Shown: positions 1 through 64,000 of the stretch, one piece after another
How the letters are laid out: every line of letters begins with the position of its first letter
How positions within the stretch are numbered: position 1 is the stretch's first letter
Assembly (NCBI GenBank): GCA_016932315.1
Contig: JAFGDD010000004.1
Span: 125,466-189,465 of the forward strand
Length of the DNA stretch: 64,000 nt
DNA from: Candidatus Woesearchaeota archaeon
GTDB taxonomy: Archaea > Nanobdellota > Nanobdellia > Woesearchaeales > SM23-78
Direction: 5' to 3'
Position numbers and translations under genes: made by a program
Notes under the pieces: generated by a model
Told to the model about the DNA's origin: nothing
Database searches by the model: none
What the model saw: only the letters and a program-made list of their open reading frames with translations

Positions 1-1
1 T

Positions 2-658
2 GATGCTTTACTCGCCACTGAAAACGATCTCCTGATGATAGGTCAGTCTAAGGGTAAGTTTGGGGGCGGAGCAAGAAGAATATTTAGACAGACTCAAAAG
101 AAAACCATGGAAGGCAACAAACCAAAGTTCTCAGCCATTGCTATTGTCGGGGACAAAAATGGTCACGTGGGCATAGGCATGGGTTGCGCCAAGGAAACAG
201 TGCCTGCTAGGGAGAAAGCAGTAAAAAAAGCCAAGCTGAATATTTTCAGAATCAGAAGAGGATGCGGCTCTTGGCAGTGCGGTTGCGGAAAGCCACACTC
301 AATACCATTCTCAGTAATAGGAAGATGCGGTTCAGTCGAGATAAAATTCATGCCTGCACCAAAAGGAAAAGGTCTTTGCTCTGCGCCAGACATAGCTAAG
401 ATATTGGCTTTTGCAGGCATCAAAGATATATGGGCCAAGACCAGAGGCCAGACCAGGAACAGGGTTAATTTTGTTTATGCCTGTGAAGATGCTCTGAGAA
501 AACTTGTCAAGACCAAAGTGCAGCCAGACCAATACAAGGTTGTTGCACTGGCAGAAGGTAGCATTCAGCAGGAGGCGGCAAAACAAAAGCCCGTGGAAGC
601 CGAAGTTATTGAAGAGAGCACGAGCACTCACAACCCTAAAATAAATGAGGAAGCATGA
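2..658 (+). CDS. rps5: 30S ribosomal protein S5 (uS5); the reading frame is open to window position 2, so the gene is probably 5'-truncated by the window edge
   Basis: Translation contains the S5 dsRBD-like core (KFSAIAIVGDKNGHVGIGMGCAKE) and the S5 C-terminal domain (GRCGSVEIKFMPAPKGKGL). The frame upstream of the ATG at 35 (DALLATENDLLMI) resembles archaeal S5 N-terminal sequence. Position in the S5-L30-L15-SecY order supports the call. Confidence 0.9.
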   Translation, partial: DALLATENDLLMIGQSKGKFGGGARRIFRQTQKKTMEGNKPKFSAIAIVGDKNGHVGIGMGCAKETVPAREKAVKKAKLNIFRIRRGCGSWQCGCGKPHSIPFSVIGRCGSVEIKFMPAPKGKGLCSAPDIAKILAFAGIKDIWAKTRGQTRNRVNFVYACEDALRKLVKTKVQPDQYKVVALAEGSIQQEAAKQKPVEAEVIEESTSTHNPKINEEA

Positions 659-1196
659 GCAAATGGAAAAAACAGAATTAACTGAAAAGAGAATTGAGCA
701 AAAAAGAGAGATTAAGAAATCATCAACAACAGGAACAACTGCTGTAAGAATAGAAAAAAAAACAAGCTCAAATGCAGCAACTACACTCAGCTCAATAAAG
801 TCTCGTGCTCCAGGAACAAAACCCAAAGGAAAGATTGCAATCATACTCATAAGAGGAGTTGTTAGGGCAAGAGAAAATATTATAGCAACGCTCTTTGCGC
901 TAAGGCTCAGGAAAAAGAATTCGTGCGTTGTGCTGGAAGACACACCAAGCAACAGGGCATCTGCAATGAAGTGTAAAGATTATGCTGCTTTTGGTGATAT
1001 TAATGAGGAGACTTATAAGCTGCTAGTCGAGAAGAGGGGAAAGAAAGGAGCAGATGGCAAATTAAAACAATTCTTCCTTCTCCATCCTCCCAGAGGAGGC
1101 TTTGAGAGAAAAGGAATAAAAACTCCTTTTAGCAATGGCGGCGCACTAGGCAATAGAGGAGAAAAGATTAATGATTTGATTAAGAAGATGTTATGA
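645..1196 (+). CDS. rpl30: 50S ribosomal protein L30 (uL30) with a low-complexity N-terminal extension
   Basis: Core IAIILIRGVVRARENIIATLFALRLRKKNSCVVLEDTPSNRASAMKCKDY matches the L30/L7e fold. The gene follows S5 with a 14-nt overlap, which is the canonical order. Confidence 0.85.
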   Translation: MRKHEQMEKTELTEKRIEQKREIKKSSTTGTTAVRIEKKTSSNAATTLSSIKSRAPGTKPKGKIAIILIRGVVRARENIIATLFALRLRKKNSCVVLEDTPSNRASAMKCKDYAAFGDINEETYKLLVEKRGKKGADGKLKQFFLLHPPRGGFERKGIKTPFSNGGALGNRGEKINDLIKKML

Positions 1197-1224
1197 TTTA
1201 GGTTATTATGAGGTCGAATAAATT

Positions 1225-1782
1225 ATGATGCGTTTCAAAAAGAAAAAAGTCAGGAAGCAAAGAGGAAGCACCTATCATGGTTGGGGCAGAGGAGCTTCTC
1301 ACCACAAAGGCGCAGGTAACAGAGGCGGTAGAGGGCGCGCAGGAACAGGAAAAAGGGCAGATGCGAAAAAGCCTAGTTTCTGGAAAGAACCAACAGGCAA
1401 GAGGGGATTTACTTCTAAGAGCAGAATGGCAATGAAAGCCATTAACCTGGTAGATGTTTATGATAACCTAGCAGAATGGGTTAACAAGGGGTTTGCTTCA
1501 AAAACTGCTGCTGGTTATGATGTTGATTTAAAAAAAGCAGGATATGATAAGCTGCTTGGAACAGGAGAAGCAGGAGAATTTAAGGAAAAGCTTTTTATCA
1601 TAACAGACTTTGCTTCAATTAATTCTGTTGCCAAAGTAAAAGAAGCCGGCGGCGAAGTGAAAGTATTAAAAACTATTGTGAAGAAAGAGAAGAAAAAGCC
1701 GGTCAAGCACAAAAAAGCAGAAAACTCAGAAAAAGCAGATGAAGTTGAGGCAGGACAAAAAGAAGAGCCAGAAGAAAACTAA
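1225..1782 (+). CDS. rpl15: 50S ribosomal protein L15 (uL15) with a Lys/Glu-rich C-terminal tail
   Basis: N-terminus KKKVRKQRGSTYHGWGRGASHHKGAGNRGGRGRAGTGKR is the uL15 signature. It precedes secY. Confidence 0.9.
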   Translation: MMRFKKKKVRKQRGSTYHGWGRGASHHKGAGNRGGRGRAGTGKRADAKKPSFWKEPTGKRGFTSKSRMAMKAINLVDVYDNLAEWVNKGFASKTAAGYDVDLKKAGYDKLLGTGEAGEFKEKLFIITDFASINSVAKVKEAGGEVKVLKTIVKKEKKKPVKHKKAENSEKADEVEAGQKEEPEEN

Positions 1783-1864
1783 GTCAGTGAAAATAATATG
1801 ATTAAATAATAAAACAAAGATATTTTTATTACATCCTTTTTTTAAAATCAAACAGGGGTTTCAT

Positions 1865-3235
1865 ATGGGTGCTTTTGATAATATACTCTACAATCTTCCT
1901 GAAGTTCAGGCGCCAACCCAGAAAAAGCTGGCTTTTAAGGAAAAGCTAAAATGGACCCTTATTATTCTAGTATTATTTTTCATCCTCGGTTTGATACCAT
2001 TGTACGGCTTGGGAAGCAATGCCTTGCAGCAGTTTGAGTTCTTCTCAGTAATACTGGGCGCAAGTATGGGGAGCATAATAAGCTTAGGTATTGGTCCTAT
2101 TGTTACAGCATCCATTGTTCTACAATTACTGCAAGGTTCAGGGCTTGTAAAGTTTGATCTTTCATCGCATGAAGGAAAGAGAAGGTATCAGGGGATTCAG
2201 AAGTTACTGTCAATATTTTTCATAATATTTGAAGGATTTATCTATGTGCAAATGGGCGGTTTGAGGCCGATGCAGGGCGTTTCGCCGTTAATCCTGATTT
2301 TCCAACTATTCCTCGGTGGCTTGATGATAATGTTCATGGACGAGGTAGTAAGCAAATGGGGTTTTGGCTCAGGCATCAGTTTGTTCATAGCAGCAGGGGT
2401 GGCCCAAAGCCTGTTTATCAGAGCATTTAATCCATTGCCGAGCCCAACCAACCCTGGTGTCGCAACAGGAGCAGTTCCCGCCCTCATACAATCATTAAGC
2501 GCCGGTGATCCCACTACTGCAGGATTGATGTTTGCAGCAATAGTAGCTACTATTCTGATATTCCTTGCTGTGGTTTATGCTCAGGCCATGAGAGTGGAAG
2601 TTCCTCTCAGCTTTGGCAGGGTTCGAGGTTATGGCATAAGATGGCCTTTACATTTCTTTTACACAAGCAACATTCCCGTGATACTGGTTTCAGCTCTTAT
2701 CGCGAATATACAACTCTTTGCGCAGCTTCTCGCCAATTGGGGTCGTCCATTACTAGGCACATTTTCAGGAAATACTCCTGTTTCAGGATTAGCAGCGTGG
2801 CTTTACGGCCCCAAAATAGTGCAGAACATAATCACCCACTCGCTTACACTGACACAAGTGTGGCACGCCCTTATCTACGTGTTGTTCATGATGATAGGTT
2901 CAATGATTTTTGGAGTTTTTTGGGTGCAAACCTCAGGACTGGATGCCAGAAGCCAAGCTAATCAGATGATTAATTCAGGATTGCAAATTCCTGGCTTCAG
3001 AAAGGATGTCAGGGTGCTTGAGAGAATGCTGAAGAGATACATCTGGCCCCTTACTATCCTTGGGGGATTGGCAGTCGGCCTGCTTGCTGCTCTAGCAGAC
3101 ATCTCAGGAGCTTTAGCCCATGGAACAGGCATCCTGCTCACAGTTATGATAGTTTATCGCCTCTATGAGGACATCGCCCAGCAGCACATGATGGACATGA
3201 ACCCTGCCATGAGAAAGTTCATTAGTGGAGGATAG
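1865..3235 (+). CDS. secY: Preprotein translocase subunit SecY
   Basis: 456 aa with 10 predicted TM segments. The N-terminal LPEVQAPTQKKLAFKEKLKWTLIILVLFFILGLIPLYG and the plug/TM2 region match SecY/Sec61alpha. It lies immediately after L15. Confidence 0.95.
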   Translation: MGAFDNILYNLPEVQAPTQKKLAFKEKLKWTLIILVLFFILGLIPLYGLGSNALQQFEFFSVILGASMGSIISLGIGPIVTASIVLQLLQGSGLVKFDLSSHEGKRRYQGIQKLLSIFFIIFEGFIYVQMGGLRPMQGVSPLILIFQLFLGGLMIMFMDEVVSKWGFGSGISLFIAAGVAQSLFIRAFNPLPSPTNPGVATGAVPALIQSLSAGDPTTAGLMFAAIVATILIFLAVVYAQAMRVEVPLSFGRVRGYGIRWPLHFFYTSNIPVILVSALIANIQLFAQLLANWGRPLLGTFSGNTPVSGLAAWLYGPKIVQNIITHSLTLTQVWHALIYVLFMMIGSMIFGVFWVQTSGLDARSQANQMINSGLQIPGFRKDVRVLERMLKRYIWPLTILGGLAVGLLAALADISGALAHGTGILLTVMIVYRLYEDIAQQHMMDMNPAMRKFISGG

Positions 3236-3336
3236 AGACGGATAGAATTTATTTAACGACTAGCTTTCTTATTAATTTTTTTGCATCTTTTTTGCGGCAG
3301 AGTTAGAAAAGTTTATATATCTATTGCCCATCCTCA

Positions 3337-3729
3337 TTGATTATGCTTTTTATTAAGAAAAAAAAGATTTCAATAGATAATGTCATTAGAGAATATGTTA
3401 GGAATCATCCCGAGAGATTTAGCTGTTTTAATCTTGATATTGAATTAAAAACAAAAGAGGACCGCTTAATTTATGAACTTATGAAAATTCCGGTTATCAT
3501 AGAAATATCGCGGCGGCCCTCGAAATTAGGGTTGGGTTTAGAAGAACAAGTTTACATGAGCAAATGCCACGAAGCGCCCGTTATAGATAAGGATGGTGCG
3601 GCTTATTGTTCAAAGTGCGGGTATGAAACCAAAGTTAAAACAAAAGTCCGAATAAGCGCTTATGGCGCGCACGTCAGGGCATCAACCCCTCATAATCCCC
3701 TGGACTGGTTTCGTCCCTTTATAATATAA
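3337..3729 (+). CDS. Hypothetical small protein with a zinc-ribbon-like C-terminal motif (C-H-x13-C-x2-C); it occupies the slot where adenylate kinase normally sits
   Basis: ORF between secY and the DUF106 gene. The motif is CHEAPVIDKDGAAYCSKCGYE. No recognisable kinase P-loop. Start codon is uncertain. Confidence 0.35.
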   Translation: MIMLFIKKKKISIDNVIREYVRNHPERFSCFNLDIELKTKEDRLIYELMKIPVIIEISRRPSKLGLGLEEQVYMSKCHEAPVIDKDGAAYCSKCGYETKVKTKVRISAYGAHVRASTPHNPLDWFRPFII

Positions 3730-3790
3730 GGAGGGATTCTGGTTTCCCTTTTTATAGCAACCTTTAAAAATAAGTTGTTTTTCTTTTCCT

Positions 3791-4558
3791 TTGTTCAACG
3801 AGGTGATTGCTAATTTGGTTTTAGAAAACATTTTCCTGCTAAAGATCCCGTCCTTTTGGGCTATACTTATTATTTCTTTTGTGCTTACTCTTCTCATCAC
3901 CTTAGTCTACAAGTTCACGACAGACCAGAAGAAGATGAAGAATCTAAAGGAGGAGATGAAAGAATACCAGAAGAAAATAAAGACTTTGAGCAAGCAAGAC
4001 CCTCAAAAAGCTATGAAGATTCAGCAGGAAGCCATGAAGCACAATATGGATTACATGAAGAGCAGCTTCAAATCAACACTCTACACTTTCATCCCAATCA
4101 TCATAATATTTGGTTGGCTGAACTCTCACATGGCATACTACCCATTACAACCAGACCAACCTTTCTCTGTAACTGCCTATTTTGCACAGGGTCATGCACC
4201 CGCTGCTAGCATATCTAGCATTCCAGAGCTAGACATTATTGGGAATATAACTCAACCAATTATTGACGGCAAGGCAGTATGGCAACTTAAGGGAGCAGCG
4301 GGCGAGTACAAGCTAGTCATCAAATACAATAATGAGGAATACGATAAACCTCTCATAATAAGTTCAGAGAGGATTTATGAGCAGCCAGAGCTCAGAATAG
4401 CCAATTCAAAGCTGCAGAAGATTCTTGTTGGCAATGAAAAAATCTATCCTCTTGGCTATGTTAATTTCTTCGGCTGGAGACCCAACTGGCTCTGGGCTTA
4501 TATCATATTCAGCGTCCTATTCAGCATAGGATTAAGGAAAATGCTCAAGGTATATTAA
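3791..4558 (+). CDS. DUF106 / Oxa1-superfamily (EMC3/TMCO1-like) membrane protein with a ~100-aa extra-membrane insertion between TM2 and TM3
   Basis: Topology is TM1 (FWAILIISFVLTLLITLVY), a charged coiled coil (KKMKNLKEEMKEYQKKIK...QQEAMKHNMDYMKSSF), TM2 (LYTFIPIIIIFGWL), a long soluble insert, and TM3 (WLWAYIIFSVLFSIGL). Synteny between secY and rpl34e is conserved in archaeal ribosomal superoperons. Confidence 0.6.
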   Translation: MFNEVIANLVLENIFLLKIPSFWAILIISFVLTLLITLVYKFTTDQKKMKNLKEEMKEYQKKIKTLSKQDPQKAMKIQQEAMKHNMDYMKSSFKSTLYTFIPIIIIFGWLNSHMAYYPLQPDQPFSVTAYFAQGHAPAASISSIPELDIIGNITQPIIDGKAVWQLKGAAGEYKLVIKYNNEEYDKPLIISSERIYEQPELRIANSKLQKILVGNEKIYPLGYVNFFGWRPNWLWAYIIFSVLFSIGLRKMLKVY

Positions 4559-4665
4559 GAATTAATATATCCTGTTTTTCATCGTAACCTTTATAAACCC
4601 TCTTTTATTCTCGAGGAGAAATAGCTAAAATTATTTGTTTTAAATGAGATTAACGAGGTCATAAT

Positions 4666-4935
4666 ATGCCAAGGATGAGCAGAAGGTCAAGAAGCCTTAG
4701 AAGGATAAAGAAAAAACTGCCAGGAGGAAGCACTAAGCTGGTGTATGCCAAGAGGCAGCCAGGAACTACAAAGTGTAGTATCTGCCACATAGAATTGAAA
4801 GGCATTCCTAGGATGAGGCCGTTTGAGGCTAGAAACATGGCCAAAACTAAGAAGAGGCCCGAAAGGGCTTACGGCGGCTTTCTCTGCGCTAATTGCCTAA
4901 GAGAAAAATTAAAGCAAGAGGCAAGGCAGAGTTAA
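4666..4935 (+). CDS. rpl34e: 50S ribosomal protein L34e (eL34)
   Basis: 89 aa, basic, with a C4 zinc motif (CSICH...CANC) and an RRSRSLRRIKKK N-terminus typical of eL34. Confidence 0.85.
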   Translation: MPRMSRRSRSLRRIKKKLPGGSTKLVYAKRQPGTTKCSICHIELKGIPRMRPFEARNMAKTKKRPERAYGGFLCANCLREKLKQEARQS

Positions 4936-5002
4936 GATCAATATTATTTATGAAATTATTCACGTCCTGTAAAAAAAATACAAAGATATCATGTATCCGC
5001 GA

Positions 5003-5022
5003 GGTTTTTGGCGACAAAAACC
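5003..5022. terminator. Stem-loop ggtttttg-GCGA-caaaaacc (8-bp stem, GNRA-type loop) about 65 nt after the rpl34e stop
   Basis: Perfect inverted repeat read directly from the sequence. Its position is 3' of a gene. Confidence 0.3.
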
Positions 5023-5054
5023 ACCCTAATCTAAGGATACTAAAAAAATAAAAA

Positions 5055-5114
5055 TTTATTATAAGATTTATTATGAGATTCATTATAAGTTTTATTATAA
5101 GTTTAGTTATAAAA
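5055..5114 (+). promoter_or_regulatory. Four to five tandem copies of a 12-nt TATA-like unit (tttattataaga / tttattatgaga / ttcattataagt / tttattataagt / ttagttataaaa) upstream of rpl14e
   Basis: Direct tandem repeats seen in the sequence, 40-100 nt upstream of the ATG at 5152. Each unit resembles an archaeal TATA box. An aggagg RBS lies at 5138-5143. Confidence 0.3.
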
Positions 5115-5151
5115 TAAATTATTAGGAATAAAATTTAAGGAGGACATTAAA

Positions 5152-5568
5152 ATGTTTGAGATCGGAAGAGTTTGTATGAAGATAGCAGGCAGGGATGCAG
5201 GCAAGAAGTGCCTTGTTATTGATGTTGTTGACGAGCATTTTGTAATGATAGATGGTCAAACCAGGAGACGGAAGTGCAACATCAAGCACCTTGAGCCGAT
5301 TAACCAGGCGGTGCAGATTAACAAAAACGCTCCCGCACCAGAAGTCGCTAGAGTGCTAAATGAAATCGGCATTCTGGTTGAGGAAAAAAAGCAGAAAGTA
5401 AAATCTGAGAAAAAAGCCAAGACCGCCAGACCTAAGAGGGCAAGGAAAAAGAAAGAATTGCCAGTGAAGGAAAAAGTCAAGGAAAAGACCAAGATTATCA
5501 AGTCAGAAACTAAGACCAAAAAACTTGACAAAAACAAACCTGAAGAGAAAGTTGAGGAAAAAGCTTAA
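5152..5568 (+). CDS. rpl14e: 50S ribosomal protein L14e (eL14) with a Lys-rich C-terminal extension
   Basis: N-terminal KOW/SH3-like motif MFEIGRVCMKIAGRDAGKKCLVIDVVDEHFVMIDG. A strong SD (aaggagg) lies 8 nt upstream. Confidence 0.85.
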   Translation: MFEIGRVCMKIAGRDAGKKCLVIDVVDEHFVMIDGQTRRRKCNIKHLEPINQAVQINKNAPAPEVARVLNEIGILVEEKKQKVKSEKKAKTARPKRARKKKELPVKEKVKEKTKIIKSETKTKKLDKNKPEEKVEEKA

Positions 5569-5729
5569 AATAATTTAATTTAAACCAATCCATAACCTAA
5601 TTAGTTGAACTTTATCTCGGGAAAAAGCTGCTTGATAAAACCTATTTTTTACTTTTTCTTTTATTATTTTTTATTAATCTTTGTTAAGACTAATGAATAG
5701 ACAAGTCCAGTAACATCCGGTAAAAAATT

Positions 5730-6296
5730 CTAGTAATCAATTTGCCGCTTTTTTATCCCGGGTCTTTTTGATTTTTTTCTTTTGAGCTCTATCTGTTCGA
5801 GAATGACCTTTATAGCTTCTTGAGGAGTATTAACACCAATTACCTTCTCTGTTTTTCTTTCATCAAAATAAATGCCTGCCAAGCTCTCTGCCATGCCGCC
5901 GCTCGTGGTAATGGCCACTATCGGGACGTCTTCAATATATGCATAGCTTGCCTCATTAAGCGTGCCTGCTCCACCGCCAACTATTACTGCTCCGTCCGAA
6001 CTATTAAGATTAATGGCATCTCTGGACCAACCGATGCCTGTAGCCACAATGACGTCGCAGTATTTATTGTAATGCTCTATCTTGCCCCATGGCAGGATGC
6101 CGAGTGTGATGCCACTGTATTTTTTTGCTCCTTTCATAGCAGCTTCCATTACCCCGTGGCCTCCTCCAGTGACTGTTATAGCGCCTATTTTGGCTATTTC
6201 CTCACCCACTTGCTCTGCCAGCTGATAAGCCTTTTTTGTGCATATCTCTTTGCTGCTTCCAAGAACTGCTATTTGTAATCTTCTGACCATGCTCAA
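5730..6296 (-). CDS. LOG/TIGR00725-family Rossmann-fold protein (cytokinin-riboside-phosphate hydrolase-like, lysine-decarboxylase-like)
   Basis: Motifs GGGHGVMEA and VGGGAGTLNE are diagnostic of the LOG/TIGR00725 fold. 188 aa. Confidence 0.7.
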   Translation of the reverse strand: MSMVRRLQIAVLGSSKEICTKKAYQLAEQVGEEIAKIGAITVTGGGHGVMEAAMKGAKKYSGITLGILPWGKIEHYNKYCDVIVATGIGWSRDAINLNSSDGAVIVGGGAGTLNEASYAYIEDVPIVAITTSGGMAESLAGIYFDERKTEKVIGVNTPQEAIKVILEQIELKRKKSKRPGIKKRQIDY

Positions 6297-6333
6297 TCAC
6301 CCATTAATTTTTATTCATTACATATAAAGGATA

Positions 6334-6353
6334 CCTCGCCCTTTAGGGCGGGG
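6334..6353. terminator. GC-rich hairpin cctcgccc-ttta-gggcgggg between the pheT 3' end and the LOG-gene promoter
   Basis: 8-bp stem with one G-U pair, read from the sequence. It sits immediately downstream of the pheT stop on the minus strand, and a TATA-like tttatatg follows on the minus strand. Confidence 0.4.
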
Positions 6354-6376
6354 AGGTTCATTTTTATTAACTTTTT

Positions 6377-8053
6377 TTAATTTTCGTTTTTGTTTTTTAA
6401 TAAGTTAAACACTTGTGTCATGTTAATTTCAAAAGCCACGACAGGCATTATCAAGCCGAAGTTGCTGAGGACTTCCGGAGTTATTTCGCCGATAACAGCT
6501 ATTTCTTTTTTATCTGTGATTATCTTTCCAACCCTTCCTTTGATAAAGCTAGTGTGAATTGTTTCCTCAACACTCGCATTCAGATTTAGTGCCTTCAAGA
6601 GGTTGTCAAGCACCTGTTTTATTCTTGTAAAATCAATTTCCTCGCTGCTCATAACCAGAGCAAGACTAATCTCTTCTTTCACTCCAGTTTCTGTTTTTGT
6701 GTCTCGATCATTTTTGAAGACAGCTCCTATCTCGAAAATATTCTGCGGGTATTCCCTGTGTTTGTTCTCGCTCAGAGTCCTTAGCAACGTTGGGATAATC
6801 CATGAGCGCATCACATTCCTTTCTTCTGCCTGTGAGTTCTTTATTTCCACGAGCTCATGGTTTTGATTGCAATGCTTAGATTGGTCGTCTTTGCTGGCCA
6901 GGCAATAATTCTTAACCTCAATAAAACCGTGGCCGATAAGGATTTCCCTGATTCTGTCACTGAAAACCTCTAGTTCATCCTCTTCTCCTGTGGTTGCAAC
7001 GCGAGGTATGATTTCAGGGATGTTGTCATAGCCATAAGCAATTCCTATGTCCTCTGCAAAATCAATCATGTGCAAGATGTCTGTCCTGTAAGCAGGCACC
7101 ATGACCTTCTTGGTTTTGGCTTCATACTCGAAACCCATTTTTTCAAGGCAAAGCTTAAGATTTGCTTCATTCAACTCAATGCCAAGAATCTTGTTAACGT
7201 ATTTCAGATCAACCTTCATCTTGGCCGGCTCAAGGTTTGGTGTGATTCTTTTTTTGTCAGGATAATTTAGATCCATTGAATAAATTTTTCCGCCCATGTC
7301 CGCCATTGTTGTAACAAGAATATTAAGGCATTGCTCCATTATTATTAAGTCAAAGCCGCTGCATTCAATAAAAACTTCTGTTGTCTTTTCGCTAACCTTG
7401 CCTGTTTTGTGAGAATTAATTATTGGCGGCATGCTTAGGATTTCATTATTAGCATCAATAAAAACAGGATATTTATCAAAACCTTCAAGCAAATAGCCAT
7501 ATTCTTTTCCAGTTGGATGCTGGCTGATTATCTGACCCCCACTCATCACCCTGGTTGATTCTAGCGGTTGAAATTTAATCTCATCAGGCTTTAATGCCTT
7601 GTAATAAATTGGAAGCTTGATGTGTTCTAGAGGATAAATGCCAATTGCCACTCTTTTTCTGTTCCTGCCAAAACTCACATGAAGTTTTTCCTGGATTTGG
7701 ATTATCTCCCTTATTTTTTCATCATCAAACTTGAGATTCTTTACAATAGCGCAGGCAGTGCAGGGCCTAATCTTTTCCACGCTCTTATCAATCACTACCT
7801 TTGCTCCAGAATTTTTTACAATATACTTTCTAAGCCCTTTTTTTGTTCCTACAAAGCTTGCAAGTGCCCTTCCAAGCCCTTGCTCTGATAATAAGTCAGG
7901 CCTGTTGGGGTTTATCTCAACAGTTACTTCATCTTCTTTTAATCCTTCAAAAGATATGCCTAGGAAGATTATTTTTTCCTTTAATTCTTCATCGCTCATA
8001 TGCTTTCCAATTTGCTTGAGCAGCCCTTTTTTGCTAACAGTTATTGTAGGCAT
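6377..8053 (-). CDS. pheT: Phenylalanyl-tRNA synthetase beta subunit (archaeal type)
   Basis: 558 aa. The N-terminal B1/B3-4 domains and the C-terminal class-II-like core are typical of archaeal PheT. It lies directly downstream of pheS in an operon. Confidence 0.9.
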   Translation of the reverse strand: MPTITVSKKGLLKQIGKHMSDEELKEKIIFLGISFEGLKEDEVTVEINPNRPDLLSEQGLGRALASFVGTKKGLRKYIVKNSGAKVVIDKSVEKIRPCTACAIVKNLKFDDEKIREIIQIQEKLHVSFGRNRKRVAIGIYPLEHIKLPIYYKALKPDEIKFQPLESTRVMSGGQIISQHPTGKEYGYLLEGFDKYPVFIDANNEILSMPPIINSHKTGKVSEKTTEVFIECSGFDLIIMEQCLNILVTTMADMGGKIYSMDLNYPDKKRITPNLEPAKMKVDLKYVNKILGIELNEANLKLCLEKMGFEYEAKTKKVMVPAYRTDILHMIDFAEDIGIAYGYDNIPEIIPRVATTGEEDELEVFSDRIREILIGHGFIEVKNYCLASKDDQSKHCNQNHELVEIKNSQAEERNVMRSWIIPTLLRTLSENKHREYPQNIFEIGAVFKNDRDTKTETGVKEEISLALVMSSEEIDFTRIKQVLDNLLKALNLNASVEETIHTSFIKGRVGKIITDKKEIAVIGEITPEVLSNFGLIMPVVAFEINMTQVFNLLKNKNEN

Positions 8054-8097
8054 TAGTTTTTTCCTCTCATCAAGCTTCGCTCTAATTTCTTATTTTT

Positions 8098-9636
8098 TTA
8101 TCTCATCCATTTCTTCATGTTTCTTAACTGCTCCAAATCATTCTTGTAGCAATCCCGCAAATCAGTAATCTGGTAATAAGCAGTAATCACTCTTTCAAGC
8201 CCTAAGCCCCAAGCTAACACAGGAACTTCTATGCCGAGGAGGGGCTTGACTACTTCTGGCCTAAATATTCCACTACCGCCAAGCTCAACCCATTCCTTTT
8301 TTATCGGGTGAAACCCTATTACTTCTGCGCTCGGCTCAGTATATGGGAAGTGTGATGGCCTTATCCTGACTTTTTCATATCCCATCTTTTTGTAAAACTC
8401 TCTTAAGTAGCCTTTTAGGTGGGTCATATTGGCTTCAGGGTCAACCACAATGCCTTCTACTTGGTGTAACTCAAACAAATGCTTCCAATCAAGAGTTTCA
8501 TTCCTGAAGACTTTGCCGACGCTAAAGAATTTTGCAGGCAAATCAGTTTTTTTAAGAGTCGCAATTGTTCTTGCGCTGAGCACAGTGGTGTGAGTTCTGA
8601 GCAGGTTATCTGATGCTTTCTCGTCTGAGAACTTGTATTGCCAACCCTTGCTTCCTGTGGTCCAGCCGTTCTCGTGCGTAGCCTTGACTCTGTTGAAAAG
8701 TTCCTTGTCAATTATTCTTCCTTTTCCAGGCTTTGACAAGAAAAATGTGTCCTGCATCTCTCTGGCAGGATGATCCTGTGGCACGAATAATGCGTCCAAG
8801 TCCCAGAAGGCAGTCTGCACAATCCCCCCTTTCATCTCCTTAAAACCCATCTCAAGCCAGATTTTTTTAATATAGTTTATTGCTTCGTTTACAAAATGCT
8901 TTTTTCCAAAACCAAGCCTAGGAACCTTGGCCTGAATATCATAGCCCCTAAATTCCTTGTTCTTCCAAGCACCAGTCTTAAGCATACCAGAAGTCAGCTT
9001 CTCTGCTACTTTTTCTGAGCTTATGTTGCTGGCTACAAGCTTCTTGCCAATATCTGTGAGAATAACAGTCCATTCTTTTTTGAGAACAGTCCTTATTATA
9101 TCCTTGCGCTTTTTCAGGTTTTCAAAGGCAAACTTTTCCTCTGCTTTAAGTTCTGGAATGCTAACCTCTACTTTTGCAATATGCTTGAGAAGATGCTCTT
9201 CAAGGCTTTCCTTTTCCAGCAGGTTTTTGCCATGGTCGCTTATGCTCACTATCCGTTCGCTGTTGATATGAATAGCAGCTTTTGCTTTGAGAAGACCAAG
9301 GCAGGCGCTTATCTCCTGTTTTGTAAGACCGGCTGTTTTTTCTATCTCATCAAGGTGCTTTGCCTTGCTCTTGATGCTTTCAAGGAACGCTTTCTCTGGC
9401 AAACCCTTTTCCAGAGCCAATCTGCCGTTCTCGCCCAGAACTATGACTTCCTTCACGTCTTCGCTGATTTTAAGAACATTCTTAGCCTGCAGCCACTGCA
9501 AGGTCCGCATCACCTCAACTTCCTTGAGCTCACTCTTCCTGACAAGCTCAGAAAAGATATTCGTGCCTCTAAGCACAGGAATTATTCTCCTCTCAAGAGG
9601 ATGCAGCTTGCTTATCAATTCTTTAATGTCTTCCAC
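8098..9636 (-). CDS. pheS: Phenylalanyl-tRNA synthetase alpha subunit (archaeal long form with N-terminal winged helices)
   Basis: Class II motifs (FRNETLDWKHLFELHQVEGIVV, LAWGLGLERV) and archaeal N-terminal DNA-binding-fold repeats. 512 aa. Confidence 0.9.
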   Translation of the reverse strand: MEDIKELISKLHPLERRIIPVLRGTNIFSELVRKSELKEVEVMRTLQWLQAKNVLKISEDVKEVIVLGENGRLALEKGLPEKAFLESIKSKAKHLDEIEKTAGLTKQEISACLGLLKAKAAIHINSERIVSISDHGKNLLEKESLEEHLLKHIAKVEVSIPELKAEEKFAFENLKKRKDIIRTVLKKEWTVILTDIGKKLVASNISSEKVAEKLTSGMLKTGAWKNKEFRGYDIQAKVPRLGFGKKHFVNEAINYIKKIWLEMGFKEMKGGIVQTAFWDLDALFVPQDHPAREMQDTFFLSKPGKGRIIDKELFNRVKATHENGWTTGSKGWQYKFSDEKASDNLLRTHTTVLSARTIATLKKTDLPAKFFSVGKVFRNETLDWKHLFELHQVEGIVVDPEANMTHLKGYLREFYKKMGYEKVRIRPSHFPYTEPSAEVIGFHPIKKEWVELGGSGIFRPEVVKPLLGIEVPVLAWGLGLERVITAYYQITDLRDCYKNDLEQLRNMKKWMR

Positions 9637-9793
9637 TATTCTAACCCTTTTACTCTTATGTTCTCTTCTATTATTTAAGCAAAATATATAAAAGTATTGT
9701 TTAAGAGTAATAAAATAAGAAAAAACATATGAAAACAGAATAAATAAGAAAAACAGAAAATAAAAAATTTAAATAATTTTGATTAGACCTTAT

Positions 9794-10606
9794 TTAAGCC
9801 TTGATTTTCTTCTTCATATCCTTCCATGCGACCTCGAACAAGTCTTCGAGTGCTTTGGCAAAGAATGGAGTGTTAATCCAGATGCCAATGTCGTATGTTG
9901 GGTGGACTTCTGCATCGTCCATTACCATGAAGATAAGCTCTTTGCCGTCTACTATGACAAACCTGGCTTTGCAGTCAGTATGCCTTATGTCTGCAACGCT
10001 TGCCATGTCCTTGGCAACTTTCTCAGCTTCTTTTGTGTTGAGTGGAGCAGCGATTCTTATTTTCACTCCTCTCTTCTTTACTTGCTCAAACACAGGCATT
10101 AATCCCTCAATTTTCCTAAGGAGCCCTGCTGATGTTGTCATGATAGTTACTGTTTTCTCAGCATTTCTTATGGTTAATTCAAGGTGGTTGTACAGGTTGT
10201 GTCTGCCCTTTAATGAGCCTGACAAGTCAGATGGCTCAACCAGCTCAACGCCTTGTGTGTGCAAGGAATTAAGTTCCTGAATAACGTCTGTTTTCTTTAA
10301 CTCTTCCAGTCGCTTGACTCTCTCGTCAGCGTCCTGCTTCATGTTCTTCTTTACTCGCTCAACCACTTCTGATGGCTGCACAGCGATGTATTTTATTGGT
10401 TTGCCTAGCTTCATAACTACAAAGCCTTTCTTTTCTAGGCTTTCCAGAATATCGTAGCTTCTGCTTCTTGGCACATTGGCTATATCACTCAACTCACCCG
10501 CGGTACTGACCCCCCTTGATAGAAGGGCAGTCCATATCTTTACTTCGTAAAGGTTGAGTCCAAAGTATCTTCTTAACTTTGTCAGAAACTCTTCTTTAAC
10601 GATCAT
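9794..10606 (-). CDS. TrmB-family transcriptional regulator
   Basis: N-terminal wHTH (YEVKIWTALLSRGVSTAGELSDIANVPRSRSYDILESLEKKGFV) plus a TrmB C-terminal sensor-like domain. Confidence 0.75.
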   Translation of the reverse strand: MIVKEEFLTKLRRYFGLNLYEVKIWTALLSRGVSTAGELSDIANVPRSRSYDILESLEKKGFVVMKLGKPIKYIAVQPSEVVERVKKNMKQDADERVKRLEELKKTDVIQELNSLHTQGVELVEPSDLSGSLKGRHNLYNHLELTIRNAEKTVTIMTTSAGLLRKIEGLMPVFEQVKKRGVKIRIAAPLNTKEAEKVAKDMASVADIRHTDCKARFVIVDGKELIFMVMDDAEVHPTYDIGIWINTPFFAKALEDLFEVAWKDMKKKIKA

Positions 10607-10755
10607 ATTTCTACCTCCAAAAAGTAGGACTGATCACCCCTTTTTGATATCGAAAACGCATAACTACTATTTATATGTTACTGTTTTTTACGCTTAAAGA
10701 ATGGTTTCAAAAATACAGCCACTGACGAGATATAAAAATGTATGAGTTCGCGTAA

Positions 10756-11634
10756 TTATAAGGAGAGAATGTAGAAAATTTCACCGGGAATCTCAAAGCC
10801 CTGGATTTTGTAACTTAAAACATTTGCCAACCTTTCAAACCAAGCCCTTTTTTCTTTTTTTATGGTTTTTTTGCCACCAATGCTTTTACTAGAAAATGAA
10901 ACGATAATGAATTTTGCTTTGATGCTCTTGATGAGCTTTTCGCTCATGCCCCATCCTACAGCTTCCAATGAATCAAGTGTTTTGAAAAGAAAGACAGCAT
11001 CTGCATTATGTGTGATTTTATTTATTTCATTGCTATCAGCTTTGGTCAGGTCTATTTTTTTTACAAAGCCTTTTATTTTCATTATCTCAAAATACTTTTT
11101 TATGAAATCAAGGTCTTTCTCTGCCAGGTCGCAGGCAACATACTCTGGCTTGCAGCCAGCAGAAGCCACATAAGGATAGCTAAAGGGATTCAAGCCGCAG
11201 GCAAAATCCACGATCTTCTTTGGCAGCCCTGTAATCTTAAATATCTTTTTGTAAATCACAGAATAATATTGCAGTCTTTCCTGGCTGGACTTATGCAGCA
11301 TCAAGATTTTATTATGAATTTCCAGATTTTCAAGCGAAGGATTTTTTTTCAGTTCATCGAGAAGCCCAAACCTTTTGTTATAATCTTCTTGTATGAAAAC
11401 TCCGTACACTTCGCGGAGCTCTGAGCGTATCTTCCTTATCATTTCGTCATGCTCTTTTGAGCGCTGGAATTCAGGATACTTCACGCGCTCTAATTTTTCT
11501 TTTGCTTTCGGATATCTTTTCAGATAATCCTGAACTTTTAATCTGACAAAATCCTCGTCCAGATTTTTCAGCTCTTTTTTGGCAAGAACGTCCTTCACAA
11601 CAAGAATTATTAAACTTGAACCTGAGTTTTTCAT
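10756..11634 (-). CDS. FmrO/ArmA-Rmt-family 16S rRNA methyltransferase homolog (m7G1405-type fold)
   Basis: Local matches to ArmA-family motifs: IVDFACGLNPFSY (ArmA ILDFGCGFNPLAL), ADAVFLFKTLDSLEA (YDVVFLLKMLPVLKQ), FIIVSFSSKSIGGKKTI (FVISFPIKSLSGKEKGM), WFERL (WFESF). Confidence 0.6.
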   Translation of the reverse strand: MKNSGSSLIILVVKDVLAKKELKNLDEDFVRLKVQDYLKRYPKAKEKLERVKYPEFQRSKEHDEMIRKIRSELREVYGVFIQEDYNKRFGLLDELKKNPSLENLEIHNKILMLHKSSQERLQYYSVIYKKIFKITGLPKKIVDFACGLNPFSYPYVASAGCKPEYVACDLAEKDLDFIKKYFEIMKIKGFVKKIDLTKADSNEINKITHNADAVFLFKTLDSLEAVGWGMSEKLIKSIKAKFIIVSFSSKSIGGKKTIKKEKRAWFERLANVLSYKIQGFEIPGEIFYILSL

Positions 11635-11659
11635 GGGTAAGACCTAATTTTTTCAAAAC

Positions 11660-12715
11660 CTAGTTTTCCATCTTCCATCTTAGAATCCCTGCAATGCCGC
11701 CCAAGCCTTTAAGCTTTTGGTCAGCTTCATCTGTGCTGATGATATTTATGTGTGCGCCGGTCTTTTCACCGAGCCTCATAACACTTTCGACTTCCCTGCT
11801 TTTTCCTGCCTGCCTTGCATCATTGATGAAGCTGTAGCTGACAATCATTTCCTTGATTGCGCCGATATCCGCCTTTTCCCTACATTCCTTAAGCCCGTAG
11901 CAAGCCATGCTATCATGTATTGACTTCAATACTTCCTCAACCATGCCAAGCTCCTTTGCTGCCCTGTCATTCTCAAGCACTTTTAGAAGCTCAGGTCTCT
12001 GGAGCACCTCATTGATGGCATTCTCTTCAACATCAGAACAGGTTGCAAGAGTTATCTTCTTTTTCACATCATCATCAATTTCTTTCATCAGGTATTCCTT
12101 CCAGAAGCTCGGGCTGGCTACTATAATATTCTGAGGCTCAAGCCTTGTTGAATATTCTTTTAGCTTTTCCGCCAGCTCCTTATAAAAATCCTTTCCGCCT
12201 TCATCAACGCCTTTCTTTGCAACCTCGCCCTTGAGCTTTGCTAGTATCTCATAGCCTTGGTTCTTGAGCATTGCAAAAATAGCAGATTCCCTGTCAAAGA
12301 TGAGCAGGATGATTCGCGTCTTGATATTCTCTGCAGCCTCTCTTAGCTTGTCCAACTGATAATTAGGCCATTCCTGCTTCACAATTGTTATGACGTCGCC
12401 AGGCGACACATCAAATGTGTGATGGCTTCCCTTTGCCACATCCTCTGTTTCCAGGGTACTTATCCCGCTTATGCGCAAGGCGTCAGAGTGTGGATCAAAC
12501 TCTTTCTTCTCTGCTTTTATCTCCAGAAAAATCGTTTTTTTTACAGCAGTCTGCTTTCCATCGCTGCCGCCTGTGCTGAGTTTTATCTTCCTCTCAGTCC
12601 TACCTTTAATCAAGTCACCCTCTTCTACGACCTGGTTAAGGAACCACAAGTCTTCCTGGCTGTTGACCTTAACAACAACTTCTCCTTGCTTCAAGTTTTT
12701 CTTGATGATTTGCAT
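11660..12715 (-). CDS. pelA: Pelota (Dom34) mRNA-surveillance/ribosome-rescue factor
   Basis: eRF1-like three-domain architecture and the C-terminal GGIAGILRW motif. 351 aa. Confidence 0.85.
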   Translation of the reverse strand: MQIIKKNLKQGEVVVKVNSQEDLWFLNQVVEEGDLIKGRTERKIKLSTGGSDGKQTAVKKTIFLEIKAEKKEFDPHSDALRISGISTLETEDVAKGSHHTFDVSPGDVITIVKQEWPNYQLDKLREAAENIKTRIILLIFDRESAIFAMLKNQGYEILAKLKGEVAKKGVDEGGKDFYKELAEKLKEYSTRLEPQNIIVASPSFWKEYLMKEIDDDVKKKITLATCSDVEENAINEVLQRPELLKVLENDRAAKELGMVEEVLKSIHDSMACYGLKECREKADIGAIKEMIVSYSFINDARQAGKSREVESVMRLGEKTGAHINIISTDEADQKLKGLGGIAGILRWKMEN

Positions 12716-12819
12716 ATTGAATGGTTTTATTTGTTGGTATATAATATTTTTCGTTTTTTCCTCTTTAATCGTGCCTCTAAACCAATAAATTTATATATCT
12801 CGATTATTAAGAAAGCGAT

Positions 12820-14007
12820 ATGCGTAGATTGAAATCTAAACTTGCACAATCAGCCACCCAAGCAGGAGTAGTCATCATCTTGATTGCTGTGCTTATAATA
12901 TTCTACCTATTGTTCATGGCTCCTGAAGACAGAGCCAAGCTCTTAGGAGAGGACATAAGCAATGGGAATGGAGGCGTGCCTTCGGGAGTCAAGAGCACAT
13001 TGTTCTCTCAGGTACCCGGAAGGATTTATCCATTAACCTCCAACCTCATAGAGCACACCATGCCTTCATTCATGGTTTTCACTGTGACTAATGCTGGTGA
13101 GCTTAAAAGAGTTGATTCATTATATATCAAGAACTCTGCTTTCAGCGACAGTGCAGGAGAAGTCATCTTCTTCTATGACGCTAAGACCACTAATGACGTA
13201 AAGCTATCATTTAATATAAAAAAGCACTCAGGGAGGCTTATCATCAAGCTTAACAATAACCAATTGTTTGATGGCGAAATAACAGAAACAAGCCCGCCAC
13301 CCATAAGCCTGCCCTCAGAATACCTACAATCCAGGAATGTTCTCACTTTCACAGCATCAGAGGTTGGCGCAGCATTCTGGCGCGTTAACGAGTATGAGCT
13401 TGAAAATGTTTTGGTCTCTGCCAAGATTACAGACTATTCCGGGGCTTTCGCAGAGCAGCACTTTTCAATAACGCCTAATGAATATGATTATTTTGATAAG
13501 GCAGTGTTTGACTTCCTGCCTGACTGCCCACCACGAGACGAAGGGCTGGTACAAATCCTCATTAATAATAGGGCAATATACACCAGCTATCCTGATTGCG
13601 GCGTTAAGAGCAGGATCGAGATAAGCAAGGAGCTTCTAAAACCAGGGGACAATACCCTTGTAGCCACAACCAACAGCGGAGCATTCCTGATTGACATGCC
13701 AAAAATAATAATAATCCAGAAGGAAATGCCTCAACCAATATTCTACTTCAATGTGCCAAATACGCTCTATGATGCATTGTATTACGGGCAAAGAGGCTTG
13801 GTATTGACTTTAAGGTTTGCAGATGCAGGCAGCGTAAAGAGAGGCACTCTTGAGGTAAATGATTTCAAGACATTTTTTGAAATCCAAGACATAGCTTACC
13901 AGACTCCAATTGATCCTGAGTTCATAGTCGCAGGCCCGAACTCAGTAAAGATAACCCCTCAATCAGACCCAATAGATATGACTGAATTAAGGATGGACGT
14001 TATTTGA
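12820..14007 (+). CDS. Hypothetical membrane-anchored extracellular protein (N-terminal signal anchor); first gene of a plus-strand surface-protein cluster
   Basis: N-terminal TM (AGVVIILIAVLIIFYLLFM) then a ~360-aa soluble domain with no recognisable catalytic motif. TATA-like tttatatat lies ~30 nt upstream. Confidence 0.5.
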   Translation: MRRLKSKLAQSATQAGVVIILIAVLIIFYLLFMAPEDRAKLLGEDISNGNGGVPSGVKSTLFSQVPGRIYPLTSNLIEHTMPSFMVFTVTNAGELKRVDSLYIKNSAFSDSAGEVIFFYDAKTTNDVKLSFNIKKHSGRLIIKLNNNQLFDGEITETSPPPISLPSEYLQSRNVLTFTASEVGAAFWRVNEYELENVLVSAKITDYSGAFAEQHFSITPNEYDYFDKAVFDFLPDCPPRDEGLVQILINNRAIYTSYPDCGVKSRIEISKELLKPGDNTLVATTNSGAFLIDMPKIIIIQKEMPQPIFYFNVPNTLYDALYYGQRGLVLTLRFADAGSVKRGTLEVNDFKTFFEIQDIAYQTPIDPEFIVAGPNSVKITPQSDPIDMTELRMDVI

Positions 14008-14046
14008 ACATATTTATACATATTTTAATTTTACATTTTTATGGTT

Positions 14047-14063
14047 CTCTTTTTCGAAAAGAG
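14047..14063. terminator. Perfect palindrome ctctttttcgaaaagag about 40 nt after the stop of the 12820 gene
   Basis: Inverted repeat seen directly. It may attenuate or terminate between cluster genes. Confidence 0.25.
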
Positions 14064-14178
14064 GTGAGGATTAAAAATTTAAGGAATTAGAATAATTAAA
14101 ATAATTATAATGTTGAGATATTGAGACCATCATATGTCATGTTAATTATTAAAGAAAAAATAAAAACACAAAATCAAA

Positions 14179-15729
14179 GTGATGCTCATGGCTTCTTCAG
14201 GCGGAGGATTAATGACAGGATTGGCTACTAAGACTAAAGATGTTATGACCAAGCACGTGCACGGAGATGCCCCTCATAACCTTCGGTTCCTTTTCATGCT
14301 GGCAATTCTCATCCAGCTAGTCGACGTCTTCTTTTTGAGGTTTGACAGGACTGTTTTTAGGATGACAGCCATAGGGATGTATTTTGTGCTTGTTGTGCTG
14401 GCTGCTTTTTTCTTCAGAAAAGAAGGGTACTTTGTTAATGTGAAACAAATACTGATATTCGCTCTTATATCTACTTTTTATATTCTTGTCCCTTTTTTCC
14501 TTTACCGAATTCCGACAGTACAGCTTTTCGGTGCGACAACACTCGCTGGTTGGGTTAATTTCCTCCTCGCCATACTCCCTCTCTGGCCTATTTATATCGG
14601 TATAAAGGCAGATATTCCCTTTGTTCACAAATACGTAAACTTTTGGATACTTTTCTTGTTATTCCTCTTTATTTTTGGAGTTGGAATGAATTTCCGAGCA
14701 GGAATGTTATCCTCGATTGGCGGTAGGCCTCAGCTGCTCCAGGCCGGTGAAGTCATGACTTATATTTATGAGAAAACAATTGATGTAGCCAAGAATTTCT
14801 GGAAAGCAGTTAACCCTGCCGTGATCGTACCTAAATTTATGAATGCCACAGGCATTGCTTATTATACTGGCATGGTGGATAATAATGAGAAAGCGCCAGT
14901 AGGTCTTTACCTTGACAATGTTCGTACCATTGAGAAATATTTTTATGAAGGCTCACCAGTAGTGGTGTGGGCTGATGTGAGAGGCAAAAGCTTTAACGAA
15001 GAAATAATCATGACGCCAGGATGTTATATTGAGAACGGCGGCAGCGGAACACCAGATCCCAGGAGATTCTCTATTTTTGGGGAAGAGCAGGACACTCTTT
15101 CTTGCACTTTTGAAGGATTAACCAAAGGTTCTTATCTGGCTAAGATGCAAGCAGCATTTAATTTTGAGACATGGGCTTATGTTGATTACACATTTGTTGA
15201 CATTGAAACTAGGCGCGCGTATGAGATGCAGGGAAAGAACATTAACATGGAGCTTAATATTGACAAGCTGCCAAGAGCGATTTTTTCAAATGGCCCAATC
15301 ATGCTAGGAATGGCGTCAATGATTGACCAGCCAATTGGCATCGATATAAAATACAATACTAGAGAGCCAATCCTTGGTGTGACTGTTGATAACTTGTGGA
15401 GCGAAGGAGAAGCTTTCCCTACACAATATGTTATTCTTGTGCCTGATGATTTTGACCTTGTGAAATGCGATCGAGGCACTCCAACCATAGAGCACGGCAA
15501 GATTCCTGGCTATGAAAGAGAAGTGCCTGGCTATGATGCTTACATATTCAGCAAGGAGACTCTTGACCCAAGGCAAGGCTTCCAGTCATTGACTTGCAGG
15601 TTGCACATCAAGGATGACAAGCTCAGCACATTCCTGACAGGCTCACAGAAAATAACTAAGACATTCGTTGCATTAGCCAAGTATGATTATGTTTTGAAAA
15701 AAAATGTGAGGTTTACAGTTAAAGAGTAA
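14179..15729 (+). CDS. Hypothetical polytopic membrane protein (about 6 N-terminal TM helices) with a large C-terminal extracellular domain
   Basis: Hydrophobic segments in the first ~200 aa, then a ~320-aa soluble domain containing Cys residues. It sits within the surface-protein cluster. Confidence 0.5.
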   Translation: MMLMASSGGGLMTGLATKTKDVMTKHVHGDAPHNLRFLFMLAILIQLVDVFFLRFDRTVFRMTAIGMYFVLVVLAAFFFRKEGYFVNVKQILIFALISTFYILVPFFLYRIPTVQLFGATTLAGWVNFLLAILPLWPIYIGIKADIPFVHKYVNFWILFLLFLFIFGVGMNFRAGMLSSIGGRPQLLQAGEVMTYIYEKTIDVAKNFWKAVNPAVIVPKFMNATGIAYYTGMVDNNEKAPVGLYLDNVRTIEKYFYEGSPVVVWADVRGKSFNEEIIMTPGCYIENGGSGTPDPRRFSIFGEEQDTLSCTFEGLTKGSYLAKMQAAFNFETWAYVDYTFVDIETRRAYEMQGKNINMELNIDKLPRAIFSNGPIMLGMASMIDQPIGIDIKYNTREPILGVTVDNLWSEGEAFPTQYVILVPDDFDLVKCDRGTPTIEHGKIPGYEREVPGYDAYIFSKETLDPRQGFQSLTCRLHIKDDKLSTFLTGSQKITKTFVALAKYDYVLKKNVRFTVKE

Positions 15730-15746
15730 GAGAGTAAGCAAAAGAA

Positions 15747-17318
15747 ATGATAAGAGTAAAAAAGCGATCAAAAATGAGTCATTTTAGAATAAAAATTAAT
15801 GAGAACAAGAGCAGGCTTAAAAAATTCTCTCAGTTCATAACACTACTCGCGCTTTCTTCGTTAATATTTTCTTTGATTTTCTTATTATCAGCCTGCGGGG
15901 GATACAATCCCCAGCCAAAAGAAGTAAACTACTTCCAAGGCATTAAAGGGTTAGAGATGAATTTCTGGGATAATTCGCCGCCAGAAGAAATATATGAGGA
16001 ATCAACTTTCACAACCAGCCTGCTTATTGAGAACAGAGGAGCTTTTGACGTGCTAGAAGATAGGCATGGTGTTCTTTCAATAGGTTTTGACCCGTTTTAT
16101 ATTGACTCATCAGGGATACAAGGCTCTGATAGGATTGTTGTAAGCAGCAACAGCTTAATTGTTAAAGGCATTCAATTGCCTGGCAAATCTCAGTATTACC
16201 CTACAGGCATGCAAACCTTCCTCAGCATTCCTGGCTTCAAGATAAGGAAGATAATAGGTCAGAGGGAAAAGCCTACTACTCAATTATCTGCTTCATTATG
16301 TTATCCTTACACAACCACGTTTTCAGGTCTAGTGTGTGTTGACTTATCTACTGCAGGCGAAAACCTTAGGAAGCAAATTTGTTACCAGCAAGACTTATCA
16401 CTGTCTGATCAAGGCGCCCCAGTAGCTGTCTCCAGTATAGAGGTTGAGAACCAGCCAGTAGGTCAGAGCGTGGTAAGACCCGTATATGTCATTCACATCA
16501 AGAACAAAGGCTCAGGAACAGTACTAAGCCCCACTTATAATCCTGCAGAGCTAGAAAGGGTGTGTTCGTTCCAGGACCTTAACAGGCAGGATTTTAACAC
16601 TATACAAATTGAAGCTTATCTTTCAGATTCCAAGCAACTCATATGCAACCCAAATCCTGTGAGGCTTGTTGAAGGCGAAGGCTTTGCAAGGTGCCAAGTT
16701 GGTGAGGAAGATTTGGTATTGGGCCATCAAAACTATGAGGCACCACTATCAATAAAGCTTGACTATGTCTATATTACTTCTTTATCAAAAGAGTTGGGTA
16801 TCAAGCGAATAAATAGTTACGGGGGATCATCTGAGGCACCGCCAAAGTGCTTGCCTTATGAAGTAGAAGAAGGAGGCAGGTGCATTGTGAAGTGCGATTA
16901 TTGCTCTCAGAACAAGGGAGCAGGGGATTGCCAGCCTGCAAGTTCTACTACTCACATTAATTTTGAAGAAGGAGGATTTGCATGCCAATGCTCATCATGC
17001 ACAGACAGAACCGCGGGCAGTTGCGTTGCTTATTCCAATTATTGTCCAGGAGCAATTTATTGCTGCCAGCCAAAGTGCTCTGGTTCAGAAATCCTAGTTA
17101 ATGGCAAATGCTATTCAAAATGCTCGAAATGCTCAAGCTCAAGCTCTGCTTTATCAAAGGATTGTGCTTGCGGCTCCGGATCAAGCCCATCAGATTATGT
17201 TGTCGCGCTCAAAGGCAAGTTTTGCTGCCCAGACAAAAAAGAAGTGCGAGACACTGCTGTTGATTGCGTGAGTGTTTGTAGTGAGCAAACAGCTCCAAGT
17301 CAAAACCAGGAAGAATAA
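15747..17318 (+). CDS. Secreted lipoprotein paralog 1, with two V/I-x-N-x-G (CARDB-like) beta-sandwich motifs and a Cys-rich C-terminal region
   Basis: Signal peptide plus lipobox-like LLSAC. Motifs IENRGAFDV and IHIKNKGSGTV. The C-terminal ~150 aa has more than 25 Cys. QGAPVAVSSIEVEN is shared with the next gene. Confidence 0.55.
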   Translation: MIRVKKRSKMSHFRIKINENKSRLKKFSQFITLLALSSLIFSLIFLLSACGGYNPQPKEVNYFQGIKGLEMNFWDNSPPEEIYEESTFTTSLLIENRGAFDVLEDRHGVLSIGFDPFYIDSSGIQGSDRIVVSSNSLIVKGIQLPGKSQYYPTGMQTFLSIPGFKIRKIIGQREKPTTQLSASLCYPYTTTFSGLVCVDLSTAGENLRKQICYQQDLSLSDQGAPVAVSSIEVENQPVGQSVVRPVYVIHIKNKGSGTVLSPTYNPAELERVCSFQDLNRQDFNTIQIEAYLSDSKQLICNPNPVRLVEGEGFARCQVGEEDLVLGHQNYEAPLSIKLDYVYITSLSKELGIKRINSYGGSSEAPPKCLPYEVEEGGRCIVKCDYCSQNKGAGDCQPASSTTHINFEEGGFACQCSSCTDRTAGSCVAYSNYCPGAIYCCQPKCSGSEILVNGKCYSKCSKCSSSSSALSKDCACGSGSSPSDYVVALKGKFCCPDKKEVRDTAVDCVSVCSEQTAPSQNQEE

Positions 17319-17392
17319 TAATAAGGAAGATAATAAAACGATAATGAGGAAGGTCAGGAAAAGCTTTATATACTTTAAATAGCAAAGGTGGT

Positions 17393-18721
17393 TTGAAGAT
17401 GAAATTATTCGGTAAAAAAAGAGGGTTGGTGTTAGCAGCAATATTCCTGTTGATAATTAATCTATTCTTATTAACAAGCTGCACAAAATTTCCTGGGAGA
17501 ACTCCCACTAATAACCTCGGTAATTTTGAGGATAACAAGTACTACCAAGGATTTGATGGAATGCTGATGCGGTTCAGCGAGAACATGCCGCCTTATAGAA
17601 TGTATTATTACGGCGACCAGTATGATAATTCTTTTGATGTTAATGTTGAAGTGGCTAATGTTGGCTCTGCATGGTCAAGAGGGGGAATATTTCTTTCAGG
17701 CTACGACCCAACCATGATAGAGTTCCTAGGAATTAATCCTGCCAGGAGCTCAGGCCAGTCATGCATGATTGACATAGGCAATATTGGCTTTGGAGAGTTT
17801 GGCGGGACTATGCGCTGCGAAAACTTTTTTATTGGTGCAGGAGACCAAGGAACCTTTGAGATAGGCTTCCAGAACCTTTTCGGCTCTGGCGGAAGCTACT
17901 CAGATAGACTGGACCTGAACAGATTATTCGGTGGCATTGACTTATGGTACCAGCACTCTGCTGGCGGCCAAGACAGAATGAGCATTGGCTTTAATAATCC
18001 TGGCATTGATATTGAATATGCTAATCACGGCAGGCTTTTGATTGCGCTTTTTGAAGGCCTTGACTTCTCAAGAAACTTTGGCGTTGAATATCTGCTAGAA
18101 GGAGATAATCAGGATTATCCTGGCGGAGGATTGGCTTATATTAATTTTGATGGCAACATTGTAAGGTGGCCGCCAGGGCTTGACCAGACTTATCAAAGCT
18201 TCCTTATAACAAATTGCTTCTTGTACGCTACTTATGCAGCACCTGTTGTTTGTATTGACCCGACTCCTTTCTCTCAGAATCAAAAGGTTTGCGTTCCAAG
18301 ACAATTTACAGGCACCAAAGGCCAAGGAGCTCCTGTTGCTGTAACTTATGTTGAGCAGGAAAATACGCCCAGGCAGGCAATATTCACAATTCATGTGAAA
18401 AATGTGGGTGGCGGCCAGGTGTATGATCCTGGCAGGCTCGAGATGTGCAGCCCTTATTTCCCAGGCAGGGTCACTAGCGAGGACCTAAATATTGTTTACA
18501 TAGGGGATATTAGAGTCTCTGGTGACTTGCAGAGATTGCATTGCATGCCTAATGATTTTGTCAGGCTGGATCCTAAGACAGGAGAGGGCATTATTGTGTG
18601 CTCTTATGATATCCCTTTCTCAGGATTAAAATCAGCATATGAATCTCCTTTGGTTGTGGAATTGTGGTATGGTTATTCCAAGACAATGGAGAAAAAGGTT
18701 TATATTAAGAGAGCAATATAA
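17393..18721 (+). CDS. Secreted lipoprotein paralog 2, with two V/I-x-N-x-G motifs and a Gly-rich central region
   Basis: Signal peptide plus lipobox LLTSC. Motifs VEVANVGSAWS and IHVKNVGGGQV. QGAPVAVTYVEQEN parallels paralog 1. RBS aggtgg. Confidence 0.55.
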   Translation: MKMKLFGKKRGLVLAAIFLLIINLFLLTSCTKFPGRTPTNNLGNFEDNKYYQGFDGMLMRFSENMPPYRMYYYGDQYDNSFDVNVEVANVGSAWSRGGIFLSGYDPTMIEFLGINPARSSGQSCMIDIGNIGFGEFGGTMRCENFFIGAGDQGTFEIGFQNLFGSGGSYSDRLDLNRLFGGIDLWYQHSAGGQDRMSIGFNNPGIDIEYANHGRLLIALFEGLDFSRNFGVEYLLEGDNQDYPGGGLAYINFDGNIVRWPPGLDQTYQSFLITNCFLYATYAAPVVCIDPTPFSQNQKVCVPRQFTGTKGQGAPVAVTYVEQENTPRQAIFTIHVKNVGGGQVYDPGRLEMCSPYFPGRVTSEDLNIVYIGDIRVSGDLQRLHCMPNDFVRLDPKTGEGIIVCSYDIPFSGLKSAYESPLVVELWYGYSKTMEKKVYIKRAI

Positions 18722-18829
18722 AAGTCAATATAAATCAAAAAGTATAAATTAAAAAAATAAAAGGATTATAAATAAAAATAATTAAATGAAATTAAATGAA
18801 ATTAAATTAATTGTTTAGCAGGAGGTTGA

Positions 18830-19849
18830 GTGAAAATGAAAAAAACTAATAGATTCAATGGATTGATTGTGGTATTGATTGCAATAACAGCCCTTTTATT
18901 TTTGACTAGCTGCTCGGATGAAAATGGGTCTGCAAATAACTTAGTTCAGACGTATATCGGCGGGACTGTCGGATTGAATGCTTATCTTATTGAGGGTATG
19001 CCTCCGCCTATGATTCATGACTCGGGCAGCTTTCCATTTGGCGTAGGAGTTGCAATTGAGAACCAAGGAGAGGCTGATGTTGGCCCTGGCACTCCCAACC
19101 CATTTGTCATGGTGAGGCTGGAAGGAATTAATCCAGAACAATTTGGAGTGACTGATAATGATGTAAAGAAAGTATTGGCAAGCCCTGTGCGTGGGGCCAA
19201 GAGGAATTTTGATGGTACAATCTTCCCAGGAGAGATTACTTCTGTAACCTTTGAACCTCTAAATTATGCACCAGATATTCACGGCAACACTCAGTTTGTA
19301 ATACGAGCTGATGTTTGTTATGACTACACAACCCTGGCAACAGCGACCATTTGCCTAAAGGATGATGTGCTTGAGAATATTGAGGACACAAGCATTTGCA
19401 GCTTGACTGGAGAGAAGAATCCGCAGAACAGTGGCGGTCCAATTCACATTAGCAGCGTTGTCGAGAACCCCATGGCAGAGAATAAGATACAGGTTAACTT
19501 TGTGATTGAGCACGTTGGTATTGGAGAATTCTTTGGCAGGCCTGTTGGTAGTGACGACATGGCAGAAACATGTGATTTCAGCGTCAGGAATTTCAACAAA
19601 TACTATGTTGATGTTGAGGTTGAGCCTCTCCAGGATTCTGGTCTTACTATCAGCTGCTCAAGACTTGGCGGCACAAACCAGGGCAGGATTAAGCTTTATC
19701 AGGGAGCTCCTACAACTGTGAGCTGCACTGTTGAGAGAACCAGGCCAAGTGCCGGCAGAATATTCCAAGACTTGCTTAACATAAAGCTCAAGTACAGGTA
19801 TGGCCAATTCATTGAGACGCCAATACTCATACAGGACGTCACCAACTAA
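18830..19849 (+). CDS. Secreted lipoprotein paralog 3 (likely true start ATG at 18836)
   Basis: Signal peptide plus lipobox FLTSC. Motifs VAIENQGEADVGPGTPNPFVMVRLEGI and NFVIEHVGIGEFF. C-terminal RIFQDLLNIKLKYRYGQFIETPILIQDV is shared with paralog 4. RBS ggaggt. Confidence 0.6.
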   Translation: MKMKKTNRFNGLIVVLIAITALLFLTSCSDENGSANNLVQTYIGGTVGLNAYLIEGMPPPMIHDSGSFPFGVGVAIENQGEADVGPGTPNPFVMVRLEGINPEQFGVTDNDVKKVLASPVRGAKRNFDGTIFPGEITSVTFEPLNYAPDIHGNTQFVIRADVCYDYTTLATATICLKDDVLENIEDTSICSLTGEKNPQNSGGPIHISSVVENPMAENKIQVNFVIEHVGIGEFFGRPVGSDDMAETCDFSVRNFNKYYVDVEVEPLQDSGLTISCSRLGGTNQGRIKLYQGAPTTVSCTVERTRPSAGRIFQDLLNIKLKYRYGQFIETPILIQDVTN

Positions 19850-19951
19850 GAAGCCAGACGCAGGAGCAATAAATTTAACCTTTTTTTTATTTTTTATTTT
19901 TTTAATTTGTTATCTGATAATTAAGAGCGGGGTTTTGCGGAGGAGTTTGTT

Positions 19952-20983
19952 ATGTTCAAAAAATATTTTTTCTCAATAACTCCTGCCTTGTTCATAGTTT
20001 TTTTTATACTGACACTGGTTATCATGACGGGTTGCACTACAAAAAATCAAGTTTATCAAGAGGAAGAGATTAGTGGCTTTATGGGTGGCCTTGTTGGATT
20101 GAAAATTGCATTGATGGATGGAGCGCCCCCGAGTGTGATTCTTGATGAAGGTGCTTCTCCGTTTTCTTTTATCGTCACGCTTGAGAATGCAGGAGAGGCT
20201 CCTGTTGGCCCAAATACAGCTAATCCTTTAGTAGTTGTCAGGTTAGTTGGCATTTTGCACAGAAATTTTGGATTGAGCCAGGATGAGGCTGTTAAAACTG
20301 TGGCTGATGACTTAGATCCTACTAAAAGGAATTTTGACGGCACTCCTTTGCCTGGCGAAATCACTTATGTTTCTTTTGACAACCTAGCTTACACTGCCAG
20401 TGTTCCTGATAGCTTGGCTCTTACCATGCGCGCAGAAGTGTGTTATGATTATGAATCCTTGGCAACCACCAAATTATGTATGAAGAGGGATGTGCTTGAG
20501 ACTTGGGAGGATGCGAGCATCTGCACCTTGAAAGGGCCTAAGCCAGTAGGCAATGCCGGTTCTCCTTTGCACATAACAAGGGTTGAGGAGGCTCCTATTA
20601 ATAATAAGACTGTTCAGATTAATTTTGTTATCGAGCACCTTGGCAACGGAGTTTTCTTTTACAGGAATGAATATTCGAGCCTGTATGATGTTTGTGTTTT
20701 TGATGAAACCAATCCCCATATTTACAAGCTAGAGGTTTTTGTTGAGCCAATCCAGAAAGATGCTTATGATGTGAAATGCATGAGGCTGGATAATAAGCTG
20801 GATGGCGGCGGTGTTTCTGGCAAGGTTGCAATGTTTGAGGGCGCTCCTCTTACTATCAGTTGTTTCTTGACTAGGACCAAGGATGTGGGCAGCAGAATTT
20901 ATCAGGATTTGCTGAATATTAGGCTTAAGTACAGGTATGGTGAGTTTGTTGAGGTTCCGATACTGATACAGAGCCATCCTTGA
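19952..20983 (+). CDS. Secreted lipoprotein paralog 4 (close paralog of 18830-19849)
   Basis: Lipobox IMTGC. VTLENAGEAPVGPNTANPLVVVRLVGI and C-terminal RIYQDLLNIRLKYRYGEFVEVPILIQS are colinear with paralog 3. RBS ggagg. Confidence 0.6.
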   Translation: MFKKYFFSITPALFIVFFILTLVIMTGCTTKNQVYQEEEISGFMGGLVGLKIALMDGAPPSVILDEGASPFSFIVTLENAGEAPVGPNTANPLVVVRLVGILHRNFGLSQDEAVKTVADDLDPTKRNFDGTPLPGEITYVSFDNLAYTASVPDSLALTMRAEVCYDYESLATTKLCMKRDVLETWEDASICTLKGPKPVGNAGSPLHITRVEEAPINNKTVQINFVIEHLGNGVFFYRNEYSSLYDVCVFDETNPHIYKLEVFVEPIQKDAYDVKCMRLDNKLDGGGVSGKVAMFEGAPLTISCFLTRTKDVGSRIYQDLLNIRLKYRYGEFVEVPILIQSHP

Positions 20984-20994
20984 TTTTCATTACA

Positions 20995-21127
20995 AAAAAG
21001 TCGCCGCCTGGGCCTTAAGGTGAGCGAGACCGCGCCAGAGCCATAAGCTCAGCAGGCAGGGACAGATTTTCTTCAGAAAAATTTACAATACAAAAATCTG
21101 GTGAGCGATCGGCCAAGGCGACTTTTT
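20995..21127 (+). repeat. GC-rich structured element 'D' (~133 nt) starting 12 nt after the stop of the last lipoprotein gene; a homologous copy lies after glgP
   Basis: Closed by an 11-bp inverted repeat aaaaagtcgcc...ggcgacttttt. The interior has gcctgggcc...ggcc, a twice-repeated ggtgagcga, and cagcaggcagggacagattttc. It is colinear with the 30018-30152 element on the minus strand. Confidence 0.5.
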
Positions 21128-21226
21128 GAATGTTCTTACTCTGTCGTAGTTATTAATCGAAACCTTTATAAATGAATTTGGCTTTCTTTTTCTCTTCATT
21201 AAGATTAATTTTATGGAGGAGCAAAA

Positions 21227-21646
21227 ATGAAAAACAAAGCACTATTGCTCGGATTAGTGGTTCTAACAGTATTGATGAGCGCAGGAATAGCAGCTGCATG
21301 GTCTTATGGAGGCTATGGATATGGTTATGGCTATGAAGATTACCCTGTGAACCCATCAATAAGCGGCAGATACTACCCATACGCCCAGACACCTGCGCGA
21401 GTAGGCGGATACTATGGCCAGAACAGCGCCTTTTTAATAGGCTTAAAACCAGGCGTGTACACAGGACCAATATGGAATGGCTATACCAGACAGAATCTTG
21501 CAAGCGCCTATTATCCCAGAGTTGGAGGATTCTTTGGCTGGAGACCGTACGCTTCTTACTACAGCCTAAGGCCAGGCATGTTCACCTTCAACGGCGTTGG
21601 AACCAACTATGCCAGCACACCATACGTTTATGGCGGCATATTGTAA
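21227..21646 (+). CDS. Small secreted Tyr/Gly-rich low-complexity protein
   Basis: Signal peptide (LLLGLVVLTVLMSAGIAAA) followed by YGGYGYGYGYEDYP and repeated Y-P/Y-G/R-P-Y motifs. ggagg RBS. Confidence 0.55.
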   Translation: MKNKALLLGLVVLTVLMSAGIAAAWSYGGYGYGYGYEDYPVNPSISGRYYPYAQTPARVGGYYGQNSAFLIGLKPGVYTGPIWNGYTRQNLASAYYPRVGGFFGWRPYASYYSLRPGMFTFNGVGTNYASTPYVYGGIL

Positions 21647-21683
21647 ATTATTTTTTTATTAAAAAATTTAAGAGATAGATAAA

Positions 21684-22070
21684 ATGAACCCTAAAGCCAA
21701 GACTTTTGTATTGCTTTTATCAGCAATATTATTTCTCGGATTATTCACTCAATTCGCCTCTGCTTTCAGCAATTATAACTACCCTTATTACCCGCGTTAT
21801 AATTATGCTTATAACACACACAATAATTACTATAATCATTATACCCACTACTCAAATTATAATTACCCTTATGGTTGGGCTCTTGCACCCATGCCCAGCT
21901 ACAATTGCAACGCAATCTATGGCTGCAGAACAACCTATAACAGCTACATCCACCTCGGCAATGCTCTTGATTACACTTATTACACTCACCCCGAGCTCCT
22001 AGCGCCAAGATACATGAGCAACCATATGAGATATGCTAGAGGATTATGGCCTGAAAGGTTTTGGTATTAA
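21684..22070 (+). CDS. Small secreted Tyr/Asn-rich low-complexity protein
   Basis: Signal peptide (FVLLLSAILFLGLFTQFASA), then NYNYPYYPRYNYAYNTHNNYYNHYTHYSNYNYPY. The codon-level repetition is visible in the DNA. Confidence 0.55.
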   Translation: MNPKAKTFVLLLSAILFLGLFTQFASAFSNYNYPYYPRYNYAYNTHNNYYNHYTHYSNYNYPYGWALAPMPSYNCNAIYGCRTTYNSYIHLGNALDYTYYTHPELLAPRYMSNHMRYARGLWPERFWY

Positions 22071-22085
22071 ATAGAAAATTTCTTA

Positions 22086-23054
22086 TTATCTGCTATTAAT
22101 CAGAACAAACTTTGCTAAAAGAGATTCTAATTGTATGAACTCATCGCTTCCTTCTACCATTCGGAATTCTGCTTCTCCGCATTCCTTTATCATCTCTAGC
22201 TTTTTCCTGCTGTCAACGTCTTTTAATTTCCAGATTTCCTGCTGGACTTGTTTTATCACGTCAATTCCTGCAAGCCCATGGTTGAGCATGGTATCGAGTA
22301 ATTTGTTTTTTGCAGCACTAAAATCTCCTTTGACGCACAATGCAAGCACTTCATTGATTTCTTCTGGCTCTGCAGCGCTTGCCACGCTGTAGATAACATC
22401 CTCTGTAATCTTTTCCTTGATAGCAGCACTGCTCTGCATTATATTCTCTAGGCGCCTGCAATCACCCTGGCTTAATTCATATAATGCTTCCTTTGTTTTT
22501 GAATCAATAGTAAGATCTTCTGCCTTTGCTATCTTGTCAATGATCTTGTAAATATCTTCTTTTGGCAATGGCTTGAACCTGAAAACAGTGCACCTTGATT
22601 GTATAGGGTCAATTATTTTTGAAGAATAATTGCAGCTCAATATGAATCTGCACGTCTGCGTATAATTCTCCATGGTTCTCCTTAATGCCTGCTGTGCTTC
22701 CCTTGTCAATGCATCGCATTCATCAAGGTAAATAATCTTGAAAGGAACATCGCCAATAGCTCTTGTCCTTGCGAAATCCTTGACTTTAACCCTGACAACA
22801 TCGATTCCTCTCTCATCGCTGGCATTAAGCTCTAAGAAATTCTCTCTCCACTGACTGCCAAAGAGTTTTTTTGCGATAACTAGCGAAAGAGTTGTTTTTC
22901 CAACGCCTGCAGGACCAGCAAATAATAGGTGGGGCATGTTCTTCTTCTTTACAAATGCCTCCACTCGCTTGACAATCTCATCCTGGCCCTTGACCTCATC
23001 GAAATCATGAGGTCGATACTTCTCAGTCCAAATAGCTATGTCTTCTGGTTCCAT
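22086..23054 (-). CDS. rfcS: Replication factor C small subunit (clamp loader)
   Basis: Walker A GPAGVGKTT, DEXX box IYLDECDAL, SRC motif (SRCTVFRF), and the RFC box at the N-terminus (WTEKYRP). 322 aa. Confidence 0.9.
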   Translation of the reverse strand: MEPEDIAIWTEKYRPHDFDEVKGQDEIVKRVEAFVKKKNMPHLLFAGPAGVGKTTLSLVIAKKLFGSQWRENFLELNASDERGIDVVRVKVKDFARTRAIGDVPFKIIYLDECDALTREAQQALRRTMENYTQTCRFILSCNYSSKIIDPIQSRCTVFRFKPLPKEDIYKIIDKIAKAEDLTIDSKTKEALYELSQGDCRRLENIMQSSAAIKEKITEDVIYSVASAAEPEEINEVLALCVKGDFSAAKNKLLDTMLNHGLAGIDVIKQVQQEIWKLKDVDSRKKLEMIKECGEAEFRMVEGSDEFIQLESLLAKFVLINSR

Positions 23055-23245
23055 GCTTAAGAGAAAAGAATAAGGAGTGGTTTAAAAAAGTTGCGTTGGT
23101 GTTTACAATTGGTTGCATTCTTTTTATTCATACAGTTATGTCTTTTTTTAGCTTGGCTTGATAAATAGATTTGAAACCTCTGCTGAGATTTGTATTCTCT
23201 CGCTAATGGTAATATTTATAAATCTAAGAGCAATCCTTCTTTTTT

Positions 23246-23848
23246 ATGACTGTCGTATCGGATCTTCAAACCACTGCCATCGGCTACGCATTCATTTCTC
23301 TTAAAAATAAATCACATAAAATAAATCATGAGGCGCTGGATAAAGATCAATTTGAATATTTGGAGCAAAAAAGAAAAGAATGCCCTGCTCTTGATAAAGT
23401 GATTCGAAAAGAATTAAGCCCTGTTGAAAAAATTGATGATATAGTCAAGAAATATAAAGGGATAAGAAATTACTTGCCAGTGTTTCCGGATAAGAAGCAC
23501 GATTCTAAAGTCAGAGAAATAAGCGATCTTCTTTCATACGAGCTTTTAAATACGATGCCTCATCATAAGAATCCAATTAAAAATGCTTTTTCTTCTGTCG
23601 TAGACCTTATTGTCAATCCTTTAGGCACAGGACTGCTTGGGGCTGGATTGACATCGTATTTTTTACCGCATAAAGTTACAAATGTTTCTTCTTTGAGATA
23701 CCTCGTTGGTGTGGTAGTGATATCCCTGATAATGTCGCTCTTCGGCTTTTATTCTTCTAGCATAAGAAAAGAGGAAATAAAAAAAGCTAAAGAAGATGCG
23801 CAGTATCTTGAAAATACAATAAACCGATTATATTATGATAAGAGATGA
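23246..23848 (+). CDS. Hypothetical protein with two C-terminal TM helices
   Basis: ORF with coding-like composition and hydrophobic segments LGTGLLGAGLTSYFL and LVGVVVISLIMSLFGF. No known motif. Confidence 0.4.
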   Translation: MTVVSDLQTTAIGYAFISLKNKSHKINHEALDKDQFEYLEQKRKECPALDKVIRKELSPVEKIDDIVKKYKGIRNYLPVFPDKKHDSKVREISDLLSYELLNTMPHHKNPIKNAFSSVVDLIVNPLGTGLLGAGLTSYFLPHKVTNVSSLRYLVGVVVISLIMSLFGFYSSSIRKEEIKKAKEDAQYLENTINRLYYDKR

Positions 23849-23858
23849 TTTGTGCTTT

Positions 23859-26213
23859 TTATTCATATCCGTCGTGCTCTGTCCTTCTGATTATCTCGTT
23901 CTGCAGGGCTGGTGATAAGTCGCAGAAGTAGTCGCTGTAGCCTGCTACTCTTACGATTAGGTCGCGGTACTTGTCAGGGCTCTGTTGTGCTTCTCTGAGC
24001 GTGTCTGCGCTTACGACGTTGAACTGCACGTGATGGCCGTCCATCTTGAAATAAGAGCGTACAAGGTTCAGTAATCCATTCATTCCTGCTTCATCAGAGA
24101 GTAAGCTCGGTGTGAATTTCTGGTTGAGCAAGGTTCCTCCTGTTCGGACATGGTCCATCTTGCCTGCAGACTTGAATACTGCTGTCGGCCCTTGCCTGTC
24201 TGCTCCTTGCACCGGAGATATTCCTTCTGATAATGGCTCATAAGCTTTTCTGCCGTCAGGCAATGCTCCAGTTACTTTTCCGAAATAAACATGCACAGTG
24301 GTAGGCAATAAGTTAATTCTGTATTTGCCGTTTCTCTGGTTGGGCTTGTTGTCAATTGCAGAATAATATATCCAGAATACACTTTTCATTATATTGTCTG
24401 CATAATCATCATCATTGCCGTATTTTGGCGTCTTGTTCAAAAAAGTTTGTCTTAATTCTTCATTATCACTGAAATCCTTCTTTAGTGCTTTGATTAACTC
24501 ATCCATGCTTATTTTTCTCCTATCAAAAACATTGTACTTTATCGAGGCAAGGGAGTCTGTTATGCTTCCCATCCCAACGCCTTGTATGTAGCTAGTATTG
24601 TACCTCGCTCCTCCTTCATTGTAGTCCTTGCCGTTTTTTATGCAGTCATCAATCAGTATTGATAAAAACGGTGCAGGCATTTCTTTTGCATAAATATTCT
24701 CTATGACATCATTGCCTTTCATCTTTATATTAATGAAATGATTGACTTGCTTTTCATAGGCTTGCAATAATTCATCAAATGATTTGAATTCAGAAGCTTC
24801 TCCTGTCTTCAAGCCAATTTGTTTTTGCGTCCTTGGGTCAAATCCGTTATTAAGCGTTATCTCAAGTATTTTCGGCAGGTTGAAGTAGCCTGTTAAGATA
24901 TAAGCTTCTTTTCCAAATGCTCCTGTTTCTACGCAGCCGCTTGCCCCTCCGTTGCGCGCATCTTCGATGCTCTTTCCAGCTCTCAGCATCTCCTGGATAA
25001 TCGCATCAGTGTTGAATATGCTTGGCTGGCCAAAGCCTGTCTTGACAATCTTCAGCACTCTGCGCAAATAAGCATCAGGGTTCTTCTTGCTGACCTGAGC
25101 CATGGAACTCGGCTGGAGAAGCCTCATCTCCTCGATAACATCGAGTATCTTGAAAGTTAATGGGTTGACTGCGTCAGAGCCATCTTCTTTTAATCCGCCA
25201 ACATTTATCAGGCAGAAATCAGTGTATGTTCCGCTCTCCTCAGCAGTCACTCCGACCTTTGGAGGTGCTGGCTGGTTGTTGAACTTAATCCAGAAAGCCT
25301 GCAATAATTCTATTGCTTTCTCCTCTGTTAATGTTCCGTCTTCCAATCCTTTCTTGTAAAAAGGATAAAGATGCTGGTCTAATCTGCCAGGATTAAATGA
25401 ATCCCAGGTGTTAAGCTCAGTAATAACTCCTAAATGCACGAACCAGTAATACTGCAGTGCTTCATGAAAATTCCTTGGTGCATGAGCAGGCACCCATGAG
25501 CAGGTTTCAACTATCTTCTCAAGCTCTTTCTTCCTTTCAGGATCAGTCTCTTTTGATGCAAGCTTTAATGCTTCATCGCCGTAGCGCCAGGCATAAGCAA
25601 TTATTGCGTCAGCAGCAATGCTCATGGCTTTGAGTTCTTCTTTTTTCTCTTTTGCATAAGGATATTCTGGTGTTATGCTTTCATTAATCTCCTTCTTGAA
25701 ATCAAGCATTCCCTTCTTGTAAATCTTGTCATCAAGAACAGTATGGCCTGGTGCTCTTTGCTCCATGAACTCTGTGAATATTCCCGCCTCATAAGCATCC
25801 TTCCATTCAGGAGTCATCTCGCTGAAGATCTTGTCCCTGAGGGTTTTGCCGTACCAAAAAGGAAGAACAATATTTGCCTGCTTTTTTTCTGTCTCAGGGC
25901 TTACTGCAAAAGGAATCTTTTCCCTTGAGTTAAGTATGGTAAAGTCTCTCAAGCTATGAGCTGTGAGCTCTGGATAAGTAGGAGTTGCTTTAGGCGCAGA
26001 GCCTCTCTCACCTACTATAAGCTCGCCGTCATTGATGCAGACGGTCTTGTTCTTCAATATGTAATCAAAAGCCCTGGCTCTCTTTACAGGAACAGATAGT
26101 TTCTCATCCTTGCTTTGCTCATAGAATTCTGTCAATAAAAGTGCTCTTTCAAGATCAATATGAGGCTTTGCATTCAGGCTTTGCCCCCTTAACTTCTTTA
26201 TGCGCTCATTCAT
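23859..26213 (-). CDS. Glycyl-radical enzyme (PFL2/glycerol-dehydratase/CutC-like family)
   Basis: 784 aa. Catalytic-loop Cys in GASGCVETGAF (the GCVE type found in dehydratase/lyase GREs, not PFL's CC) and the C-terminal glycine-radical motif RVAGYSDYF. Confidence 0.85.
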   Translation of the reverse strand: MNERIKKLRGQSLNAKPHIDLERALLLTEFYEQSKDEKLSVPVKRARAFDYILKNKTVCINDGELIVGERGSAPKATPTYPELTAHSLRDFTILNSREKIPFAVSPETEKKQANIVLPFWYGKTLRDKIFSEMTPEWKDAYEAGIFTEFMEQRAPGHTVLDDKIYKKGMLDFKKEINESITPEYPYAKEKKEELKAMSIAADAIIAYAWRYGDEALKLASKETDPERKKELEKIVETCSWVPAHAPRNFHEALQYYWFVHLGVITELNTWDSFNPGRLDQHLYPFYKKGLEDGTLTEEKAIELLQAFWIKFNNQPAPPKVGVTAEESGTYTDFCLINVGGLKEDGSDAVNPLTFKILDVIEEMRLLQPSSMAQVSKKNPDAYLRRVLKIVKTGFGQPSIFNTDAIIQEMLRAGKSIEDARNGGASGCVETGAFGKEAYILTGYFNLPKILEITLNNGFDPRTQKQIGLKTGEASEFKSFDELLQAYEKQVNHFINIKMKGNDVIENIYAKEMPAPFLSILIDDCIKNGKDYNEGGARYNTSYIQGVGMGSITDSLASIKYNVFDRRKISMDELIKALKKDFSDNEELRQTFLNKTPKYGNDDDYADNIMKSVFWIYYSAIDNKPNQRNGKYRINLLPTTVHVYFGKVTGALPDGRKAYEPLSEGISPVQGADRQGPTAVFKSAGKMDHVRTGGTLLNQKFTPSLLSDEAGMNGLLNLVRSYFKMDGHHVQFNVVSADTLREAQQSPDKYRDLIVRVAGYSDYFCDLSPALQNEIIRRTEHDGYE

Positions 26214-26304
26214 TTTTATTTCCTCTTTAATTAAAAGCTATTTTGCTTTCAGATATAAATATTATGAAAAATAAGGTTAGAAGGAATAATAATTTGAAAA
26301 TAAT

Positions 26305-26568
26305 TTAGACAATATCCTCTTCAGCTACGACGACAAAGTCGCCTACTGCCATGACTGCGCTGAAAGGTATGAGAAGCTCTCCTTCCTTGGTTCTTTCAAG
26401 CTCTAATCTCTCTGTGTAGCTTGTAGGGTTCCTTAATACCATGTGGATAAGCTCTCCTGAGCTGGTCTCAAACACAATATCGCCTACTTCTCCAAACCTC
26501 TTTCCGGTCTTTGAAACCACTAATTTGCCAATGATTTGCTTTGAAAATTTCTTGTCTTCCTCAGCCAT
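26305..26568 (-). CDS. PRC-barrel domain protein
   Basis: 87 aa. The GKRFGEVGDIVFETSSGEL pattern is typical of a PRC barrel. A paralog lies at 62542-62808. Confidence 0.6.
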   Translation of the reverse strand: MAEEDKKFSKQIIGKLVVSKTGKRFGEVGDIVFETSSGELIHMVLRNPTSYTERLELERTKEGELLIPFSAVMAVGDFVVVAEEDIV

Positions 26569-26669
26569 AATAATCCCTCCTATACATTAATCATAAAATT
26601 CTTATCTCCTCTAAATCGCTTCGCATATTTAAAGTTTGCTCTTTTTGAGTAGTTGATTAAGATTTTTGT

Positions 26670-27233
26670 TTGGTCGGCATTAATCAATGGGTGTCACGAC
26701 AGGCTAACTTTTTTATCATAGTTATTATTTCACTCATAAGTAACAAAAAATTTATAAATGTGGCTGGCTTTGCTGAATTTATGAAACGACACGAAGAAAA
26801 AATAGAGAATCTCATTCCAGGAAAAACAGATTTCTCCCTAGAAAAACTCATATTCGAGATAAACGCCGCAGAGGTAAGAAAAAACCCTTTTCCGAAAGAT
26901 GTTACAGAATGGACCAGGCAATATCAGGTGACATTCACTTTGGATAATTATACAATCCACCTGATAGCTAGCAAAGATTTAGCTTTTCCAGATAAAAGCA
27001 ACCAGTATGGAAACAGACCGAACATTATTGAAAGAGCAAAGAGTTTGGTTTTTGGTTCCTACGGGGCGATTGGATTTCTTTATGAAAAGAAAAAATTTTC
27101 TCAAGCATACAGAAGCAAATATTCATCAATTCTCTATTTCGATGATAAAACATGCAGGAAAATATATTCTGATTTAGAGAACACTTATAAGAACCCAGAC
27201 AGAGAAATCAAGCATTGTTGGCTGTTTTTGTGA
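26670..27233 (+). CDS. Hypothetical protein (real start possibly an internal Met near 26802)
   Basis: ORF only. The N-terminal 40 aa look like non-coding read-through. No motif identified. Confidence 0.35.
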   Translation: MVGINQWVSRQANFFIIVIISLISNKKFINVAGFAEFMKRHEEKIENLIPGKTDFSLEKLIFEINAAEVRKNPFPKDVTEWTRQYQVTFTLDNYTIHLIASKDLAFPDKSNQYGNRPNIIERAKSLVFGSYGAIGFLYEKKKFSQAYRSKYSSILYFDDKTCRKIYSDLENTYKNPDREIKHCWLFL

Positions 27234-27308
27234 ATTAAAAAATTTTTCTCCTGCGTATTCTCCTTGTGAAAGGTAAAATTTATATAAGAGCCGAATAATA
27301 AATGGTTT

Positions 27309-28361
27309 ATGAGCCCGTGGTATGAGCAGCTAGGGTTCAAGGAAAACCCATTAGATGTGAGGCCCAGCCCGTTACTCATAGGCTTAGAGCGCCAGGAAGA
27401 GCAGCTCGTGAATCATATTCTAAAGGGAGAGATTTGTTTTCTAAACGGCTTGACAGGCTCTGGCAAGTCTTCATTGCTTACAAGAGTTCAGAGGAACATG
27501 AAGAACCATAGCTTTGTTTATCTCGATGCCCAGGAACTGCCAAGAAACTTTAATCTTGAGGAAGAACTTAAGAAGAAAAGGAATTTCTTTGACAGATTGA
27601 CTTTGAGAGAGTTCCCTTCCAAGACTCCAGTCTTAATAATTGATGAGTTTCAGGCAACTGACAAGAACATAGTGCTTGATGCCAGGGCTAAGTGGGAGAA
27701 TCCTAATGATAAGAAGATAAAAAGCATTGTTGTAGCCCAGATTAGCAAATACTTCAAGAATGTGACTCCTGCATTCAAGGAAAGATTGGGCAACAGGGTT
27801 ATTGAGCTCCCAACCCTTGATGATGAGGAGATGAAGGAGATACTAAACTTAAGATTAAAGACCAGGTGGACTAATTATTATAATAAATTGCACAATGAAG
27901 CACTTAACCTACTGGTTGCTTGCGCAGATGGCAACCCGAGAAAGCTGCTCGAGTACGCTGACATGATATTTGACTTTCATTACAGGAAATTCAAAGACAA
28001 CAATCCCTTGCTGGTTAACAAGACTTACATGGTGACTTACTGGGGCGCCAAAGAAATTCTTGAATTGCAGAAAGTCAATGTCGATGCTTACATATACTTG
28101 GAAAAGGAAGATAAGAAGAGAAGATTAGAAGCATTTGAGAAGAGATTCAGCAAGGACGAGCAGGACTGGCTCATATTCCTCATGACAGGCTCAAAAACAG
28201 TAGGAGATCTTGCAAAAGAGTTCAATGTTTCTGACTCCACAGCAGCTTTAAGAATAAGGGATTTAAAAGACAGGGGGGCGATAGTCAGAGCCGGCAGGAA
28301 GAACAAGAAAAAGCTCTGGCAGGCAAGCCCGCACGTGAAAAGACTGAGAGTAAGGGTTTGA
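27309..28361 (+). CDS. AAA+ ATPase (Orc1/Cdc6-like or archaeal-ATPase family) with a C-terminal winged helix
   Basis: Walker A GLTGSGKSSLL, Walker B LIIDEFQ, sensor-2-like GNPRKLLEYAD, and a C-terminal wHTH (TVGDLAKEFNVSDSTAALRIRDLKDRGAIVR). Confidence 0.45.
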   Translation: MSPWYEQLGFKENPLDVRPSPLLIGLERQEEQLVNHILKGEICFLNGLTGSGKSSLLTRVQRNMKNHSFVYLDAQELPRNFNLEEELKKKRNFFDRLTLREFPSKTPVLIIDEFQATDKNIVLDARAKWENPNDKKIKSIVVAQISKYFKNVTPAFKERLGNRVIELPTLDDEEMKEILNLRLKTRWTNYYNKLHNEALNLLVACADGNPRKLLEYADMIFDFHYRKFKDNNPLLVNKTYMVTYWGAKEILELQKVNVDAYIYLEKEDKKRRLEAFEKRFSKDEQDWLIFLMTGSKTVGDLAKEFNVSDSTAALRIRDLKDRGAIVRAGRKNKKKLWQASPHVKRLRVRV

Positions 28362-28400
28362 GATATTGCCAAGTTCTATTCCGGATTTATTGCTTTTACA

Positions 28401-29168
28401 CTATATTTCAACCTTTGAGAAAAGATAGCCGCCGATGGCTACCAAGACAATTGCTACGCCGAGCAATATTCCCAGGTCACCCAATATTCCAACTCCGGTT
28501 CCTACATTGGTGAGCGCCGCCCTAAGCCCGTCCACCCCGTAAGTCAGCGGATTAATCATAACAACATATTTTATGCCGCTCGCAACTCCGTTGAGAGGGA
28601 ATATTGCGCCCGACAAGAAGAATAATGGCATGATAAGGAAGTTCACAATCAACTGGAATCCGTGCATGTCCTCCATTTTTGATGCTATGGCAGTGCCGAG
28701 CGCTGTGAATATTATTGCAATCAAGGCGAGGAATACCATTGCTAAAGGAGCCATGAGCCAGTTTACTGGCCTGAAACCTATAATCAGTGAGAGCACAAAC
28801 ACTATCAATCCTTGCAGCACAGCAACTGTTGCTCCCCCCAGAGTCCTGCCGAGCATTATCTTAATTCTGGAAACCGGGGCTACCATGGTCTCTTTCAAAA
28901 ACCCGAATTCCTTGTCCCAGATAAGCTCAATGCCCATGAAAGTAGCTGTGAATAATGTGCTCATTGCAATAATTCCTGGTGTCAGGAACTGGATATAATT
29001 GCCTCCGCCGGCCTTGGCGTATATGGGACCGAAACCAAACCCCAAAGCAACAAGGAATAGTATTGGCTGACCCAATGAGCCTATAATCCTTGATTTAGAG
29101 CGAAAATACCTTTTGAGCTGCCTTAACCAGAGGATATAAATTGTTTTCATCTCTGCCTGCGCCCCCAA
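28401..29168 (-). CDS. ABC-2 family transporter permease
   Basis: 255 aa with six TM segments. It overlaps the upstream ABC ATPase gene by 22 nt, indicating an operon. Confidence 0.8.
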   Translation of the reverse strand: MGAQAEMKTIYILWLRQLKRYFRSKSRIIGSLGQPILFLVALGFGFGPIYAKAGGGNYIQFLTPGIIAMSTLFTATFMGIELIWDKEFGFLKETMVAPVSRIKIMLGRTLGGATVAVLQGLIVFVLSLIIGFRPVNWLMAPLAMVFLALIAIIFTALGTAIASKMEDMHGFQLIVNFLIMPLFFLSGAIFPLNGVASGIKYVVMINPLTYGVDGLRAALTNVGTGVGILGDLGILLGVAIVLVAIGGYLFSKVEI

Positions 29169-29980
29169 ACCCTTCTCCTCATTCTAAGGTTGTCCATGCT
29201 ACTAGCTTCTTCCTCTCTTATCTTTCTGCCTGTGAGCTTGATAAAAGCGTCCTCAAGGTTCTTTGTCTTGGTTTTCTTCTTAAGCTCAGAAGGAGTGCCC
29301 TGAGAAATTATTCTTCCGTGGTCAACGATAACAATATAATCTGCTATTCTCTCTGCTTCTTCCATGTAATGCGTTGTAAAGAAAACAGTGACCTGCTCTT
29401 TCTTGTTAAGCTCCTTGATATGCTCCCAGATATTATTCCTTGTCTGCGGATCCAGCCCGAGAGTAGGCTCGTCAAGGAATAAGACTTTAGGGTGGTGGAG
29501 CAGCCCGCGTGCTATTTCCAATCTTCGCTTCATGCCGCCAGAATAATGCTTGACAAAGCTCTTCCTTCTATCCCAAAGCTCTACAATCTTTAGAAGCTGC
29601 TCAATCCTCTGCCTTCGAATCTGCTTTGGAATGCTGTAAAGCACTCCATGAAACTCCATGTTCTCCCATGCTGTTAGTTCATCATCAAGACTCGGATCCT
29701 GGAATACTATGCCAAAGGCTTTTCTTACAGCATCAGGCTCTTTAACAGGGTTTTTTCCGTTGATAATAATCTCTCCGCTGTTAGGGTGCAATAGTGTGGT
29801 AAGCATCTTTATGGTTGTGGACTTGCCAGCACCATTAGGCCCGAGAAAACCAAATATCTGCCCTTTCCTGACTTCAAATGAGATGTTATTAACTGCCTTA
29901 ATATCCTTGAAGTTTTTACTCAGCTTGTTGACTTGGATAATTTTCTCATCGTTCATGGCAAGAAAAAACAAATTCATCAT
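29147..29980 (-). CDS. ABC transporter ATP-binding protein
   Basis: Walker A GPNGAGKSTT, signature LSGGMKRRL, Walker B VLFLDEPTLGLD. Confidence 0.9.
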   Translation of the reverse strand: MMNLFFLAMNDEKIIQVNKLSKNFKDIKAVNNISFEVRKGQIFGFLGPNGAGKSTTIKMLTTLLHPNSGEIIINGKNPVKEPDAVRKAFGIVFQDPSLDDELTAWENMEFHGVLYSIPKQIRRQRIEQLLKIVELWDRRKSFVKHYSGGMKRRLEIARGLLHHPKVLFLDEPTLGLDPQTRNNIWEHIKELNKKEQVTVFFTTHYMEEAERIADYIVIVDHGRIISQGTPSELKKKTKTKNLEDAFIKLTGRKIREEEASSMDNLRMRRRVWGRRQR

Positions 29981-30017
29981 ATTATAAATATTTCTTTTTT
30001 GGGCGTTGTAGAGCTTC

Positions 30018-30152
30018 TTTCAAAAATTCATCTTGACCGCGAGCTCTGCAAATTTTTTAGATATCAAGTTTGAATTAATGGAAAATCAGTTCCTGCTGTA
30101 ATAAATTATTAATCCGCTTCGCTCACATCTTGGCCCAGGCGGCGACTTTTTT
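30018..30152 (-). repeat. GC-rich structured element 'E' (minus-strand homolog of element D), beginning 4 nt after the glgP stop codon
   Basis: Minus-strand reading aaaaaagtcgccgcctgggccaagatgtgagcgaagcgg...cagcaggaactgattttcc...gagctcgcggtcaagatgaatttttgaa is colinear with element D (aaaaaagtcgccgcctgggccttaaggtgagcgagaccgcg...cagcaggcagggacagattttc...gagcgatcggccaaggcgactttttgaa). Confidence 0.45.
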
Positions 30153-30155
30153 CCC

Positions 30156-31832
30156 CTACTTAAAGTATGCATTCAAGACGTATTGCTGCACCATCCTGTG
30201 GGTGTTAAAGAATGAGCCGTTAATGGCTATGGCGTGCTTCATCATCTCAACCCATTTGTCACGCTCCTCATAAAACCTTGGGATGATGATGTATTCTAGC
30301 TTGGTGTACATGTCCTCTGCATCTTCTTCAGGAACATTTTCTTTTGAATCATTAGGATGAGCTCCTATGCTCCAACCAGTAATGTTTTCTATATGCCCTT
30401 CAAGCCACCAGCCGTCCAGAACAGAGAAATGAAGCACTCCGTTATGTGCTGCTTTCATTCCAGAAGTGCCTGAAGCTTCCTGAGGCCTTTGAGGAGTGTT
30501 AAGCCAGAGATCAACGCCAGACACAAGGAGCTTGGCTGTTGCAATGTCATAATTTTTCACATAGCAAACCTTTATTTTGTGGCTGACTTCCTGCATCTTG
30601 CTTATTATTCTCTTAAGAAGCTCTTTGCCAGCGGTGTCTTTTGGATGGGCTTTTCCTGCATATATTATCTGAATGCCTTTGAACTTCTCTGCAATTTTCA
30701 TTAACCATTTAATATCAGAGAAGAGCAGGTCTCCTCGCTTATAAGTAGCTACTCTCCTTGCGAATCCTATGGTAAAAATTTCTTCCTTCATATCTGCTTT
30801 GTAGTGCTTATTAACCCAGCCAATGAGTTGCTGCTTTGCCTTCTGATGAGCACTCCAGATTTCTTCCTTTGGAATGCCAAGAACATACCTCAAGCTGAAA
30901 GGGTCATATTCCCAGCCAGGAAGATATTTATCAAATAGTTTCTGAAAAGATTCGCAAATCCAGTAGTATGAATGCACTCCATTTGTTATTGATTCTATAT
31001 GATAGCCAGGGAACATGTTCCTTGATACTTCGCCATGCTTTTTTGCAACTCCGTTGATGAACTTGCTGAACCTTAACCCCAGATAAGTCATGTTGAGCTT
31101 GTTGTTGATGTACAATTCCTCACGTATATCAGGCAGAATATTTTCTCCGAGCATGTGCTCTGCTAATTCCCTTGGAAATTGGTCATGGCCCGCGGGCACT
31201 GGCGTGTGGGTTGTGAAGACGCATCTCTTCCTTACTTCTTCTATCGGCTCATCAGCTTGTGAGTATCGTTTGTAAAGCTCTAATGCTAATATTGCAGAAT
31301 GCCCTTCATTCATGTGGTGTTTCTGAATGTTGCAGCACCCAATGCTCTCAAGCATCTTTACTCCACCGATGCCTAATATTATTTCCTGAGCCAGCCTGTA
31401 CTTCTCATCAAAACCATAAAGATACTGAGTTATTCTTCTATCATAATCAGAGTTTCCAGGCAAGTCAGTGTCAAGAAAAATTATTGGCACTATGCGTCCT
31501 GTGCTACCCATAAGATTATAAACCCAGGCTTTTATCATGACTCGTCTGCCTTCAAGCATTATTTCTGCTTGCTGTGGCATTGGATGAAGGAAAGCAGAAG
31601 GGTCCCAATTCATCTCATGCTCTACCTGATTGCCATCAGCATCCAGCTCCTGCTTGAAATAGCCTTTCTTGTAAAGCAGAGTCACTCCGACGACGGGCAG
31701 CTTCAGGTCTGCGCAGCTGCGCAAAGTGTCTCCTGCAAGAATGCCCAATCCTCCAGAATAAGTAGGTATATCTGGGTTCATTCCTATCTCCATGCTGAAA
31801 TAAGCCACAGATAAATCAGCAAAATTAACCAT
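30156..31832 (-). CDS. glgP: Alpha-glucan (glycogen/maltodextrin) phosphorylase, GT35 short archaeal form
   Basis: PLP-lysine motif EASGTSGMKAAHNG and the GT35 core. 558 aa. Confidence 0.85.
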   Translation of the reverse strand: MVNFADLSVAYFSMEIGMNPDIPTYSGGLGILAGDTLRSCADLKLPVVGVTLLYKKGYFKQELDADGNQVEHEMNWDPSAFLHPMPQQAEIMLEGRRVMIKAWVYNLMGSTGRIVPIIFLDTDLPGNSDYDRRITQYLYGFDEKYRLAQEIILGIGGVKMLESIGCCNIQKHHMNEGHSAILALELYKRYSQADEPIEEVRKRCVFTTHTPVPAGHDQFPRELAEHMLGENILPDIREELYINNKLNMTYLGLRFSKFINGVAKKHGEVSRNMFPGYHIESITNGVHSYYWICESFQKLFDKYLPGWEYDPFSLRYVLGIPKEEIWSAHQKAKQQLIGWVNKHYKADMKEEIFTIGFARRVATYKRGDLLFSDIKWLMKIAEKFKGIQIIYAGKAHPKDTAGKELLKRIISKMQEVSHKIKVCYVKNYDIATAKLLVSGVDLWLNTPQRPQEASGTSGMKAAHNGVLHFSVLDGWWLEGHIENITGWSIGAHPNDSKENVPEEDAEDMYTKLEYIIIPRFYEERDKWVEMMKHAIAINGSFFNTHRMVQQYVLNAYFK

Positions 31833-31913
31833 TTAACCACCTTTTTTTTTACCCTTTAAATAAGTTATGTTACTCTGCAAAGTAGAAATAAGAAAATAAG
31901 AAGGAAAATGAAT

Positions 31914-32095
31914 GGGCCCGGCCAGACTTTCACGAGCTTTTGCTGTTTTGCAAAAGCCATTTGAACTGGCGACCACCACCGCATTCAAAGAGCAGAATCT
32001 ATCTGCTATTATGTGAAGGTGGGATCATTTACGGCGCAAAAGGCGGAAGCTCAAAAGAGCTTGCTCTTTTGTTGTAGCCGCTAGACCACGGGCCC
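31914..32095 (-). tRNA. tRNA-Val (anticodon CAC) interrupted by three introns: D-loop ~21/22 (45 nt), canonical 37/38 (30 nt), T-loop 59/60 (33 nt). The spliced product is 74 nt
   Basis: The minus-strand transcript is GGGCCCGUGGUCUAGCGGCUA [45-nt intron] AAUGAUCCCACCUUCACA [30-nt intron] CGGUGGUGGUCGCCAGUUCAAA [33-nt intron] UCUGGCCGGGCCC. The spliced cloverleaf has the following elements:
- a 7-bp all-Watson-Crick acceptor stem (GGGCCCG/CGGGCCC)
- U8, A14, G18G19 and A21
- an anticodon arm CCACC-UUCACAC-GGUGG with U33 and A37
- variable loop UGGUC
- a T-arm GCCAG-UUCAAAU-CUGGC
The canonical intron forms a textbook BHB. Exon nucleotides 32-35 (UUCA) pair with intron UGAA positioned 2 nt before the 3' splice site. 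A 6-bp AGCAGA/UCUGCU helix is adjacent. Both splice sites sit in 3-nt bulges. The T-loop intron uses the same UUCA:UGAA central helix plus an 8-bp GCUUUUGC/GCAAAAGC helix. A U-rich tract follows the discriminator A. Confidence 0.65.
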
Positions 32096-32154
32096 TTTTG
32101 AGAATAAGAATTTTTAGTGTTTTATAAAGCTTTTTCAAAAAAACAAGTTAATAT

Positions 32155-32916
32155 CTATTGATAAAATCCTTTTTCAAGCAAAGAGCTGGTTTCAGCCAGT
32201 GCTATTATACAGCGGTCTAGCTTATCTGTTTTAAAGCCAGCAGTTCTGATCCACGCAACAGATTTTTCAATTAAGTGAATGCCGTCTTCTAATGATAACA
32301 CGGCCCCGGCATAATCATATATTTTTATGTTTCTCATTCGCTCCCTGTTGTTTTCTTCTGTTTCTTTAGTATTGTAAAATGCAATGCTCTTGTGCTTTGG
32401 CAGTCCTAGACGGAGCTGCATTGTATGAACAAATTCTTCAGAGCATCCGTTGCTGTACTCCCAATCTTCGTTCATATGAACTTCAGTAGCCATTTCAGAA
32501 ATAATGCTTAGCCACAATGCCTGGAAATGTGCCTGCTCCCATTCCTGCCTTGCAGGAGATAATTCGGCAGGAAAAATTATAGGGATACTTACACGCTTCT
32601 CAAGGTTCTCAAGGAAATTATATCCTTCGTGGTAATTATATGCAAAAGACTTTTCTTTAATCTCAGTTTCTATCTTCTTAGCAGTTTCTTTTGTCCATTG
32701 AAACCTGCCTAAGCGTTCATATTTCTGCTCGTACATGTACTTGCCAGACGTTATTGGCGTGCTGATATAAGCCAATCCATCTAGGTGATGTATGCTTCTG
32801 AGAACTCGCATGATGTTATGAACCGTTGCCGTCTGAGGAGTCTCTTTAGTCCAGACTTCTGTTTTGTATTTGTACCATAAAGAAATATTTTCGAGCGTTT
32901 TTGATTCAACAGCCAT
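32155..32916 (-). CDS. Hypothetical protein
   Basis: 253-aa ORF with coding-like composition. No recognised motif. Confidence 0.4.
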   Translation of the reverse strand: MAVESKTLENISLWYKYKTEVWTKETPQTATVHNIMRVLRSIHHLDGLAYISTPITSGKYMYEQKYERLGRFQWTKETAKKIETEIKEKSFAYNYHEGYNFLENLEKRVSIPIIFPAELSPARQEWEQAHFQALWLSIISEMATEVHMNEDWEYSNGCSEEFVHTMQLRLGLPKHKSIAFYNTKETEENNRERMRNIKIYDYAGAVLSLEDGIHLIEKSVAWIRTAGFKTDKLDRCIIALAETSSLLEKGFYQ

Positions 32917-32979
32917 GCTTTACCCCCTTACCACTCTTAAGAGATAACTTTAATAATATAAATGTTTCTTTTTTAGAAA

Positions 32980-33831
32980 TCAGGATAAAAATACCATTTT
33001 TTCTTTTATAAATTTTTCATTCCAGCACTGCTCCTTGAGGCTGCAGGAAGAGCACTTCTTCTTATTGTCGCAAATCAGAGGCAAATCCTTTCCCTGGAAG
33101 AGTTCAATAATGGAATCCCTGGTTTGGAGCACGTGCTTCTCAAGGAAAGGGTTCATCATGACGTGGCGAGCCTCGTTTATGTCGAGGTACTTGACAAAAG
33201 CTTCTCTTACAAAGAACCTGTTCTTCTCCAACAGCATGATATAAGCGCCTGCCTGCAGCTTATGACCTGGCCACACACCTGTTTTCGGAGCAGAGCCGGT
33301 CTTGAGCTCATAAGGAACAACTTCCTTAACTAGCTTGTTATCATAAACTTCTAGCTGATCAATAACTCCTTTAAGCATTAAATCTTCAGATTCAACATAA
33401 TATTCTGACTCAATCTTTGGGCTGAGCATCTTCCACAATTCCTCTCCAAAGACTTTGTTCTTTTTCATGAACTCGTGCAGGTTAAGAGCCTTTTGCTGAG
33501 ACTCCTGTAAGACTCGAGGCCATGCTTCCTTAAAGAGTTCTGTAAGAGAAACTTTTACTTCTGCCAGCTTGCTCTTATTCCTGACAATAGTATCCTTGAG
33601 AACATCTGAGTGAAGCTTCTTATACTTCTCAATCAGTTCTACATGATTGATTTCATTTTTAATGCTCTTAACAAGCTCAGCCTCTGCCTTGCTAGCCCGC
33701 TCATGAACAGCATGCCTAACGCTGCCCTTGACAACAGCTTCCCTTGGAACAACTGCAAGCTTAAGAACATGCTCAAGAAAAAGCTTTCTAGGACAATAAT
33801 CATAGCTAGAGAGCAGACTAACAGCAATCAT
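32980..33831 (-). CDS. Cas4/RecB-like PD-(D/E)xK nuclease with a 4-Cys cluster (DUF83-like), standalone
   Basis: N-terminal YCPRK Cys and C-terminal C-x6-C-x2-C-x5-C (CDNKKKCSSCSLKEQC). The nuclease core shows YELKTG and HKLQAGAYIML. Confidence 0.55.
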   Translation of the reverse strand: MIAVSLLSSYDYCPRKLFLEHVLKLAVVPREAVVKGSVRHAVHERASKAEAELVKSIKNEINHVELIEKYKKLHSDVLKDTIVRNKSKLAEVKVSLTELFKEAWPRVLQESQQKALNLHEFMKKNKVFGEELWKMLSPKIESEYYVESEDLMLKGVIDQLEVYDNKLVKEVVPYELKTGSAPKTGVWPGHKLQAGAYIMLLEKNRFFVREAFVKYLDINEARHVMMNPFLEKHVLQTRDSIIELFQGKDLPLICDNKKKCSSCSLKEQCWNEKFIKEKMVFLS

Positions 33832-33950
33832 GATAAGATGAAATGACTTAAAGAACTAGTTTATAAGGCTTACGCTAAGATGTCCAGTGGTGTAGCCAGC
33901 GGATTCAAAAGCCTCAGCTTTTGTTATTCAGCGCGGATAAAGAAAGATTA

Positions 33951-34697
33951 TTAGTGCTCAACAGGTTCATATATTGCTTTGAGCGCATCAGCAATGAGTT
34001 TTGCAGTGTATTTCGTATTTGCATCTTTTCGTAAGAATGAAGAAATTTCTAGCTGGAAAGAGTGATCGCTTGTTCCTGCGTGATACTGAACGCCGTCTTG
34101 CCTAGACCAAGCTGCAAAATTCTCCCCCACACCGACTTTTAGATTATGATCATCAGACAGACGTTCCTCTAATGTTTGTTTTAGCTTTTCAATATCCTCT
34201 CTATTAGCTCTTAAGACGCCAGTATTGTTTCCAGCTGCAGGATGCCTGTCGCTTCTCCCTTGCGTTCCCTTTAACCTGCCTTGATGATATTTAGCGCCAA
34301 ATCCAATATCAATTCCTATTTTTTCAGAATTATCCCCCGCCCCATGGATATAGACCACGATTGCCCTGCCGTCGCCGTATGAGCGGGCGTGTTCTGCAAA
34401 TTCTTTGACATGATCATAGAATTCCTTCATATGAGGATGTTTTTTGCTCCATAAATATTTTTGTTGGCCTGAAGACCACGAGAGCTTATTAAAATCCTCT
34501 ACAAGATGCGGCTTTGCCTCAGCATTTGAATTAGAAGGCTTAATGTATTTATTATTGACCACTAAAGAAGCATTCAATTGCCGGGCAATTTCCTCAGCGA
34601 TTTCTTTTGTCCTTAAATCATCCCCTGCTGCATGGGGCGCAACCACGACAAATCTGGAAGAGCCTTTGCTTCTTAAACCATAGTTGGTCTGAATCAT
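33951..34697 (-). CDS. Hypothetical hydrolase, N-formylglutamate-amidohydrolase / poly-gamma-glutamate-hydrolase (PghP)-like fold
   Basis: N-terminal FVVVAPHAAGDDLRTKEIAEEIA resembles the metal-binding start of PghP/FGase-fold proteins. HGAGDN appears downstream. The family assignment is tentative. Confidence 0.3.
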   Translation of the reverse strand: MIQTNYGLRSKGSSRFVVVAPHAAGDDLRTKEIAEEIARQLNASLVVNNKYIKPSNSNAEAKPHLVEDFNKLSWSSGQQKYLWSKKHPHMKEFYDHVKEFAEHARSYGDGRAIVVYIHGAGDNSEKIGIDIGFGAKYHQGRLKGTQGRSDRHPAAGNNTGVLRANREDIEKLKQTLEERLSDDHNLKVGVGENFAAWSRQDGVQYHAGTSDHSFQLEISSFLRKDANTKYTAKLIADALKAIYEPVEH

Positions 34698-34776
34698 ATC
34701 TTTTTTCTTAAAAATATAAGTTTATATACTTTTCTTTTAAATTAAATTTATATATTCACGCATCCTTACAAGCTTC

Positions 34777-35811
34777 ATGAAACTCCCTGAAGTCAAGAAA
34801 TATCTGAAAAAAGAAAAGCTTGATGCTATTGTGTTGTTCAACAAGTCCCCTAATTTTAATTATTTTGTCGGTGAGGAATTTGAGCACGGCATGATGTTCT
34901 TGACAAAGAAAGGCAATTATTTGTTTCTCTCTCTGCTTTATTCGCCTAAGTTTTCAGGCTTTAAGGTGGTGCACTGGAACAAGTTCAAGGAAGAATTCAA
35001 GGCTTTTGCAAGGAAGAACAGGATAAAGAGAGCTGGCATTGATAATAATAACCTGCTGGTGAAGCAGAAATCATTCCTAAGAAAACATTTCGAGCTGGCA
35101 GACTGCTCAGAATTCCTTACAGATTTAAGGCAGAGCAAGACAGAAGATGAAATTAAGAGGATTAAAGCTGCCTGCAAGGTGACTGACAAGATATTCTCTC
35201 TGATATTAAAAAACTTCAGCAAATTTAAGACAGAAAAAGACATTATGACATTCATCAAGATAAAGGCACTGGAGCTTGCGGACGGGATTTCATTCGAGCC
35301 AATAGTAGCCAGCGGAAGCAATGCAGTAGTTGCGCACCATGTGCCGGATGCCAAGCAATTAAAAAGAGGCTTTATGGTATTGGACTTTGGGGTTAAGTAC
35401 AAAGGATACCTTTCAGACATGACAAGGACAGTATATATTGGCAAGCCGAGCGAAAAGGAAAAAGCAATCTATAACAAGGTTCTTGAGATACAGGAAGCCT
35501 GCATCGCAAAAGCAAAAATAGGATTAGAAGCTGAAAAGCTTTACAAACATTCCCTGAAATTATTCGGCGATGACGCAAAATACTTTATCCATGGCTTAGG
35601 GCACGGAATAGGAGTGGAAATACATGAAAAGCCAAGCCTTGGGAAATCAAAGGACGCACTCGTAAAGAATGATGTGTTCACCATAGAGCCAGGCTATTAC
35701 AACCAGAAGACAGGAATAGGAATAAGAATAGAAGATGATGTTCTGCTGCTGGGAAAGAAGAAAGAAGTATTGACGAAGAGCAGTAAAAAATTAATCTGCG
35801 TAAAACCATAA
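34777..35811 (+). CDS. M24-family metallopeptidase (Xaa-Pro aminopeptidase/prolidase-like)
   Basis: Pita-bread fold motifs DFGVKYKGYLSDMTRT, HGLGHGIGVEIHE and IEPGYY. Confidence 0.8.
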   Translation: MKLPEVKKYLKKEKLDAIVLFNKSPNFNYFVGEEFEHGMMFLTKKGNYLFLSLLYSPKFSGFKVVHWNKFKEEFKAFARKNRIKRAGIDNNNLLVKQKSFLRKHFELADCSEFLTDLRQSKTEDEIKRIKAACKVTDKIFSLILKNFSKFKTEKDIMTFIKIKALELADGISFEPIVASGSNAVVAHHVPDAKQLKRGFMVLDFGVKYKGYLSDMTRTVYIGKPSEKEKAIYNKVLEIQEACIAKAKIGLEAEKLYKHSLKLFGDDAKYFIHGLGHGIGVEIHEKPSLGKSKDALVKNDVFTIEPGYYNQKTGIGIRIEDDVLLLGKKKEVLTKSSKKLICVKP

Positions 35812-35824
35812 CCTTTATTAACAT

Positions 35825-37618
35825 ATGCTCTTAGTTCTCATATTCATGAAGTACAACCTTAATGCTTTTAACAACGCAGTTAACTATTACCAGCAGAACC
35901 TGAAGAATTTCAGGAAGAAGACAGTCCTCATTGTTTTTGACGCGCATAATGAGCAGGCTTTCTTCTCAATGGCTCCTCTTAGCAGGGCTTTGCACAATCT
36001 TGGATGTGAACTCTCTGTGAGAGGCATTGACATGGAGTCTCCTGCATTGGAAGCACTAATGGATGTCTGGGAGGTTTTTGACGGCTTGGAGAAAGGAGTT
36101 AAGAATGAGAAAACCATTGCGTTGAATGACTTTATTGCAGAGGCTGACAAGAAAGCCAAGGGAGAAATCAGGAAGATTTTCAGGAAGCCTGATGTTTTTA
36201 TTCTTGATATGAAAAAAGATTTCCTTGTTAACGGGGATTTCCCATTGAAGTTCAGGAGTGAATGGTTCAGAAAGTACAGGTGGGATAAATTACTCGAAAC
36301 AGGCAAGGTTATATGGAAGCAGGTTTATAACCTGAAGAAGAGCGAGAAGGCAGGGCTTGGGTTTGATCTTATATGGAAGGATAAAGCTGCAAAATACCCG
36401 CTGGAGGATTACCTTGACTCATATGCAATCGCAAGGACTATGTGGCTGACTTGCTATGCAAAGAAAAAGCCTTTATCAGCCTATACTTCAAAGAAGACCA
36501 TGCTCGAGCCTTCTGAAAGAATAGGAGAATTAGCAGCCACGCTTCTTGGCTGCGAGCTTGAAAAAGATATTGATGAGCCTGTTTTCAAGAAGTTCAAGAA
36601 GCTATCTACTCTTCTAAAACTTGACAGGTTCAGCACCAATGATGTTTCATTCTCAATAAAGGGAGAAGGCTATCCTGGAAAGCACATCTTTGGAGAGACA
36701 ATAGGTTATCCTACTCCTAACAAGAAATCAAGATGGGACTCACCAGGAGGAATAATCTACCAACTACCATGGTATCCTCAGACCAAGGTAGATCCCCGCT
36801 CGCCCAGGTGCAGGATTGCGTTCACAGACACTCTTCCGCTCGACATTTACATCAGCAGCTGCTGCATTGACTGGCTTAAGATGAAGAAAAAGAATGATGC
36901 ATTGATAAGATTAGCCAATAAGTCTGACAGGATATTTGTGGAGTCAGCAAAAACCAACTTAGAAGTTAACCTTCTGAGGAAAAACAAGTCTCATGTCCTG
37001 GCGCTGAACTCAGATGTGGATGTGAGGTGGAAGCTCGACCCCAATTACCTGAAGAAAGGCATAAAGGCAGGAACTTACGCCAATATTCCCGGCGGTGAAA
37101 TGTTCTTGTCGCCAGAATGGATGAAAGGAACGTTTTACGGGGACGTCGTTATAAGCATTGATAAGAGCTATGTTCTCAACTCAAAGCAACCCCTTATCGT
37201 AAAGTGCGATGAGAAAGGCTACAAGATAATAAGCGGGCCAAAGGACATCATCAAGAAGATTAATGAGAAGAAGAATGAATCCATGAAAGTCTTGCTGAAG
37301 CAGGAGAAGAGCAAGTCCTTGCCTCAGGAGATTATCAACCTCAAGAAAGCCAACTTCAACCACATCGGAGAATTCGCAATTAATACCAACCCGACAGCAG
37401 AACTGTGCAAGTACTTGATTGTTAATGAGAAGATAGCCGGCATGATGCACATAGCACTGGGCTCAGGCTTTGAAGATGACCGGGCTTCAGTATACCATTA
37501 TGATATTGTTATTAATGCAAAAGAGCAGAAGCTCGACATCTACGGGATTAAAAAGGGAAAAGGCAGGGAAAAGGAGAAAAAGCTCTGGATGATGAAGAAA
37601 GGAAAACTTGCTGTCTGA
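35825..37618 (+). CDS. Large hypothetical protein with a C-terminal M29-like (aminopeptidase T/PepS-like) domain
   Basis: C-terminal segment NIPGGEMFLSP...GEFAINTNP...NEKIAGMMHIALGSGFED resembles M29 aminopeptidase motifs. The N-terminal ~350 aa are unassigned. It is adjacent to the M24 peptidase. Confidence 0.4.
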   Translation: MLLVLIFMKYNLNAFNNAVNYYQQNLKNFRKKTVLIVFDAHNEQAFFSMAPLSRALHNLGCELSVRGIDMESPALEALMDVWEVFDGLEKGVKNEKTIALNDFIAEADKKAKGEIRKIFRKPDVFILDMKKDFLVNGDFPLKFRSEWFRKYRWDKLLETGKVIWKQVYNLKKSEKAGLGFDLIWKDKAAKYPLEDYLDSYAIARTMWLTCYAKKKPLSAYTSKKTMLEPSERIGELAATLLGCELEKDIDEPVFKKFKKLSTLLKLDRFSTNDVSFSIKGEGYPGKHIFGETIGYPTPNKKSRWDSPGGIIYQLPWYPQTKVDPRSPRCRIAFTDTLPLDIYISSCCIDWLKMKKKNDALIRLANKSDRIFVESAKTNLEVNLLRKNKSHVLALNSDVDVRWKLDPNYLKKGIKAGTYANIPGGEMFLSPEWMKGTFYGDVVISIDKSYVLNSKQPLIVKCDEKGYKIISGPKDIIKKINEKKNESMKVLLKQEKSKSLPQEIINLKKANFNHIGEFAINTNPTAELCKYLIVNEKIAGMMHIALGSGFEDDRASVYHYDIVINAKEQKLDIYGIKKGKGREKEKKLWMMKKGKLAV

Positions 37619-37812
37619 AAGTGATGAAAAAATCTTTTTTTCCCTTTCTTCTGGAAATGAATCTCTGGGCAAACTTTTCTTCATTATTCTTAGAAAGCCA
37701 AGGGCGCCAATCCTTCCTGTTGGTGACGTATAATGTTTTTCCCAGCTCCACATCTATCTTGAGGTGGGCTGAAATTTATAGAATGTTCTGAACCAAATGA
37801 GAAAAATCCACA

Positions 37813-38547
37813 TCATCCTTTCTTTAGCGCAGCATCCCATAATATCTCGAATATTACCTTTTGTGATTTCTGCACTTCCTCGTTCTCTATTAGTATTCCT
37901 ATCGGCTCTTTTTTCAGCAGCGTTATGATTGCGACCTTGTTTCCGTAAATATAGGTTGCGTTTGTAGTCTCTTTTAGCTTTTCTATGAATTTGGTCTCTC
38001 TAAGCGCCTTTTTATCCTCTTTTCGCATCAGTTTAGATTTGTCTGAAAGTTCTGTTATCAATCTGAAAAATATCTTCTCGTCAATCCTCCTATTGACATA
38101 ATTCGGGACGTAGTGCTCAAGCAGATCCGACATCAGCTGCGTGTTTCCGTATCCGCAGATTGCCTGCTTTGCCTTGAGCATGTCCTCAAATATAGTTTTC
38201 ACTCCAGATTTTCCTTCATATAGCTCTATAGTGGGCTTTTCACCGACAGTCTGCTTTATTATTTCGAGCTGAGGGAGGATTCTTTTCAGCGCTCCAATCT
38301 TCTCTTCCTGTATCGACACCAGCCTTCGCGGGTCTATGGCGGTGAAGTATTTCACTCCTGACTTTATGACATAAGACACTGTGCCCTTCTCAAGGAGGGA
38401 TTTCAATATTCCATAGATGGTCGTTCTTGGCAGCGGCATCCTTTTTGATATGGCATCTACTTTTGCGCTGCCAAGCTCCAGCACTCCAATATAGACCCTG
38501 ATCTCATTCTCGCTCCATCCCAGCCGCCTGAGCTCTTCGTATTCCAT
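37813..38547 (-). CDS. TrmB-like wHTH transcriptional regulator
   Basis: N-terminal EIRVYIGVLELGSAKVDAISKRMPLPRTTIYGILKSLLEKG helix-turn-helix of the TrmB type. Confidence 0.6.
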   Translation of the reverse strand: MEYEELRRLGWSENEIRVYIGVLELGSAKVDAISKRMPLPRTTIYGILKSLLEKGTVSYVIKSGVKYFTAIDPRRLVSIQEEKIGALKRILPQLEIIKQTVGEKPTIELYEGKSGVKTIFEDMLKAKQAICGYGNTQLMSDLLEHYVPNYVNRRIDEKIFFRLITELSDKSKLMRKEDKKALRETKFIEKLKETTNATYIYGNKVAIITLLKKEPIGILIENEEVQKSQKVIFEILWDAALKKG

Positions 38548-38689
38548 GCTCTTCTAAGGTTGCGTCTTTTAATATTTAAATCTTCTTATGTTGATGTCTA
38601 AAGCAGACAACATAAGTTTATATATTTGTATTACTATTAGGTAGTAATAAGAACAAAAAGCCGGGCGGGCTTAAAGCGCAAAAAAAGAG

Positions 38690-39304
38690 GTGATGAAGAT
38701 GAAAGACCTTTTATCTGGAGAAGACTGGGAGCAAGAATCGAAGACGCCGGGTTCTTGTGACGGGTTAGAGAAATTGCTGGATAAGATAATCAGCTTAAAT
38801 AATGATACGGATGCTAAAAACAACGTCCTTTATGAACATCCCATTGATGTCTATCATGATCCTGAAAGAGGTATCTCGGTAGTTTTGACAGATGGCGCGT
38901 ATAAGTCCATTTATTACTGTTCGGGCAGCATTGGAAGTAAAACCGCGATCAATTATCAGAGGAGTTTTTATATCCTTGATGACAAGAGAGGAAAATATAT
39001 TTGCGACCAGTTCTCGCCTTACAAGAGCGAGGTTCATCACACGAGAAAAATGGAGCAAATATACGAGATCCAGGACGTCATAACAGCCAGAGTTAAACTT
39101 TATTTGAAATCGGTAACTCCGCGTGAAGCCCCTGAAAACAAAGCGGCAAAGATATCAACAGTTTATTTCGAACTGGAAAAGGACGGGAGTGCGGCAAGGT
39201 ATGACCTCTTTTGTGAGAACGAAAGCGGGAAAGAAATAAGCAAGGCTGTCGGTGGGCATATAATAACCACTCAGAACTGGCGTGCTATAACACAAGACCT
39301 GTAA
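38690..39304 (+). CDS. Hypothetical protein
   Basis: 204-aa ORF with an RBS-like agaggtga upstream. No motif. Confidence 0.4.
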   Translation: MMKMKDLLSGEDWEQESKTPGSCDGLEKLLDKIISLNNDTDAKNNVLYEHPIDVYHDPERGISVVLTDGAYKSIYYCSGSIGSKTAINYQRSFYILDDKRGKYICDQFSPYKSEVHHTRKMEQIYEIQDVITARVKLYLKSVTPREAPENKAAKISTVYFELEKDGSAARYDLFCENESGKEISKAVGGHIITTQNWRAITQDL

Positions 39305-39515
39305 ATATAATAAACTGGCTCTAAACCAGAAAAACTGGGAATTGTCCTGCCTTCAAGTGGGAATGCGACAATAGTCTCCGCCGCAGGTGAGAAGTATAGA
39401 GAATACGACTGTAAAACTGGCGGTTCAAAAAGGGTGGTATACCCTGATGTGATTGAAGCGGCAATAAAATAAGACCACTTGTTATCAGCCAAGTTTTTGT
39501 TTATCCCTGTTAATT

Positions 39516-40460
39516 CTATGTAAAAAAAGCTCCTTGTAAGTTATAAAAATGGCCTAGGTGACACGCTCTCTTAAAAGCACTAACAGCCACCCTTATTTTG
39601 GCGTCAGGGTACTTTGGCCGGTTTTTTTTAATTATGTTATACAATAATTGCTCATCTCGAACAAGCTTTTCAAAAGTTTCAACCCCATTCATCAGAGACT
39701 CACTTTCCCTAAAAGGAGCCCCAGCAAGATCGATCAGCTCAAAATAAATCATTTCGCCAAGCTTTCTGTAATGATTCTTTGAATCTTCAAACCCCATTTT
39801 TTCTACCATTTCATCTGCGAATTTATCCTCCTCTCTGATAATCTCTTCTTCCAATTCTTCTTCGAGGATTACTGCTTTTGCAATGCTTAATATCATCTTA
39901 TGGGTTTCAGCGTTTTCTTCAAGAAAAGACTTTGCTTGGAACACCTTAACAAGCGCAGCTTCCCTGAAAAACATTAATTCAAAGAAATGCAGAGCGACCT
40001 CTTTTAAGTTAGCGGGTTTTTTTCTCATCAGGGTAATGGTGTGAAGCTCTAAAATTAGGATGGAATGTATCTTTCTGAGCGATTCAATTATAGCTTCTTG
40101 TTTTTGTCTTCCATAAGCTATCTTGCGGGTCATATCGGCAAGCTCCATCTTGCTTTTTTCTGAATTAATTCTTTTTAAGTCAGAAAAAATTTCACGGTCT
40201 AGCTTCTCCTCATTTTTAGTTTCTGCTAGTTCTTCAGTTATAAGCGCCGCAATTTGATTCAAAACCCGATTAAAAAGTTCAGGGCTCTTGAGTGTCAAAT
40301 CTATGTTCTTGAATGAGAAATTTTTTGCCAACTCTTCTTTAATTTCAAAAGAGGAGACATATTCATCAAAAGTGTTTATCCTATTTTTTTTATTCTCATC
40401 TGTAAGAATTTCATTTCCAAGCGTTTTTTTATCTCTTATCAGGTGCGTAAATAACCCCAT
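39516..40460 (-). CDS. Hypothetical coiled-coil protein
   Basis: 314-aa ORF, Glu/Lys-rich helical character. Confidence 0.4.
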   Translation of the reverse strand: MGLFTHLIRDKKTLGNEILTDENKKNRINTFDEYVSSFEIKEELAKNFSFKNIDLTLKSPELFNRVLNQIAALITEELAETKNEEKLDREIFSDLKRINSEKSKMELADMTRKIAYGRQKQEAIIESLRKIHSILILELHTITLMRKKPANLKEVALHFFELMFFREAALVKVFQAKSFLEENAETHKMILSIAKAVILEEELEEEIIREEDKFADEMVEKMGFEDSKNHYRKLGEMIYFELIDLAGAPFRESESLMNGVETFEKLVRDEQLLYNIIKKNRPKYPDAKIRVAVSAFKRACHLGHFYNLQGAFFT

Positions 40461-40516
40461 AATATTCTCTTTTGAATTTCAGTTTAATAAACGTTTCCTT
40501 TTTTTTATAATCAGAA

Positions 40517-41779
40517 CTAGATAAACAATAAGCTTATCGCGCCAACGGCAATTATAGCTGCGAATATTACGTTAACTTTTTTCTTGAACTCTGAGCTTCC
40601 GAATACGTTGGCAATGCCTGCCTTGACAATGGTGTTGACGATGACTGCAATCACTACAGAAACCACCCCAACATTAGCTGTTATGCTACCTGCCTTGGCG
40701 AGTTCTGCAACGCTGACAACCAAGGCGTCAACATCTGCCAGACCAGATAATAATGCTGAGAGATAAACTCCTTTTGAGCCGAGGTATTCCAAGCCGATCT
40801 TTGCTATGAAGAGCACGATGATGAAGAACACTGCGAATTTCAAAGCAGGCTTCATTGTAAAGGGGCTGTGAATGTTTACATCCTTATCCTTTTCGCTAAT
40901 CTTTTCCTTTCTAGTCCACACCAAGAGCGCAGCAATTACGCCTGTAGCCCCCATGGCTATGAGCGGGATTAATAGCTTCGGAAGGAGCGACTTGTTTAAT
41001 ATGCTGATGACGACAAGCACCCTGAAGAACATAGTGGATGAAGCAATTACCATTGCAAAAACAAAAGGATTAACAATCTTGTTTACTGTCTTGGAAGTAT
41101 TAGCCATGCTCATACTGACTGCAGTACTGGAAACAAAGCCCCCTAAGAATCCAGTTAGCCCAATGCCTTTTTTCGTGCCCACGATTTTCATTGTAATATA
41201 ACCCAAGAAGCTAATGCCTGAGATAAGCACGACAATCCACCAGATTTTATATGGATTAAAAACGCTATAAGGCCCGTATGCCTGATTAGGAAGAAAAGGC
41301 AGGATGATGAAAGCGATGATCGCAAATTTTAATGTTGAATAAATATCCTCCTTATTCATTTTGTGGACAAAGGTGTGCAAAGGCCCTTTTAACGATAGGA
41401 AGAGTGTGACAATGATGGCGCTTATTACAGCAAGCCTTAACTGACCGACCATGCACATTGCGCCGATCATGAAGACGGCAAAACTGGCGATTTCTGTAGT
41501 CGCTCCTACGCTCTTGGTAATCTGGGATTCAGCCAAATAAAATACTATGGCAAAGACAGCAAAGCACACAATGCCTGCTACAAGAATCCAGAATGAGTAA
41601 AGATACGCAAGGTAGCCGACTAGTGCGCCAAGAATGGAGACTAATGTGAAAGTTCTTATGCCACCGAAGCTTTCCTTCTTATCTTTAAGCAATGAGAACT
41701 CTCTCTCCAAGCCAACCAGCACACCCATGGCTATTGCAACAAGGAAGTTAATAAAGAAAGCCAGCGTGATTTCACTCAT
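40517..41779 (-). CDS. MgtC/SapB-family plus DUF4010 membrane protein
   Basis: N-terminal GVLVGLEREFS...GGIRTFTLVSILGALVGY is the MgtC signature. There are about 10 TM helices. Confidence 0.7.
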   Translation of the reverse strand: MSEITLAFFINFLVAIAMGVLVGLEREFSLLKDKKESFGGIRTFTLVSILGALVGYLAYLYSFWILVAGIVCFAVFAIVFYLAESQITKSVGATTEIASFAVFMIGAMCMVGQLRLAVISAIIVTLFLSLKGPLHTFVHKMNKEDIYSTLKFAIIAFIILPFLPNQAYGPYSVFNPYKIWWIVVLISGISFLGYITMKIVGTKKGIGLTGFLGGFVSSTAVSMSMANTSKTVNKIVNPFVFAMVIASSTMFFRVLVVISILNKSLLPKLLIPLIAMGATGVIAALLVWTRKEKISEKDKDVNIHSPFTMKPALKFAVFFIIVLFIAKIGLEYLGSKGVYLSALLSGLADVDALVVSVAELAKAGSITANVGVVSVVIAVIVNTIVKAGIANVFGSSEFKKKVNVIFAAIIAVGAISLLFI

Positions 41780-41949
41780 TAGATTAGATGTTGTTTGTAA
41801 ATTTAAAAATGTTTTTGTTTTAATTTAAAATAAAGATTTTTTTAAATATTTTTTTTCTAATAAAAATTCTTTCGGCGAAATTGAACGATTTTGTCGTCAA
41901 TAATGCGTAATGGTAAGGTTTATAAAGCAAACTCTATTTCGCGCTTCTT

Positions 41950-43089
41950 ATGAACACTAAAGAGGAAGTGAAGAGGTCATCATTCTATTCATACACCACC
42001 TCTGCCAACGAAATAGAGGAGGAAAATAGGGTTCTTAGGGAAACGCTCTCCCAGCTGAGGGAAGAGGTTGAGAGATTCAGGAGCCCCGCGTTGATGATGG
42101 CGGAAGTTATTGATGTCCTTGACAAAGGAGCACTAATATCCTTGCCTAACGGCAACAAGTTCCTCGTCAGGATTTCACGCGAGATAAAAAACCTTTTGCC
42201 AGGTGAGAGCGTTTTGGTAGAGCAGAGAAATCTTAACATCATTGACAAGGTTGTTTCCTCAAAGAACTTTAATGTTGACAAGTTTGTGATTGTGGAGAAG
42301 CCTGATGATAAATGGACAGAAATTGGAGGGCTAGAGCCTCAGATTCAGGAGATAAAAGAAGTAATAGAGCTGCCCCTCAAAAATCCTGAGCTTTTTAAGA
42401 AAGTAGGAATACATCCGCCCAAAGGAATATTATTGCATGGGCCGCCAGGCACAGGAAAAACATTACTGGCAAAAGCAGTTGCGAGCTCAACACAAAGTAC
42501 ATTCATAGAGATTGTTGGCTCTGAGCTTGTTCAGAAATTCATAGGAGAAGGAGCAAAGCTGGTGAAAGAAATATTCCAATTGGCAAGGGAGAAAGCACCG
42601 AGCATAGTATTCATTGACGAGCTTGACGCTCTCGCTGCAAAAAGAGTAGACATCGGAACGAGCGGCGAAAGAGAAGTTCAGAGAACATTCATGCAATTCC
42701 TGGCAGAAATCGACGGGTTCAAGCCACTGGCAAATGTAAAAATAATTGGCTGCACAAATAGATTAGACATACTTGATCCAGCAGTCATAAGGCCTGGAAG
42801 ACTAGACAGATTAATTGAGGTTCCACTGCCTAACGATAAAGGATTAGAAGCAATATTCAAGATACACACAAGAAATATGACCCTGGATAAGAGTATTAAG
42901 GTTGAATCCATTCTTAAGAAGATGAAAGGATTCTCAGGAGCAGAAGTCAAGGCAACATGCACAGAAGCAGGCTACTTCGCTATAAGGAATAACAGGATGA
43001 AAGTCACGCACCACGACTTCCTCTGCGCAATTGACAAGATTAAGAAGGAAGAAGCAGAAAGCAACGACTTCGAGCAGATGTTCGGCTGA
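41950..43089 (+). CDS. pan: Proteasome-activating nucleotidase (PAN), AAA+ ATPase
   Basis: N-terminal coiled coil, OB domain, Walker A GPPGTGKTLLAKAVA, Walker B IVFIDELDA, second region of homology. Confidence 0.9.
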   Translation: MNTKEEVKRSSFYSYTTSANEIEEENRVLRETLSQLREEVERFRSPALMMAEVIDVLDKGALISLPNGNKFLVRISREIKNLLPGESVLVEQRNLNIIDKVVSSKNFNVDKFVIVEKPDDKWTEIGGLEPQIQEIKEVIELPLKNPELFKKVGIHPPKGILLHGPPGTGKTLLAKAVASSTQSTFIEIVGSELVQKFIGEGAKLVKEIFQLAREKAPSIVFIDELDALAAKRVDIGTSGEREVQRTFMQFLAEIDGFKPLANVKIIGCTNRLDILDPAVIRPGRLDRLIEVPLPNDKGLEAIFKIHTRNMTLDKSIKVESILKKMKGFSGAEVKATCTEAGYFAIRNNRMKVTHHDFLCAIDKIKKEEAESNDFEQMFG

Positions 43090-43137
43090 TATCTGAAATT
43101 CAAAACGTTTATATATTCTTAAATAACTTTTTTTATT

Positions 43138-43875
43138 ATGCAATTAACTATTCTTGGAAGCGGAACCTGTGTGCCAGGCCTGAAAAGGAATGGTCCTGCT
43201 AATTTCTTACAAATAGGAAAAAAGAAAATATTGGTGGATTGCGGCTTAGGATCGCTCCTTCAGTTAGAACGCGCCGGAGAAAGTTACAAGGACATAGACC
43301 TGGTTTTTATTACGCACACGCACGTCGACCATATATGTGAGCTTCCTTCACTGATATGGGTGCTAAAGTGGACGCCTGGTTTTGTAAGGAAAAAAAATCT
43401 TCTCATAGTAGGCTATAAGGGTTTTAAAGAATTCTATTATAATGTCATAGAAAAAATGTCTAAAAAGCCCAATACTTTCAAGATAATTGTAAAGGAAATG
43501 AAGAAAAGGATGGTGTTTGATGATTTTGCTGTTGAAAATATTCACACTCTTCATACGCCCATCAGCACGGCTTTTAAGTTCATTCACAAAAATAAGAGCC
43601 TGGTTATCTCAGGTGACACTGACATAAATGAAAGACTTATTCGATTCTCAAAGAACGCAGATCTTCTTGTTCTTGAATGCTCATTTCCGAATAATAAAAA
43701 ATGTAAGCTTCACCTCATCCCGCGGGAATGCGGCGAAATTGCAAAACGTGCTAATGTAAAAAAGCTTTTGCTCACCCATCTCTATCCCGCATCACCAGAG
43801 ACTCGGCTCGAAGAGACAAAAATGATATTCAAGAACACAATCATTGCGAAGGACTTGATGAAAATAAACATTTAA
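43138..43875 (+). CDS. MBL-fold metallo-hydrolase, RNase Z-like short form (lacks the GEGTQ motif)
   Basis: MQLTILGSGTCVP...ILVDCGLG...FITHTHVDH. The HxHxDH motif is present. Confidence 0.65.
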   Translation: MQLTILGSGTCVPGLKRNGPANFLQIGKKKILVDCGLGSLLQLERAGESYKDIDLVFITHTHVDHICELPSLIWVLKWTPGFVRKKNLLIVGYKGFKEFYYNVIEKMSKKPNTFKIIVKEMKKRMVFDDFAVENIHTLHTPISTAFKFIHKNKSLVISGDTDINERLIRFSKNADLLVLECSFPNNKKCKLHLIPRECGEIAKRANVKKLLLTHLYPASPETRLEETKMIFKNTIIAKDLMKINI

Positions 43876-43886
43876 AGAGTGATATT

Positions 43887-44378
43887 ATGCCTACAATATC
43901 TTCTGTTAACGGAGAAAAGAAGAACATCAAGTGCATAGGCTGCGCGCTGCAAAAAGGAATAATTCAAACTCAAGGCGGAGTTGTTTTCGAAGGCAAGCAT
44001 TTTGAGATAAGGCAGGATTATGAAATCCCGGTTCCCGGCTTCTTTGTCCTAAGCTCCAAAAGGCACATTGTCGGCTTTGCTGATTTTAATAATGAAGAAA
44101 AACAAGAATTTATTGAAGTCCTATGGAAACTAAGAAAGGGCATGAAAGAAATTCTCAAGATAAAATACATTGACCTGCTCTTCAGGGAAGACATTATTGA
44201 GAGCAAGATTAATCCCTCGCACTTTCATATTGCACTGCTGCCGAAGCAGAAATGGATGAATGAGTTCAAAAGTTATGGAGAAATCTTTGCCGAGGCTAAA
44301 AAAATAAACAATCCTGCCAACATGAAGCAAATCGAAATAGCTGTTGACAAGATGAAGAATTATTTCTCCAAATTTTAA
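43887..44378 (+). CDS. HIT-like protein with a degenerate histidine triad (HFHIALL) and an N-terminal CxxC
   Basis: HIT fold pattern with H-x-H-x-A instead of H-x-H-x-H. CIGCAL is near the N-terminus. Confidence 0.5.
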   Translation: MPTISSVNGEKKNIKCIGCALQKGIIQTQGGVVFEGKHFEIRQDYEIPVPGFFVLSSKRHIVGFADFNNEEKQEFIEVLWKLRKGMKEILKIKYIDLLFREDIIESKINPSHFHIALLPKQKWMNEFKSYGEIFAEAKKINNPANMKQIEIAVDKMKNYFSKF

Positions 44379-44490
44379 TGTGCGCTCAGAAGTTACTTCC
44401 GTTCTTCATAGCGTTAGCTCAGTGGGTGTTCACTTCTTCATTGCGCGATAATAGAAAAGAAACAACTTTATTTAAATCTTTACAATAGTC

Positions 44491-44591
44491 GAAAGCTGCC
44501 AGTGCCACCCCGAAGGGGGCAGCCCCCGTCACAGCAACCTTGCACCTTGACATAAATGTCTGCGGTGCAGTTGCAGGTTGCGGCAGCTTTC
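44491..44591. repeat. GC-rich structured element 'A' (family A/B/C), abutting the stop codon of the Trm5-like gene
   Basis: 10-bp closing inverted repeat gaaagctgcc...ggcagctttc. Core gccaccccgaagggggcagcccccgtcacagc, where a G5 run can pair with either the upstream C4 or the downstream C5 run. There is an internal second hairpin. Confidence 0.5.
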
Positions 44592-46372
44592 TATAATATT
44601 TCAACATCAACGCAAATCCGGTATTCCCTCGGAGCATTCTGCCCGCACTTGACTGTGTTAAGAACCTTGAATTTCTTGCCTGCTTTGTCGCAGGATTTCT
44701 TTATCTTCTCAACGCTCTTCTCAAATTCATCTTCTTTCTGGAAGTCATAGAAGTGTATTATCGTCCCTTTATGGCTCGCTGCAAGCGCAACATCAAGGTA
44801 GTCTGCTGCTGATTTTGGCAATGGCATTAGTATCCTGTCGAATGTCTTCTGGAACTTGCTTAGATAATGCCAGGATGATATCATCTCCTCATTTTTTACT
44901 TCATCAGAGCCATTAACCTCTGTCACGCCAAGATTAACCAATGGCAGAATGCCTGTAATATCGAGGCGTGATGATTCTGAAAGCTTGCCGCTGTGAACAT
45001 TATCTTTGTAGTCATTCAGGTGAAAGTAGGTGTTGCAGGATTTTTGTATTTCCTTTATCAGTTCAAAGCATTCTGGATTAGAGTAGAGGTAGAGCATGTG
45101 GCAAGTGTCTATGCACATGTTCTTGAGCCCTGTTGCTTTTATCACCCTGAAAATGCTTTCTTTTGCTGAGAAGAGGAAGATGTGGTTGTTCTCAAAGTAT
45201 ATTTTATCATAGTATTTACTAAAGGTTTTTATGTTTTCAATCATTCCTTCTTCCATGGATTCGCTTTCCTCGCTTTTCCTCTTGCTGTTTACAGGATGAA
45301 TTATGAGGCTGACATCAAATTCTTTTATTAGTGAAATCATTTTTTGGCAGAGCTCAGTATTTGCATTCTGGCTTATCATGTCCATGCTTTCCTTGGCTTC
45401 AAGAGGCTGGTGAACCATTACTTTCTTGCCTTTTTGCTGCAATTGCTTGATTGTCTTTTTCAAGCTCTCAAAGTTTTCCCTGAAATCATTGCCAAACGTG
45501 TGCAGCTCGATTATCAGAGGGTTCTCTTTCATCCTGGTTCGCAGTTGCTCAGGATTAATTGCTGACTTCAATCCGATAATTCTCTTGTAAAAGCCAGGCA
45601 GCGCAGTCTTCACATCCTCGTTAATCAAGAATGCATTATTTATCTTGTTAAATCGAAGGTTTTCAATGCCGTACTTGTGAGCCACAGGGTTAATCTCAAT
45701 GCCATAAACATATTTTGCAGGAGTGTTTTTTGCGATGGTGCAGACATAAGGCGCGCAGCCAGAGAACATCACCAGAACATTTTCTTGCTTTCCTGATTTT
45801 GCTGCTTTGTTAATAAACTCCACAATCCTTTTCCTTTCTGTGCTCAGCCTGGGTGAGAAATAGACTTGCTCAACGTCAAGCTTCAGGACAACATTGTTCT
45901 CCTTGTAAACTGCTTCCTTGGTTTTAATGCCAGCGAGGTGCTCAAGCTTTTGTATCCTGAAAACTCCTTCATGCCTTCCTTTCTTAAGAACAGTCTTGAT
46001 ATTCTTGTTAATCTTCAAAGCCTCTTCTGCAATTATTTTTTCTTTCTTCTCAAGCTCTGCAGGTATCTCAAGAATAGCAATGTTGCCGATGATGTCCATG
46101 GATCTCTTCAGAATCTTTAAATCATCCTTGTCAAGCTTTTTTTTAAGAGAATTCTTCAGATTAGTTGGTAATGAAATCTTTTTTAATGCCTTATTAACAA
46201 TTTTGTAACTATTTTTGAATTTTTTCTTAATGGGAAAATAAACAAATCCTTTTTGCCTGAGGATCAGGTGTTCTTTGTCAAACAATCCTTTGGCTATTAT
46301 CTCCTTCTTAGCCTTCTCTGCTTCCTTAATAGGCACTTTGATGCATAGCATGGCTTTAATGGAGAAAATCAC
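44591..46372 (-). CDS. Trm5/Taw2-family tRNA methyltransferase carrying a ~240-aa inserted endonuclease-IV-like (xylose-isomerase-like TIM barrel) domain
   Basis: - **Trm5 motifs:** DIIGNIAILEIP, VYFSPRLSTER, motif I VLVMFSGCAPYV, VYGIEINPVAHKYGIENLRFNKINN, and C-terminal DRILMPLPKSAADYL...VKCGQNAPREYRICVDV.
- **Insert position:** between residues ~269 and ~510.
- **Insert motifs:** LIIHP, MIENI, NMCIDTCHMLY and FHLNDYKDNVHSGK, paralleling Nfo's NFHPGSH, VIEN, VCIDTCHAF and HLNDAK. Confidence 0.6.
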   Translation of the reverse strand: MIFSIKAMLCIKVPIKEAEKAKKEIIAKGLFDKEHLILRQKGFVYFPIKKKFKNSYKIVNKALKKISLPTNLKNSLKKKLDKDDLKILKRSMDIIGNIAILEIPAELEKKEKIIAEEALKINKNIKTVLKKGRHEGVFRIQKLEHLAGIKTKEAVYKENNVVLKLDVEQVYFSPRLSTERKRIVEFINKAAKSGKQENVLVMFSGCAPYVCTIAKNTPAKYVYGIEINPVAHKYGIENLRFNKINNAFLINEDVKTALPGFYKRIIGLKSAINPEQLRTRMKENPLIIELHTFGNDFRENFESLKKTIKQLQQKGKKVMVHQPLEAKESMDMISQNANTELCQKMISLIKEFDVSLIIHPVNSKRKSEESESMEEGMIENIKTFSKYYDKIYFENNHIFLFSAKESIFRVIKATGLKNMCIDTCHMLYLYSNPECFELIKEIQKSCNTYFHLNDYKDNVHSGKLSESSRLDITGILPLVNLGVTEVNGSDEVKNEEMISSWHYLSKFQKTFDRILMPLPKSAADYLDVALAASHKGTIIHFYDFQKEDEFEKSVEKIKKSCDKAGKKFKVLNTVKCGQNAPREYRICVDVEIL

Positions 46373-46393
46373 TATTTTAAAGGTTTATGAATT

Positions 46394-47290
46394 TTAAAGC
46401 AACAACAGCACTGCACCTATTACCATTATAAGACAAGCCAGACTTCTTCTGAGAACATGCTCTTCGTGAAATAATCCTCCTCCAATAACAGTAGAAACCA
46501 GGGATGAAAGCCTTTTTATGGGAATGACCAGGCTTACTAGTACGCCGGGAAGCGAGAGCGAGTATTGTAATGCAAGCCTGCTGCCCACCAACAAGACAGC
46601 TATTGCCAGGCTTATCTTCCAATGATGCCTTAATCCATGGCTTACTCCATTGAACCCGTCATGGAAGATGAGCAGCATCAGGATGAAGTTTATTGCTGTG
46701 AAGAAATGTGCTAGTGCTATGTAGAAGAAAACATTTATTCCTAACCCGCCATCAACTGGACTGCCCACTATTCTTTTATCAATTATGCTTCCTACTCCGT
46801 AAAGTAGCAGGGCAAGAAATATCTCCCTAATGTGCTTCATCTTTGCGAAATGAATGAAAGGCTCGAACAAAGCTTTATAGGAATGGCTTTCAAGAAGGTA
46901 TGCCCCTCCTACCAGAACTATTATTCCTGTGCCTTGGAGCAAGGTGATTTTTTCTCCTAAAAAAATAGATGCTAATATTGCTGTGAATAAAGGAGCTATA
47001 ACCAGTAGTGGGCTGGTAATGGATATGGCTATGTGCCTCATGGCTTTGGCCGTGAGCAGGAAAGCAACTGCTCCTATCAATGAAGCAACATATATGATAA
47101 TTATGGTTGGGACGCTAGGCTTTATTGGGAATAAGAAGAAGAAAGGCAATGTTATTATCATAGTAAATATTGATACTGTGGCTGAGAACTCCATTGCATG
47201 CTGCTTTAGCAAGGTCTTCTTCTCAACAATGCTAGAAGCGCTTATGAGCACGGCTGAAAGGAAAGCAAACACCAACCAAACAGAACCCAT
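46394..47290 (-). CDS. EamA/DMT-family transporter
   Basis: 298 aa, 10 TM helices, duplicated EamA-like halves. Confidence 0.7.
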   Translation of the reverse strand: MGSVWLVFAFLSAVLISASSIVEKKTLLKQHAMEFSATVSIFTMIITLPFFFLFPIKPSVPTIIIIYVASLIGAVAFLLTAKAMRHIAISITSPLLVIAPLFTAILASIFLGEKITLLQGTGIIVLVGGAYLLESHSYKALFEPFIHFAKMKHIREIFLALLLYGVGSIIDKRIVGSPVDGGLGINVFFYIALAHFFTAINFILMLLIFHDGFNGVSHGLRHHWKISLAIAVLLVGSRLALQYSLSLPGVLVSLVIPIKRLSSLVSTVIGGGLFHEEHVLRRSLACLIMVIGAVLLLL

Positions 47291-47316
47291 TTTTTTTCAA
47301 CCTCGATGATACTTTC

Positions 47317-48453
47317 TCATAATCCGCCGACTAATAGGTTGATGGCGCCAAGTATGAACATCACAATGATGATGATTGCTATGAACTTATTGATGTGAAT
47401 GCTGTACTCAGGCTTTCTCTCGCCATGCTTTTTTGCATTCATAACCATTGCAACAACAAGAATACCTACAATTGCTCCTGTTATTACCCCTGCGATATCA
47501 AGTATTGCAACAAAATTGGCAAGCTTGCCGAGCTTTATCAAAAGGAACAATAAAAAAGGGATGAAACAGGCTAATAACCATGAAGTATTCTTTTTTAAGC
47601 CATAATCATACCAAAACAATTCCTTCAATGCAAGGCCTAGTGCCAGGAATGATGTAGTCATTGTTAACAAGGCAAACAATGCGCCTACGAAAGCCATTTT
47701 TTTACCCAGAATAGCTGCTAAGCCAAGCGCTCCTATCTCATTCGTTCCTTTGCCAAGCACTCCGACTATTGACAATGCGAATAAGAAATAAACCACTAAC
47801 GGTATTAAGCTGCCGATTATTATCGCTTTTTTCAATCCCTTCTTATTTTTATCAAGCTCTTCTTTTATTTCAGGAATAGCAGAAGTGCCTATGAATGCAA
47901 ACAGCACCACGCCGTAAGGCACGAATAATTTTGGAAAGCTGAACTCTGACAAATTAGCAGGGTTAAGCCTGAAAATTGCAAGAAAAAATATTAATATGAC
48001 TATAAAAAATACAATAGGCATTGCAAATGATTCTGATTTTTCAATGGCTTCAAGACCAGAGTATACGAGCCAGGACAATACTCCGAAGAAGATGACGCTG
48101 CAAAGCAAGGAATCTAAACCAGTCAGGCTTGCAAGAGCTTCACCTCCTCCCATCATGTAAGCAATCAATGCTCCATAAATTCCTACAACCATGCTTATGA
48201 ACATGAAATATTTACCAGTCTTGCCAGTATACTTTGCTGCATAAGCAGTTAGCTGGTGATTACCCTTGGTGCGCAAAGCAATTTCTCCAAGATAAAGATG
48301 AAGCAACAGGAATACTCCTCCAAGAACTACAATATTAACTAGTCCTGTGACAAAGCCAGCCTTTGCAACTACATAAGGGATGCCTAGGATGCCTGCACCT
48401 ATCATGCAGCCTACAAGCGTGGCAACTGCGCTGAACAACCTCTTTTTTGACAT
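47317..48453 (-). CDS. Amino-acid permease (aromatic/hydroxy amino acid transporter-like family)
   Basis: N-terminal ATLVGCMIGAGILGIPYVVAKAGF signature. About 11 TM helices. Confidence 0.65.
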   Translation of the reverse strand: MSKKRLFSAVATLVGCMIGAGILGIPYVVAKAGFVTGLVNIVVLGGVFLLLHLYLGEIALRTKGNHQLTAYAAKYTGKTGKYFMFISMVVGIYGALIAYMMGGGEALASLTGLDSLLCSVIFFGVLSWLVYSGLEAIEKSESFAMPIVFFIVILIFFLAIFRLNPANLSEFSFPKLFVPYGVVLFAFIGTSAIPEIKEELDKNKKGLKKAIIIGSLIPLVVYFLFALSIVGVLGKGTNEIGALGLAAILGKKMAFVGALFALLTMTTSFLALGLALKELFWYDYGLKKNTSWLLACFIPFLLFLLIKLGKLANFVAILDIAGVITGAIVGILVVAMVMNAKKHGERKPEYSIHINKFIAIIIIVMFILGAINLLVGGL

Positions 48454-48512
48454 TTCAAAGCATATTGCTTTAAAGAGCTTTTATACTTTTCTATGAAAAT
48501 AAGTATTAGAAT

Positions 48513-49211
48513 TTAAAATTTGCCCTTCAACCTGTCAAGAGTTTTTTGAATTGTTTCATAGTCAGGGTTTTCTTTCCAGTTCCAACTGTCTTTTTTTCCA
48601 AGGCCGTGGGCGATTACCTGCCTGAGATATTGTGAGGGAAGCGCAAAATTAACTTCTGTCGTGTACCTCTTCCTGTCGGGCATTTCAACAAATAGATAAG
48701 AGGATTGTTGTTTCTCAAATATATCTGAGATTTTTCCAAAGCCGCTAATCCTTTCTATTTTGTAATAATCTTTTATGCTTAATGCATTCAAAAATCTTAA
48801 AGCAACCGGTTCCATGAGATTAAATGCGACAGGCATAATGTGTAAATGAGTGTGATCCAGGCAGCCTCCTCCCCTAAAGCAGCCAACCCTTGGTCCGTGC
48901 TCAAAAACCACAACATCCGACTTGTAAGTTTCTGAAACTACTCTTCTGGTCAAGTCAAGCACTTCCTCTAGTTCACGGTGATATTTCTCTGGCATCCCGC
49001 CAACTCCAATGAAGTGTTCTTTGGAGCATATCAATAAATAGCCTTCAATTCCCATGGAACCAAGCGTAGGCATTACAAAGAAATTGTCAGACTCATACAC
49101 TGTTATATTATTTGATTCAAATTCCTTTCTGAGCGCACAGCAAGGTTCTTTGAGATCTTTATTTGTCATGTAGGAGAGAAATGATGATAATTTTATAAAT
49201 CTTTTCAACAC
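48513..49211 (-). CDS. HIT-family protein (canonical HTHLHIMP triad), GalT/Ap4A-phosphorylase-like
   Basis: Motif DHTHLHIMP. An N-terminal Cys pair (CCALRKEF) may bind zinc. Confidence 0.55.
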   Translation of the reverse strand: MLKRFIKLSSFLSYMTNKDLKEPCCALRKEFESNNITVYESDNFFVMPTLGSMGIEGYLLICSKEHFIGVGGMPEKYHRELEEVLDLTRRVVSETYKSDVVVFEHGPRVGCFRGGGCLDHTHLHIMPVAFNLMEPVALRFLNALSIKDYYKIERISGFGKISDIFEKQQSSYLFVEMPDRKRYTTEVNFALPSQYLRQVIAHGLGKKDSWNWKENPDYETIQKTLDRLKGKF

Positions 49212-49265
49212 AAGAAATCTAGAAAAAATCCCCTAATCATTTCTGCTTATGACCACCAATTTCCT

Positions 49266-50138
49266 CTAGTCACGCAAATTTATTATTAACGCTTTGACCA
49301 ACTCCTTGCTAGAAGCTGAAATCACAGGGAGGAATTCTTTTTGCCCAAATTGTAAATATCTTCTGTTTTGTAAACTAATGCCATCAAGTGTTGTCATTAT
49401 ACCGCCGGATTCAGTAACTAAGCCGTAGGCAGTGGCGATCTCGAGGTTTCTCTTTCTTGTGCACTCAAGCACCAGATCTGCTTTTCCAGATGCTAAATCA
49501 ACATAATGAACTGCACTTGATGTTGCGCTAAGGTATTTGTAGCCTTTTAACTTAGATAGGAACGTATCTTGAATAAGCGTGATATTCCTATTCTTATCAA
49601 ATTCTTCATCTGCGTATATTATTGTTTTCCCTTTAATAAGATGCTTTGCGCTAGAGCAACTGATTGGCTTTTCTTTTCCATTAATTAAAATGAAGCTTCC
49701 TTTACCTTTTGCAGCATGAAAAAGTTTTCTGGTGGAATGCTCCATGACCCCGCTAAAAACATAATTATCATATTTAGGATTTAAATTGGAAAAGATTCCA
49801 AGCATGGTTCCGTATCTTCCTTTTTTCCTTGACTTTTTATACTCTTTAGTACCATCCAATCCATCAAGCACTGCTAATAACACAGGATTCTCTGCAATAT
49901 CAAGTTCTCCGTGCTCTTCAGAAATAATCTTTATTGGAATCCGGGCTTTCCTAAAAGTTTCAATAACAGCATTCTCTGCTTCTATATCGCCCATAAGAGA
50001 CATGTCTCCGCAGGGATTTTTTTGAACCATTGCTAATCCTTTTTCGCCCAGATTATCAACTGTCCTCAAAGCTTTTTTTAATGCTTCAATTCCCAACTTT
50101 GATAACTGATCAGCATCCATTTTAAAAGAAATCTCCAA
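49266..50138 (-). CDS. Inositol-monophosphatase/fructose-1,6-bisphosphatase family protein (SuhB-like)
   Basis: Motifs LDGLDGTKEY (DPIDGT-like) and the ATAYGLVTESGG region. 290 aa. Confidence 0.65.
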   Translation of the reverse strand: MEISFKMDADQLSKLGIEALKKALRTVDNLGEKGLAMVQKNPCGDMSLMGDIEAENAVIETFRKARIPIKIISEEHGELDIAENPVLLAVLDGLDGTKEYKKSRKKGRYGTMLGIFSNLNPKYDNYVFSGVMEHSTRKLFHAAKGKGSFILINGKEKPISCSSAKHLIKGKTIIYADEEFDKNRNITLIQDTFLSKLKGYKYLSATSSAVHYVDLASGKADLVLECTRKRNLEIATAYGLVTESGGIMTTLDGISLQNRRYLQFGQKEFLPVISASSKELVKALIINLRD

Positions 50139-51153
50139 GTCCTTTCTGCTTTCTGTCTGCGCTCTCCTCTAGTTTTGCTAGAGCATTCTCTACTCTTTCA
50201 TTGCTGAAATCATGCTCCTCGACCAGCAGTTGGATTAATTTCTCCTTGTTAACAGGCTCCCATTTGAGATGATAATGGCTGGTTACTTTCATGTTCTTTA
50301 TCGTATCAAATACTTCTTTCCATGAATAATCAAAGCTTTCATCCCATTTTGCTTCTTTGAAGATGGTGTCATAATCATTGCCGTGTTTTTTTACCAGTGT
50401 CAATGCTTTTTTTGGCCCGATGCCTTTTATTCCGCCAACATTATAATCAGTGCCTACAAGAATGCTGAGAATGATAAGTTGTTCCTGGCTTATGCCTAGC
50501 TCTGCAAGCACTTCCCTGAGCTCAATAATCTCAGGAGATATATCATCATATGCATATGCTCCTGGCCTTTTTCTCTTGCCACTAATTGTCAGGTTCTTGA
50601 CAAGCTTTGAGGCTTTGAATATAAAACAGTCAGCGTCCTGGCTCAACACATAATCAGCATCTCCTTTTTCCACGATAAATGATGCCTGAGCTTCTCCTTC
50701 GCTAGGAGCCTGCACAATGCACTGCCCCAATGCCTTTATCAGCTCCTTTGCATCTTCTATCATCTCTGGCGTTAACCTTGAGGTTCTTGCTGCAAACTTC
50801 TTCATCTCTTCCAAATCTTCTTTCTTGGCAGCTTCCTCGTACTTCTTCTGAGCATCAATCTTGATTTCCTTTCTTCTTTCCCTTTCCTTGTGCTTTAGTT
50901 CAGGAACTTCGCCGTCAAAGCAGAATATGAACTTGATATTGTAAGCCATTAATTTTGTAATCCTGTGAAATAATCCAGATAAATGGCTGGTGACCCTGCC
51001 TTTGCTGTCCTGAAGCAGCGAGCCGTCAGCCTGCCTTATGCTGCTAAGAAACTGGTAAAGAAGATTATAAGTATCAACTGCAAGAGTCTTGTTCTTCAAG
51101 TCCTCAATCCTGATTTCCTTCGAAGTAAGTATTTCTGTGATTGCGAGGCCCAT
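50122..51153 (-). CDS. fen: Flap endonuclease 1
   Basis: N domain with LAVDTYNLLYQFL, the I domain and a C-terminal PIP-like GLGDFF. Confidence 0.9.
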   Translation of the reverse strand: MGLAITEILTSKEIRIEDLKNKTLAVDTYNLLYQFLSSIRQADGSLLQDSKGRVTSHLSGLFHRITKLMAYNIKFIFCFDGEVPELKHKERERRKEIKIDAQKKYEEAAKKEDLEEMKKFAARTSRLTPEMIEDAKELIKALGQCIVQAPSEGEAQASFIVEKGDADYVLSQDADCFIFKASKLVKNLTISGKRKRPGAYAYDDISPEIIELREVLAELGISQEQLIILSILVGTDYNVGGIKGIGPKKALTLVKKHGNDYDTIFKEAKWDESFDYSWKEVFDTIKNMKVTSHYHLKWEPVNKEKLIQLLVEEHDFSNERVENALAKLEESADRKQKGLGDFF

Positions 51154-51177
51154 CTTATTTTTATCTCCTTGATTTAA

Positions 51178-51741
51178 TTACTTTATCATCTCCATTATTT
51201 TCTCAGCAAGAGGGTAAAGGTTGATTGTATCCTGGCGGTTGTATTCTATCAGTGTTTTTAGTGCTGCCTGGTTTTTCTTTTCCTCGTATTTCTTCCACAT
51301 CTTGGTTGATATTTTTCTCTTGTTGTCAACTGATTCAAGCCTTGTAACTCCAAGAGTTCTTTCCAGTACTTTGAGGTTAGTGTCAAGCTCCAGTCTTCTT
51401 GCAATAAGGTATAAGTCAATCACAGGAATGTTCTTTGGCAGTACGTTAGGGAACTGCTTTTCTATCTCAGGAACATCATAATTGGTGCCGTTAAATGTTA
51501 TGAGCATCTTGCAGCCAGTGAACATCTGCTTAAGGTTTTCTAGTGTCAAGTTTATTCCTCTGATGAATGAATAATACTCTATCTCGCCATCCTTTGGCTT
51601 GTAAACTCCGATGACAGAAATAGGGCCGTCCCAGTAAGTAGCCTCGACATCAATGCACAATGCTTCATGCTTGAATTTCAGGTATAATTCTTTCCAGTGA
51701 AAAAGCGGCAAAACCATTTTGATTCTCCGGTGCAAAGCCAA
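51178..51741 (-). CDS. RNase-H-like 3'-5' exonuclease (DEDD/YprB-like)
   Basis: Exo I motif ALCIDVEAT, and a fold length (~190 aa) typical of PF13482-like proteins. Confidence 0.5.
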   Translation of the reverse strand: MALHRRIKMVLPLFHWKELYLKFKHEALCIDVEATYWDGPISVIGVYKPKDGEIEYYSFIRGINLTLENLKQMFTGCKMLITFNGTNYDVPEIEKQFPNVLPKNIPVIDLYLIARRLELDTNLKVLERTLGVTRLESVDNKRKISTKMWKKYEEKKNQAALKTLIEYNRQDTINLYPLAEKIMEMIK

Positions 51742-51841
51742 GCCCTACTCGCTACCGCTCGTCTCGCCATGCACAACAAAAGCAAGCTTTTGAGTTGCAT
51801 AAGCAGGGCTCGACGGTCTTGTCTTTGCTTTTGATTTTTAT

Positions 51842-52822
51842 TTATATCCTTTTTACTATCATCCCCTTGAAATCCTTGGCTAGCATCTCCTTGGCTTTCT
51901 TGGTAAGCTCGCCTGTTGTGATGAATATGACCGGCAGCTTCTTGGCTTGCCCTTGGATGTAGACTGTGCTCAGGTCTCCGTCATTAACCTTGGTCTTGCT
52001 CTTGGCTTTGCAATAATATTCCTGGCTTCCAATCCTTGACGGAACTGCAATGGTAAGCTCAATATCTGACTTCTTTCTGATAATCTTGTACTCTATAACC
52101 TGGATGTCGTTTGCATTGAAGTATTCAAGAATCTTCTTGAAGAAAGTATCCTTTTCATGCTCAAGGTGCTCTGATGGTATGCTTATCTGCTTTTGCACTT
52201 CAACAGGCTTGTCTTCTTTTTCCTTTTTCTCTTTTGGTTTTTCTTTTTCCTTGACAACCTCTGGCTTGCCTGATTCTTTTTTTGCTTCAGCAGCAGGCTT
52301 TGGAGCTTCAATCTTTTCTTCTTTTTTGATGATAGGCGCAGGCTCAGGAGTCTGGGCTTCTGCTCTCTGAACAGGCTTGACCTGCTTGAATATTATTTTT
52401 TCAGCCTCTTCTGTTGGAGTGAGATACCATTTCCAGTAAATCTCCTTCTGTCCCTTGACAGAAACCTCGAGCGGCTTTGCAAAATCCCTTATGTTACGCA
52501 AGCTCACCCTTAGCAGAGGAGTCAGCTCTGAATCCTTGAGAACTTTCTTTTGTTGCAAATACAAGGCAGTCTGCCTGTCCTTCTCATTCAAGTGCTTGAT
52601 CAGGTTTTGCAGCCTGGATTCTGTTCCTGGATAATAATAAGCAGGGGTTCCTCCTATCTTGGTAAAAGTTACTTTTACCTTGCCGTCGCCTGCAAGCTCA
52701 GAAAGGATGGCTCCGATTATGAGGTTCTCACCGCCCAGCTCTTTTCTTATATCATTAGGTATGACTGGACCTTTGGTTTGCACAATTTTTAGGACTGCGT
52801 CTCTGTTAAGATTGGTTGGCAT
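51842..52822 (-). CDS. Hypothetical protein: N-terminal winged-helix-like domain, Lys/Glu/Pro-rich linker, C-terminal restriction-endonuclease-like (D...E-x-K) domain
   Basis: N-terminal VLKIVQTKGPVIPNDIRKELGGENLIIGAILSELAGDGKV. The C-terminal SDIELTIAV...EYYCKAK pattern resembles a PD-(D/E)xK motif. Confidence 0.35.
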   Translation of the reverse strand: MPTNLNRDAVLKIVQTKGPVIPNDIRKELGGENLIIGAILSELAGDGKVKVTFTKIGGTPAYYYPGTESRLQNLIKHLNEKDRQTALYLQQKKVLKDSELTPLLRVSLRNIRDFAKPLEVSVKGQKEIYWKWYLTPTEEAEKIIFKQVKPVQRAEAQTPEPAPIIKKEEKIEAPKPAAEAKKESGKPEVVKEKEKPKEKKEKEDKPVEVQKQISIPSEHLEHEKDTFFKKILEYFNANDIQVIEYKIIRKKSDIELTIAVPSRIGSQEYYCKAKSKTKVNDGDLSTVYIQGQAKKLPVIFITTGELTKKAKEMLAKDFKGMIVKRI

Positions 52823-52873
52823 TTTTATTCATGAGCAGTATTAGAAAGAGGTTTATATAATTTATCTAAGCGT

Positions 52874-53602
52874 CTATGGTCTCATCCATTTAATCTCATA
52901 ATATGTCACATCGCCTTCGTCGTCAACTATTGCCATGAGAAGCCTTTTCTTGGTGCTGTGCGCTACCCTGTTCTTGGCTGCAAAATCATACCAGGTTAGT
53001 GTTTCTCCTTCGTGGACTGGGAATACTATCCATCTAGCATGGTCTTCGCCAGGCTTCACTCCTCTGTCATAAACCCTGAAATCTGCACCAAACTTTAACG
53101 CTGTTTTTACAATGTAGCCCCTGTTCCTCATATCCTTGAACACGCAATACCTTATCCAGAAATTAGGCTCCACCTTTTTGGCTTTTTGTATGAACGCTTC
53201 AGCATTAAATTTTTTCTTTGCTTCGCTTATCTCAAGCTTTCCCTTTTCAAGCAAATACAATGCTTCTGGAAGTGAGAGCTGGACTTTTCCTCCATCAATA
53301 ATCTGGCCGTAAGCGCTCTTAGCATAAAAGTTCCTTGCCTCATCGTTGGATTCAGTAAGCACTCTTTCCCTGGCAAACATGGCTTTTACTATCTCTTTTT
53401 TCTTGCCTTCCTTATCCTCTTCTTTTTCAGGTTGTTCAGGCGCAAGTGTCTTCTCATCCTCAGCAGCAGGCTCATACTTGACAGGCGCTGATTCAAGCTT
53501 TTCTTCCTCCTGTATGGACTTTATTTCTGCCTCTAACTCAGTCTTCTTGCTCTTAGGCTTCTCCTTCTTTGATTTCTTCTTTGGCATGCTTATTCCTAGC
53601 AT
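52874..53602 (-). CDS. endA: tRNA-splicing endonuclease catalytic subunit (EndA) with a Lys/Glu-rich N-terminal extension; the ORF-track extension to 53947 is probably spurious
   Basis: C-terminal catalytic domain with ALKFGADFRVYDRG and HARWIVFPV...TKKRLLMAIVDDEGDVTYYEI. The proposed start MLGISMPKK at 53602 (or 53587) avoids overlap with rnz on the opposite strand. Confidence 0.75.
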   Translation of the reverse strand: MLGISMPKKKSKKEKPKSKKTELEAEIKSIQEEEKLESAPVKYEPAAEDEKTLAPEQPEKEEDKEGKKKEIVKAMFARERVLTESNDEARNFYAKSAYGQIIDGGKVQLSLPEALYLLEKGKLEISEAKKKFNAEAFIQKAKKVEPNFWIRYCVFKDMRNRGYIVKTALKFGADFRVYDRGVKPGEDHARWIVFPVHEGETLTWYDFAAKNRVAHSTKKRLLMAIVDDEGDVTYYEIKWMRP

Positions 53603-53615
53603 TACGGATGCTTTT

Positions 53616-53690
53616 AAAAAGCTTTGCAAAAAAGTCAAAAAGTCGCCTGAGCCACCCCGTTTGGGGCAACCCCTGACTCCGCTTTGCTTC
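53616..53690. repeat. GC-rich element 'C' (family A/B/C variant) in the endA-rnz divergent intergenic region
   Basis: aaaaagtcgcctgagccaccccgtttggggcaacccctgactccgc shares aaag-yy-gcc...gccacccc-loop-ggggc-ra-cccc with elements A and B. The loop differs (guuu versus gaag) while the stems are kept. Confidence 0.4.
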
Positions 53691-53774
53691 TTTGATATGA
53701 TTATGCCCTCGCAAATTGATGCTAACCTTATTTTTTTAGAAACCATTAAAAACAAGGAAAAAACTCTTATTTTC

Positions 53775-54677
53775 ATGGAAATAACAATGCTGGGCACTAG
53801 CTGTATGGTGCCTACTAAAGAAAGGAATGTGCAAGGAATATTTGTAGACTTCAAAGGAGATGGTTTGCTGTTCGACTGCGGCGAAGGAACCCAAAGGCAG
53901 ATGAATATTGCAGGCATCAACAGGAACAGGATTAGGAAGATATTCATAACTCACTGGCACGGAGACCATGTTGCAGGATTGATCGGGTTATTGCAGACCA
54001 TAAGCAATAATGAGAATCCTCAGAAAGTAATGCTCTTTGGACCAAGGGATACCAAGGAGAGGATTGCTCATCTCATGAGGAGCGTGAGCTTTGAAGATAA
54101 TCGAATGGAGCTCGAAGTCAAAGAGATTAATCCGAATGGTGTTGAAAAGGTTTCTGAAGCAGAAGAATATTATGTTGAAGCAGCTTATCTTGACCACAAA
54201 ATACCATGCCTAGGCTATTCTTTAGTTGAGAAGGACAAGCGCAAGATAAACATGGCAAAAGCAAAAAAGCTTGGCTTACGCGAAGGGCCGCTCATAGGAA
54301 AACTACAGGCAGGCCACAGCGTGAATTTTAAGGGAGCAACCATAACGCCTGACGATGTCTCGCACATAGAGAAAGGAAAGAAGATAGCAATAATACTTGA
54401 CACTTTGCCGTGCAAGAACGCTTATGACTTAGCAAAAGAAGCAGACTTGCTGATTGCAGAATCAGCCTACACTTCTGATTTAGAAGAGAAGTCACTAGAG
54501 TACAAGCACATGACTACAAAGCATGCTGCACTCATAGCCACGACTGCAAATGTGAAGAAGCTAATAATCACTCATTTCTCGCAAAGATACAAGACTGCCA
54601 AGGAATTAGAGGAGGAAATCAAGACTTTCTTCCCTAACAGCCAGGCAGCTTTTGATTTCATGAAGATAAAATTATAA
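53775..54677 (+). CDS. rnz: Ribonuclease Z (tRNA 3'-processing endonuclease); the ORF-track start at 53346 is over-extended
   Basis: MEITMLGTSCMVPTKERN...LFDCGEGTQRQ...IFITHWHGDHVAGL are classic RNase Z motifs. The upstream 143 codons overlap endA antisense and look non-coding. Confidence 0.8.
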   Translation: MEITMLGTSCMVPTKERNVQGIFVDFKGDGLLFDCGEGTQRQMNIAGINRNRIRKIFITHWHGDHVAGLIGLLQTISNNENPQKVMLFGPRDTKERIAHLMRSVSFEDNRMELEVKEINPNGVEKVSEAEEYYVEAAYLDHKIPCLGYSLVEKDKRKINMAKAKKLGLREGPLIGKLQAGHSVNFKGATITPDDVSHIEKGKKIAIILDTLPCKNAYDLAKEADLLIAESAYTSDLEEKSLEYKHMTTKHAALIATTANVKKLIITHFSQRYKTAKELEEEIKTFFPNSQAAFDFMKIKL

Positions 54678-54687
54678 AATTACAAGA

Positions 54688-56223
54688 TTAATCTTTATTA
54701 TCTTTCTTTTTTGGGAATTCTTCTCCGTTCCAGCAGTAAAGGCACAACTTCTCTCGTGGCAAGCCAATAGCTTTTATCATATCGTCGAGGCGTTGATACC
54801 TGAGTGAAGCAACGTGCTTTAGCTCTTTGCGGATTATCTCAACCATTTGTTTGTATTTTTCAGAATCAGGGTTTAGGTATTCACTCACATCATCAATGTT
54901 TTTTCCTTCAATCTCTTTAATAGCTCTCCTAGCAGCCAGTTCATCCATGGTCCTGGTGGAAATATTATACTTGCAAGGCCACATCAAAGGAGGGCAGGCA
55001 GGCCTCACATGTATGCGCCCTAAATCTATCCCTTCAATCTTTGCAACGCTGTAAAGAACGTCAAGATATTCCCTTAATTGCGTTGCCCTGACAATAGAAT
55101 CTTCTGTCAATATAAAATCAGGCTTTTGAAGCAGCTCAAGAATAGGCACAAGTTTTTTCTTTGCAATCTGCTTCCTGATTTTATCATCTGTCGGAGTGTA
55201 ACTCCTTCCATAAGTAGGATCATACTTCAATATTGCTCTCATAAAAGGGATGATCGAACTCAATGCTTCTTTAACAAGATGGCTTAATTGATTGGCATCA
55301 ATATCTTTTTTCTCAAACCTGCTAAAAGCTTCATCAGTTTTTTCCTTTGCAATATTAATAGTCTCATTAGCATAGCCAATGGCATGAGCAGTGCCTGAAT
55401 TAGGGATGCCTCCTACAAAAGAAGCTTTCACATCATCCCTCCTTGCAAGCGCAGCTCCGCAATTGTACCTCGCCAGCTCTGCGCGAATGCCTTCATAGCT
55501 GGAAGCAGGAAAGCCAGTGTAAATCCAGAGAAATGCGCAGATTTGCTTGATATTATCTCCAAGAGATTTTTGCACAAGTCCGGACTCTTCGATTTTGATT
55601 ATCTCTCTTGGCTGAATATTCTTGTAGATGTGAAAACCAAGATTAGAAAAAGCAGTTGTTTCAGAAGCAACAGCCCATGAATTTTCTTTTTTTCCAATGA
55701 ACAAAGGAAACCTGTCACTGGCAGCATAAATTCCTTCTCTAGTCAGCATCACAAGAGAAACAGAGCCATCAATCTTCGCATACATTTTTTCAATCCCATC
55801 AACAATGCTATCGCCCTGATTAATCAGGTTCGCCAATACCTCAACTGTGTTGTGCCTGCCACCTTTCATCCGCTCATTAAAAGCAACTCCTTTGCTCTTT
55901 AATTCAGAGGCAATCTCCTCAGCATTATTTATTGCGCCATCTATGCACACAGCAAAATTACCTACCTTGCCGTCAAGAGTTACAGGCTGCTCTTCCTTCG
56001 GGCTAATGACACCGATGCCATAATTAGTGCTAATCCTTCTAAGATACTCAGAAAACTTTCCCTTGAACTGGGTCTCGCTGATATCCTTAATCCTCTTGTC
56101 AATCCCGCCGTCTGACAAGAAAGCAACTCCGCCGTACTTTGGTCCGCGATGAGTATGATAATCAATCCCATAGAATAAATCGTTAAAACAATTCTTATTT
56201 GAAACAACACCAAATAAGCTCAT
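54688..56223 (-). CDS. Amidophosphoribosyltransferase (PurF)-like protein with the N-terminal nucleophile Cys replaced by Ser
   Basis: - **Ntn-glutaminase-like N-domain:** LFYGIDYHTHRGPKYGG (PurF IYDGLTALQHRGQESAG) and GSVSLVMLTREGIYAASDRFPLFIGK.
- **Type-I PRTase motif:** FILTEDSIVRATQ.
- **Nucleophile substitution:** the protein starts MSLFGV where PurF has MCGIVG. Confidence 0.6.
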   Translation of the reverse strand: MSLFGVVSNKNCFNDLFYGIDYHTHRGPKYGGVAFLSDGGIDKRIKDISETQFKGKFSEYLRRISTNYGIGVISPKEEQPVTLDGKVGNFAVCIDGAINNAEEIASELKSKGVAFNERMKGGRHNTVEVLANLINQGDSIVDGIEKMYAKIDGSVSLVMLTREGIYAASDRFPLFIGKKENSWAVASETTAFSNLGFHIYKNIQPREIIKIEESGLVQKSLGDNIKQICAFLWIYTGFPASSYEGIRAELARYNCGAALARRDDVKASFVGGIPNSGTAHAIGYANETINIAKEKTDEAFSRFEKKDIDANQLSHLVKEALSSIIPFMRAILKYDPTYGRSYTPTDDKIRKQIAKKKLVPILELLQKPDFILTEDSIVRATQLREYLDVLYSVAKIEGIDLGRIHVRPACPPLMWPCKYNISTRTMDELAARRAIKEIEGKNIDDVSEYLNPDSEKYKQMVEIIRKELKHVASLRYQRLDDMIKAIGLPREKLCLYCWNGEEFPKKKDNKD

Positions 56224-56252
56224 CTTACATCATACCCCTTCTAATTAAAGAA

Positions 56253-56468
56253 TCACTGACCCTTGCTAGCCAGCTTGATATCCTCTGATTTTATCGTGCT
56301 CCTCCTCGCATGCCTGCTAAGCTCATCAGCCTTCTTGCTGACCTTTTCTGCATAGTCCTCGAGCACGTCGCGCAAAGCCTCCTTAGCATCCTCACCGACA
56401 CGATAAGCGCCGGCATTCTTCATCAGCTTTTCCATAGCCAACAACGACAAAATCTTCCCCTTAGCCAT
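56253..56468 (-). CDS. Archaeal histone (HMf-like histone fold)
   Basis: 71 aa. AGAYRVGEDAKEALRDVLEDYAEKVSKKADELSRHARRSTIKSEDIKLA aligns with HMfB (RVSDDARIALAKVLEE...AGRKTIKAEDIELA). Confidence 0.8.
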   Translation of the reverse strand: MAKGKILSLLAMEKLMKNAGAYRVGEDAKEALRDVLEDYAEKVSKKADELSRHARRSTIKSEDIKLASKGQ

Positions 56469-56520
56469 GAGAAAAGACTAATATTTGCTTTTTATAAAGT
56501 TATTGTTTAGAATTATTTTT

Positions 56521-57504
56521 TTACTCCGGCTCAAGTTGCGGGATAAATGTTACCTTATCTTCCTGTATCATCACAGCAGTCTTATAGCTCTTTATTATGT
56601 CAAGAAATTCTTCTCTTATTCTGCTCATAACCTGATTGTATTCTTCGAGATTAGGAATTTCCATCTCTATTTCTATCTCCCAAGGGCCTATGCACCTTAC
56701 CACGTTAAGAGTTGGCTCTAATGATAAACAATAATTGATAAGTTGTTTCTCTCTTTGCTCATTTGTGTTCTTTAATGATATGAATGTTTTTACAAATTCC
56801 CTGCCGTATTTTTTAGGGTCTATGCCGAGTTTGTAGTGTAGTATGATTTTTTCTTTTTCCATTTTTCTTATTTGATACCTCACTATTTGGAGAGTTGACT
56901 TTATTTCCTTGGCGATTTCCGTGTAGCTTTTTCTTGAATCATTGGCAATTATCCTAAGAATTTCATAATCTATCTTATTCATGCTTCTTTTTTCTGTTTC
57001 CCCTCCAGTATTGGTTATTTTTTCCTCGATTGCTTTTTTCTCTAAGAACCAGCTTCGATTCCTTTGAAAGTTATCCAATGTTATTGAAGTTTCTTTTTCA
57101 GAGATGTATTTGGAGAACTTATTCATGAATTTAACTAAGAAATTCTTGTTGAATTCATGATGATTCCTCGCCCATATTCCGATCATCATTTCTAATGTTC
57201 CTGTGCTGGAGGCCACCCAGAACACCATTTTATTCTCTTTCAGGAATGCTATCATCTTGTCATGCGTTTTTTTATCCATGTCTTGGAAGTTCAGGTATAG
57301 CTTGAAAGCCACAAAGCCAAATTTGTTTGGGTTTATGATGGTGTAGAATTGGGCGATGTATTTCTTTTTATTCAGCCGGTTTATCCTGTAATTGATTACT
57401 TCCTTGCTCGTCTTCAGTTTTTTTGCAAGCTTGCTGTAGCTTATGCTGCTGTTAAGGTCGAGCGCGAATAGTATTTTCGTGTCCAGCAGGTCAAGATCTT
57501 TCAT
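56521..57504 (-). CDS. Lrp/AsnC-family transcriptional regulator with duplicated HTH-RAM modules (tandem Lrp)
   Basis: Two AsnC-type HTH segments (LDTKILFALDLNSSISYSKLAKKLKTSKEVINYRINRL and IDYEILRIIANDSRKSYTEIAKEIKSTLQIVRYQIRKM), each followed by a RAM-like domain. Confidence 0.7.
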   Translation of the reverse strand: MKDLDLLDTKILFALDLNSSISYSKLAKKLKTSKEVINYRINRLNKKKYIAQFYTIINPNKFGFVAFKLYLNFQDMDKKTHDKMIAFLKENKMVFWVASSTGTLEMMIGIWARNHHEFNKNFLVKFMNKFSKYISEKETSITLDNFQRNRSWFLEKKAIEEKITNTGGETEKRSMNKIDYEILRIIANDSRKSYTEIAKEIKSTLQIVRYQIRKMEKEKIILHYKLGIDPKKYGREFVKTFISLKNTNEQREKQLINYCLSLEPTLNVVRCIGPWEIEIEMEIPNLEEYNQVMSRIREEFLDIIKSYKTAVMIQEDKVTFIPQLEPE

Positions 57505-57535
57505 ATTATTGTCTTTATTATATTCTATATTTAAA

Positions 57536-57586
57536 TTTTATTAATTTGATAAAAATATTAATAGAAAGTTTTATTAATCTGATAAA
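57536..57586. promoter_or_regulatory. Two copies of an 18-nt AT-rich site (ttttattaatttgataaa and ttttattaatctgataaa) 33 nt apart, upstream of the Lrp-like gene
   Basis: Direct repeat with one mismatch, seen in the sequence. It is located 32-82 nt upstream of the minus-strand ATG at 57504 and is compatible with an Lrp-type autoregulatory operator. Confidence 0.35.
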
Positions 57587-57608
57587 TAATACTACTGGGT
57601 GATAGCAA

Positions 57609-58133
57609 ATGAGAGGTGAAACGATGGAATCGGACTTGGAAAAAAGAACAATGGAACTGGCTAAACAAGTTATTCTTTGCTCCAGAGCAGGATTCAAAGA
57701 ATACAAGGAATGGTTTGCTGACAAGACCAAGGGCAAGAACCTTTACACCAATGAAATTGAGGGAGCGGCCTTTGCATATTTATTATTTAAGCGGTTAGAT
57801 TATAGTGCTTCTGCCTTTCTTTTTGGCTGCCCCGCAACATTGAGAGAATTAAATGATGCATCATCATCAACAGTGTCGGAAATGATCTGTGATGTAAGCA
57901 GAAAGGTTGCCTGGCATATCACACTAAAAGAAAATGCAAAAAAACCTTTTTGGAAACGCATCCTCTATGATCATGATTCGACGCTTAGAGCAGATGACGT
58001 TCCAGAAGAGAGGAAAGATGCTTACCAGGCTACCGGGATAAGAATTTATGATGAGCTCCGTTTGAGATTAAAAAAAATGTATGCGGCGTTTTATGCAGAG
58101 CCAAGAAAGAGGAAGTGTAACAATGGACATTAA
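57609..58133 (+). CDS. Hypothetical protein
   Basis: 174-aa ORF. No motif. Confidence 0.35.
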   Translation: MRGETMESDLEKRTMELAKQVILCSRAGFKEYKEWFADKTKGKNLYTNEIEGAAFAYLLFKRLDYSASAFLFGCPATLRELNDASSSTVSEMICDVSRKVAWHITLKENAKKPFWKRILYDHDSTLRADDVPEERKDAYQATGIRIYDELRLRLKKMYAAFYAEPRKRKCNNGH

Positions 58134-58554
58134 AAAACCAGATGATGAAGAATTAAAAGAATTGAACGCTTTAAGAAGGGATGCGGAGAAATACAGGAAT
58201 ATTAAACTTTACACAAAAACGTTCTTAGCCGCATTTGGCTACTTGTTTGGCGCATTTGCACTTGCTTATAGCATTTCTTCTGCACCAAAAGACATATCAA
58301 GCCACGTAAAACATGCACAGCAACGAAGGATTCAGAGCGAAATTAGCCAAGGAATAGACGCGAGAGTTATAGGCGATATAATTTGTTTTCATGGCGGCAC
58401 TAAACTGATGAGTGTCAAGGATTTTGATATTGATGGCATAAAAGACATGTATTTCACTTGCAGGGATGGCGTAACTTATGCAAAGCTATCCTCAAAACAA
58501 CCAACTGACAGCCTTGAAGCCAGGTTTTACAGGTTAAGCGAATCCAAAAAATAA
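58123..58554 (+). CDS. Hypothetical single-pass membrane protein (start taken at MDIKK rather than the ORF-track 58081)
   Basis: TM segment FLAAFGYLFGAFALAYSI. Starting at the internal Met reduces the out-of-frame overlap with the upstream gene to 11 nt. Confidence 0.35.
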   Translation: MDIKKPDDEELKELNALRRDAEKYRNIKLYTKTFLAAFGYLFGAFALAYSISSAPKDISSHVKHAQQRRIQSEISQGIDARVIGDIICFHGGTKLMSVKDFDIDGIKDMYFTCRDGVTYAKLSSKQPTDSLEARFYRLSESKK

Positions 58555-58578
58555 TTGAATCCAAAAAATAATTTTTAG

Positions 58579-58598
58579 CGATTTTCTGACGAAAATCG
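58579..58598. promoter_or_regulatory. Perfect 8-bp hairpin cgattttc-tgac-gaaaatcg upstream of hjc, preceded by a 2 x 17-nt tandem repeat (gaatccaaaaaataatt, 58540-58573)
   Basis: Inverted and tandem repeats read directly from the sequence. Confidence 0.25.
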
Positions 58599-58634
58599 GT
58601 AGATGTAGGAATTTATTTAAACTCGCACAGCATA

Positions 58635-59048
58635 ATGTATTTCATGGCAGTAGGTTTCGGCGGTCGCAAGAGCAAGGGCAGCAAGGCAGAGCGCGAGTTA
58701 ATTCATCTTTTCTGGGCGCATGGTTTTGCAGCTATGAGGGCAGCTGGCAGCGGCAGTATGCAGCATCCCAGCCCTGATGTTATCGCGAGCAACGGAAGGG
58801 TTTCTTTTGCCATTGAGTGCAAAGCCAGCGCTGATCCTGTCAAGTACATTGAAAAGGACAAAGTCAACCAGCTTGACTTGTTTGCGAATTCTTTCGGTGC
58901 AAGAGCATTTGTTGCTCTGCGCTTTGATAATGAGAAATGGTTCTTTCTCCGACTAACTGACTTGAAAATCACAAAAGAAAGCTATTCTGTAAGCTTAGAG
59001 TTAGCCAAGGAGAAAGGGTTGAGCTTTGAAGAATTGATTGGGAAATGA
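58635..59048 (+). CDS. hjc: Holliday junction resolvase Hjc
   Basis: GSKAERELIHLFWAHGFAAMRAAGSG...PDVIASNG...FAIECKAS matches the Hjc PD-(D/E)xK core (E-x-x-...-D-...-E-x-K). Confidence 0.75.
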   Translation: MYFMAVGFGGRKSKGSKAERELIHLFWAHGFAAMRAAGSGSMQHPSPDVIASNGRVSFAIECKASADPVKYIEKDKVNQLDLFANSFGARAFVALRFDNEKWFFLRLTDLKITKESYSVSLELAKEKGLSFEELIGK

Positions 59049-60327
59049 AACATTTTATATAGTCTTTACTTCAGTAATTGCCCGTATGCTCAGTCCATCT
59101 GAATCTGATAAATTAATGTCAGAATTAGAAGATTACTCATCGTGGCGATGGAAGAATGAATCAGGAAAGTCTGAGAATTATAAGCGAGTAAGAGATATTC
59201 TACGTGAATTGTTGCACGACAAAAACCCGGATGCGCTTCATCAATCTGAAAAAATACTAAATTGGCTTACGCAACTTGCCAAAAAATTCAAAGAGCAAGG
59301 CCACAATGATGCTTCTAAGGAAATCATGTTTTTGGTGGCTGAAATGAGCAAATTAAAAGATCCAAGGGAACTGCCTAATAAAGAAGCTTTAGACCTTGCC
59401 AACTATATTATGAGCCAAGACCATGTCTACATTCATGGATTTAGCTTGCCGATGGGGGTTAGTTTGGGGGCATTGAGCTATCCATCCAATGACTATTGGA
59501 AGCATATCATGAGCAATGCTGCTGACTGGCAGGGGAAGACAAAGGAAGATTGGGTGACTTTCAAAGCCCAAAAAATCGCATCTGTACTGAATTCCTATTT
59601 AAGCAAGGGGATTTTCGGGTTTTTGAACATGATTATTATAAGGAATAATTTGCTTACTCCTGAAGAGATTTTTGAGGCAGAAGAGACCATTGAAGGGCCT
59701 CTCATGACTATATTTCCTATTTTTGTTGTGAGATGCAAAGAGACAGCTAAATTCCTTGCTGAATTCGGATTATCATCTTTCCTAAAAAACAGGAATCAAG
59801 ATAGGATAAGGCTCACTCCTGTTTTTGAGAAAAAATATGGTTCAAATCCTGCACTGGTGAGAAAAATATTGAAGTCAATATCTTTTGTTATTCATGAGCA
59901 AAACCTCAAAATTGACGATAATGGCTATCTTAATGATAGTTCGGCAGGATCTTATTATAAGGCTTATGTGAGCACTGATAAACTAGAGAGGCACTTTTCA
60001 GCGCAGGGTGTTCCTAAATTCCAGGATTCCGATGGCGCGTGGAGTGGAACCTGGGTTGCCATAATTGATCCAAAATGGGCGGACAGTCGTTGTAGGCAAG
60101 TAGATGTAGATAACGACAGAGACTACCTAATGCAAAGTGTTCCAGCCAGAGCAATTTTGGGATTTTTGTGCACCGAACAGATGAATGACTCTGACAAGCT
60201 GGAACCTAACTATTCAGACAGATTAGAACGTGTTGCTAAGCTATTGATAAGACAGGTGCCAATTTTTCAAGGACTAAATTTTGGTATGGCAGATCTTCTT
60301 TATCCGTCAATAAGTGAGAAAAAATAA
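59038..60327 (+). CDS. Hypothetical protein
   Basis: 429-aa ORF with coding-like composition. No motif. Confidence 0.4.
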   Translation: MGNETFYIVFTSVIARMLSPSESDKLMSELEDYSSWRWKNESGKSENYKRVRDILRELLHDKNPDALHQSEKILNWLTQLAKKFKEQGHNDASKEIMFLVAEMSKLKDPRELPNKEALDLANYIMSQDHVYIHGFSLPMGVSLGALSYPSNDYWKHIMSNAADWQGKTKEDWVTFKAQKIASVLNSYLSKGIFGFLNMIIIRNNLLTPEEIFEAEETIEGPLMTIFPIFVVRCKETAKFLAEFGLSSFLKNRNQDRIRLTPVFEKKYGSNPALVRKILKSISFVIHEQNLKIDDNGYLNDSSAGSYYKAYVSTDKLERHFSAQGVPKFQDSDGAWSGTWVAIIDPKWADSRCRQVDVDNDRDYLMQSVPARAILGFLCTEQMNDSDKLEPNYSDRLERVAKLLIRQVPIFQGLNFGMADLLYPSISEKK

Positions 60328-60332
60328 GGGTG

Positions 60333-60971
60333 CTATCTCAGCATCATCTGCTTCTCTTCCAGGTACTTCATCTGCGGCTTGAACACGTAGCTTGTGTGCT
60401 GGTCAAAGTATCCGCACATGAAGTGGTCGAGTGGTATGCCTGTTCTTTTGCTCAGCATGATTGCGTAGAAATATACTTGCGTGGATGCATACTTCTCCAT
60501 TTCAGCATTGGGTTTATAATCCCATATCCAGAGCTTGTCATCTTCTAATCTCAGAACGTCAATGTGCCCGGATAATGGTTCTTTGCTGGCGAACAATTCC
60601 TCGAATTTTTTTCCAAGTTCTTCTGCCTGCAGCCAGATAGGAACTTCTATCCCAATGGTTTTATTATCATAGCTTAGCATGAATACTTGCACGTTGCTGT
60701 GGTTGTTATCAAACTGGTCCCATTCTAACCCTTGCTTTGCAAGCACGCTTACTTCATGATTATCAATTTGCCTTGGCTTTATTCCGAGATTGAACCTTAA
60801 TTTGCTGCTTCTTGGACCTGTGATGAACGGTTCCCGCGGGCACTTGTCAAAAACTTCTCCAAGGTATTTGTGCAACCCAGTGTAGCCATTGCCTTTCAAT
60901 AAGTCAAGCTTTTCATTGTGAAGCCTGTAATGATACCACCATCCATGGTCAAGAGAAACGTGTCTTATCAT
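60333..60971 (-). CDS. Hypothetical protein with a PD-(D/E)xK-like motif
   Basis: GHIDVLRLEDDKLWIWDYKP fits a hhD...hhhD-x-K nuclease motif. Otherwise unassigned. Confidence 0.35.
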   Translation of the reverse strand: MIRHVSLDHGWWYHYRLHNEKLDLLKGNGYTGLHKYLGEVFDKCPREPFITGPRSSKLRFNLGIKPRQIDNHEVSVLAKQGLEWDQFDNNHSNVQVFMLSYDNKTIGIEVPIWLQAEELGKKFEELFASKEPLSGHIDVLRLEDDKLWIWDYKPNAEMEKYASTQVYFYAIMLSKRTGIPLDHFMCGYFDQHTSYVFKPQMKYLEEKQMMLR

Positions 60972-61040
60972 AGTAACATCACACCAAAAACAACTCAGAC
61001 GGAATAAGTTATAAAAAATAAAAAATTGAAATGAAAAAGC

Positions 61041-61256
61041 TTACTTCCTCTTTTTGAGCATCTTCTCTATCTTTAGCTCCTCTGCCTCTATCTTGCTTTC
61101 CTCAGAGGCGACTCGCTCAACAATTCTCTCAAGGTTAATATCTATTTTTGCTATCCTCCTCTCAAGCAGCACCAGTATCCTCAAGCTGTAAACAATAGCT
61201 GCCAGTGTGCCGATAATAATCGCGAGTATGATTGTATCCATTGCCATTTTGACCAC
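61041..61256 (-). CDS. Small membrane-anchored coiled-coil protein
   Basis: TM segment TIILAIIIGTLAAIVYSL followed by charged heptads. Confidence 0.35.
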   Translation of the reverse strand: MVKMAMDTIILAIIIGTLAAIVYSLRILVLLERRIAKIDINLERIVERVASEESKIEAEELKIEKMLKKRK

Positions 61257-61348
61257 TCCACCTCTTTTTTTATTATACTGAATATCTTATGTTAAAGTCT
61301 TATCTTGCTAGGTTTAAATATTTTGTCTTTTTAGAAGGGAACTAAAAA

Positions 61349-62293
61349 TCAGTTCTTACTAAACCATTCCACGAACTTCTGCATTCCTTCTTCGATGCTT
61401 GTCTCTGGCTTATATCCCAGTAGCTTCTGTGCTTTTCTTATGTTTGCATAGGTGATGTCAACATCTCCTGCTTGCATGGGTTTTTGCTCTATTATTGCTT
61501 TCTTGCCAGTAACTTTCTCAATTACTTCAATGAACTTGTTAAGCTCAACAGGCTTGTTGTTACCAAGATTGATAATCTCATAGCCTAGCTCTGCGTCGAC
61601 AGCAGCAATCACTCCCTTGACAATGTCTGCAATGTATGTGTAATCTCTCTTGGTTTTTCCGTCGCCAAACTTTTGTATCGGTTGGCTGTTCATTATTGCT
61701 TTGGTGAACTTGTAAGGAGCCATGTCAGGCCTGCCTCTCGGGCCGTAAACAGTGAAGAATCTCAGGCAGGTTATTTTCATGTTGTAAAGGTGATGATAAG
61801 CGTGGCACAATAATTCTCCTGCTTTCTTTGTCGCAGCATAAGGACTTATAGGATTATTTACGTCATCAGTTTCTGAGAACGGGATTTTCTTTTGGTTGCC
61901 GTAAACGCTGCTGCTGCTTGCAAATACAAAATTCTTAACCTTGTGCTCCTTGGCTAATTCAAGCAAGTGCAAAGTTCCTTTAACATTCACTTCCTCGTAA
62001 AGCAAAGGCTGCTCTATAGAAGGCCTCACGCCTGCTCTTGCAGCCAGATGAACTACTTTTTCTGGCTTCTCCTTTTCAAATATCTTCTTCAAGCCCTTGA
62101 GATTCCTTATATCTTCCTTGTAGAAAGCAAAGTTTTTGTTATTCTTTAGCACATCCAGATTCTTCTTCTTTATCCTGACATCATAGTAATCATTGAGCTC
62201 GTCAACGCCTACAATAGAATCTCCTCTGGCTATAAGAGCTTCGATCACATGGCTCCCAATAAAGCCTGCGCATCCTGTAACAAGTATTTTCAT
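61349..62293 (-). CDS. NAD-dependent sugar epimerase/dehydratase (UDP-glucuronate/UDP-glucose 4-epimerase-like SDR)
   Basis: Rossmann motif ILVTGCAGFIGSH, catalytic YAATK, extended SDR length. Confidence 0.85.
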   Translation of the reverse strand: MKILVTGCAGFIGSHVIEALIARGDSIVGVDELNDYYDVRIKKKNLDVLKNNKNFAFYKEDIRNLKGLKKIFEKEKPEKVVHLAARAGVRPSIEQPLLYEEVNVKGTLHLLELAKEHKVKNFVFASSSSVYGNQKKIPFSETDDVNNPISPYAATKKAGELLCHAYHHLYNMKITCLRFFTVYGPRGRPDMAPYKFTKAIMNSQPIQKFGDGKTKRDYTYIADIVKGVIAAVDAELGYEIINLGNNKPVELNKFIEVIEKVTGKKAIIEQKPMQAGDVDITYANIRKAQKLLGYKPETSIEEGMQKFVEWFSKN

Positions 62294-62344
62294 AACAACA
62301 GATTATGCATTCCTGTTTTTAAGCTTTGTTAAATTGGGTTCTAC

Positions 62345-62464
62345 TCGAAAAGTTGCCTTGCCCACCCCGAAGGGGGCGACCCCCGGTCAAACAGCCAGCA
62401 CAAGAACTCAACGCAAGCGTTTTCGTTCTTGTTGCAGTTGTTGGCTGTGGCAACTTTTCTCGAG
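62345..62464. repeat. GC-rich structured element 'B' (family A/B/C)
   Basis: 14-bp closing inverted repeat ctcgaaaagttgcc...ggcaacttttctcgag. Core gcccaccccgaagggggcgacccccggtcaaacagcc is nearly identical to element A. There is an internal second hairpin. Confidence 0.5.
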
Positions 62465-62541
62465 GCAAGACCATCAAAAAAGTTAAATTTATATATCGGT
62501 AATGCTTTTAATCACGCTATAAAGATTAAAGGTGGTATTCA

Positions 62542-62808
62542 ATGCTTAAAATGAAGAAAATATCCGAAACATTTGAGATGAAAGTGTTCACTGACTCTGG
62601 CGATTACTTCGGCGATGTTGAAGAGGCTATTCTTACGCAGAACAAAGTCTTTGGCTGGAGAGTAAGGGCTACCAAGAACAGCTTCCTGAACAAAGTGCTT
62701 GGCAGCGCAAAAGGAGTTATTGTACCACACCAGCTGGTTAAGAGCATGGGTGACATAATGATAATCAGCAAGTCAGCCGTGCCGAGCTATGGCCCAGAGG
62801 AAGAATAA
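62542..62808 (+). CDS. PRC-barrel domain protein (paralog of 26305-26568)
   Basis: GDYFGDVEEAILTQNKVFGWRV resembles the other PRC-barrel ORF. TATA-like tttatata and an aggtgg RBS lie upstream. Confidence 0.55.
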   Translation: MLKMKKISETFEMKVFTDSGDYFGDVEEAILTQNKVFGWRVRATKNSFLNKVLGSAKGVIVPHQLVKSMGDIMIISKSAVPSYGPEEE

Positions 62809-62823
62809 ATAAATAATTTTTTC

Positions 62824-63234
62824 TCATATTTTTTTCTTATCCTGCTTCCAATATAATCTTTTTATAGCATCATCTATTATTTGAGCTTTAGGGACTATAT
62901 CAAAGCTTCCCAACAGAATAAACCATTCAGTCGGAAGCTGCTCTCTTTTCAATTCGTACTTTGCCAGCTCTTTTTCCAAAGTTGTTTTTCCTTCTATGAC
63001 TTTATTCATGAGGTTAAGTGATTTTTTAGCTCTTTTCCTGAGCCTTTCAGACCAGCCCTGATAATGAGTCATTTTTTCCAGGTTTTGCACATACTTCTCA
63101 ACTATGCCGGTCAATACTCTTTCCTTGGCTTGCTCGCTAATGAAAGGAAAATACTCATTTACTCCTTTGCAACTCTTCTCAAAATACTTTATGTCCATTG
63201 CTAGTTCCCCAAATCCGATGTACATAGTTTTCAC
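62824..63234 (-). CDS. Hypothetical helical protein; member of a tandem trio with a conserved C-terminal R-I/L-x-x-L-Y-W/Y-K motif
   Basis: C-terminus AIKRLYWKQDKKKI. Overlaps the upstream trio member by 4 nt. Confidence 0.4.
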   Translation of the reverse strand: MKTMYIGFGELAMDIKYFEKSCKGVNEYFPFISEQAKERVLTGIVEKYVQNLEKMTHYQGWSERLRKRAKKSLNLMNKVIEGKTTLEKELAKYELKREQLPTEWFILLGSFDIVPKAQIIDDAIKRLYWKQDKKKI

Positions 63235-63662
63235 CTCGCAGTATTGTAGTAAAGCTTGGTTATTATCCTGTCAAGCCTTGCGCATTGCTCGTCTCTTGGA
63301 AAAATTCCTCCGACCAAATCTCCAAAAGCATGATGCAGAACAGCGTATATGTCTCTTTTTTCATAGAGTTCGTTGACTTTTGCAAGAGTTTTTGTGAAGG
63401 TGGTCTCGCCGTGCAATATGCTGTCAAGCAATCTTTTGCGGGTTTCTCCAAGCTCCAGAACATACTGCCTAAAATCAAGGTCTGACTTGCTAACCTGCTT
63501 TTGCTTTGCCTCTTCAAGCTCTTTCTTTGCGCGGTCCAAGCCCTTTTCAACATATTCAAATCTAAAATATTCTATAGTCTCCTTCAGCGCCTTATCAACA
63601 GTTTCAGGGATTATGCCTTCAGAAAACTCCAGTATTCCTTCTAATTGCCTTCCAAGATTCAT
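63231..63662 (-). CDS. Hypothetical helical protein (trio member 2)
   Basis: C-terminus RIITKLYYNTAR. An ATGA overlap with the downstream gene indicates an operon. Confidence 0.4.
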   Translation of the reverse strand: MNLGRQLEGILEFSEGIIPETVDKALKETIEYFRFEYVEKGLDRAKKELEEAKQKQVSKSDLDFRQYVLELGETRKRLLDSILHGETTFTKTLAKVNELYEKRDIYAVLHHAFGDLVGGIFPRDEQCARLDRIITKLYYNTAR

Positions 63663-63672
63663 TCAGCACCTC

Positions 63673-63966
63673 CTATTTCCAATAAAGATTTCTTAGGATT
63701 CGGTCTGTTGTTTTTATTCTGTTCTTCAAGCCATCAAGCTCGTCCTGATCATAATCTTTTATCTCTTTCTCAAGCCCAGGCTCTTCAGAATAAAAGATGT
63801 TTAGTGTTGAGAGAATGAAATCTTTTGTTCCCAGTCGTTTATATTCCTCCGTGAAGCTGAGTTTTTTATGGATTGCATCCATCATCATATCATAAGCTTT
63901 TAAGTGCCTCTGCTTTTGCTTCGAAGTCTGCTTTGGCTTCTTGTAATTTTTCCATAGCTCCTTCAT
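63673..63966 (-). CDS. Hypothetical helical protein (trio member 3)
   Basis: C-terminus RILRNLYWK. Confidence 0.4.
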   Translation of the reverse strand: MKELWKNYKKPKQTSKQKQRHLKAYDMMMDAIHKKLSFTEEYKRLGTKDFILSTLNIFYSEEPGLEKEIKDYDQDELDGLKNRIKTTDRILRNLYWK

Positions 63967-64000
63967 GCCTGACTCAACAATCTCCTTAAGAACTTGCTTC

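Follow-up and report, generated by a model that had tools for sequence, protein, structure and literature searches.

An Arm/FmrO-family methyltransferase encoded next to pelota in Woesearchaeota: a putative native modifier of the archaeal small ribosomal subunit

The stretch of DNA analyzed here (64,000 nt from a Candidatus Woesearchaeota archaeon; hereafter, the window) contains, on the minus strand, an open reading frame with an ATG start that encodes a 292-residue SAM-dependent methyltransferase of the Arm/FmrO family (Table 1). The gene directly upstream encodes the ribosome-rescue factor pelota (aPelota/Dom34), which scores above the cut-off of the dedicated model TIGR00111 (203 bits; cut-off 177.65). 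The downstream neighbor encodes a TrmB-family DNA-binding protein whose top NCBIfam match is TrmBL2, over the full length but far under the cut-off, and the genes for the alpha and beta subunits of PheRS lie beyond it. The placement of the methyltransferase gene between a TrmB regulator and pelota, given by a preceding sequence-only reading of this DNA, is thus upheld.

Table 1. Features of the methyltransferase locus, in positions of the window.
Feature	Position	Strand	Basis
TrmB-family (TrmBL2-like) DNA-binding protein, downstream neighbor	9794..10606	-	PF01978 and PF11495
Spacer after the FmrO stop codon, 149 nt	10607..10755	-	Sequence reading
Arm/FmrO-family SAM-dependent methyltransferase, 292 aa	10756..11634	-	ORF, PF07091, AF2 model, Foldseek
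S251-I258 (SIGGKKTI), counterpart of RmtC Loop237-246	10861..10884	-	Profile alignments to Sgm, RmtF and RmtC
Lys218, equivalent of RmtC Lys204	10981..10983	-	Sequence/profile alignments
Motif I (SAM-binding), D143-P150, DFACGLNP	11185..11208	-	Aligns with Sgm DLACGLNP, which contains G135
Arg74, aligned with the essential RmtC His54	11413..11415	-	Alignments
N1 insertion of about 18 residues (residues 41-59)	11458..11514	-	Alignment; absent from bacterial enzymes
pelota-FmrO spacer, 25 nt	11635..11659	-	pelota stop TAG 11662-11660; FmrO ATG 11634
pelota (aPelota/Dom34), ribosome-rescue factor, upstream of FmrO	11660..12715	-	PF03463, PF03464, PF03465 (eRF1_1/2/3)
Divergent intergenic region upstream of pelota	12716..12819	-	Sequence reading

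The spacer between pelota and the FmrO gene is too short to hold a promoter and includes an AGGT Shine-Dalgarno-like element (11645-11642) 7 nt ahead of the FmrO start codon; in relatives, the two reading frames share 10-37 nt. Most likely, the two genes are co-transcribed as a two-gene operon. The divergent intergenic region upstream of pelota contains an A/T-rich, TATA-like atattatata element (12747-12738) centered about 27 nt before the pelota ATG. This distance is the one usually seen between TATA element and start in archaea and makes the element the likely promoter of a transcript of pelota and FmrO that would be leaderless. The spacer that follows the FmrO stop codon combines terminator-like oligo-T runs with a TATA-like 'acatataaatag' about 68 nt before the ATG of the TrmB-like gene, which is preceded at 6 nt by a GGAGGT element; the TrmB-like gene probably has its own promoter.

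Several comparisons place the protein in the Arm/FmrO family. The sequence-only reading had proposed a homolog of the FmrO/ArmA-Rmt enzymes in an archaeon on the strength of ArmA-family sequence blocks, and all four blocks are present in the translation in the expected order, namely DFACGLNPF (residues 143-151), VFLFKTLDSLE (214-224), FIIVSFSSKSIGGK (242-255) and WFERL (265-269). The search with PF07091 (FmrO) that this reading had suggested yields a highly significant match (E 4.7e-25, 88.9 bits, cut-off 27), in which residues 61-287 cover profile positions 27-253 of 255. The nearest solved structures by sequence are all 16S rRNA (guanine1405-N7) methyltransferases, with RmtC (E 1.6e-19) and Sgm (9e-17) followed by RmtF, RmtB and ArmA, and a profile built from 21 archaeal homologs matches Sgm with 135 bits (E 2e-38). 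The best matches are therefore m7G1405 methyltransferases and not members of another class-I methyltransferase family. The archaeal assignment also proved correct: the exact protein is filed at NCBI as 'hypothetical protein JW756_01765 [Candidatus Woesearchaeota archaeon]'. With the Rmt family equivalog model NF000466, however, the protein reaches only 138 bits, below the cut-off of 250 (other archaeal homologs score 112-173 bits), so that its annotation as a resistance Rmt is not warranted.

The predicted structure agrees with this assignment. The AlphaFold2 model (pLDDT 91, pTM 0.85) has a two-domain layout, with a helical N-terminal domain (residues 1 to about 112) of 8 helices followed by a C-terminal Rossmann-fold domain of alternating beta/alpha structure. 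When the model was compared with the PDB using Foldseek, the top 16 matches, spanning both domains, were exclusively m7G1405 methyltransferases (RmtC, Sgm, RmtF, RmtB and ArmA), with TM-scores of 0.74-0.83 to Sgm and RmtF over about 290 columns; unrelated methyltransferases rank below these enzymes, with E-values of 3.6e-7 or weaker. Sequence and predicted fold thus confirm that the gene is truly related to those of the 16S rRNA methyltransferases that give bacteria aminoglycoside resistance.

With respect to the catalytic and cofactor-binding residues, the roles assigned in this family derive from experiments on RmtC (PMC10288597) and published work on Arm enzymes (PMC2896518), and we counted conservation over 232 archaeal sequences of the window type against 7 bacterial references. 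Seven residues are invariant in all 232 archaeal sequences: S116 (equivalent to RmtC S107), E119, R120 (Sgm R108), D143, G147, N149 and K218 (RmtC K204). Among these, D143 and N149 of motif I are identical in 7/7 bacterial references, and position 147 is Gly in six and Ala in RmtC. The SAM-binding set of Sgm (R108, G135, D156, D182) is matched by R120, G147, D169 and D195, and position 169 (RmtC D160) is D or E in 230/232 archaeal sequences. In RmtC, Lys204 contacts N7 of the flipped-out G1405, and the K204A substitution abolishes activity (PMC10288597); the equivalent lysine is retained in 232/232 window-type, 118/119 sister-subfamily and 126/126 bacterial sequences. Position 80, which corresponds to RmtC Y60, is F or Y in 231/232 (F80 in the window protein). 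Conservation is looser at K250 (RmtC K236), where only 146/232 archaeal sequences carry K or R, and Asp221, invariant in the window type, occupies a position that is Pro or Thr in the bacterial enzymes; the RmtC residue aligned with it, T207, contacts A1408 (PMC10288597). RmtC distorts helix 44 of the 30S subunit with Loop237-246, in which R241 and M245 have roles (PMC10288597). The counterpart of this loop in the window protein, SIGGKKTI, has the same length, and K255 and I258 align with R241 and M245 as conservative replacements rather than identities; position 255 is K or R in 189/232 archaeal sequences.

The N-terminal docking subdomain shows a more complex picture. The N1 insertion, which contains two short, confidently modeled helices (residues 42-50 and 53-57), extends the spacer from L25 to R70 to 44 residues, compared with 25-26 in RmtB/C/D/E/F and ArmA and 31 in a sister archaeal subfamily. 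Helix alpha3 bears Arg74 along with R67, R70, Y77 and G78, and F80 lies just past its end. The substitution H54A abolishes RmtC activity (PMC10288597), and His is found at this position in 7/7 bacterial references and in 117/119 environmental matches to the bacterial profile, whereas window-type archaea have Arg in 165/232 sequences and His in 46/232. The G19-K20-Y21 loop of RmtC is replaced by K19-K20-E21-L22 (KKY to KKEL); the MAFFT alignment puts RmtC K20 on a Glu of the window protein, such that the equivalents of K20 and Y21 are ambiguous there. Other docking positions retain their charge: the equivalents of RmtC R39, K47 and R50 are R58, R67 and R70, which are basic in 203, 220 and 232 of the 232 archaeal sequences, respectively, and those of K67/R68 are still basic. 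The sister archaeal subfamily retains the bacterial K20-Y21 (108/119) and His54 (117/119), which implies that the archaeal radiation ranges from a bacterial-type docking set to the window type.

Examination of gene neighborhoods in metagenomic relatives indicates that the association with pelota is restricted. Pelota is directly upstream of the FmrO gene in 16 of the 56 loci with enough upstream sequence, the other 40 being without it, and the TrmB-like gene adjoins downstream in 15/61 loci. The pelota linkage is thus a feature of one subclade and not a family rule, and may represent inherited order without functional meaning. In 8 loci, the gene directly upstream of the homolog encodes the universal archaeal KH protein arCOG04150 (Pno1/Dim2-like), which in 5 of these 8 is preceded by aIF1A; the gaps, at -13 to 39 nt, are operon-like. 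The homolog thus adjoins small-subunit maturation genes in some of the archaeal loci. A NOL1/NOP2/Sun-family neighbor present in 3 loci had appeared from Pfam to be an RsmF-type 16S m5C methyltransferase, but its best NCBIfam match is a tRNA m5C49 methyltransferase, below the cut-off, and this ambiguous candidate was dropped.

Multiple lines of evidence bear on whether the gene is native or acquired. In the codon-usage check for horizontal transfer, the FmrO gene is typical of the window, with a synonymous codon log-likelihood of -1.057 (window mean -1.079, sd 0.059) and GC3 of 0.406 (window 0.443, sd 0.053). Its overall GC content is low (0.366 vs 0.414, sd 0.026), but we rejected this as a signal of transfer because neither GC3 nor the choice of synonymous codons is unusual; the low value is presumably due to the Lys/Ile/Phe-rich composition of the protein. 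No transposase, IS or other mobile-element gene was found among the immediate neighbors, contrary to rmtC, rmtB, rmtD and armA, which on plasmids adjoin transposase or IS elements. Furthermore, relatives with FmrO proteins that are only 37-44% identical have the same gene order, pelota-FmrO-TrmB-PheS-PheT. With sequences clustered at 50% identity, the archaeal profile matches 1,868 clusters, of which 655 reach an E-value of 1e-30 or better, and among the 240 archaeal matches listed the named sources are Woesearchaeota, Nanoarchaeota, Nanoarchaeia and an unclassified archaeon, with the exception of 'Euryarchaeota archaeon SM23-78'; the metagenomes that carry homologs come from sediment, groundwater and lakes. 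A scan of genome contigs with the window protein returned only two loci, both from one MAG labeled Methanosarcinales, which appears to be mis-binned given the Woesearchaeota-type synteny and GC of 0.37-0.38 of these loci. Typing of the distant homolog loci by uS10 gave archaeal assignments; a tRNA scan of these loci found no tRNA genes. In a neighbor-joining tree (209 columns, without outgroup) that included the bacterial Arm/Rmt enzymes, archaeal and bacterial sequences split cleanly (bootstrap 94/100), and in the trimmed alignment the identity of the window protein to each tested resistance enzyme is 31% or less. Full sampling of the bacterial side would comprise about 2,400 hits. Both the codon-usage comparison and the phylogeny called for by the sequence-only reading thus separate the gene from the bacterial enzymes or tie it to its genome and, as far as can be judged from sequence, its suggestion of a native rather than an acquired gene holds, given also the lack of mobile neighbors, the synteny down to 37% identity and the score of 138 vs 250 bits. 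The gene looks like an old, vertically inherited, chromosomal housekeeping gene.

With respect to the nature of the substrate, the organism's own 16S rRNA lies outside the sequence covered here: an Rfam search detected no 16S rRNA gene in the 64,000-nt window, and a pattern representing the universal 1392-1406 segment of 16S rRNA matched nothing in 611 kb comprising the window and the retrieved loci. In the literature, we found no activity assay of any archaeal member of the family and no m7G mapped in Nanoarchaeota rRNA; G1405 is the inferred target of the archaeal enzymes. The idea of an archaeal Arm homolog is not new, as Nanoarchaeota orthologs have been in the literature since 2010: NEQ545 of Nanoarchaeum equitans was named the first archaeal Arm ortholog, with the comment that it was unclear whether the archaeal homolog has the same function (Husain et al., 2010; PMC2896518), and the gene was subsequently described as a signature of Nanoarchaeota, absent from other archaea, with an ortholog in Nst1 (Podar et al., 2013; PMC3655853). 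The pelota context, the KH-aIF1A context and the scale of the archaeal radiation go beyond these two reports.

Taken as a whole, these observations are, in our judgment, probably best explained by a vertically inherited Arm/FmrO-type small-subunit rRNA methyltransferase that produces native m7G at the equivalent of G1405. Under this scenario, the FmrO gene would be transcribed with pelota from a two-gene operon, and the enzyme would dock on the free, assembled small subunit, as its bacterial relatives do, with K19/K20, R58, R67, R70, R74 and K87/R88 contacting the conserved surface that helices 24, 27, 44 and 45 make up. The SIGGKKTI loop, through K255 and I258, could then pry open the top of helix 44, so that the guanine equivalent to E. 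coli G1405 would be flipped out against F80 and the methyl group of SAM transferred to its N7 with the aid of K218. The decoding center would thus carry the modification constitutively and not as an acquired drug-resistance trait, with insensitivity to 4,6-disubstituted deoxystreptamine aminoglycosides as a by-product. In this scheme, we infer the 30S subunit as the substrate, the identity of the target nucleotide and the physiological role.

An enzyme of the same family and fold could, with its changed docking surface, methylate another nucleotide, either a neighboring base in helix 44/45 or another RNA altogether. The replacement of His54 by Arg and of KKY by KKEL, the 18-residue N1 insertion, the invariant Asp221 in place of the bacterial Pro/Thr, where RmtC T207 contacts A1408, the score under the NF000466 equivalog cut-off and the doubt expressed on functional equivalence by Husain et al. 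(PMC2896518) are all compatible with such retargeting. We nevertheless consider it unlikely: the residues holding base and cofactor in place do not vary, the equivalents of R39, K47, R50 and K67/R68 are still basic, and the helix-44 loop retains its length along with a basic and a hydrophobic residue. Moreover, about 20% of the window-profile sequences have His, and the sister archaeal subfamily has both His and K-Y, a retention in part of the archaea that suggests drift on one surface rather than a new target.

The two remaining alternatives concern the reason for the presence of the gene. The modification could be m7G1405 and yet be kept against environmental aminoglycosides, as intrinsic resistance comparable to that of actinomycete producers, rather than for the tuning of translation; indeed, resistance to 4,6-disubstituted aminoglycosides is the sole demonstrated phenotype of the family (PMC10288597), and the archaeal profile scores highest against the producer enzyme Sgm. 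We find this quite improbable, as the immediate neighbors include no aminoglycoside biosynthesis gene or further resistance gene, the gene is kept across hundreds of diverged small-genome lineages, and the operon-like contexts, alongside pelota or the KH-aIF1A pair, suit ribosome biology better than defense. Least credible, indeed hardly tenable, is the recent horizontal acquisition of a bacterial resistance gene or bacterial contamination of the assembly: the family was first recognized in bacteria, and rmt and armA are mobilized by plasmids on which they adjoin IS elements, but the codon usage typical of the window, the archaeal flanking genes in conserved synteny, the absence of mobile-element genes among the immediate neighbors, the archaeal/bacterial split and the low identity to the tested resistance enzymes all speak against it.

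Returning to a native small-subunit methyltransferase, we tentatively extend the proposal to a broader one, which we regard as plausible though not quite probable: Nanoarchaeota in the broad sense, including Woesearchaeota, may, as a whole phylum, constitutively carry m7G at the G1405 position of the decoding center, introduced by a native enzyme whose expression is tied to ribosome recycling through pelota or to late maturation of the small subunit through the Pno1/Dim2-like KH protein and aIF1A; the bacterial resistance enzymes may be a drug-selected branch of an older housekeeping family; and the archaea concerned may be intrinsically insensitive to drugs of the kanamycin and gentamicin classes. 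If native m7G1405 proves true, this would be the first case of a 'resistance' modification as a standard feature of the ribosome of a lineage, and would bear on the origin of the clinically important Arm/Rmt enzymes. Furthermore, some pipelines annotate archaeal homologs as '16S rRNA (guanine(1405)-N(7))-methyltransferase', an annotation that may push up resistome counts for metagenomes from sediment and groundwater, even though these are not mobile resistance genes. The putative pelota and KH-aIF1A operons, which are conserved, lead to testable hypotheses on the timing of the modification in the ribosome life cycle, and inhibitor design for the bacterial enzymes could draw on the variants that occur naturally at residues RmtC cannot do without (His54 to Arg, KKY to KKEL).

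Two bacterial proteins give the best matches among known systems. Sgm of Micromonospora zionensis (kin to GrmA, KgmB and FmrO; PDB 3lcu/3lcv) scores highest with the archaeal profile among solved relatives and resembles the window model over both domains (TM-score 0.74-0.82) at an identity of about 27-28%. Unlike the window gene, that of Sgm confers self-resistance on an aminoglycoside producer, and Sgm has His at the position of Arg74; the short bacterial N1 spacer likewise differs from the window insertion, but Sgm was compared over residues 53-281 only, with the N1 spacer outside this range. The plasmid-borne RmtC (PDB 6pqb, 6cn0; 30S complex 8ghu) is the best single-sequence match (phmmer E 1.6e-19; 31% tblastn identity), shares the architecture of N1, N2 and Rossmann domains, and has window equivalents for R39, K47, R50, Y60, K67/R68, S107, D160, K204, K236, R241 and M245. 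The differences are His54 vs Arg74, G19-K20-Y21 vs K-K-E-L, the 18 extra N1 residues of the window protein, and R211, for which the window protein has no counterpart and which varies among the bacterial enzymes too. The RmtC-specific model gives 70.8 bits against a cut-off of 550. On conjugative plasmids, rmtC neighbors an IS1-family transposase gene, whereas the window gene is part of a conserved chromosomal block.

In NEQ545, the precedent for an archaeal Arm homolog, the C-terminal motifs are perfectly conserved and the N-terminal domain has diverged (PMC2896518); by this published description, on which our comparison is based, it is devoid of one N-terminal helix, whereas the window protein has extra helices. 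ArmA, RmtB, RmtD, RmtE and RmtF share the Pfam family, fold and motif set with the window protein, but are shorter (247-273 aa), only 23-26% identical over the full length, associated with mobile elements and, in the tree, all placed with the bacterial sequences. Housekeeping methylation of decoding-center rRNA is otherwise performed by enzymes of other families with other targets, namely the bacterial RsmG (m7G527), RsmF and RsmH/RsmI, and KsgA/Dim1. By analogy, it is chromosomal, constitutive small-subunit modifiers of this kind, such as RsmG and KsgA/Dim1, that the window enzyme probably resembles in its proposed cellular role.

The translation of the methyltransferase ORF contains, in the same order, all four motif strings from which the sequence-only reading had assigned it to the FmrO/ArmA-Rmt family. 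This assignment was borne out by a match to nearly the full Pfam PF07091 model (E = 4.7e-25, 88.9 bits vs. a gathering score of 27), and the test for the opposite outcome (no PF07091 hit, or another class-I family as the best match) left the membership unrefuted. When the protein was searched against the sequences of solved structures, all significant above-noise matches were 16S rRNA (guanine1405-N7) methyltransferases, namely RmtC, Sgm, RmtF, RmtB, and ArmA. Moreover, the 16 top-ranking PDB chains that Foldseek matches to an AlphaFold2 model built with 21 homologues as input (pLDDT 91, pTM 0.85) all belong to m7G1405 enzymes; full-length Sgm and RmtF align with TM-scores of 0.74-0.83, and the unrelated methyltransferases that come next have E-values more than 1000-fold weaker. 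Against the NCBI curated Rmt equivalog model, the protein scores 138 bits compared with the 250 needed, and naming the gene a resistance Rmt is thus unwarranted. The archaeal source is as described: the identical protein is on record for a Candidatus Woesearchaeota archaeon MAG, annotated as hypothetical.

Genes at the methyltransferase locus in the window
Feature	Positions	Strand	Remarks
Methyltransferase gene	10756-11634	-	Single ORF, ATG start, 292 codons
Pelota gene	11660-12715	-	TIGR00111 above its cut-off
TrmB-family protein gene	9794-10606	-	Methyltransferase neighbour
Large ORF	12820-14007	+	No Pfam match
Large ORF	14179-15729	+	No Pfam match

A signal of transfer was sought in the codon choice, GC3 and GC of the gene, and none was seen. 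In the codon-usage check, its synonymous choice is slightly closer to the window than that of the average gene (-1.057 vs. -1.079, sd 0.059), and GC3 lies less than one standard deviation from the window mean; the lower overall GC (0.366 vs. 0.414 in the window) probably reflects the Lys/Ile/Phe-rich protein. Typical codon use, conserved gene order and the split in the tree all support the earlier view of a native enzyme rather than an acquired resistance gene. Both the Arm/FmrO family membership of the protein and the native status of the gene are close to certain.

With respect to the spread of the family, a 21-sequence archaeal profile retrieves 1,868 clusters (50% identity) at E<=1e-3 and 655 at E<=1e-30 from 1.84 billion representatives, and the best 150 matches are all full-length with at least 224 bits. 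The named source organisms are Woesearchaeota, Nanoarchaeota, Nanoarchaeia or unclassified archaeon, the one exception being a record labelled 'Euryarchaeota archaeon SM23-78'. A second, shorter subfamily (~270 aa) was reached through a locus (L080) whose uS10 scores above cut-off against the archaeal/eukaryotic model, which identifies the locus as archaeal. An unrooted, distance-based neighbour-joining tree of 65 representatives with <45% identity (53 from archaeal queries and 12 bacterial, the latter being RmtB/C/D/E/F, ArmA, Sgm and five environmental matches of a bacterial profile) splits the archaeal and bacterial sets with no misplaced sequence (bootstrap 94/100; 161/200 in a smaller version). 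Given this split and the equal mean identity inside each side (0.37, with 0.28 between sides), the archaeal branch equals the sampled bacterial one in depth; judged from these sequences, it is not an offshoot of a resistance clade.

A MAG labelled 'uncultured Methanosarcinales archaeon' includes two contigs (L001, CAYGYA010000018.1, and L002, CAYGYA010000055.1; GC 0.37-0.38) with one 69%-identical gene copy each, one flanked by pelota and a TrmB-like gene, the other with pelota upstream on a contig that ends inside the gene; most likely, these are two mis-binned Woesearchaeota strains. Three homologues (P0088, P0121, and P0180; 482-489 aa) are fusions whose first ~270-282 residues make up the FmrO-type domain and which could be bifunctional RNA methyltransferases; for P0088, precomputed Pfam annotation also lists class-I methyltransferase families, PF08241 and PF05148 among them.

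The gene lies, as the sequence-only reading had it, between genes for a TrmB regulator and pelota, and both PheRS subunits (alpha and beta) are also among its neighbours. In contigs with homologues 71, 44, 42, 39, and 37% identical, pelota is always immediately upstream and overlaps the methyltransferase start by 10-37 nt, and most of them continue downstream with the TrmB-like gene and the genes of both PheRS subunits. The family profile also yielded 80 metagenome loci. Of these, 56 extend far enough upstream to judge pelota, which is adjacent in 16, and 61 extend far enough downstream to judge the TrmB-like gene, which is adjacent in 15; pelota adjacency is universal in loci with at least 47% identity and at least 900 nt upstream, mixed at 37-46% identity and absent at <=36%. 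In the window, 25 nt separate the pelota stop from the methyltransferase ATG, a gap in which AGGT lies 7 nt ahead of the ATG and a promoter would not fit; a TATA-like element is found ~27 nt ahead of the pelota ATG, and the downstream TrmB-like gene is preceded by a separate TATA-like box and by a GGAGGT element. From this layout, we infer that the pelota and methyltransferase genes form a putative bicistron.

The TrmB-family protein is unusually conserved (74-96% identity across the loci with orthologues, L001, L003, L005, L009, L010, L011, and L012), identities in the same loci being 37-84% for pelota, 40-85% for PheRS alpha and 37-71% for the methyltransferase. Its best NCBIfam match is TrmBL2, full length and far under cut-off, and rather than controlling sugar genes, it may regulate globally or in the manner of a chromatin protein. 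The 395-aa member of the pair of large ORFs is head-to-head with pelota in every syntenic locus (30-88% identity), and it starts with MRRLKSKLAQSATQAGVVIILIAVLIIF, a stretch reminiscent of a type IV pilin-like (class III) signal peptide. In three syntenic loci (L016, L023, and L028), the TrmB-like gene and PheRS alpha are separated by the gene of a 603-aa dCTP-deaminase-like protein (~5.9-7.7 kb in L016) that has DCD_N, DCD, and DCD_C domains and matches NUDIX weakly, an insertion absent from the window.

In another subclade, the homologue directly follows the gene for the universal archaeal KH protein arCOG04150, related by Pfam domains to Pno1/Dim2 and Krr1, in eight loci (L038, L039, L040, L044, L045, L046, L048, and L071) where the intergenic gap ranges from -13 to 39 nt; in five of them the KH gene is itself preceded by aIF1A. 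Five loci have Dph5-like genes no more than 2 kb from the homologue. In three loci (L060, L064, and L069), a NOL1/NOP2/Sun m5C RNA methyltransferase gene adjoins the homologue, and in two of these it lies downstream at distances of 5 and 27 nt; by Pfam it is RsmB/F-type, whereas the best NCBIfam match, under cut-off, is a tRNA m5C49 methyltransferase.

Arm enzymes require the assembled free 30S subunit, and G1405 sits where the two subunits meet. Stalled ribosomes are split into subunits by pelota together with ABCE1, and the binding sites of Pno1/Dim2 and IF1A adjoin the decoding centre. The archaeal enzyme might act on free or late-maturing small subunits, with which the pelota and KH-aIF1A links are compatible; as a pointer to small-subunit modification these associations are circumstantial, and the pelota link is missing in most of the family.

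Experimentally characterized residues of RmtC (PMC10288597) and Sgm (PMC2896518) were mapped via three independent alignments.

Functional residues of the bacterial enzymes in the window protein and their conservation among 232 archaeal sequences
Role	Window residue	Bacterial residue	Conservation
Cofactor and catalysis	S116	RmtC S107	Invariant
Cofactor and catalysis	E119		Invariant
Cofactor and catalysis	R120	Sgm R108	Invariant
Motif I	D143, G147, N149	Sgm G135 region	Invariant
N7 of G1405 contact	K218	RmtC K204	Invariant
Flipped-base stacking	F80	RmtC Y60	Aromatic 231
Ribose-binding acid	D169	RmtC D160	D or E 230
Docking	R58, R67, R70	RmtC R39, K47, R50	Basic 203, 220, 232
Helix-44 loop	K255, I258	RmtC R241, M245	Length kept; K or R at 255 in 189

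The main rival to a shared target is that the window-type enzyme was retargeted to a site other than the G1405 equivalent, as could be suggested by three departures: the near-universal, essential His54 of RmtC is replaced by Arg74 (Arg in 165 and His in 46 of the 232 archaeal sequences), the alpha1-alpha2 loop reads K-K-E-L instead of the bacterial S-K-K-Y, and an ~18-residue insertion (residues 41-59, two short helices) separates N1 helices 2 and 3, the N1 spacer comprising 44 residues in the window protein, 25-26 in bacterial enzymes and 31 in the shorter archaeal subfamily. Retargeting is countered by the retention of the His (117/119) and of K-Y (108/119) in that shorter subfamily and by the invariance of the catalytic and cofactor residues. 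We read the window-type changes as probable drift of one docking surface, with the chemistry fixed across the family. Such drift makes the same target the leading reading, and the comparison leans, with moderate confidence, toward an archaeal enzyme that makes m7G at the G1405 equivalent of the small subunit.

The first archaeal Arm orthologue, NEQ545 of Nanoarchaeum equitans, was described as fully conserved in its catalytic motifs and diverged in the N-terminal domain, its function being left open (Husain et al., 2010; PMC2896518). The gene was later found in both of the nanoarchaeal genomes that existed at the time and was listed as the sole functionally assignable Nanoarchaeota-specific gene (Podar et al., 2013; PMC3655853). 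Thus, the window gene belongs to an already known, uncharacterised archaeal branch, for which a literature search found no functional work on the archaeal homologues after these papers. To these precedents, the present analysis adds how large the radiation is, how cleanly it separates from the bacterial enzymes, two subfamilies with unlike docking surfaces, and conserved putative operons. The archaeal branch raises the question, open to direct test, of a phylum-wide native 'resistance' modification. In contrast to rmtC, rmtD, rmtE, rmtB, and armA, which are carried on conjugative plasmids with IS or transposase genes next to them, the window gene resides in a conserved gene order.

What the first reader, a model, noticed from the sequence alone, without database searches (positions are those of the whole stretch)
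21227..22070. Two adjacent tiny secreted proteins of extreme Tyr/Gly and Tyr/Asn composition
- **Gene 21227-21646:** encodes a signal peptide followed by YGGYGYGYGYEDYP and many R-x-Y/P-Y repeats.
- **Gene 21684-22070:** encodes a signal peptide followed by NYNYPYYPRYNYAYNTHNNYYNHYTHYSNYNYPY.
- **Analogy:** Tyr-rich low-complexity secreted proteins are reminiscent of cross-linkable structural or adhesive matrix proteins.
- **Context:** they sit directly after the lipoprotein cluster and element D.
- **Alternative reading frames:** the nucleotide sequence is itself repetitive, so alternative-frame ORFs (for example 21706-22002) also appear, but only these frames have a signal peptide and an RBS.
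Basis: seen in the sequence. Interest (0 to 1): 0.5.

Follow-up and report, generated by a model that had tools for sequence, protein, structure and literature searches.

The report
Conserved tyrosine-rich exported protein pair, Woesearchaeota
Two real, adjacent genes in a tiny symbiotic-type archaeon (Woesearchaeota) encode small exported proteins with about five times the normal tyrosine content; they always close a conserved, completely uncharacterised eight-gene cell-envelope cluster, so they are most likely unknown building blocks of this organism's surface.

Summary
ORF A (21227-21646, 139 aa, 15% Tyr, 17% Gly) and ORF B (21684-22070, 128 aa, 19% Tyr, 12% Asn) are the two most Tyr-rich of 130 ORFs in the window, where the background is 3.6% Tyr. 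Both are genuine genes:
- dN/dS is about 0.16.
- Substitutions concentrate at third codon positions.
- Indels are multiples of 3 nt.

Homologues exist only in Woesearchaeota/Nanoarchaeota (DPANN) MAGs and metagenomes. There is no match in Pfam, NCBIfam, PHROGs or PDB.

In 22 distinct loci, A is followed by B on the same strand. In most loci the pair closes a conserved array: pilin-like protein, polytopic membrane protein, four lipoproteins, A, B, lying between pelota and RFC.

Tyr-richness, acid depletion and basic pI are conserved across both families, and much of the Tyr is conserved position by position.
- A has an internal duplication (RVGGΦΦG…L[KR]PGxΦ, twice).
- B has a variable Tyr/Asn tract plus a conserved 60-aa C-terminal domain with a covarying Cys pair.

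AlphaFold gave no confident fold for either.

The best reading is non-covalent structural or accessory subunits of a lineage-specific envelope assembly. Oxidative Tyr cross-linking is unlikely in this anaerobe. The DNA is not repetitive, and B lacks a clear RBS.

The parts
21159..21173 (+). Archaeal BRE/TATA-like promoter of gene A (GAAACCTTTATAAAT), about 55-68 nt upstream of the ATG
   Evidence: The same motif (GAAAnCTTTATAAAT, or TTTATAAA alone in one locus) lies at a comparable distance upstream of the A orthologue in 6 of 7 loci compared. Assigning it as a promoter is inference from the archaeal TATA consensus.
21215..21219 (+). Shine-Dalgarno GGAGG of gene A, 7 nt before the ATG
   Evidence: GGAGG is present 8-12 nt upstream of the start in 7/7 orthologous loci.
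21227..21646 (+). Gene A (NCBI JW756_01805): 139-aa precursor, roughly 115-aa mature Tyr/Gly-rich basic protein
   Evidence: ORF. 100% match to an NCBI hypothetical protein of Ca. Woesearchaeota. dN/dS 0.17, substitutions by codon position 12/11/36, one 9-nt indel versus L001. Codon-usage log-likelihood is best in this frame. 23 distinct homologues in loci plus database hits.
21227..21298 (+). Signal peptide of A (MKNKALLLGLVVLTVLMSAGIAAA, predicted cleavage AAA|W)
   Evidence: Most of the 15 aligned homologues have [AVST]-x-A (ASA, VSA, AAA, ATA, TSA) around residues 22-30. This is the only segment AlphaFold predicted with confidence, as a helix (pLDDT about 75).
21299..21343 (+). Gly/Tyr tract of A (WSYGGYGYGYGYEDY), variable in length among homologues
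   Evidence: The only tandem DNA repeat, 22 nt, lies inside it.
21398..21463 (+). Repeat 1 of A: RVGGYYGQNSAFLIGLKPGVYT
   Evidence: hhalign of residues 52-94 against 95-139 (33-sequence alignment): probability 95.9%, E 6e-9. R58, G60, G61, G64, L73 and G76 are at least 94% conserved.
21518..21586 (+). Repeat 2 of A: RVGGFFGWRPYASYYSLRPGMFT
   Evidence: Same hhalign result. R98, G100, G101 and G104 are at least 94% conserved.
21651..21666 (+). T7 tract directly after the stop of A (oligo-T archaeal terminator-like), overlapping an A/T-rich TATA-like box about 25 nt upstream of the ATG of B
   Evidence: T-tracts follow the A stop in 5 of 7 loci. There is no SD before B in any locus. The functional assignment is inferred.
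21684..22070 (+). Gene B (NCBI JW756_01810): 128-aa precursor, roughly 101-aa mature Tyr/Asn-rich protein
   Evidence: ORF. 100% match to an NCBI hypothetical protein. dN/dS 0.15, substitutions by codon position 30/22/54, indels of 18 and 3 nt. 31 representatives at E <= 1e-3 among 1.84 billion proteins.
21684..21764 (+). Signal peptide of B (MNPKAKTFVLLLSAILFLGLFTQFASA, predicted cleavage ASA|F)
   Evidence: Several B homologues lack a canonical AxA site and may keep the segment as an N-terminal membrane anchor.
21765..21872 (+). Tyr/Asn tract of B (36 aa: 14 Tyr, 9 Asn, 3 His, 3 Pro, 1 charged residue)
   Evidence: In 44 homologues this region varies from 29 to 66 aa (median 49) and keeps about 24% Tyr and 19% Asn+Gln. 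It also contains a recurrent PSYYxQYNYRYN-like motif.
21888..22067 (+). Conserved C-terminal domain of B (PMPSYNCNAIYGCRTTYNSYIHLGNALDYTYYTHPELLAPRYMSNHMRYARGLWPERFWY), with Cys75 (21906-21908) and Cys81 (21924-21926)
   Evidence: Family consensus ..MPS..CN...GC...Y.SHIY..NALDYTYY.NP.LL.PRYM.NHQRY..GLWPQ.F.Y. Cys count after residue 30 is 0 (17 sequences) or 2 (27 sequences), never 1. The pair is C/C in 25 sequences and Y/Y in 6. The low-confidence AlphaFold hairpin 68-76/80-89 places the two cross-strand.
12820..14007 (+). First gene of the conserved cluster: 395-aa protein with a class III (type IV pilin-like) signal
   Evidence: The N-terminus [KR][GA]|QSA followed by about 20 hydrophobic residues is conserved in 12 orthologues. 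No Pfam, NCBIfam or PDB match.
14179..15729 (+). Second cluster gene: 516-aa polytopic membrane protein with an extracytoplasmic C-terminal domain
   Evidence: Orthologue present in all complete loci. No family match.
15747..20983 (+). Four lipoprotein genes (15747-17318, 17393-18721, 18830-19849, 19952-20983) with lipobox Cys. The last two are paralogues with six further conserved Cys.
   Evidence: Conserved in order in all complete loci. No Pfam, NCBIfam or PDB match.

Best explanation
**What is shown.**
- A and B are genuine, separately transcribed genes for small exported proteins of a Woesearchaeota (DPANN) archaeon.
- Both are basic (pI about 9), acid-poor and exceptionally aromatic.
- They are the last two genes of an eight-gene, one-strand cluster that otherwise encodes only envelope proteins: one pilin-like protein, one polytopic membrane protein and four lipoproteins.
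- They are real coding sequences under purifying selection.
- Their N-terminal signal peptides, paired cysteines and strict A-then-B synteny with the envelope genes are conserved.
- Tyr-richness is conserved as a family trait.

**What is inferred.**
- After Sec export and signal-peptidase cleavage, they act as small structural or accessory subunits of a lineage-specific cell-surface assembly.
- They bind each other, the lipoprotein ectodomains or the surface through many non-covalent tyrosine contacts: pi-pi stacking, Arg-Tyr cation-pi pairs and Asn/Tyr hydrogen bonds.
- A has its own promoter, a strong SD and a terminator, so it is probably the more abundant component. It is built from two RVGGΦΦG…L[KR]PGxΦ repeats.
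- B is modular. A length-variable Tyr/Asn spacer carries a conserved hairpin-plus-helix C-terminal domain that would act as the docking module.
- Covalent oxidative Tyr cross-linking is not expected, because the organism is an anaerobe.
For: **Coding.** dN/dS is 0.15-0.17, third-position changes dominate, and indels are in-frame. Codon usage is best in the annotated frames. Alternative frames are not conserved open.

**Export.**
- Sec-type signal peptides are present across the A family and in the window's B.
- B has 0 or 2 Cys, never 1.
- Extra Cys appear in several A homologues, mostly in even numbers.

**Linkage.**
- 22 distinct loci carry A followed by B on the same strand.
- In most, the pair comes directly after the two paralogous lipoproteins, giving the array pelota(-)|395|~520-650|~500-525|~435|~335|~345|A|B|RFC(-).
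- Adjacency of A and B persists where the lipoprotein is only 43-44% identical and the pair has moved 3-6 kb away (L031, L032).

**Composition as a selected trait.**
- A family: mean Tyr 15.6%, D+E 1.6%, pI 9.3.
- B family: mean Tyr 20.0%, pI 8.9.
- 14/21 Tyr positions in A and 11/24 in B are aromatic in at least 70% of homologues.

**Architecture.** A has an internal duplication. B has a conserved C-terminal domain with CC/YY covariation.

**Expression signals.** A has a conserved BRE/TATA and GGAGG, and T-tracts follow its stop.

**Anaerobic context.** A PFL-like glycyl-radical enzyme lies at 23859-26213 (E 2.7e-233).
Against: - There is no experimental or structural evidence for any function.
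- AlphaFold2 gave mean pLDDT of 41 and 43, so no fold and no fold comparison are available.
- None of the eight cluster proteins matches any Pfam, NCBIfam or PDB family, so 'envelope assembly' rests on targeting signals and synteny alone.
- A and B have their own promoters. Unrelated genes are sometimes inserted between the lipoproteins, A, B and RFC, so co-regulation with the upstream genes is not shown.
- Synteny next to pelota and RFC could partly reflect a generally conserved gene order in this lineage rather than function.
- Neither protein has a membrane anchor or a known wall-binding domain, so retention at the cell surface is assumed, not demonstrated.
- Expression level is unknown.
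Confidence: 0.5

Rival explanations
1. Two-component functional amyloid or cross-beta fibre. A would be the major polymerising subunit and B the nucleator or anchor, analogous to (but not homologous with) curli CsgA/CsgB and their lipoprotein machinery. The [G/S]Y[G/S] tract and the Asn/Tyr tract would act as prion-like or LARKS-type segments.
For: - Two small exported proteins lie next to lipoproteins.
- A has imperfect internal repeats.
- B's tract is 39% Tyr and 25% Asn with a single charged residue.
- AlphaFold finds no globular fold for either protein.
- Archaeal Q/N-rich candidate prion domains that formed amyloid had higher Tyr/Phe content than those that did not (bioRxiv 10.1101/2020.07.20.212902, read).
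Against: - A and B are not detectably homologous to each other (hhalign probability <1% with the larger alignments), unlike CsgA and CsgB.
- There is no Curlin or other amyloid family hit.
- The Tyr/Asn tract is only 36 aa here, below the 60-aa PLAAC core used in the cited study, and contains 3 Pro.
- Both proteins are rich in Pro and Gly at conserved positions.
- Low pLDDT may simply reflect shallow alignments of 15 and 7 sequences.
Confidence: 0.15
2. Host- or substrate-directed adhesins or glycan binders of a symbiotic DPANN cell. The basic, Tyr/Trp-rich proteins would stick to a partner's envelope (sheath, pseudomurein or S-layer glycans) through CH-pi and cation-pi contacts, with the cluster forming an attachment organelle.
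For: - DPANN affiliation.
- Cultivated DPANN are ectosymbionts that need cell contact (abstracts of PMC11329633 and PMC11291902, listed).
- The mature proteins are basic and aromatic-rich.
- The cluster starts with a pilin-like protein.
Against: - The genes evolve under purifying selection (dN/dS about 0.16).
- They sit in a fixed housekeeping neighbourhood and were found as one A-B pair in each locus examined. They are not in a variable island, and they lack the diversifying pattern usual for host-interaction factors.
- No carbohydrate-binding or adhesin domain is detected.
- No host is known for this organism.
Confidence: 0.15
3. One reading: a covalently cross-linked Tyr matrix (dityrosine or DOPA) like plant glycine-rich wall proteins, insect or schistosome eggshell proteins, or mussel foot proteins.
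For: - Composition: 15-19% Tyr, GYGYGY tracts and basic pI.
- One B homologue weakly hits the plant GRP family PF07172 (E 0.0027, 1 of 33).
Against: - Oxidative Tyr chemistry needs O2 or H2O2 plus a tyrosinase, peroxidase or laccase (established biochemistry). This organism carries an O2-labile glycyl-radical PFL.
- No oxidase is found in or beside the cluster in any locus.
- The GRP hit is compositional and below family level.
Confidence: 0.07
4. Spurious ORFs in a non-coding or repeat region, or the true gene lies in another frame or strand.
For: - Skewed composition opens alternative frames: 21706-22002 on the + strand and 21153-21503 on the - strand.
- B's codon-usage score (0.096) is below the range of the reference genes (minimum 0.125).
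Against: - dN/dS is about 0.16, with third-position bias and in-frame indels.
- HMM-detectable protein homologues occur in 22 loci, down to about 40% identity.
- Alternative frames are not conserved open.
- There is no significant tandem repeat and no Rfam match.
Confidence: 0.01

Closest known systems
Curli system of Enterobacteria (CsgA major subunit, CsgB nucleator, lipoprotein CsgG)
   Same: Two small Sec-exported proteins with imperfect internal repeats, rich in Gly/Asn/Tyr, encoded beside lipoprotein genes. A plausible division into an abundant subunit (A) and an anchoring or nucleating partner (B).
   Different: There is no sequence relationship and no Curlin-repeat hit. A and B are not homologous to each other. 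Archaea have no outer membrane to cross. Amyloid formation is untested. Tyr content is far higher, and the Gln/Asn ladder repeats are absent.
Low-complexity aromatic-rich domains of the FUS type ([G/S]Y[G/S] repeats) and yeast or archaeal prion-like Q/N/Y domains
   Same: A has four overlapping [G/S]Y[G/S] triplets (SYGGYGYGYG). B has a 36-aa tract of 39% Tyr and 25% Asn with almost no charge. Tyr plus Arg act as 'stickers'. AlphaFold predicts no structure for these tracts.
   Different: These proteins are extracellular rather than cytoplasmic or nuclear. The tracts are short, 15 and 36 aa, against the core of at least 60 aa used with PLAAC. Most of each protein is made of position-specifically conserved motifs rather than pure low complexity.
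Plant glycine-rich cell-wall proteins (Pfam PF07172 GRP) and other Gly/Tyr-rich structural proteins (insect chorion or cuticle, schistosome eggshell, mussel foot proteins)
   Same: A signal peptide followed by a Gly/Tyr-rich, basic, small secreted protein with a presumed structural or adhesive role.
   Different: They are not members: 0 of 15 A and 1 of 33 B homologues touch PF07172, at E 0.0027. Those proteins are hardened by O2/H2O2-dependent Tyr oxidation, which is implausible in an anaerobe carrying a glycyl-radical PFL. The organism is an archaeon.
Archaeal surface filaments and sheaths built from small secreted subunits (for example Methanothermobacter Mth60 fimbriae, or the Methanothrix/Methanospirillum sheath functional amyloids). 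Named from my own knowledge, not tested here.
   Same: Small Sec-type exported archaeal proteins that self-assemble outside the cell without a type IV pilin signal.
   Different: No sequence similarity was detected to anything in Pfam, NCBIfam or PDB. The composition is much more Tyr-rich. Assembly into any filament or sheath is not shown.

Membership tests
Sec/SPase I secretory proteins | N-terminal positively charged n-region, 10-20 residue hydrophobic h-region, and small residues at -3/-1 of the cleavage site | tested here: met
   A: MKNK / ALLLGLVVLTVLMSAG / IAAA|W. Most of the 15 aligned homologues have [AVST]-x-A around residues 22-30. B in the window: MNPKAK / TFVLLLSAILFLGLF / TQFASA|F. 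This was judged by hydropathy and the -3/-1 rule only. Some B homologues lack a canonical site.
Archaeal or bacterial lipoproteins | Lipobox with an invariant Cys at +1 of the mature protein | tested here: not met
   A has no Cys. B's only Cys residues are C75 and C81, far from the signal peptide. The four upstream neighbours do have lipoboxes.
Type IV pilin-like proteins (class III signal peptide) | Short charged leader ending [KR][GA]|, cleaved before the hydrophobic stretch, which remains in the mature protein | tested here: not met
   In A and B the hydrophobic stretch precedes an AxA site, and no [KR]G|Q motif is present. By contrast, the first cluster gene (12820-14007) does show this motif.
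Archaeosortase/PGF-CTERM or other C-terminal anchor substrates | C-terminal sorting motif plus a transmembrane helix and a basic tail | tested here: not met
   The C-termini are ...TPYVYGGIL and ...LWPERFWY, with no hydrophobic helix. No NCBIfam model hit at E <= 1.
Pfam PF07172 glycine-rich protein family (plant GRPs) | Score above the Pfam gathering threshold | tested here: not met
   0 families for A or B at E <= 0.01. Across homologues, 0/15 (A) and 1/33 (B, E 0.0027) match.
Curli or other known functional amyloid families | Sequence match to the family repeat (for example Curlin_rpt), and experimentally a cross-beta fibre | tested here: not met
   There is no Pfam or NCBIfam hit. Fibre formation itself cannot be tested with these tools.
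Prion-like domains as defined by PLAAC | Q/N-rich HMM core of at least 60 residues | tested here: not met
   PLAAC itself was not run. The window's Tyr/Asn tract is 36 aa (41 aa up to the conserved domain). The family range is 29-66 aa, median 49. The cited study required a core length of at least 60. The composition is prion-like (64% Tyr+Asn).
Oxidatively cross-linked Tyr/DOPA structural proteins | Post-translational Tyr oxidation (dityrosine or DOPA) by a tyrosinase, peroxidase or laccase | not testable with these tools
   There is only indirect evidence against: an O2-sensitive glycyl-radical PFL nearby, and no oxidase in or beside the cluster in any locus inspected. The whole genome was not screened.
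Known RNA families or non-coding repeats (alternative to coding) | Rfam match or a tandem or dispersed DNA repeat | tested here: not met
   There is no Rfam hit at gathering threshold or at E <= 1. TRF finds only 22 nt, score 30.

The most novel reading that the evidence does not exclude
The whole eight-gene array (pilin-like protein, polytopic membrane protein, four lipoproteins, A and B) is a previously undescribed DPANN surface apparatus. In it, A polymerises into an aromatic-rich extracellular fibre or gel, and B nucleates or anchors it through its conserved C-terminal domain. This would be an archaeal, sequence-unrelated counterpart of curli-type secreted-fibre systems. It might serve cell-cell attachment, or even electron or nutrient exchange with a syntrophic host through stacked tyrosines.
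Probability: 0.12. Interest if true: 0.8.

Novelty: new variant of a known kind. Interest (0 to 1): 0.45.

Why it matters
Nothing is known experimentally about the cell envelope of Woesearchaeota, one of the most widespread uncultivated DPANN lineages in anoxic sediments and groundwater. How these tiny cells build their surface and attach to partners is an open question.

This analysis defines two new, narrowly distributed protein families and shows that they are inseparable from a conserved cluster of six other unannotated envelope proteins. That gives a concrete, testable candidate for a lineage-specific surface structure.

The proteins are small (about 100-115 aa when mature) and easy to synthesise. 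Their assembly behaviour could therefore be tested directly, without cultivating the organism: amyloid, coacervate, or binding to the lipoprotein ectodomains.

If they turn out to be ordinary accessory envelope proteins, the result is still useful for annotation, because every member found is currently labelled 'hypothetical protein'.

Tried and rejected
1. **Non-coding or repeat explanation.** TRF and the repeat finder gave only trivial repeats, and Rfam gave nothing. Rejected.
2. **Known protein families.** Pfam (also at E <= 5), NCBIfam, PHROGs and PDB sequence or profile searches gave no meaningful hit for A, B, their homologues and the six neighbours. The weak hits (OppC_N, alpha-glucosidase, ZBTB20, elastase, cadinene synthase) are noise.
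3. **Structure.** AlphaFold2 with 15- and 7-sequence alignments gave mean pLDDT of 41 and 43. No fold search was run, because its results would be meaningless.
4. **A and B as paralogues, like CsgA/CsgB.** A first hhalign gave 66% probability. This was not reproduced with larger alignments, which gave <1%. Rejected.
5. **Viral origin.** There is no relative of A in IMG/VR. The B alignment was too diverse for the pattern scan.
7. **The intergenic 'element D' as a regulatory RNA of gene A.** It has no Rfam hit and only modest folding (z = -2.0). It is absent from all 39 related loci searched, so it is not part of the conserved system.
8. **Literature.** No paper combines Woesearchaeota with tyrosine-rich proteins. 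Nothing relevant was found on such archaeal secreted proteins.
9. **Bacterial promoter and terminator scan.** Not used, because it does not cover archaeal signals.
Full report
**What is at the coordinates.**
- The window comes from a Candidatus Woesearchaeota (DPANN, kingdom Nanobdellati) metagenome-assembled genome. The two ORFs are 100% identical to the NCBI hypothetical proteins JW756_01805 and JW756_01810, on a 290,509-bp contig.
- ORF A (21227-21646, +) encodes 139 aa. ORF B (21684-22070, +) encodes 128 aa.
- A has 15.1% Tyr and 16.5% Gly. B has 18.8% Tyr and 11.7% Asn. Forty-one long ORFs of the same window average 3.6% Tyr, with a maximum of 5.9%.
- The binomial probabilities are 3e-8 and 3e-11. 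The two ORFs rank first and second among 130 Met-start ORFs of at least 60 aa.
- Both start with a Lys-rich n-region, a hydrophobic core of about 15 residues and a small-x-small site (AAA|W and ASA|F).

**Two side remarks that are not confirmed.**
- The DNA is not repetitive. Tandem Repeats Finder finds one 22-nt tract with score 30, and direct repeats are at most 20 nt.
- Only A has a convincing ribosome-binding site.

**Are they genes?** Yes.
- Against the closest orthologous locus (L001), dN/dS by the Nei-Gojobori method is 0.17 for A and 0.15 for B.
- Substitutions by codon position are 12/11/36 for A and 30/22/54 for B. Nucleotide-level indels are 9, 18 and 3 nt.
- The codon-usage log-likelihood is highest in the annotated frames among all six.
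It is not kept open in orthologues, at 104 codons here against a median of 55.
- There is no Rfam match, either at gathering threshold or at E <= 1.

**Families and distribution.**
- Word-indexed searches of 5.8 billion protein clusters found 15 A-type and 7 B-type proteins.
- An exhaustive HMM search of 1.84 billion representatives with the B profile found 31 at E <= 1e-3, of which 24 were at E <= 1e-10. All are 75-172 aa.
- Every named member is a 'hypothetical protein' from Woesearchaeota or 'Nanoarchaeota archaeon' MAGs.
- No member of either family matches Pfam, apart from two isolated compositional hits. Nothing matches NCBIfam, PHROGs or PDB sequences.
- No relative of A is found on viral contigs.

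**Genomic context.**
- Look-ups of homologues, a GTDB genome scan and a metagenome scan seeded with the neighbouring lipoprotein gave 41 loci.
- I scanned six-frame ORFs of all of them with HMMs for A, B, the lipoprotein pair, the four other cluster proteins, pelota and RFC.
- In 22 distinct loci, A is followed by B on the same strand.
- In nearly all of them the layout is pelota(-) | 395-aa | ~520-650-aa | ~500-525-aa | ~435-aa | ~335-aa | ~345-aa | A | B | RFC small subunit(-).
- Unrelated genes are occasionally inserted before A, between A and B, or after B.
- One further contig without DNA shows the same gene sizes around a divergent B.
- In L031 and L032 the lipoprotein is only 43-44% identical and the pelota/RFC frame is absent. 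There, A and B lie 3-6 kb downstream but are still adjacent to each other.
- Only the three most divergent lipoprotein loci (31-41% identity; two of them short contigs) lack HMM-detectable A and B.
- One of these, L034, carries a different 131-aa ORF with a signal peptide and 16% Tyr right beside RFC.

**The six upstream genes are all envelope proteins with no known family.**
- The first has a conserved class III, type IV pilin-like signal: [KR][GA]|QSA followed by about 20 hydrophobic residues.
- The second is polytopic.
- The next four have lipobox cysteines. The last two are paralogues with six further conserved Cys.

**Anatomy of A.**
- It has a signal peptide (aa 1-24) and a length-variable Gly/Tyr tract (WSYGGYGYGYGYEDY).
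- A conserved YPVNPS motif follows, then two copies of a roughly 23-residue unit: RVGGYYGQNSAFLIGLKPGVYT (aa 58-79) and RVGGFFGWRPYASYYSLRPGMFT (aa 98-120).
- Profile-profile comparison of the two halves gives 95.9% probability, E 6e-9.
- The Arg, the Gly-Gly, the following Gly, and the L-[KR]-P-G are 82-100% conserved in 33 sequences.
- The protein ends in a conserved aromatic tail (…PYVYHGPL in most members).
- Some homologues add two or four Cys.

**Anatomy of B.**
- It has a signal peptide (aa 1-27), which in several homologues lacks a canonical cleavage site and may remain as an anchor.
- A Tyr/Asn tract follows. It is 36 aa here, with 14 Tyr and 9 Asn. Across the family it is 29-66 aa, with about 24% Tyr and 19% Asn+Gln, and it carries a recurrent PSYYxQYNYRYN-like motif.
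- The C-terminal domain of about 60 aa is conserved: ..MPS..CN...GC...Y.SHIY..NALDYTYY.NP.LL.PRYM.NHQRY..GLWPQ.F.Y.
- Members have either two Cys (27 sequences) or none (17 sequences), never one. The pair C75/C81 is replaced together, by Tyr/Tyr in six sequences.
- The low-confidence AlphaFold model places these positions opposite each other in a hairpin (68-76/80-89), followed by a helix.
- A and B are not detectably related to each other. The 66% hhalign probability fell below 1% with larger alignments.

**Composition is a conserved trait.**
- Mature A proteins average 15.6% Tyr (range 8.7-22.9), 1.6% Asp+Glu and pI 9.3.
- Mature B proteins average 20.0% Tyr (range 11.3-27.6), 3.5% Asp+Glu and pI 8.9.
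- Fourteen of A's 21 Tyr positions and 11 of B's 24 are aromatic in at least 70% of homologues.
- Tyr-richness is therefore largely position-specific, not just compositional drift.

**Expression signals** (inferred from sequence).
- A has a BRE/TATA-like GAAACCTTTATAAAT at 21159-21173, found in 6 of 7 loci compared.
- It has a GGAGG 7 nt before the ATG, found in 7 of 7 loci.
- A T7 tract directly follows its stop.
- B has no SD. It has an A/T-rich TATA-like box about 25 nt upstream of its ATG, which suggests a leaderless or short-leader transcript.
- A and B are therefore probably separate transcription units, with A well equipped for high expression.

**Structure.**
- AlphaFold2 gave mean pLDDT of 41.3 (A, 15 sequences) and 43.5 (B, 7 sequences). 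Only the signal-peptide helices were confident.
- I did not run fold searches on such models.
- The low confidence may reflect disorder, folding only on assembly, or simply shallow alignments.

**Interpretation.**
- Shown: A and B are real, exported, conserved proteins, strictly linked to an envelope gene cluster. Their Tyr-rich, acid-poor, basic character is under selection.
- Inferred: they are small structural or accessory subunits of a lineage-specific surface assembly. They would be held together by multivalent non-covalent Tyr contacts (pi-pi, Arg-Tyr cation-pi, Asn/Tyr hydrogen bonding). A would be the abundant repeat-built component. B would be a spacer-plus-docking-domain component. 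I give this 0.5.

- The analogy to cross-linkable Tyr matrices is reasonable on composition but unlikely on chemistry.
- Dityrosine and DOPA formation need O2 or H2O2 and an oxidase (established biochemistry).
- This organism encodes an O2-labile glycyl-radical pyruvate formate-lyase 1.8 kb away (E 2.7e-233).
- No oxidase appears in or beside the cluster in any locus.

**Rivals.**
- Curli-like two-component amyloid or cross-beta fibre: 0.15. Tyr/Phe-rich archaeal prion-like domains do form amyloid (bioRxiv 10.1101/2020.07.20.212902). However, B's tract is shorter than the 60-residue PLAAC core used in that study, and it contains Pro.
- Host-directed adhesins of a symbiont: 0.15. This is disfavoured by purifying selection and the fixed housekeeping location.
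- Literal oxidative cross-linking: 0.07.
- Spurious ORFs: 0.01.

**Novelty and score.**
- Both families, and the whole eight-gene cluster, are unannotated and have no described relatives.
- The general kind (a signal peptide plus a Tyr-rich, low-acidity small structural protein) is known from bacteria and eukaryotes. It is not known from DPANN archaea, nor in this motif architecture.
- I rate it a new variant of a known kind, with interest 0.45.
- It is a solid, testable lead into the unknown envelope biology of Woesearchaeota, but no surprising mechanism has been demonstrated.

Noticed in passing
A second, degenerate copy shares an identical 19-21 nt 5' end. Both copies lie immediately 3' of a gene's stop codon, in that gene's orientation. 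There is no Rfam match, and the element is absent from the 39 related loci searched, so it is genome-specific. It could be MITE-like or a terminator-associated repeat.
   Followed up: partly
window 12820-14007 (+): The first gene of the cluster has a conserved class III (type IV pilin-like) signal, [KR][GA]|QSA followed by about 20 hydrophobic residues, on an unusually large 395-aa protein. Twelve orthologues show it. No pilus ATPase or platform gene is in the cluster.
   Followed up: partly
window 14179-20983 (+): The polytopic membrane protein and the four lipoproteins appear, by eye, to share a recurring ectodomain motif (…G..GL……PP..I.D…). Only the last two were aligned: they are paralogues with six further conserved Cys. 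The 523-aa lipoprotein (15747-17318) ends in a Cys-rich region of about 150 aa. None has any Pfam, NCBIfam or PDB match.
   Followed up: partly
L034 11367-11804 (-): The most divergent version of the cluster (lipoprotein 33% identical) has no HMM-detectable A or B. It does have a 131-aa ORF with a signal peptide and 16% Tyr right next to RFC. This could be an analogue or a very diverged relative.
   Followed up: partly
L005/L009 10762-13359 (-): The RFC small subunit of this related Woesearchaeota MAG is 865 aa and carries an intein (PF14890). The window's RFC (22086-23054) is intein-free.
   Followed up: no
window 21620-21646 and 22041-22070 (C-termini of A and B): Both families end in conserved aromatic or hydrophobic tails. 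A ends in …PYVY[HG]G[PI][LM]. B ends in …WPQxFxY, with Tyr as the last residue in most members. This is unexplained. It resembles C-terminal recognition signals in form only.
   Followed up: no
L001 10527-11363; L005 8485-9210; L010 762-1265: Unrelated, non-secreted-looking genes are inserted between the lipoproteins, A and B in some genomes (a 278-aa, a 241-aa and a 167-aa protein). So A and B are not obligatorily co-transcribed with their neighbours.
   Followed up: no
L004, L006, L040 (SRA run SRR13394437): Three clearly different Woesearchaeota populations from one sequencing run each carry their own version of the cluster with A and B. A identity between them is 51-55%.
   Followed up: no
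L041 18523-20405 and JGI 3300071358 contig: In two related loci, DsbD-type membrane proteins and thioredoxin/AhpC-like genes lie about 5-8 kb downstream of the cluster. They may be relevant to forming the disulfides of the Cys-rich envelope proteins.
   Followed up: no

What the first reader, a model, noticed from the sequence alone, without database searches (positions are those of the whole stretch)
31914..32095. tRNA-Val(CAC) gene split by three introns (D-loop, canonical and T-loop positions)
- **Context and termini:** a 182-nt GC-rich island in AT-rich intergenic DNA begins with GGGCCCG and ends with CGGGCCC followed by a U-tract on the minus strand.
- **Spliced cloverleaf:** removing three segments of 45, 30 and 33 nt leaves a 74-nt sequence that folds into a near-ideal archaeal tRNA cloverleaf with anticodon CAC.
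- **Canonical intron:** it satisfies the strict bulge-helix-bulge rule. Exon nucleotides 32-35 (UUCA) pair with intron UGAA, both splice sites fall in 3-nt bulges, and a 6-bp intron helix follows.
- **T-loop intron:** the 59/60 intron reuses the same UUCA:UGAA central helix.
- **Significance:** three introns in one tRNA is rare. Outside Thermoproteales, Korarchaeota and a few DPANN lineages it has been undescribed. Such genes are routinely missed by standard tRNA finders. The splicing endonuclease (52874-53602) and RNase Z genes lie 21 kb away.
Basis: seen in the sequence. Interest (0 to 1): 0.8.

Follow-up and report, generated by a model that had tools for sequence, protein, structure and literature searches.

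The report
Three-intron tRNA-Val gene in Woesearchaeota
This is a real valine tRNA gene from a tiny uncultured archaeon, cut into four pieces by three short introns; the type is already known, but close relatives carry different combinations of the same three introns.

Summary
Window 31913-32095 (minus strand) encodes tRNA-Val(CAC) interrupted by three bulge-helix-bulge (BHB) introns.

- **Detection:** ARAGORN and Rfam see no tRNA in the unspliced 64 kb. The spliced sequence is a perfect 73-nt cloverleaf.
- **Chance:** it scores 78.7 bits against 46 intronless tRNA-Val genes. The best of 5,000 shuffled or random controls scored -11.5.
- **Correction:** the D-loop intron is 47 nt at position 20a/21, not 45 nt. 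Two syntenic orthologs lack this intron and read GGCTATGAT. Three others start the intron with C or T.
- **Source:** a Candidatus Woesearchaeota (DPANN) genome, so it lies within the lineages where disrupted tRNAs are already reported.
- **Orthologs:** eight syntenic orthologs carry different subsets of the same three introns, and three of them carry all three. In all 20 intron instances the central 4-bp helix is fully paired, and each of the three sites has one compensatory exon-intron position.
- **Turnover:** genes with identical exons differ in intron content.
- **Enzyme:** the EndA endonuclease in the window lacks all three known broad-specificity loops.

Verdict: a real gene and a new member of a known kind. 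Interest is moderate. No RNA-level evidence was available.

The parts
32120..32127 (-). Archaeal TATA box TTTATAAA, at -32 to -25 relative to tRNA position 1, preceded by a purine-rich GAAAAAGC (BRE-like)
   Evidence: Read directly from the sequence. The same GAAAA(A/G)TTTATAAA motif lies about 30-38 nt upstream of all eight orthologs. Its promoter function is inferred.
32076..32095 (-). Exon 1: tRNA positions 1-20a (GGGCCCGUGGUCUAGCGGCU)
32029..32075 (-). Intron 1, 47 nt, at position 20a/21 in the D-loop. Central helix is GCGG/CCGU. The 3' bulge is AA|A. The 5' splice site CU|A sits in a 6x2 internal loop, so the motif is relaxed.
   Evidence: The boundaries are fixed by orthologs L152, L243, L247, L249 and L254.
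32012..32028 (-). Exon 2: positions 21-37 (AUGAUCCCACCUUCACA), containing anticodon CAC
31982..32011 (-). Intron 2, 30 nt, at the canonical position 37/38. Strict hBHBh' motif: helix UUCA/UGAA, bulges CA|U and UG|C, and an inner helix of 2 bp, one mismatch, then 6 bp.
   Evidence: The unconstrained minimum-free-energy fold already forms this motif.
31960..31981 (-). Exon 3: positions 38-59 (CGGUGGUGGUCGCCAGUUCAAA)
31927..31959 (-). Intron 3, 33 nt, at position 59/60 in the T-loop. The outer helix is the T-stem. Central helix is UUCA/UGAA, with bulges AA|U and AG|U. A 9-bp inner helix is offset by 2 unpaired nt (CG) on the 3' strand.
31913..31926 (-). Exon 4: positions 60-73 (UCUGGCCGGGCCCA), including discriminator A. 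CCA is not encoded.
31885..31912 (-). T-rich trailer (UUCAUUUUCCUUCUUAUUUUCUUAUUUC), a likely oligo-T termination region
   Evidence: All orthologs also have T-rich trailers. The terminator function is inferred.
52874..53587 (-). tRNA-splicing endonuclease EndA, alpha-type. It has both Pfam domains, the catalytic Tyr and His aligned with M. jannaschii (a conserved Lys-rich motif at the third catalytic position was read by eye), a Lys/Glu-rich N-terminal tail, and no CSL, ASL or NEQ-type loop insertion.
   Evidence: NCBI annotates a 237-aa tRNA-intron lyase.
53778..54677 (+). Metallo-beta-lactamase fold protein, probably RNase Z (3' trailer removal)
   Evidence: Lactamase_B_2 E=9e-14. The tRNase Z endonuclease family scores exactly at its cut-off of 27 bits.

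Best explanation
**What it is.** Window 31913-32095 (minus strand) is a functional tRNA-Val(CAC) gene of a Candidatus Woesearchaeota (DPANN) archaeon. It is transcribed from its own TATA promoter as a precursor of about 183 nt with four colinear exons (20, 17, 22 and 14 nt). Three protein-spliced BHB introns interrupt it:
- 47 nt at position 20a/21 in the D-loop
- 30 nt at position 37/38
- 33 nt at position 59/60 in the T-loop

**How each intron is recognised.** At each site, four exon bases just upstream of the 5' splice site pair with four intron bases just upstream of the 3' splice site. The exon bases are positions 15-19, 32-35 and 54-57. Each cut falls two bases into a 3-nt bulge.

**Inferred pathway.**
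1. The EndA endonuclease encoded in the same window cuts all six sites.
2. An RtcB-type ligase joins the exons.
3. RNase P and RNase Z trim the ends.
4. CCA is added, giving a 73-nt tRNA plus CCA.

**Evolution.** The three sites behave as intron hot spots in this clade. Introns are gained, lost or replaced faster than the exons change.

**Shown versus inferred.** Shown in silico: gene identity, splice sites, helix geometry, covariation, synteny, and presence of EndA. Inferred: transcription, actual splicing, order of events, and the ligase.
For: **Spliced product**
- ARAGORN calls it tRNA-Val(cac), 73 nt.
- The profile score is 78.7 bits, against a control maximum of -11.5.

**Orthologs**
- Eight syntenic orthologs lie 11-16 nt downstream of the same Cas4-like gene.
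- All splice to a 73-nt Val(CAC) tRNA.
- D/anticodon/T intron lengths are 46/30/28, 29/46/30, 31/30/46, 47/14/0, 46/46/0, 15/44/0, 0/0/139 and 0/46/28.

**Exons evolve as a tRNA**
- On the six distinct spliced sequences, 120 of 120 cloverleaf cells are paired.
- Three pairs show compensatory changes. Slid controls give 18-48% pairing.

**Central helix**
- It is fully paired in all 20 intron instances.
- Each of the three sites has one compensatory position:
  - D-loop pair 2: C-G, U-G, U-A
  - anticodon pair 1: U-A, U-G, C-G
  - T-loop pair 4: A-U, G-U, G-C
- Register control over 16, 29 and 15 distinct introns:

| Site | Pairs in the proposed register | Best shifted register |
|---|---|---|
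| D-loop | 63/64 | 38/64 |
| Anticodon | 101/116 | 64/116 |
| T-loop | 57/60 | 34/60 |

**Folding**
- A fold forced to hold all three motifs plus the cloverleaf stems gives -73.8 kcal/mol. The minimum free energy is -80.7 and the shuffle mean is -53.

**Expression signals and enzyme**
- A conserved TATA motif and T-rich trailers flank all nine genes.
- EndA has both domains. Its best solved-structure match is the N. equitans catalytic subunit, E = 2e-38.

**Assembly**
- An independent assembly has the identical sequence.
Against: - There is no RNA-level evidence for transcription or splicing.
- In the window gene, the D-loop 5' splice site lies in a 6x2 internal loop rather than a clean 3-nt bulge. 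The T-loop inner helix is offset by 2 nt.
- In pairwise alignments, the EndA lacks all three insertions linked in the literature to cleavage of relaxed motifs.
- The all-BHB fold is 6.9 kcal/mol above the minimum free energy.
- Only 64 kb of the genome was seen. A second Val(CAC) gene, an EndA beta subunit and the ligase could not be checked.
Confidence: 0.9

Rival explanations
1. The D-loop intron is 45 nt (GGCUA|C...GCCGUA|A) with central helix CGGC/GCCG. The mature RNA would be 74 nt plus the discriminator, with a 10-nt D-loop.
For: In the window the exon-intron helix is 5 bp (GCGGC/GCCGU). The register shifted by one pair therefore also gives a 4-bp helix with 3-nt flanks. ARAGORN also accepts 45-nt variants.
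Against: - All 46 distinct intronless homologs are 73 nt (one is 72 nt) with an 8-nt D-loop, AGCGG(C/U)UA.
- Orthologs without this intron read GGCTATGAT (L152, L243).
- The fifth pair, C20-G, is absent in L247, L249 and L254. Their first intron base is C or T, which forces the cut after position 20a.
- The helix formed by exon positions 15-19 is paired in 15 of 16 distinct D-loop introns.
Confidence: 0.06
2. The gene is a decaying or non-functional tRNA pseudogene disrupted by insertions. It is not spliced into a working tRNA.
For: - Standard finders see nothing.
- Two of the three motifs are relaxed in the window copy.
- tRNA-Val(UAC) could read GUG codons (general knowledge of wobble decoding).
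Against: - The cloverleaf is perfect.
- Exons keep 81-96% identity across relatives whose Cas4-like neighbour is only 68-79% identical.
- Compensatory changes occur in the tRNA stems and in all three exon-intron helices.
- The promoter motif and synteny are conserved in nine genomes.
Confidence: 0.03
3. The inserts are another kind of element, such as group I or II introns, insertion sequences, or the pieces of a split or permuted tRNA, rather than EndA-spliced BHB introns.
For: Group I introns do occur in archaea, including DPANN. This rests only on the title and abstract of PMC6125680 as listed.
Against: - The inserts are 30-47 nt, far too short for group I or II introns or insertion sequences.
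- There were no Rfam hits.
- The exons are colinear and contiguous, so the gene is neither split nor permuted.
- The splice geometry fits BHB exactly.
Confidence: 0.01

Closest known systems
Multiple-intron tRNA genes of Thermoproteales (Sugahara et al. 2008, as reviewed in PMC4033280, and described in PMC8450103)
   Same: They have up to three EndA-spliced BHB introns per tRNA gene. Non-canonical D-arm and T-arm positions occur alongside 37/38. Simple tRNA finders miss them.
   Different: - The lineage here is DPANN Woesearchaeota, not Crenarchaeota.
- The Thermoproteales enzyme is an (alpha-beta)2 heterotetramer with the Crenarchaea-specific loop. Here a single alpha-type EndA is seen, and it has no such loop.
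ARMAN-2 pre-tRNA-Cys and pre-tRNA-Pro with introns at 59/60 (PMC3239211)
   Same: This is also a DPANN organism. The intron is at the same T-loop position 59/60, with both relaxed and strict BHB types.
   Different: - ARMAN-2 uses an epsilon2 three-unit EndA with the ASL loop.
- That paper describes two T-loop introns, or a single intron, rather than the D-loop + anticodon + T-loop triple seen here.
Canonical archaeal 37/38 intron with a strict hBHBh' motif
   Same: Intron 2 of the window gene fits it exactly. Exon bases 32-35 pair with the intron, there are two 3-nt bulges, and there is an inner helix.
   Different: Nothing for intron 2. Introns 1 and 3 use the same geometry transplanted onto D-loop bases 15-19 and T-loop bases 54-57.
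DPANN tRNA gene disruption surveyed by Kaneta et al. 2018 (PMC5829648)
   Same: That paper reports alpha4-type EndAs and a marked increase in disrupted tRNA genes, including multiple-intron genes, in DPANN. It also notes incomplete predicted tRNA sets. One Woesearchaeota and one Pacearchaeota genome were included.
   Different: - That paper links the disruption to an L3 (Nanoarchaeum/ARMAN-2-type) loop.
- The EndA here has the same Tyr-His spacing as M. jannaschii, as do 117 of its 120 closest homologs. It therefore has no L3-type insertion.
Intron presence/absence heterogeneity in Caldiarchaeum subterraneum populations (PMC3293823; known to me only from the title and abstract listed)
   Same: Closely related genomes differ in whether a tRNA gene is disrupted.
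   Different: The lineage is different. Here three fixed sites in one orthologous gene show all combinations, as well as replacement of one intron family by another.

Membership tests
Archaeal EndA-spliced (BHB) tRNA intron | Removing the insert restores a canonical cloverleaf tRNA | tested here: met
   ARAGORN calls the spliced sequence tRNA-Val(cac), 73 nt. All 20 of 20 stem pairs form. The profile score is 78.7 bits against a control maximum of -11.5.
Archaeal EndA-spliced (BHB) tRNA intron | A 4-bp central helix between exon and intron, with both cuts two bases into flanking 3-nt bulges | tested here: met
   All three window introns form the helix 4 of 4 in that register. Across 16, 29 and 15 distinct introns, pairing is 63/64, 101/116 and 57/60. 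No shifted register comes close.
Archaeal EndA-spliced (BHB) tRNA intron | Strict hBHBh' form, with outer and inner helices directly abutting both bulges | tested here: inconclusive
   - Met for the 37/38 intron.
- T-loop intron: the inner helix is offset by 2 nt.
- D-loop intron: the 5' site lies in a 6x2 internal loop, and the 3' bulge is flanked by only a short or irregular outer helix.
- Orthologs L247 and L249 have inner helices that abut the bulge cleanly at the same sites.
Archaeal EndA-spliced (BHB) tRNA intron | Exon-intron covariation that preserves the central helix | tested here: met
   Each of the three sites has one position with changes on both sides, plus G-U intermediates. All 80 cells in the nine genes are standard pairs.
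Archaeal EndA-spliced (BHB) tRNA intron | A splicing endonuclease is encoded by the genome | tested here: met
   The protein at 52874-53587(-) matches PF01974 at 1e-29 and PF02778 at 2e-14. It matches solved EndA structures down to E = 2e-38.
Archaeal EndA-spliced (BHB) tRNA intron | An RNA ligase (RtcB) is present to join the exons | not tested
   None of the 26 window proteins scanned against Pfam or NCBIfam was RtcB. The rest of the genome was not available.
Archaeal EndA-spliced (BHB) tRNA intron | The spliced RNA is observed, or cleavage is shown in vitro | not testable with these tools
   There is no transcript data and no wet-lab assay.
Multiple-intron tRNA gene (Thermoproteales-type) | Two or three BHB introns in one colinear gene, at least one at a non-canonical position | tested here: met
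   Three introns lie at 20a/21, 37/38 and 59/60.
Split or permuted tRNA gene | Exons are encoded at separate loci or in permuted order | tested here: not met
   All four exons are colinear within 183 nt.
EndA with a known broad-specificity loop (L1/CSL, L2/ASL, L3/NEQ loop) | An insertion at the corresponding site, relative to M. jannaschii EndA | tested here: not met
   - The protein shows a 10-residue gap against the S. tokodaii CSL region.
- It shows gaps against ARMAN-2 residues 158-168.
- It shows a 6-residue gap against N. equitans residues 90-98.
- Its Tyr-His spacing equals that of M. jannaschii.
- The spacing is 9 residues in 117 of 120 homologs.
- These are pairwise alignments only; no structure was modelled.

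The most novel reading that the evidence does not exclude
In this Woesearchaeota clade, three fixed sites in tRNA-Val (20a/21, 37/38, 59/60) are hot spots of active intron gain, loss and replacement, and this runs faster than exon substitution. Genes with 100% identical exons carry 29/46/30, 31/30/46 or 0/0/139 nt introns.

The relaxed motifs are cut by an alpha-only EndA that lacks every known broad-specificity loop. That enzyme instead carries a clade-conserved Lys/Glu-rich N-terminal tail. This would point to an undescribed way of achieving broad substrate recognition, and possibly to intron mobility.
Probability: 0.25. Interest if true: 0.6.

Novelty: new member of a known kind. Interest (0 to 1): 0.38.

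Why it matters
- **Annotation.** The gene is invisible to ARAGORN and Rfam. MAG annotation and completeness estimates based on tRNA counts could therefore under-count tRNAs in Woesearchaeota. The literature already notes incomplete tRNA sets in DPANN.
- **Intron evolution.** The nine-genome series at one syntenic locus is a compact natural experiment in tRNA intron turnover. All combinations of three introns occur, intron families are replaced at fixed sites, and exons stay identical while introns differ. How archaeal tRNA introns spread is an old question, and this series bears on it.
- **Enzymology.** Relaxed D-loop and T-loop motifs coexist with an EndA that has none of the known specificity loops. 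This gives a concrete biochemical question.

None of this changes the known picture of archaeal tRNA splicing.

Tried and rejected
- **ARAGORN on the window.** The default run and the intron modes found nothing. A lowered threshold (-ps80) gave 90 implausible calls with kilobase-sized introns.
- **Rfam.** Gathering threshold and E<=10 gave no tRNA, only weak snoRNA-like noise.
- **Metagenome scan with the 16-mer of exon 2.** Of 120 stretches, 119 were chance matches in unrelated DNA. Only L152 was a real homolog.
- **Exact-protein look-ups.** The phosphorylase and the M24 peptidase were not on record.
- **tblastn of window ORFs against the 119 tRNA loci.** This was uninformative for taxonomy. 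A SecY search settled the lineage instead.
- **Locus L256/L257 (P0154).** It has no tRNA after the Cas4-like gene.
- **Second EndA-like (beta) gene.** A tblastn search of the window found none.
- **The 45-nt D-loop model.** It was considered and rejected on comparative grounds.
- **Pseudogene, group I/II intron and split-gene readings.** These were rejected (see rival explanations).
- **Covariance model.** I did not build one. The tools cannot search a custom spliced sequence, so ARAGORN and a profile alignment served instead.

Full report
**1. What is in the sequence**

The minus strand of window 31913-32095 reads GGGCCCGUGGUCUAGCGGCU...UCUGGCCGGGCCCA. It lies in a 322-nt gap between two minus-strand genes. 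One is a 253-aa ORF (32155-32916) and the other an alpha-glucan phosphorylase (30156-31832). GC is 51% against 32-37% in the flanks. The exons are 64% GC and the introns 33-47%.

ARAGORN finds no tRNA anywhere in the 64 kb, even in intron mode. Rfam finds none at gathering threshold or at E<=10. The 183-nt RNA folds at -80.7 kcal/mol, z = -6.7.

**2. The spliced product is a tRNA, far beyond chance**

A scan of 185,579 species genomes with the 21-mer of exon 1 returned 119 archaeal tRNA-Val loci. Seventy-three of these genes are intronless, giving 46 distinct sequences of 73 nt (one of 72 nt). Every one has the D-loop AGCGG(C/U)UA.

I built a position profile from them and aligned it to the window gene, allowing long insertions. 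The result was:
- insertions after positions 20a (47 nt), 37 (30 nt) and 59 (33 nt)
- anticodon CAC
- 20 of 20 stem pairs
- a score of 78.7 bits, against a maximum of -11.5 in 2,000 shuffles of the region and -23.3 in 3,000 random 183-nt windows

ARAGORN draws the spliced 73-mer as a perfect tRNA-Val(cac) cloverleaf.

**3. Source organism**

The window's SecY is 100% identical to an NCBI protein of a Candidatus Woesearchaeota archaeon on a 290,509-bp contig. Dozens of relatives share 70-91% identity. An independent Logan assembly of run SRR13394437 reproduces window 31913-34906 exactly.

**4. Orthologs settle the splice sites**

Homologs of the neighbouring Cas4-like gene led to contigs from relatives. 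A metagenome scan added L152. In eight relatives a tRNA-Val(CAC) gene sits 11-16 nt after the Cas4-like stop codon. Only the window genome has the 253-aa ORF inserted between them.

All the genes splice to 73 nt. Intron lengths are:

| Gene | D-loop 20a/21 | Anticodon 37/38 | T-loop 59/60 |
|---|---|---|---|
| Window | 47 | 30 | 33 |
| L252 | 46 | 30 | 28 |
| L247 | 29 | 46 | 30 |
| L249 | 31 | 30 | 46 |
| L241 | 47 | 14 | 0 |
| L245 | 46 | 46 | 0 |
| L254 | 15 | 44 | 0 |
| L243 | 0 | 0 | 139 |
| L152 | 0 | 46 | 28 |

The evidence that fixes the D-loop intron at 20a/21 and 47 nt is:
- L152 and L243 lack the D-loop intron and read GGCTATGAT.
- L247, L249 and L254 begin that intron with C or T, so A21 must come from the 3' exon.

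In the window the exon-intron helix happens to be 5 bp (GCGGC/GCCGU). That is why a register shifted by one pair also looked acceptable.

**5. BHB geometry and covariation**

At each site, the four exon bases before the 5' bulge pair with the four intron bases before the 3' bulge. The exon bases are positions 15-19, 32-35 and 54-57. Each cut falls two bases into a 3-nt bulge.

In the nine genes this helix is fully paired in all 20 intron instances. Each of the three sites has one position that changes on both sides:
- D-loop pair 2: C-G, U-G, U-A
- anticodon pair 1: U-A, U-G, C-G
- T-loop pair 4: A-U, G-U, G-C

I then added the other tRNA-Val loci and tested the register:

| Site | Distinct introns | Pairs in the proposed register | Best shifted register |
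|---|---|---|---|
| D-loop | 16 | 63/64 | 38/64 |
| Anticodon | 29 | 101/116 | 64/116 |
| T-loop | 15 | 57/60 | 34/60 |

The exons also evolve as a tRNA. On six distinct spliced sequences, 120 of 120 cloverleaf cells pair and three pairs are compensatory. Slid controls give 18-48% pairing.

**6. Anatomy of the window copy**

- **Intron 2 (37/38)** is a strict hBHBh' motif and forms in the unconstrained minimum-free-energy fold.
- **Intron 3 (59/60)** has the T-stem as its outer helix, UUCA/UGAA as the central helix, and both bulges. Its 9-bp inner helix is offset by two unpaired bases.
- **Intron 1 (20a/21)** has the helix GCGG/CCGU and a 3' AAA bulge. Its 5' site lies in a 6x2 internal loop.
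- A fold forced to hold all three motifs plus the cloverleaf stems gives -73.8 kcal/mol. That is 6.9 above the minimum free energy and far below the shuffle mean of -53.
- Orthologs L247 and L249 have cleanly abutting inner helices at the same sites.

**7. Expression signals**

TTTATAAA lies at -32 to -25 (window 32120-32127), preceded by GAAAAAGC. All eight orthologs have GAAAA(A/G)TTTATAAA about 30-38 nt upstream. There it is embedded in the last codons of the Cas4-like gene. All nine genes have T-rich trailers. CCA is not encoded. These roles are inferred from what is known of archaeal promoters.

**8. The enzyme**

The protein at 52874-53587(-) has both EndA domains. Its closest solved structure is the N. 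equitans catalytic subunit (E = 2e-38), followed by M. kandleri and M. jannaschii. The catalytic Tyr and His align with M. jannaschii. It keeps an acidic DDEGD loop like the M. jannaschii homotetramer, which suggests an alpha4 enzyme (inference). No second EndA-like gene is in the window.

Pairwise alignments show none of the three insertions tied to cleavage of relaxed motifs (loop definitions from PMC3488258, and PMC5829648):
- a 10-residue gap against the crenarchaeal CSL
- gaps against the ARMAN-2 ASL
- a 6-residue gap against the N. equitans loop

In 117 of its 120 closest homologs the Tyr-His spacing is 9 residues, as in M. jannaschii. In 119 of 120 there is a Lys/Glu-rich N-terminal extension, median about 54 aa. 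How this enzyme handles the relaxed sites is an open point.

**9. Intron turnover**

- L247, L249 and L243 have identical mature sequences but intron sets 29/46/30, 31/30/46 and 0/0/139.
- L252 and L152 have identical exons, yet differ in having the D-loop intron and in the family of their 37/38 intron.
- Intron families are recognisable. One example is the D-loop family shared by the window, L252, L245 and L241 at 72-91% identity.
- The families are not distributed like the exon similarities.

**10. Comparison with what is known**

- Archaeal tRNA genes with up to three BHB introns are established, mainly in Thermoproteales (PMC4033280; PMC8450103).
- Introns at 59/60 are described in the DPANN organism ARMAN-2 (PMC3239211).
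- Kaneta et al. 2018 surveyed one Woesearchaeota and one Pacearchaeota genome. They reported marked tRNA gene disruption in DPANN, and incomplete predicted tRNA sets that imply hidden disrupted genes (PMC5829648).
- My literature searches found no detailed account of three-intron genes in Woesearchaeota. The library covers only open-access text.
- In the genome scan, three further genes (L018, L028, L032) carry introns at the same three sites. They are labelled 'uncultured Methanosarcinales'. L100, from a MAG (binchicken_co32_389) that carries the same label, has a D-loop intron closely resembling those of the Nanobdellota and Nanoarchaeia loci L101 and L088, so I doubt the labels.

**11. Verdict**

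Two corrections apply: a 2-nt boundary shift, and a downgraded rarity claim. It is a new member of a known kind. The added value is the ortholog series showing intron turnover, and the EndA without known specificity loops. Nothing was tested at the RNA level.

Noticed in passing
window 44484-44592 and 62344-62464: Two copies of an unannotated structured element of about 110-120 nt.
- Both have a similar closing stem.
- Both contain an identical 15-mer, CCCCCTTCGGGGTGG, on the minus strand. This forms a UUCG-loop hairpin. There were 2 matches against 0.02 expected.
- They differ in a variable second hairpin.
- Minimum free energy is -50 to -56 kcal/mol, z about -5 to -6.
- There is no Rfam hit, and the 15-mer is absent from the 257 fetched loci.
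   Followed up: partly
window 32155-32916 (-): A 253-aa ORF with no Pfam match sits between the Cas4-like gene and the tRNA. This is true only in the window genome. In eight relatives the tRNA starts 11-16 nt after the Cas4-like stop codon.
   Followed up: partly
window 52874-53587 (-), N-terminal ~70 residues: EndA carries a Lys/Glu-rich low-complexity N-terminal tail (MPKKKSKKEKPKSKK...). The tail is conserved in 119 of 120 closest homologs, with a median length of about 54 aa. The known L1, L2 and L3 specificity loops are absent.
   Followed up: partly
L241, L243, L245, L247, L249, L252, L254, L152: ~30-45 nt upstream of the tRNA: In the relatives, the tRNA's TATA motif (GAAAAATTTATAAAAG) lies inside the last codons of the Cas4-like gene, which encode ...NEKFIKE.... 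The same DNA therefore appears to serve as both coding sequence and promoter.
   Followed up: partly
L243 (Ga0031655_10001558), downstream of the Cas4-like gene: This ortholog has no D-loop or anticodon intron. Instead it has a 139-nt intron at 59/60, which is unusually long for a BHB intron. Its content was not examined.
   Followed up: no
L013, L018, L028, L032, L068, L072, L080, L100: These contigs are deposited as 'uncultured Methanosarcinales archaeon' but carry DPANN-like multi-intron tRNA-Val genes. The D-loop intron of L100 closely resembles those of the Nanobdellota and Nanoarchaeia loci L101 and L088. The taxonomic labels look doubtful.
   Followed up: partly
window 23859-26213 (-): A full-length glycyl-radical enzyme scores 1,305 bits against the trans-4-hydroxy-L-proline dehydratase model. 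This is unexpected metabolism for a DPANN genome. Relatives also have a PFL-like gene nearby.
   Followed up: no
window 44384-44445 (-): There is a weak Rfam match to the archaeal C/D-box sRNA family sR1 (23.5 bits, E = 0.076, below the gathering score). It lies next to the first copy of the structured element.
   Followed up: no
window 44591-46372 (-): A Trm5b/Taw22-like tRNA methyltransferase is 593 aa long. That is nearly twice the model length of 330 aa, and the match is confined to residues 8-312. The C-terminal half is unassigned.
   Followed up: no
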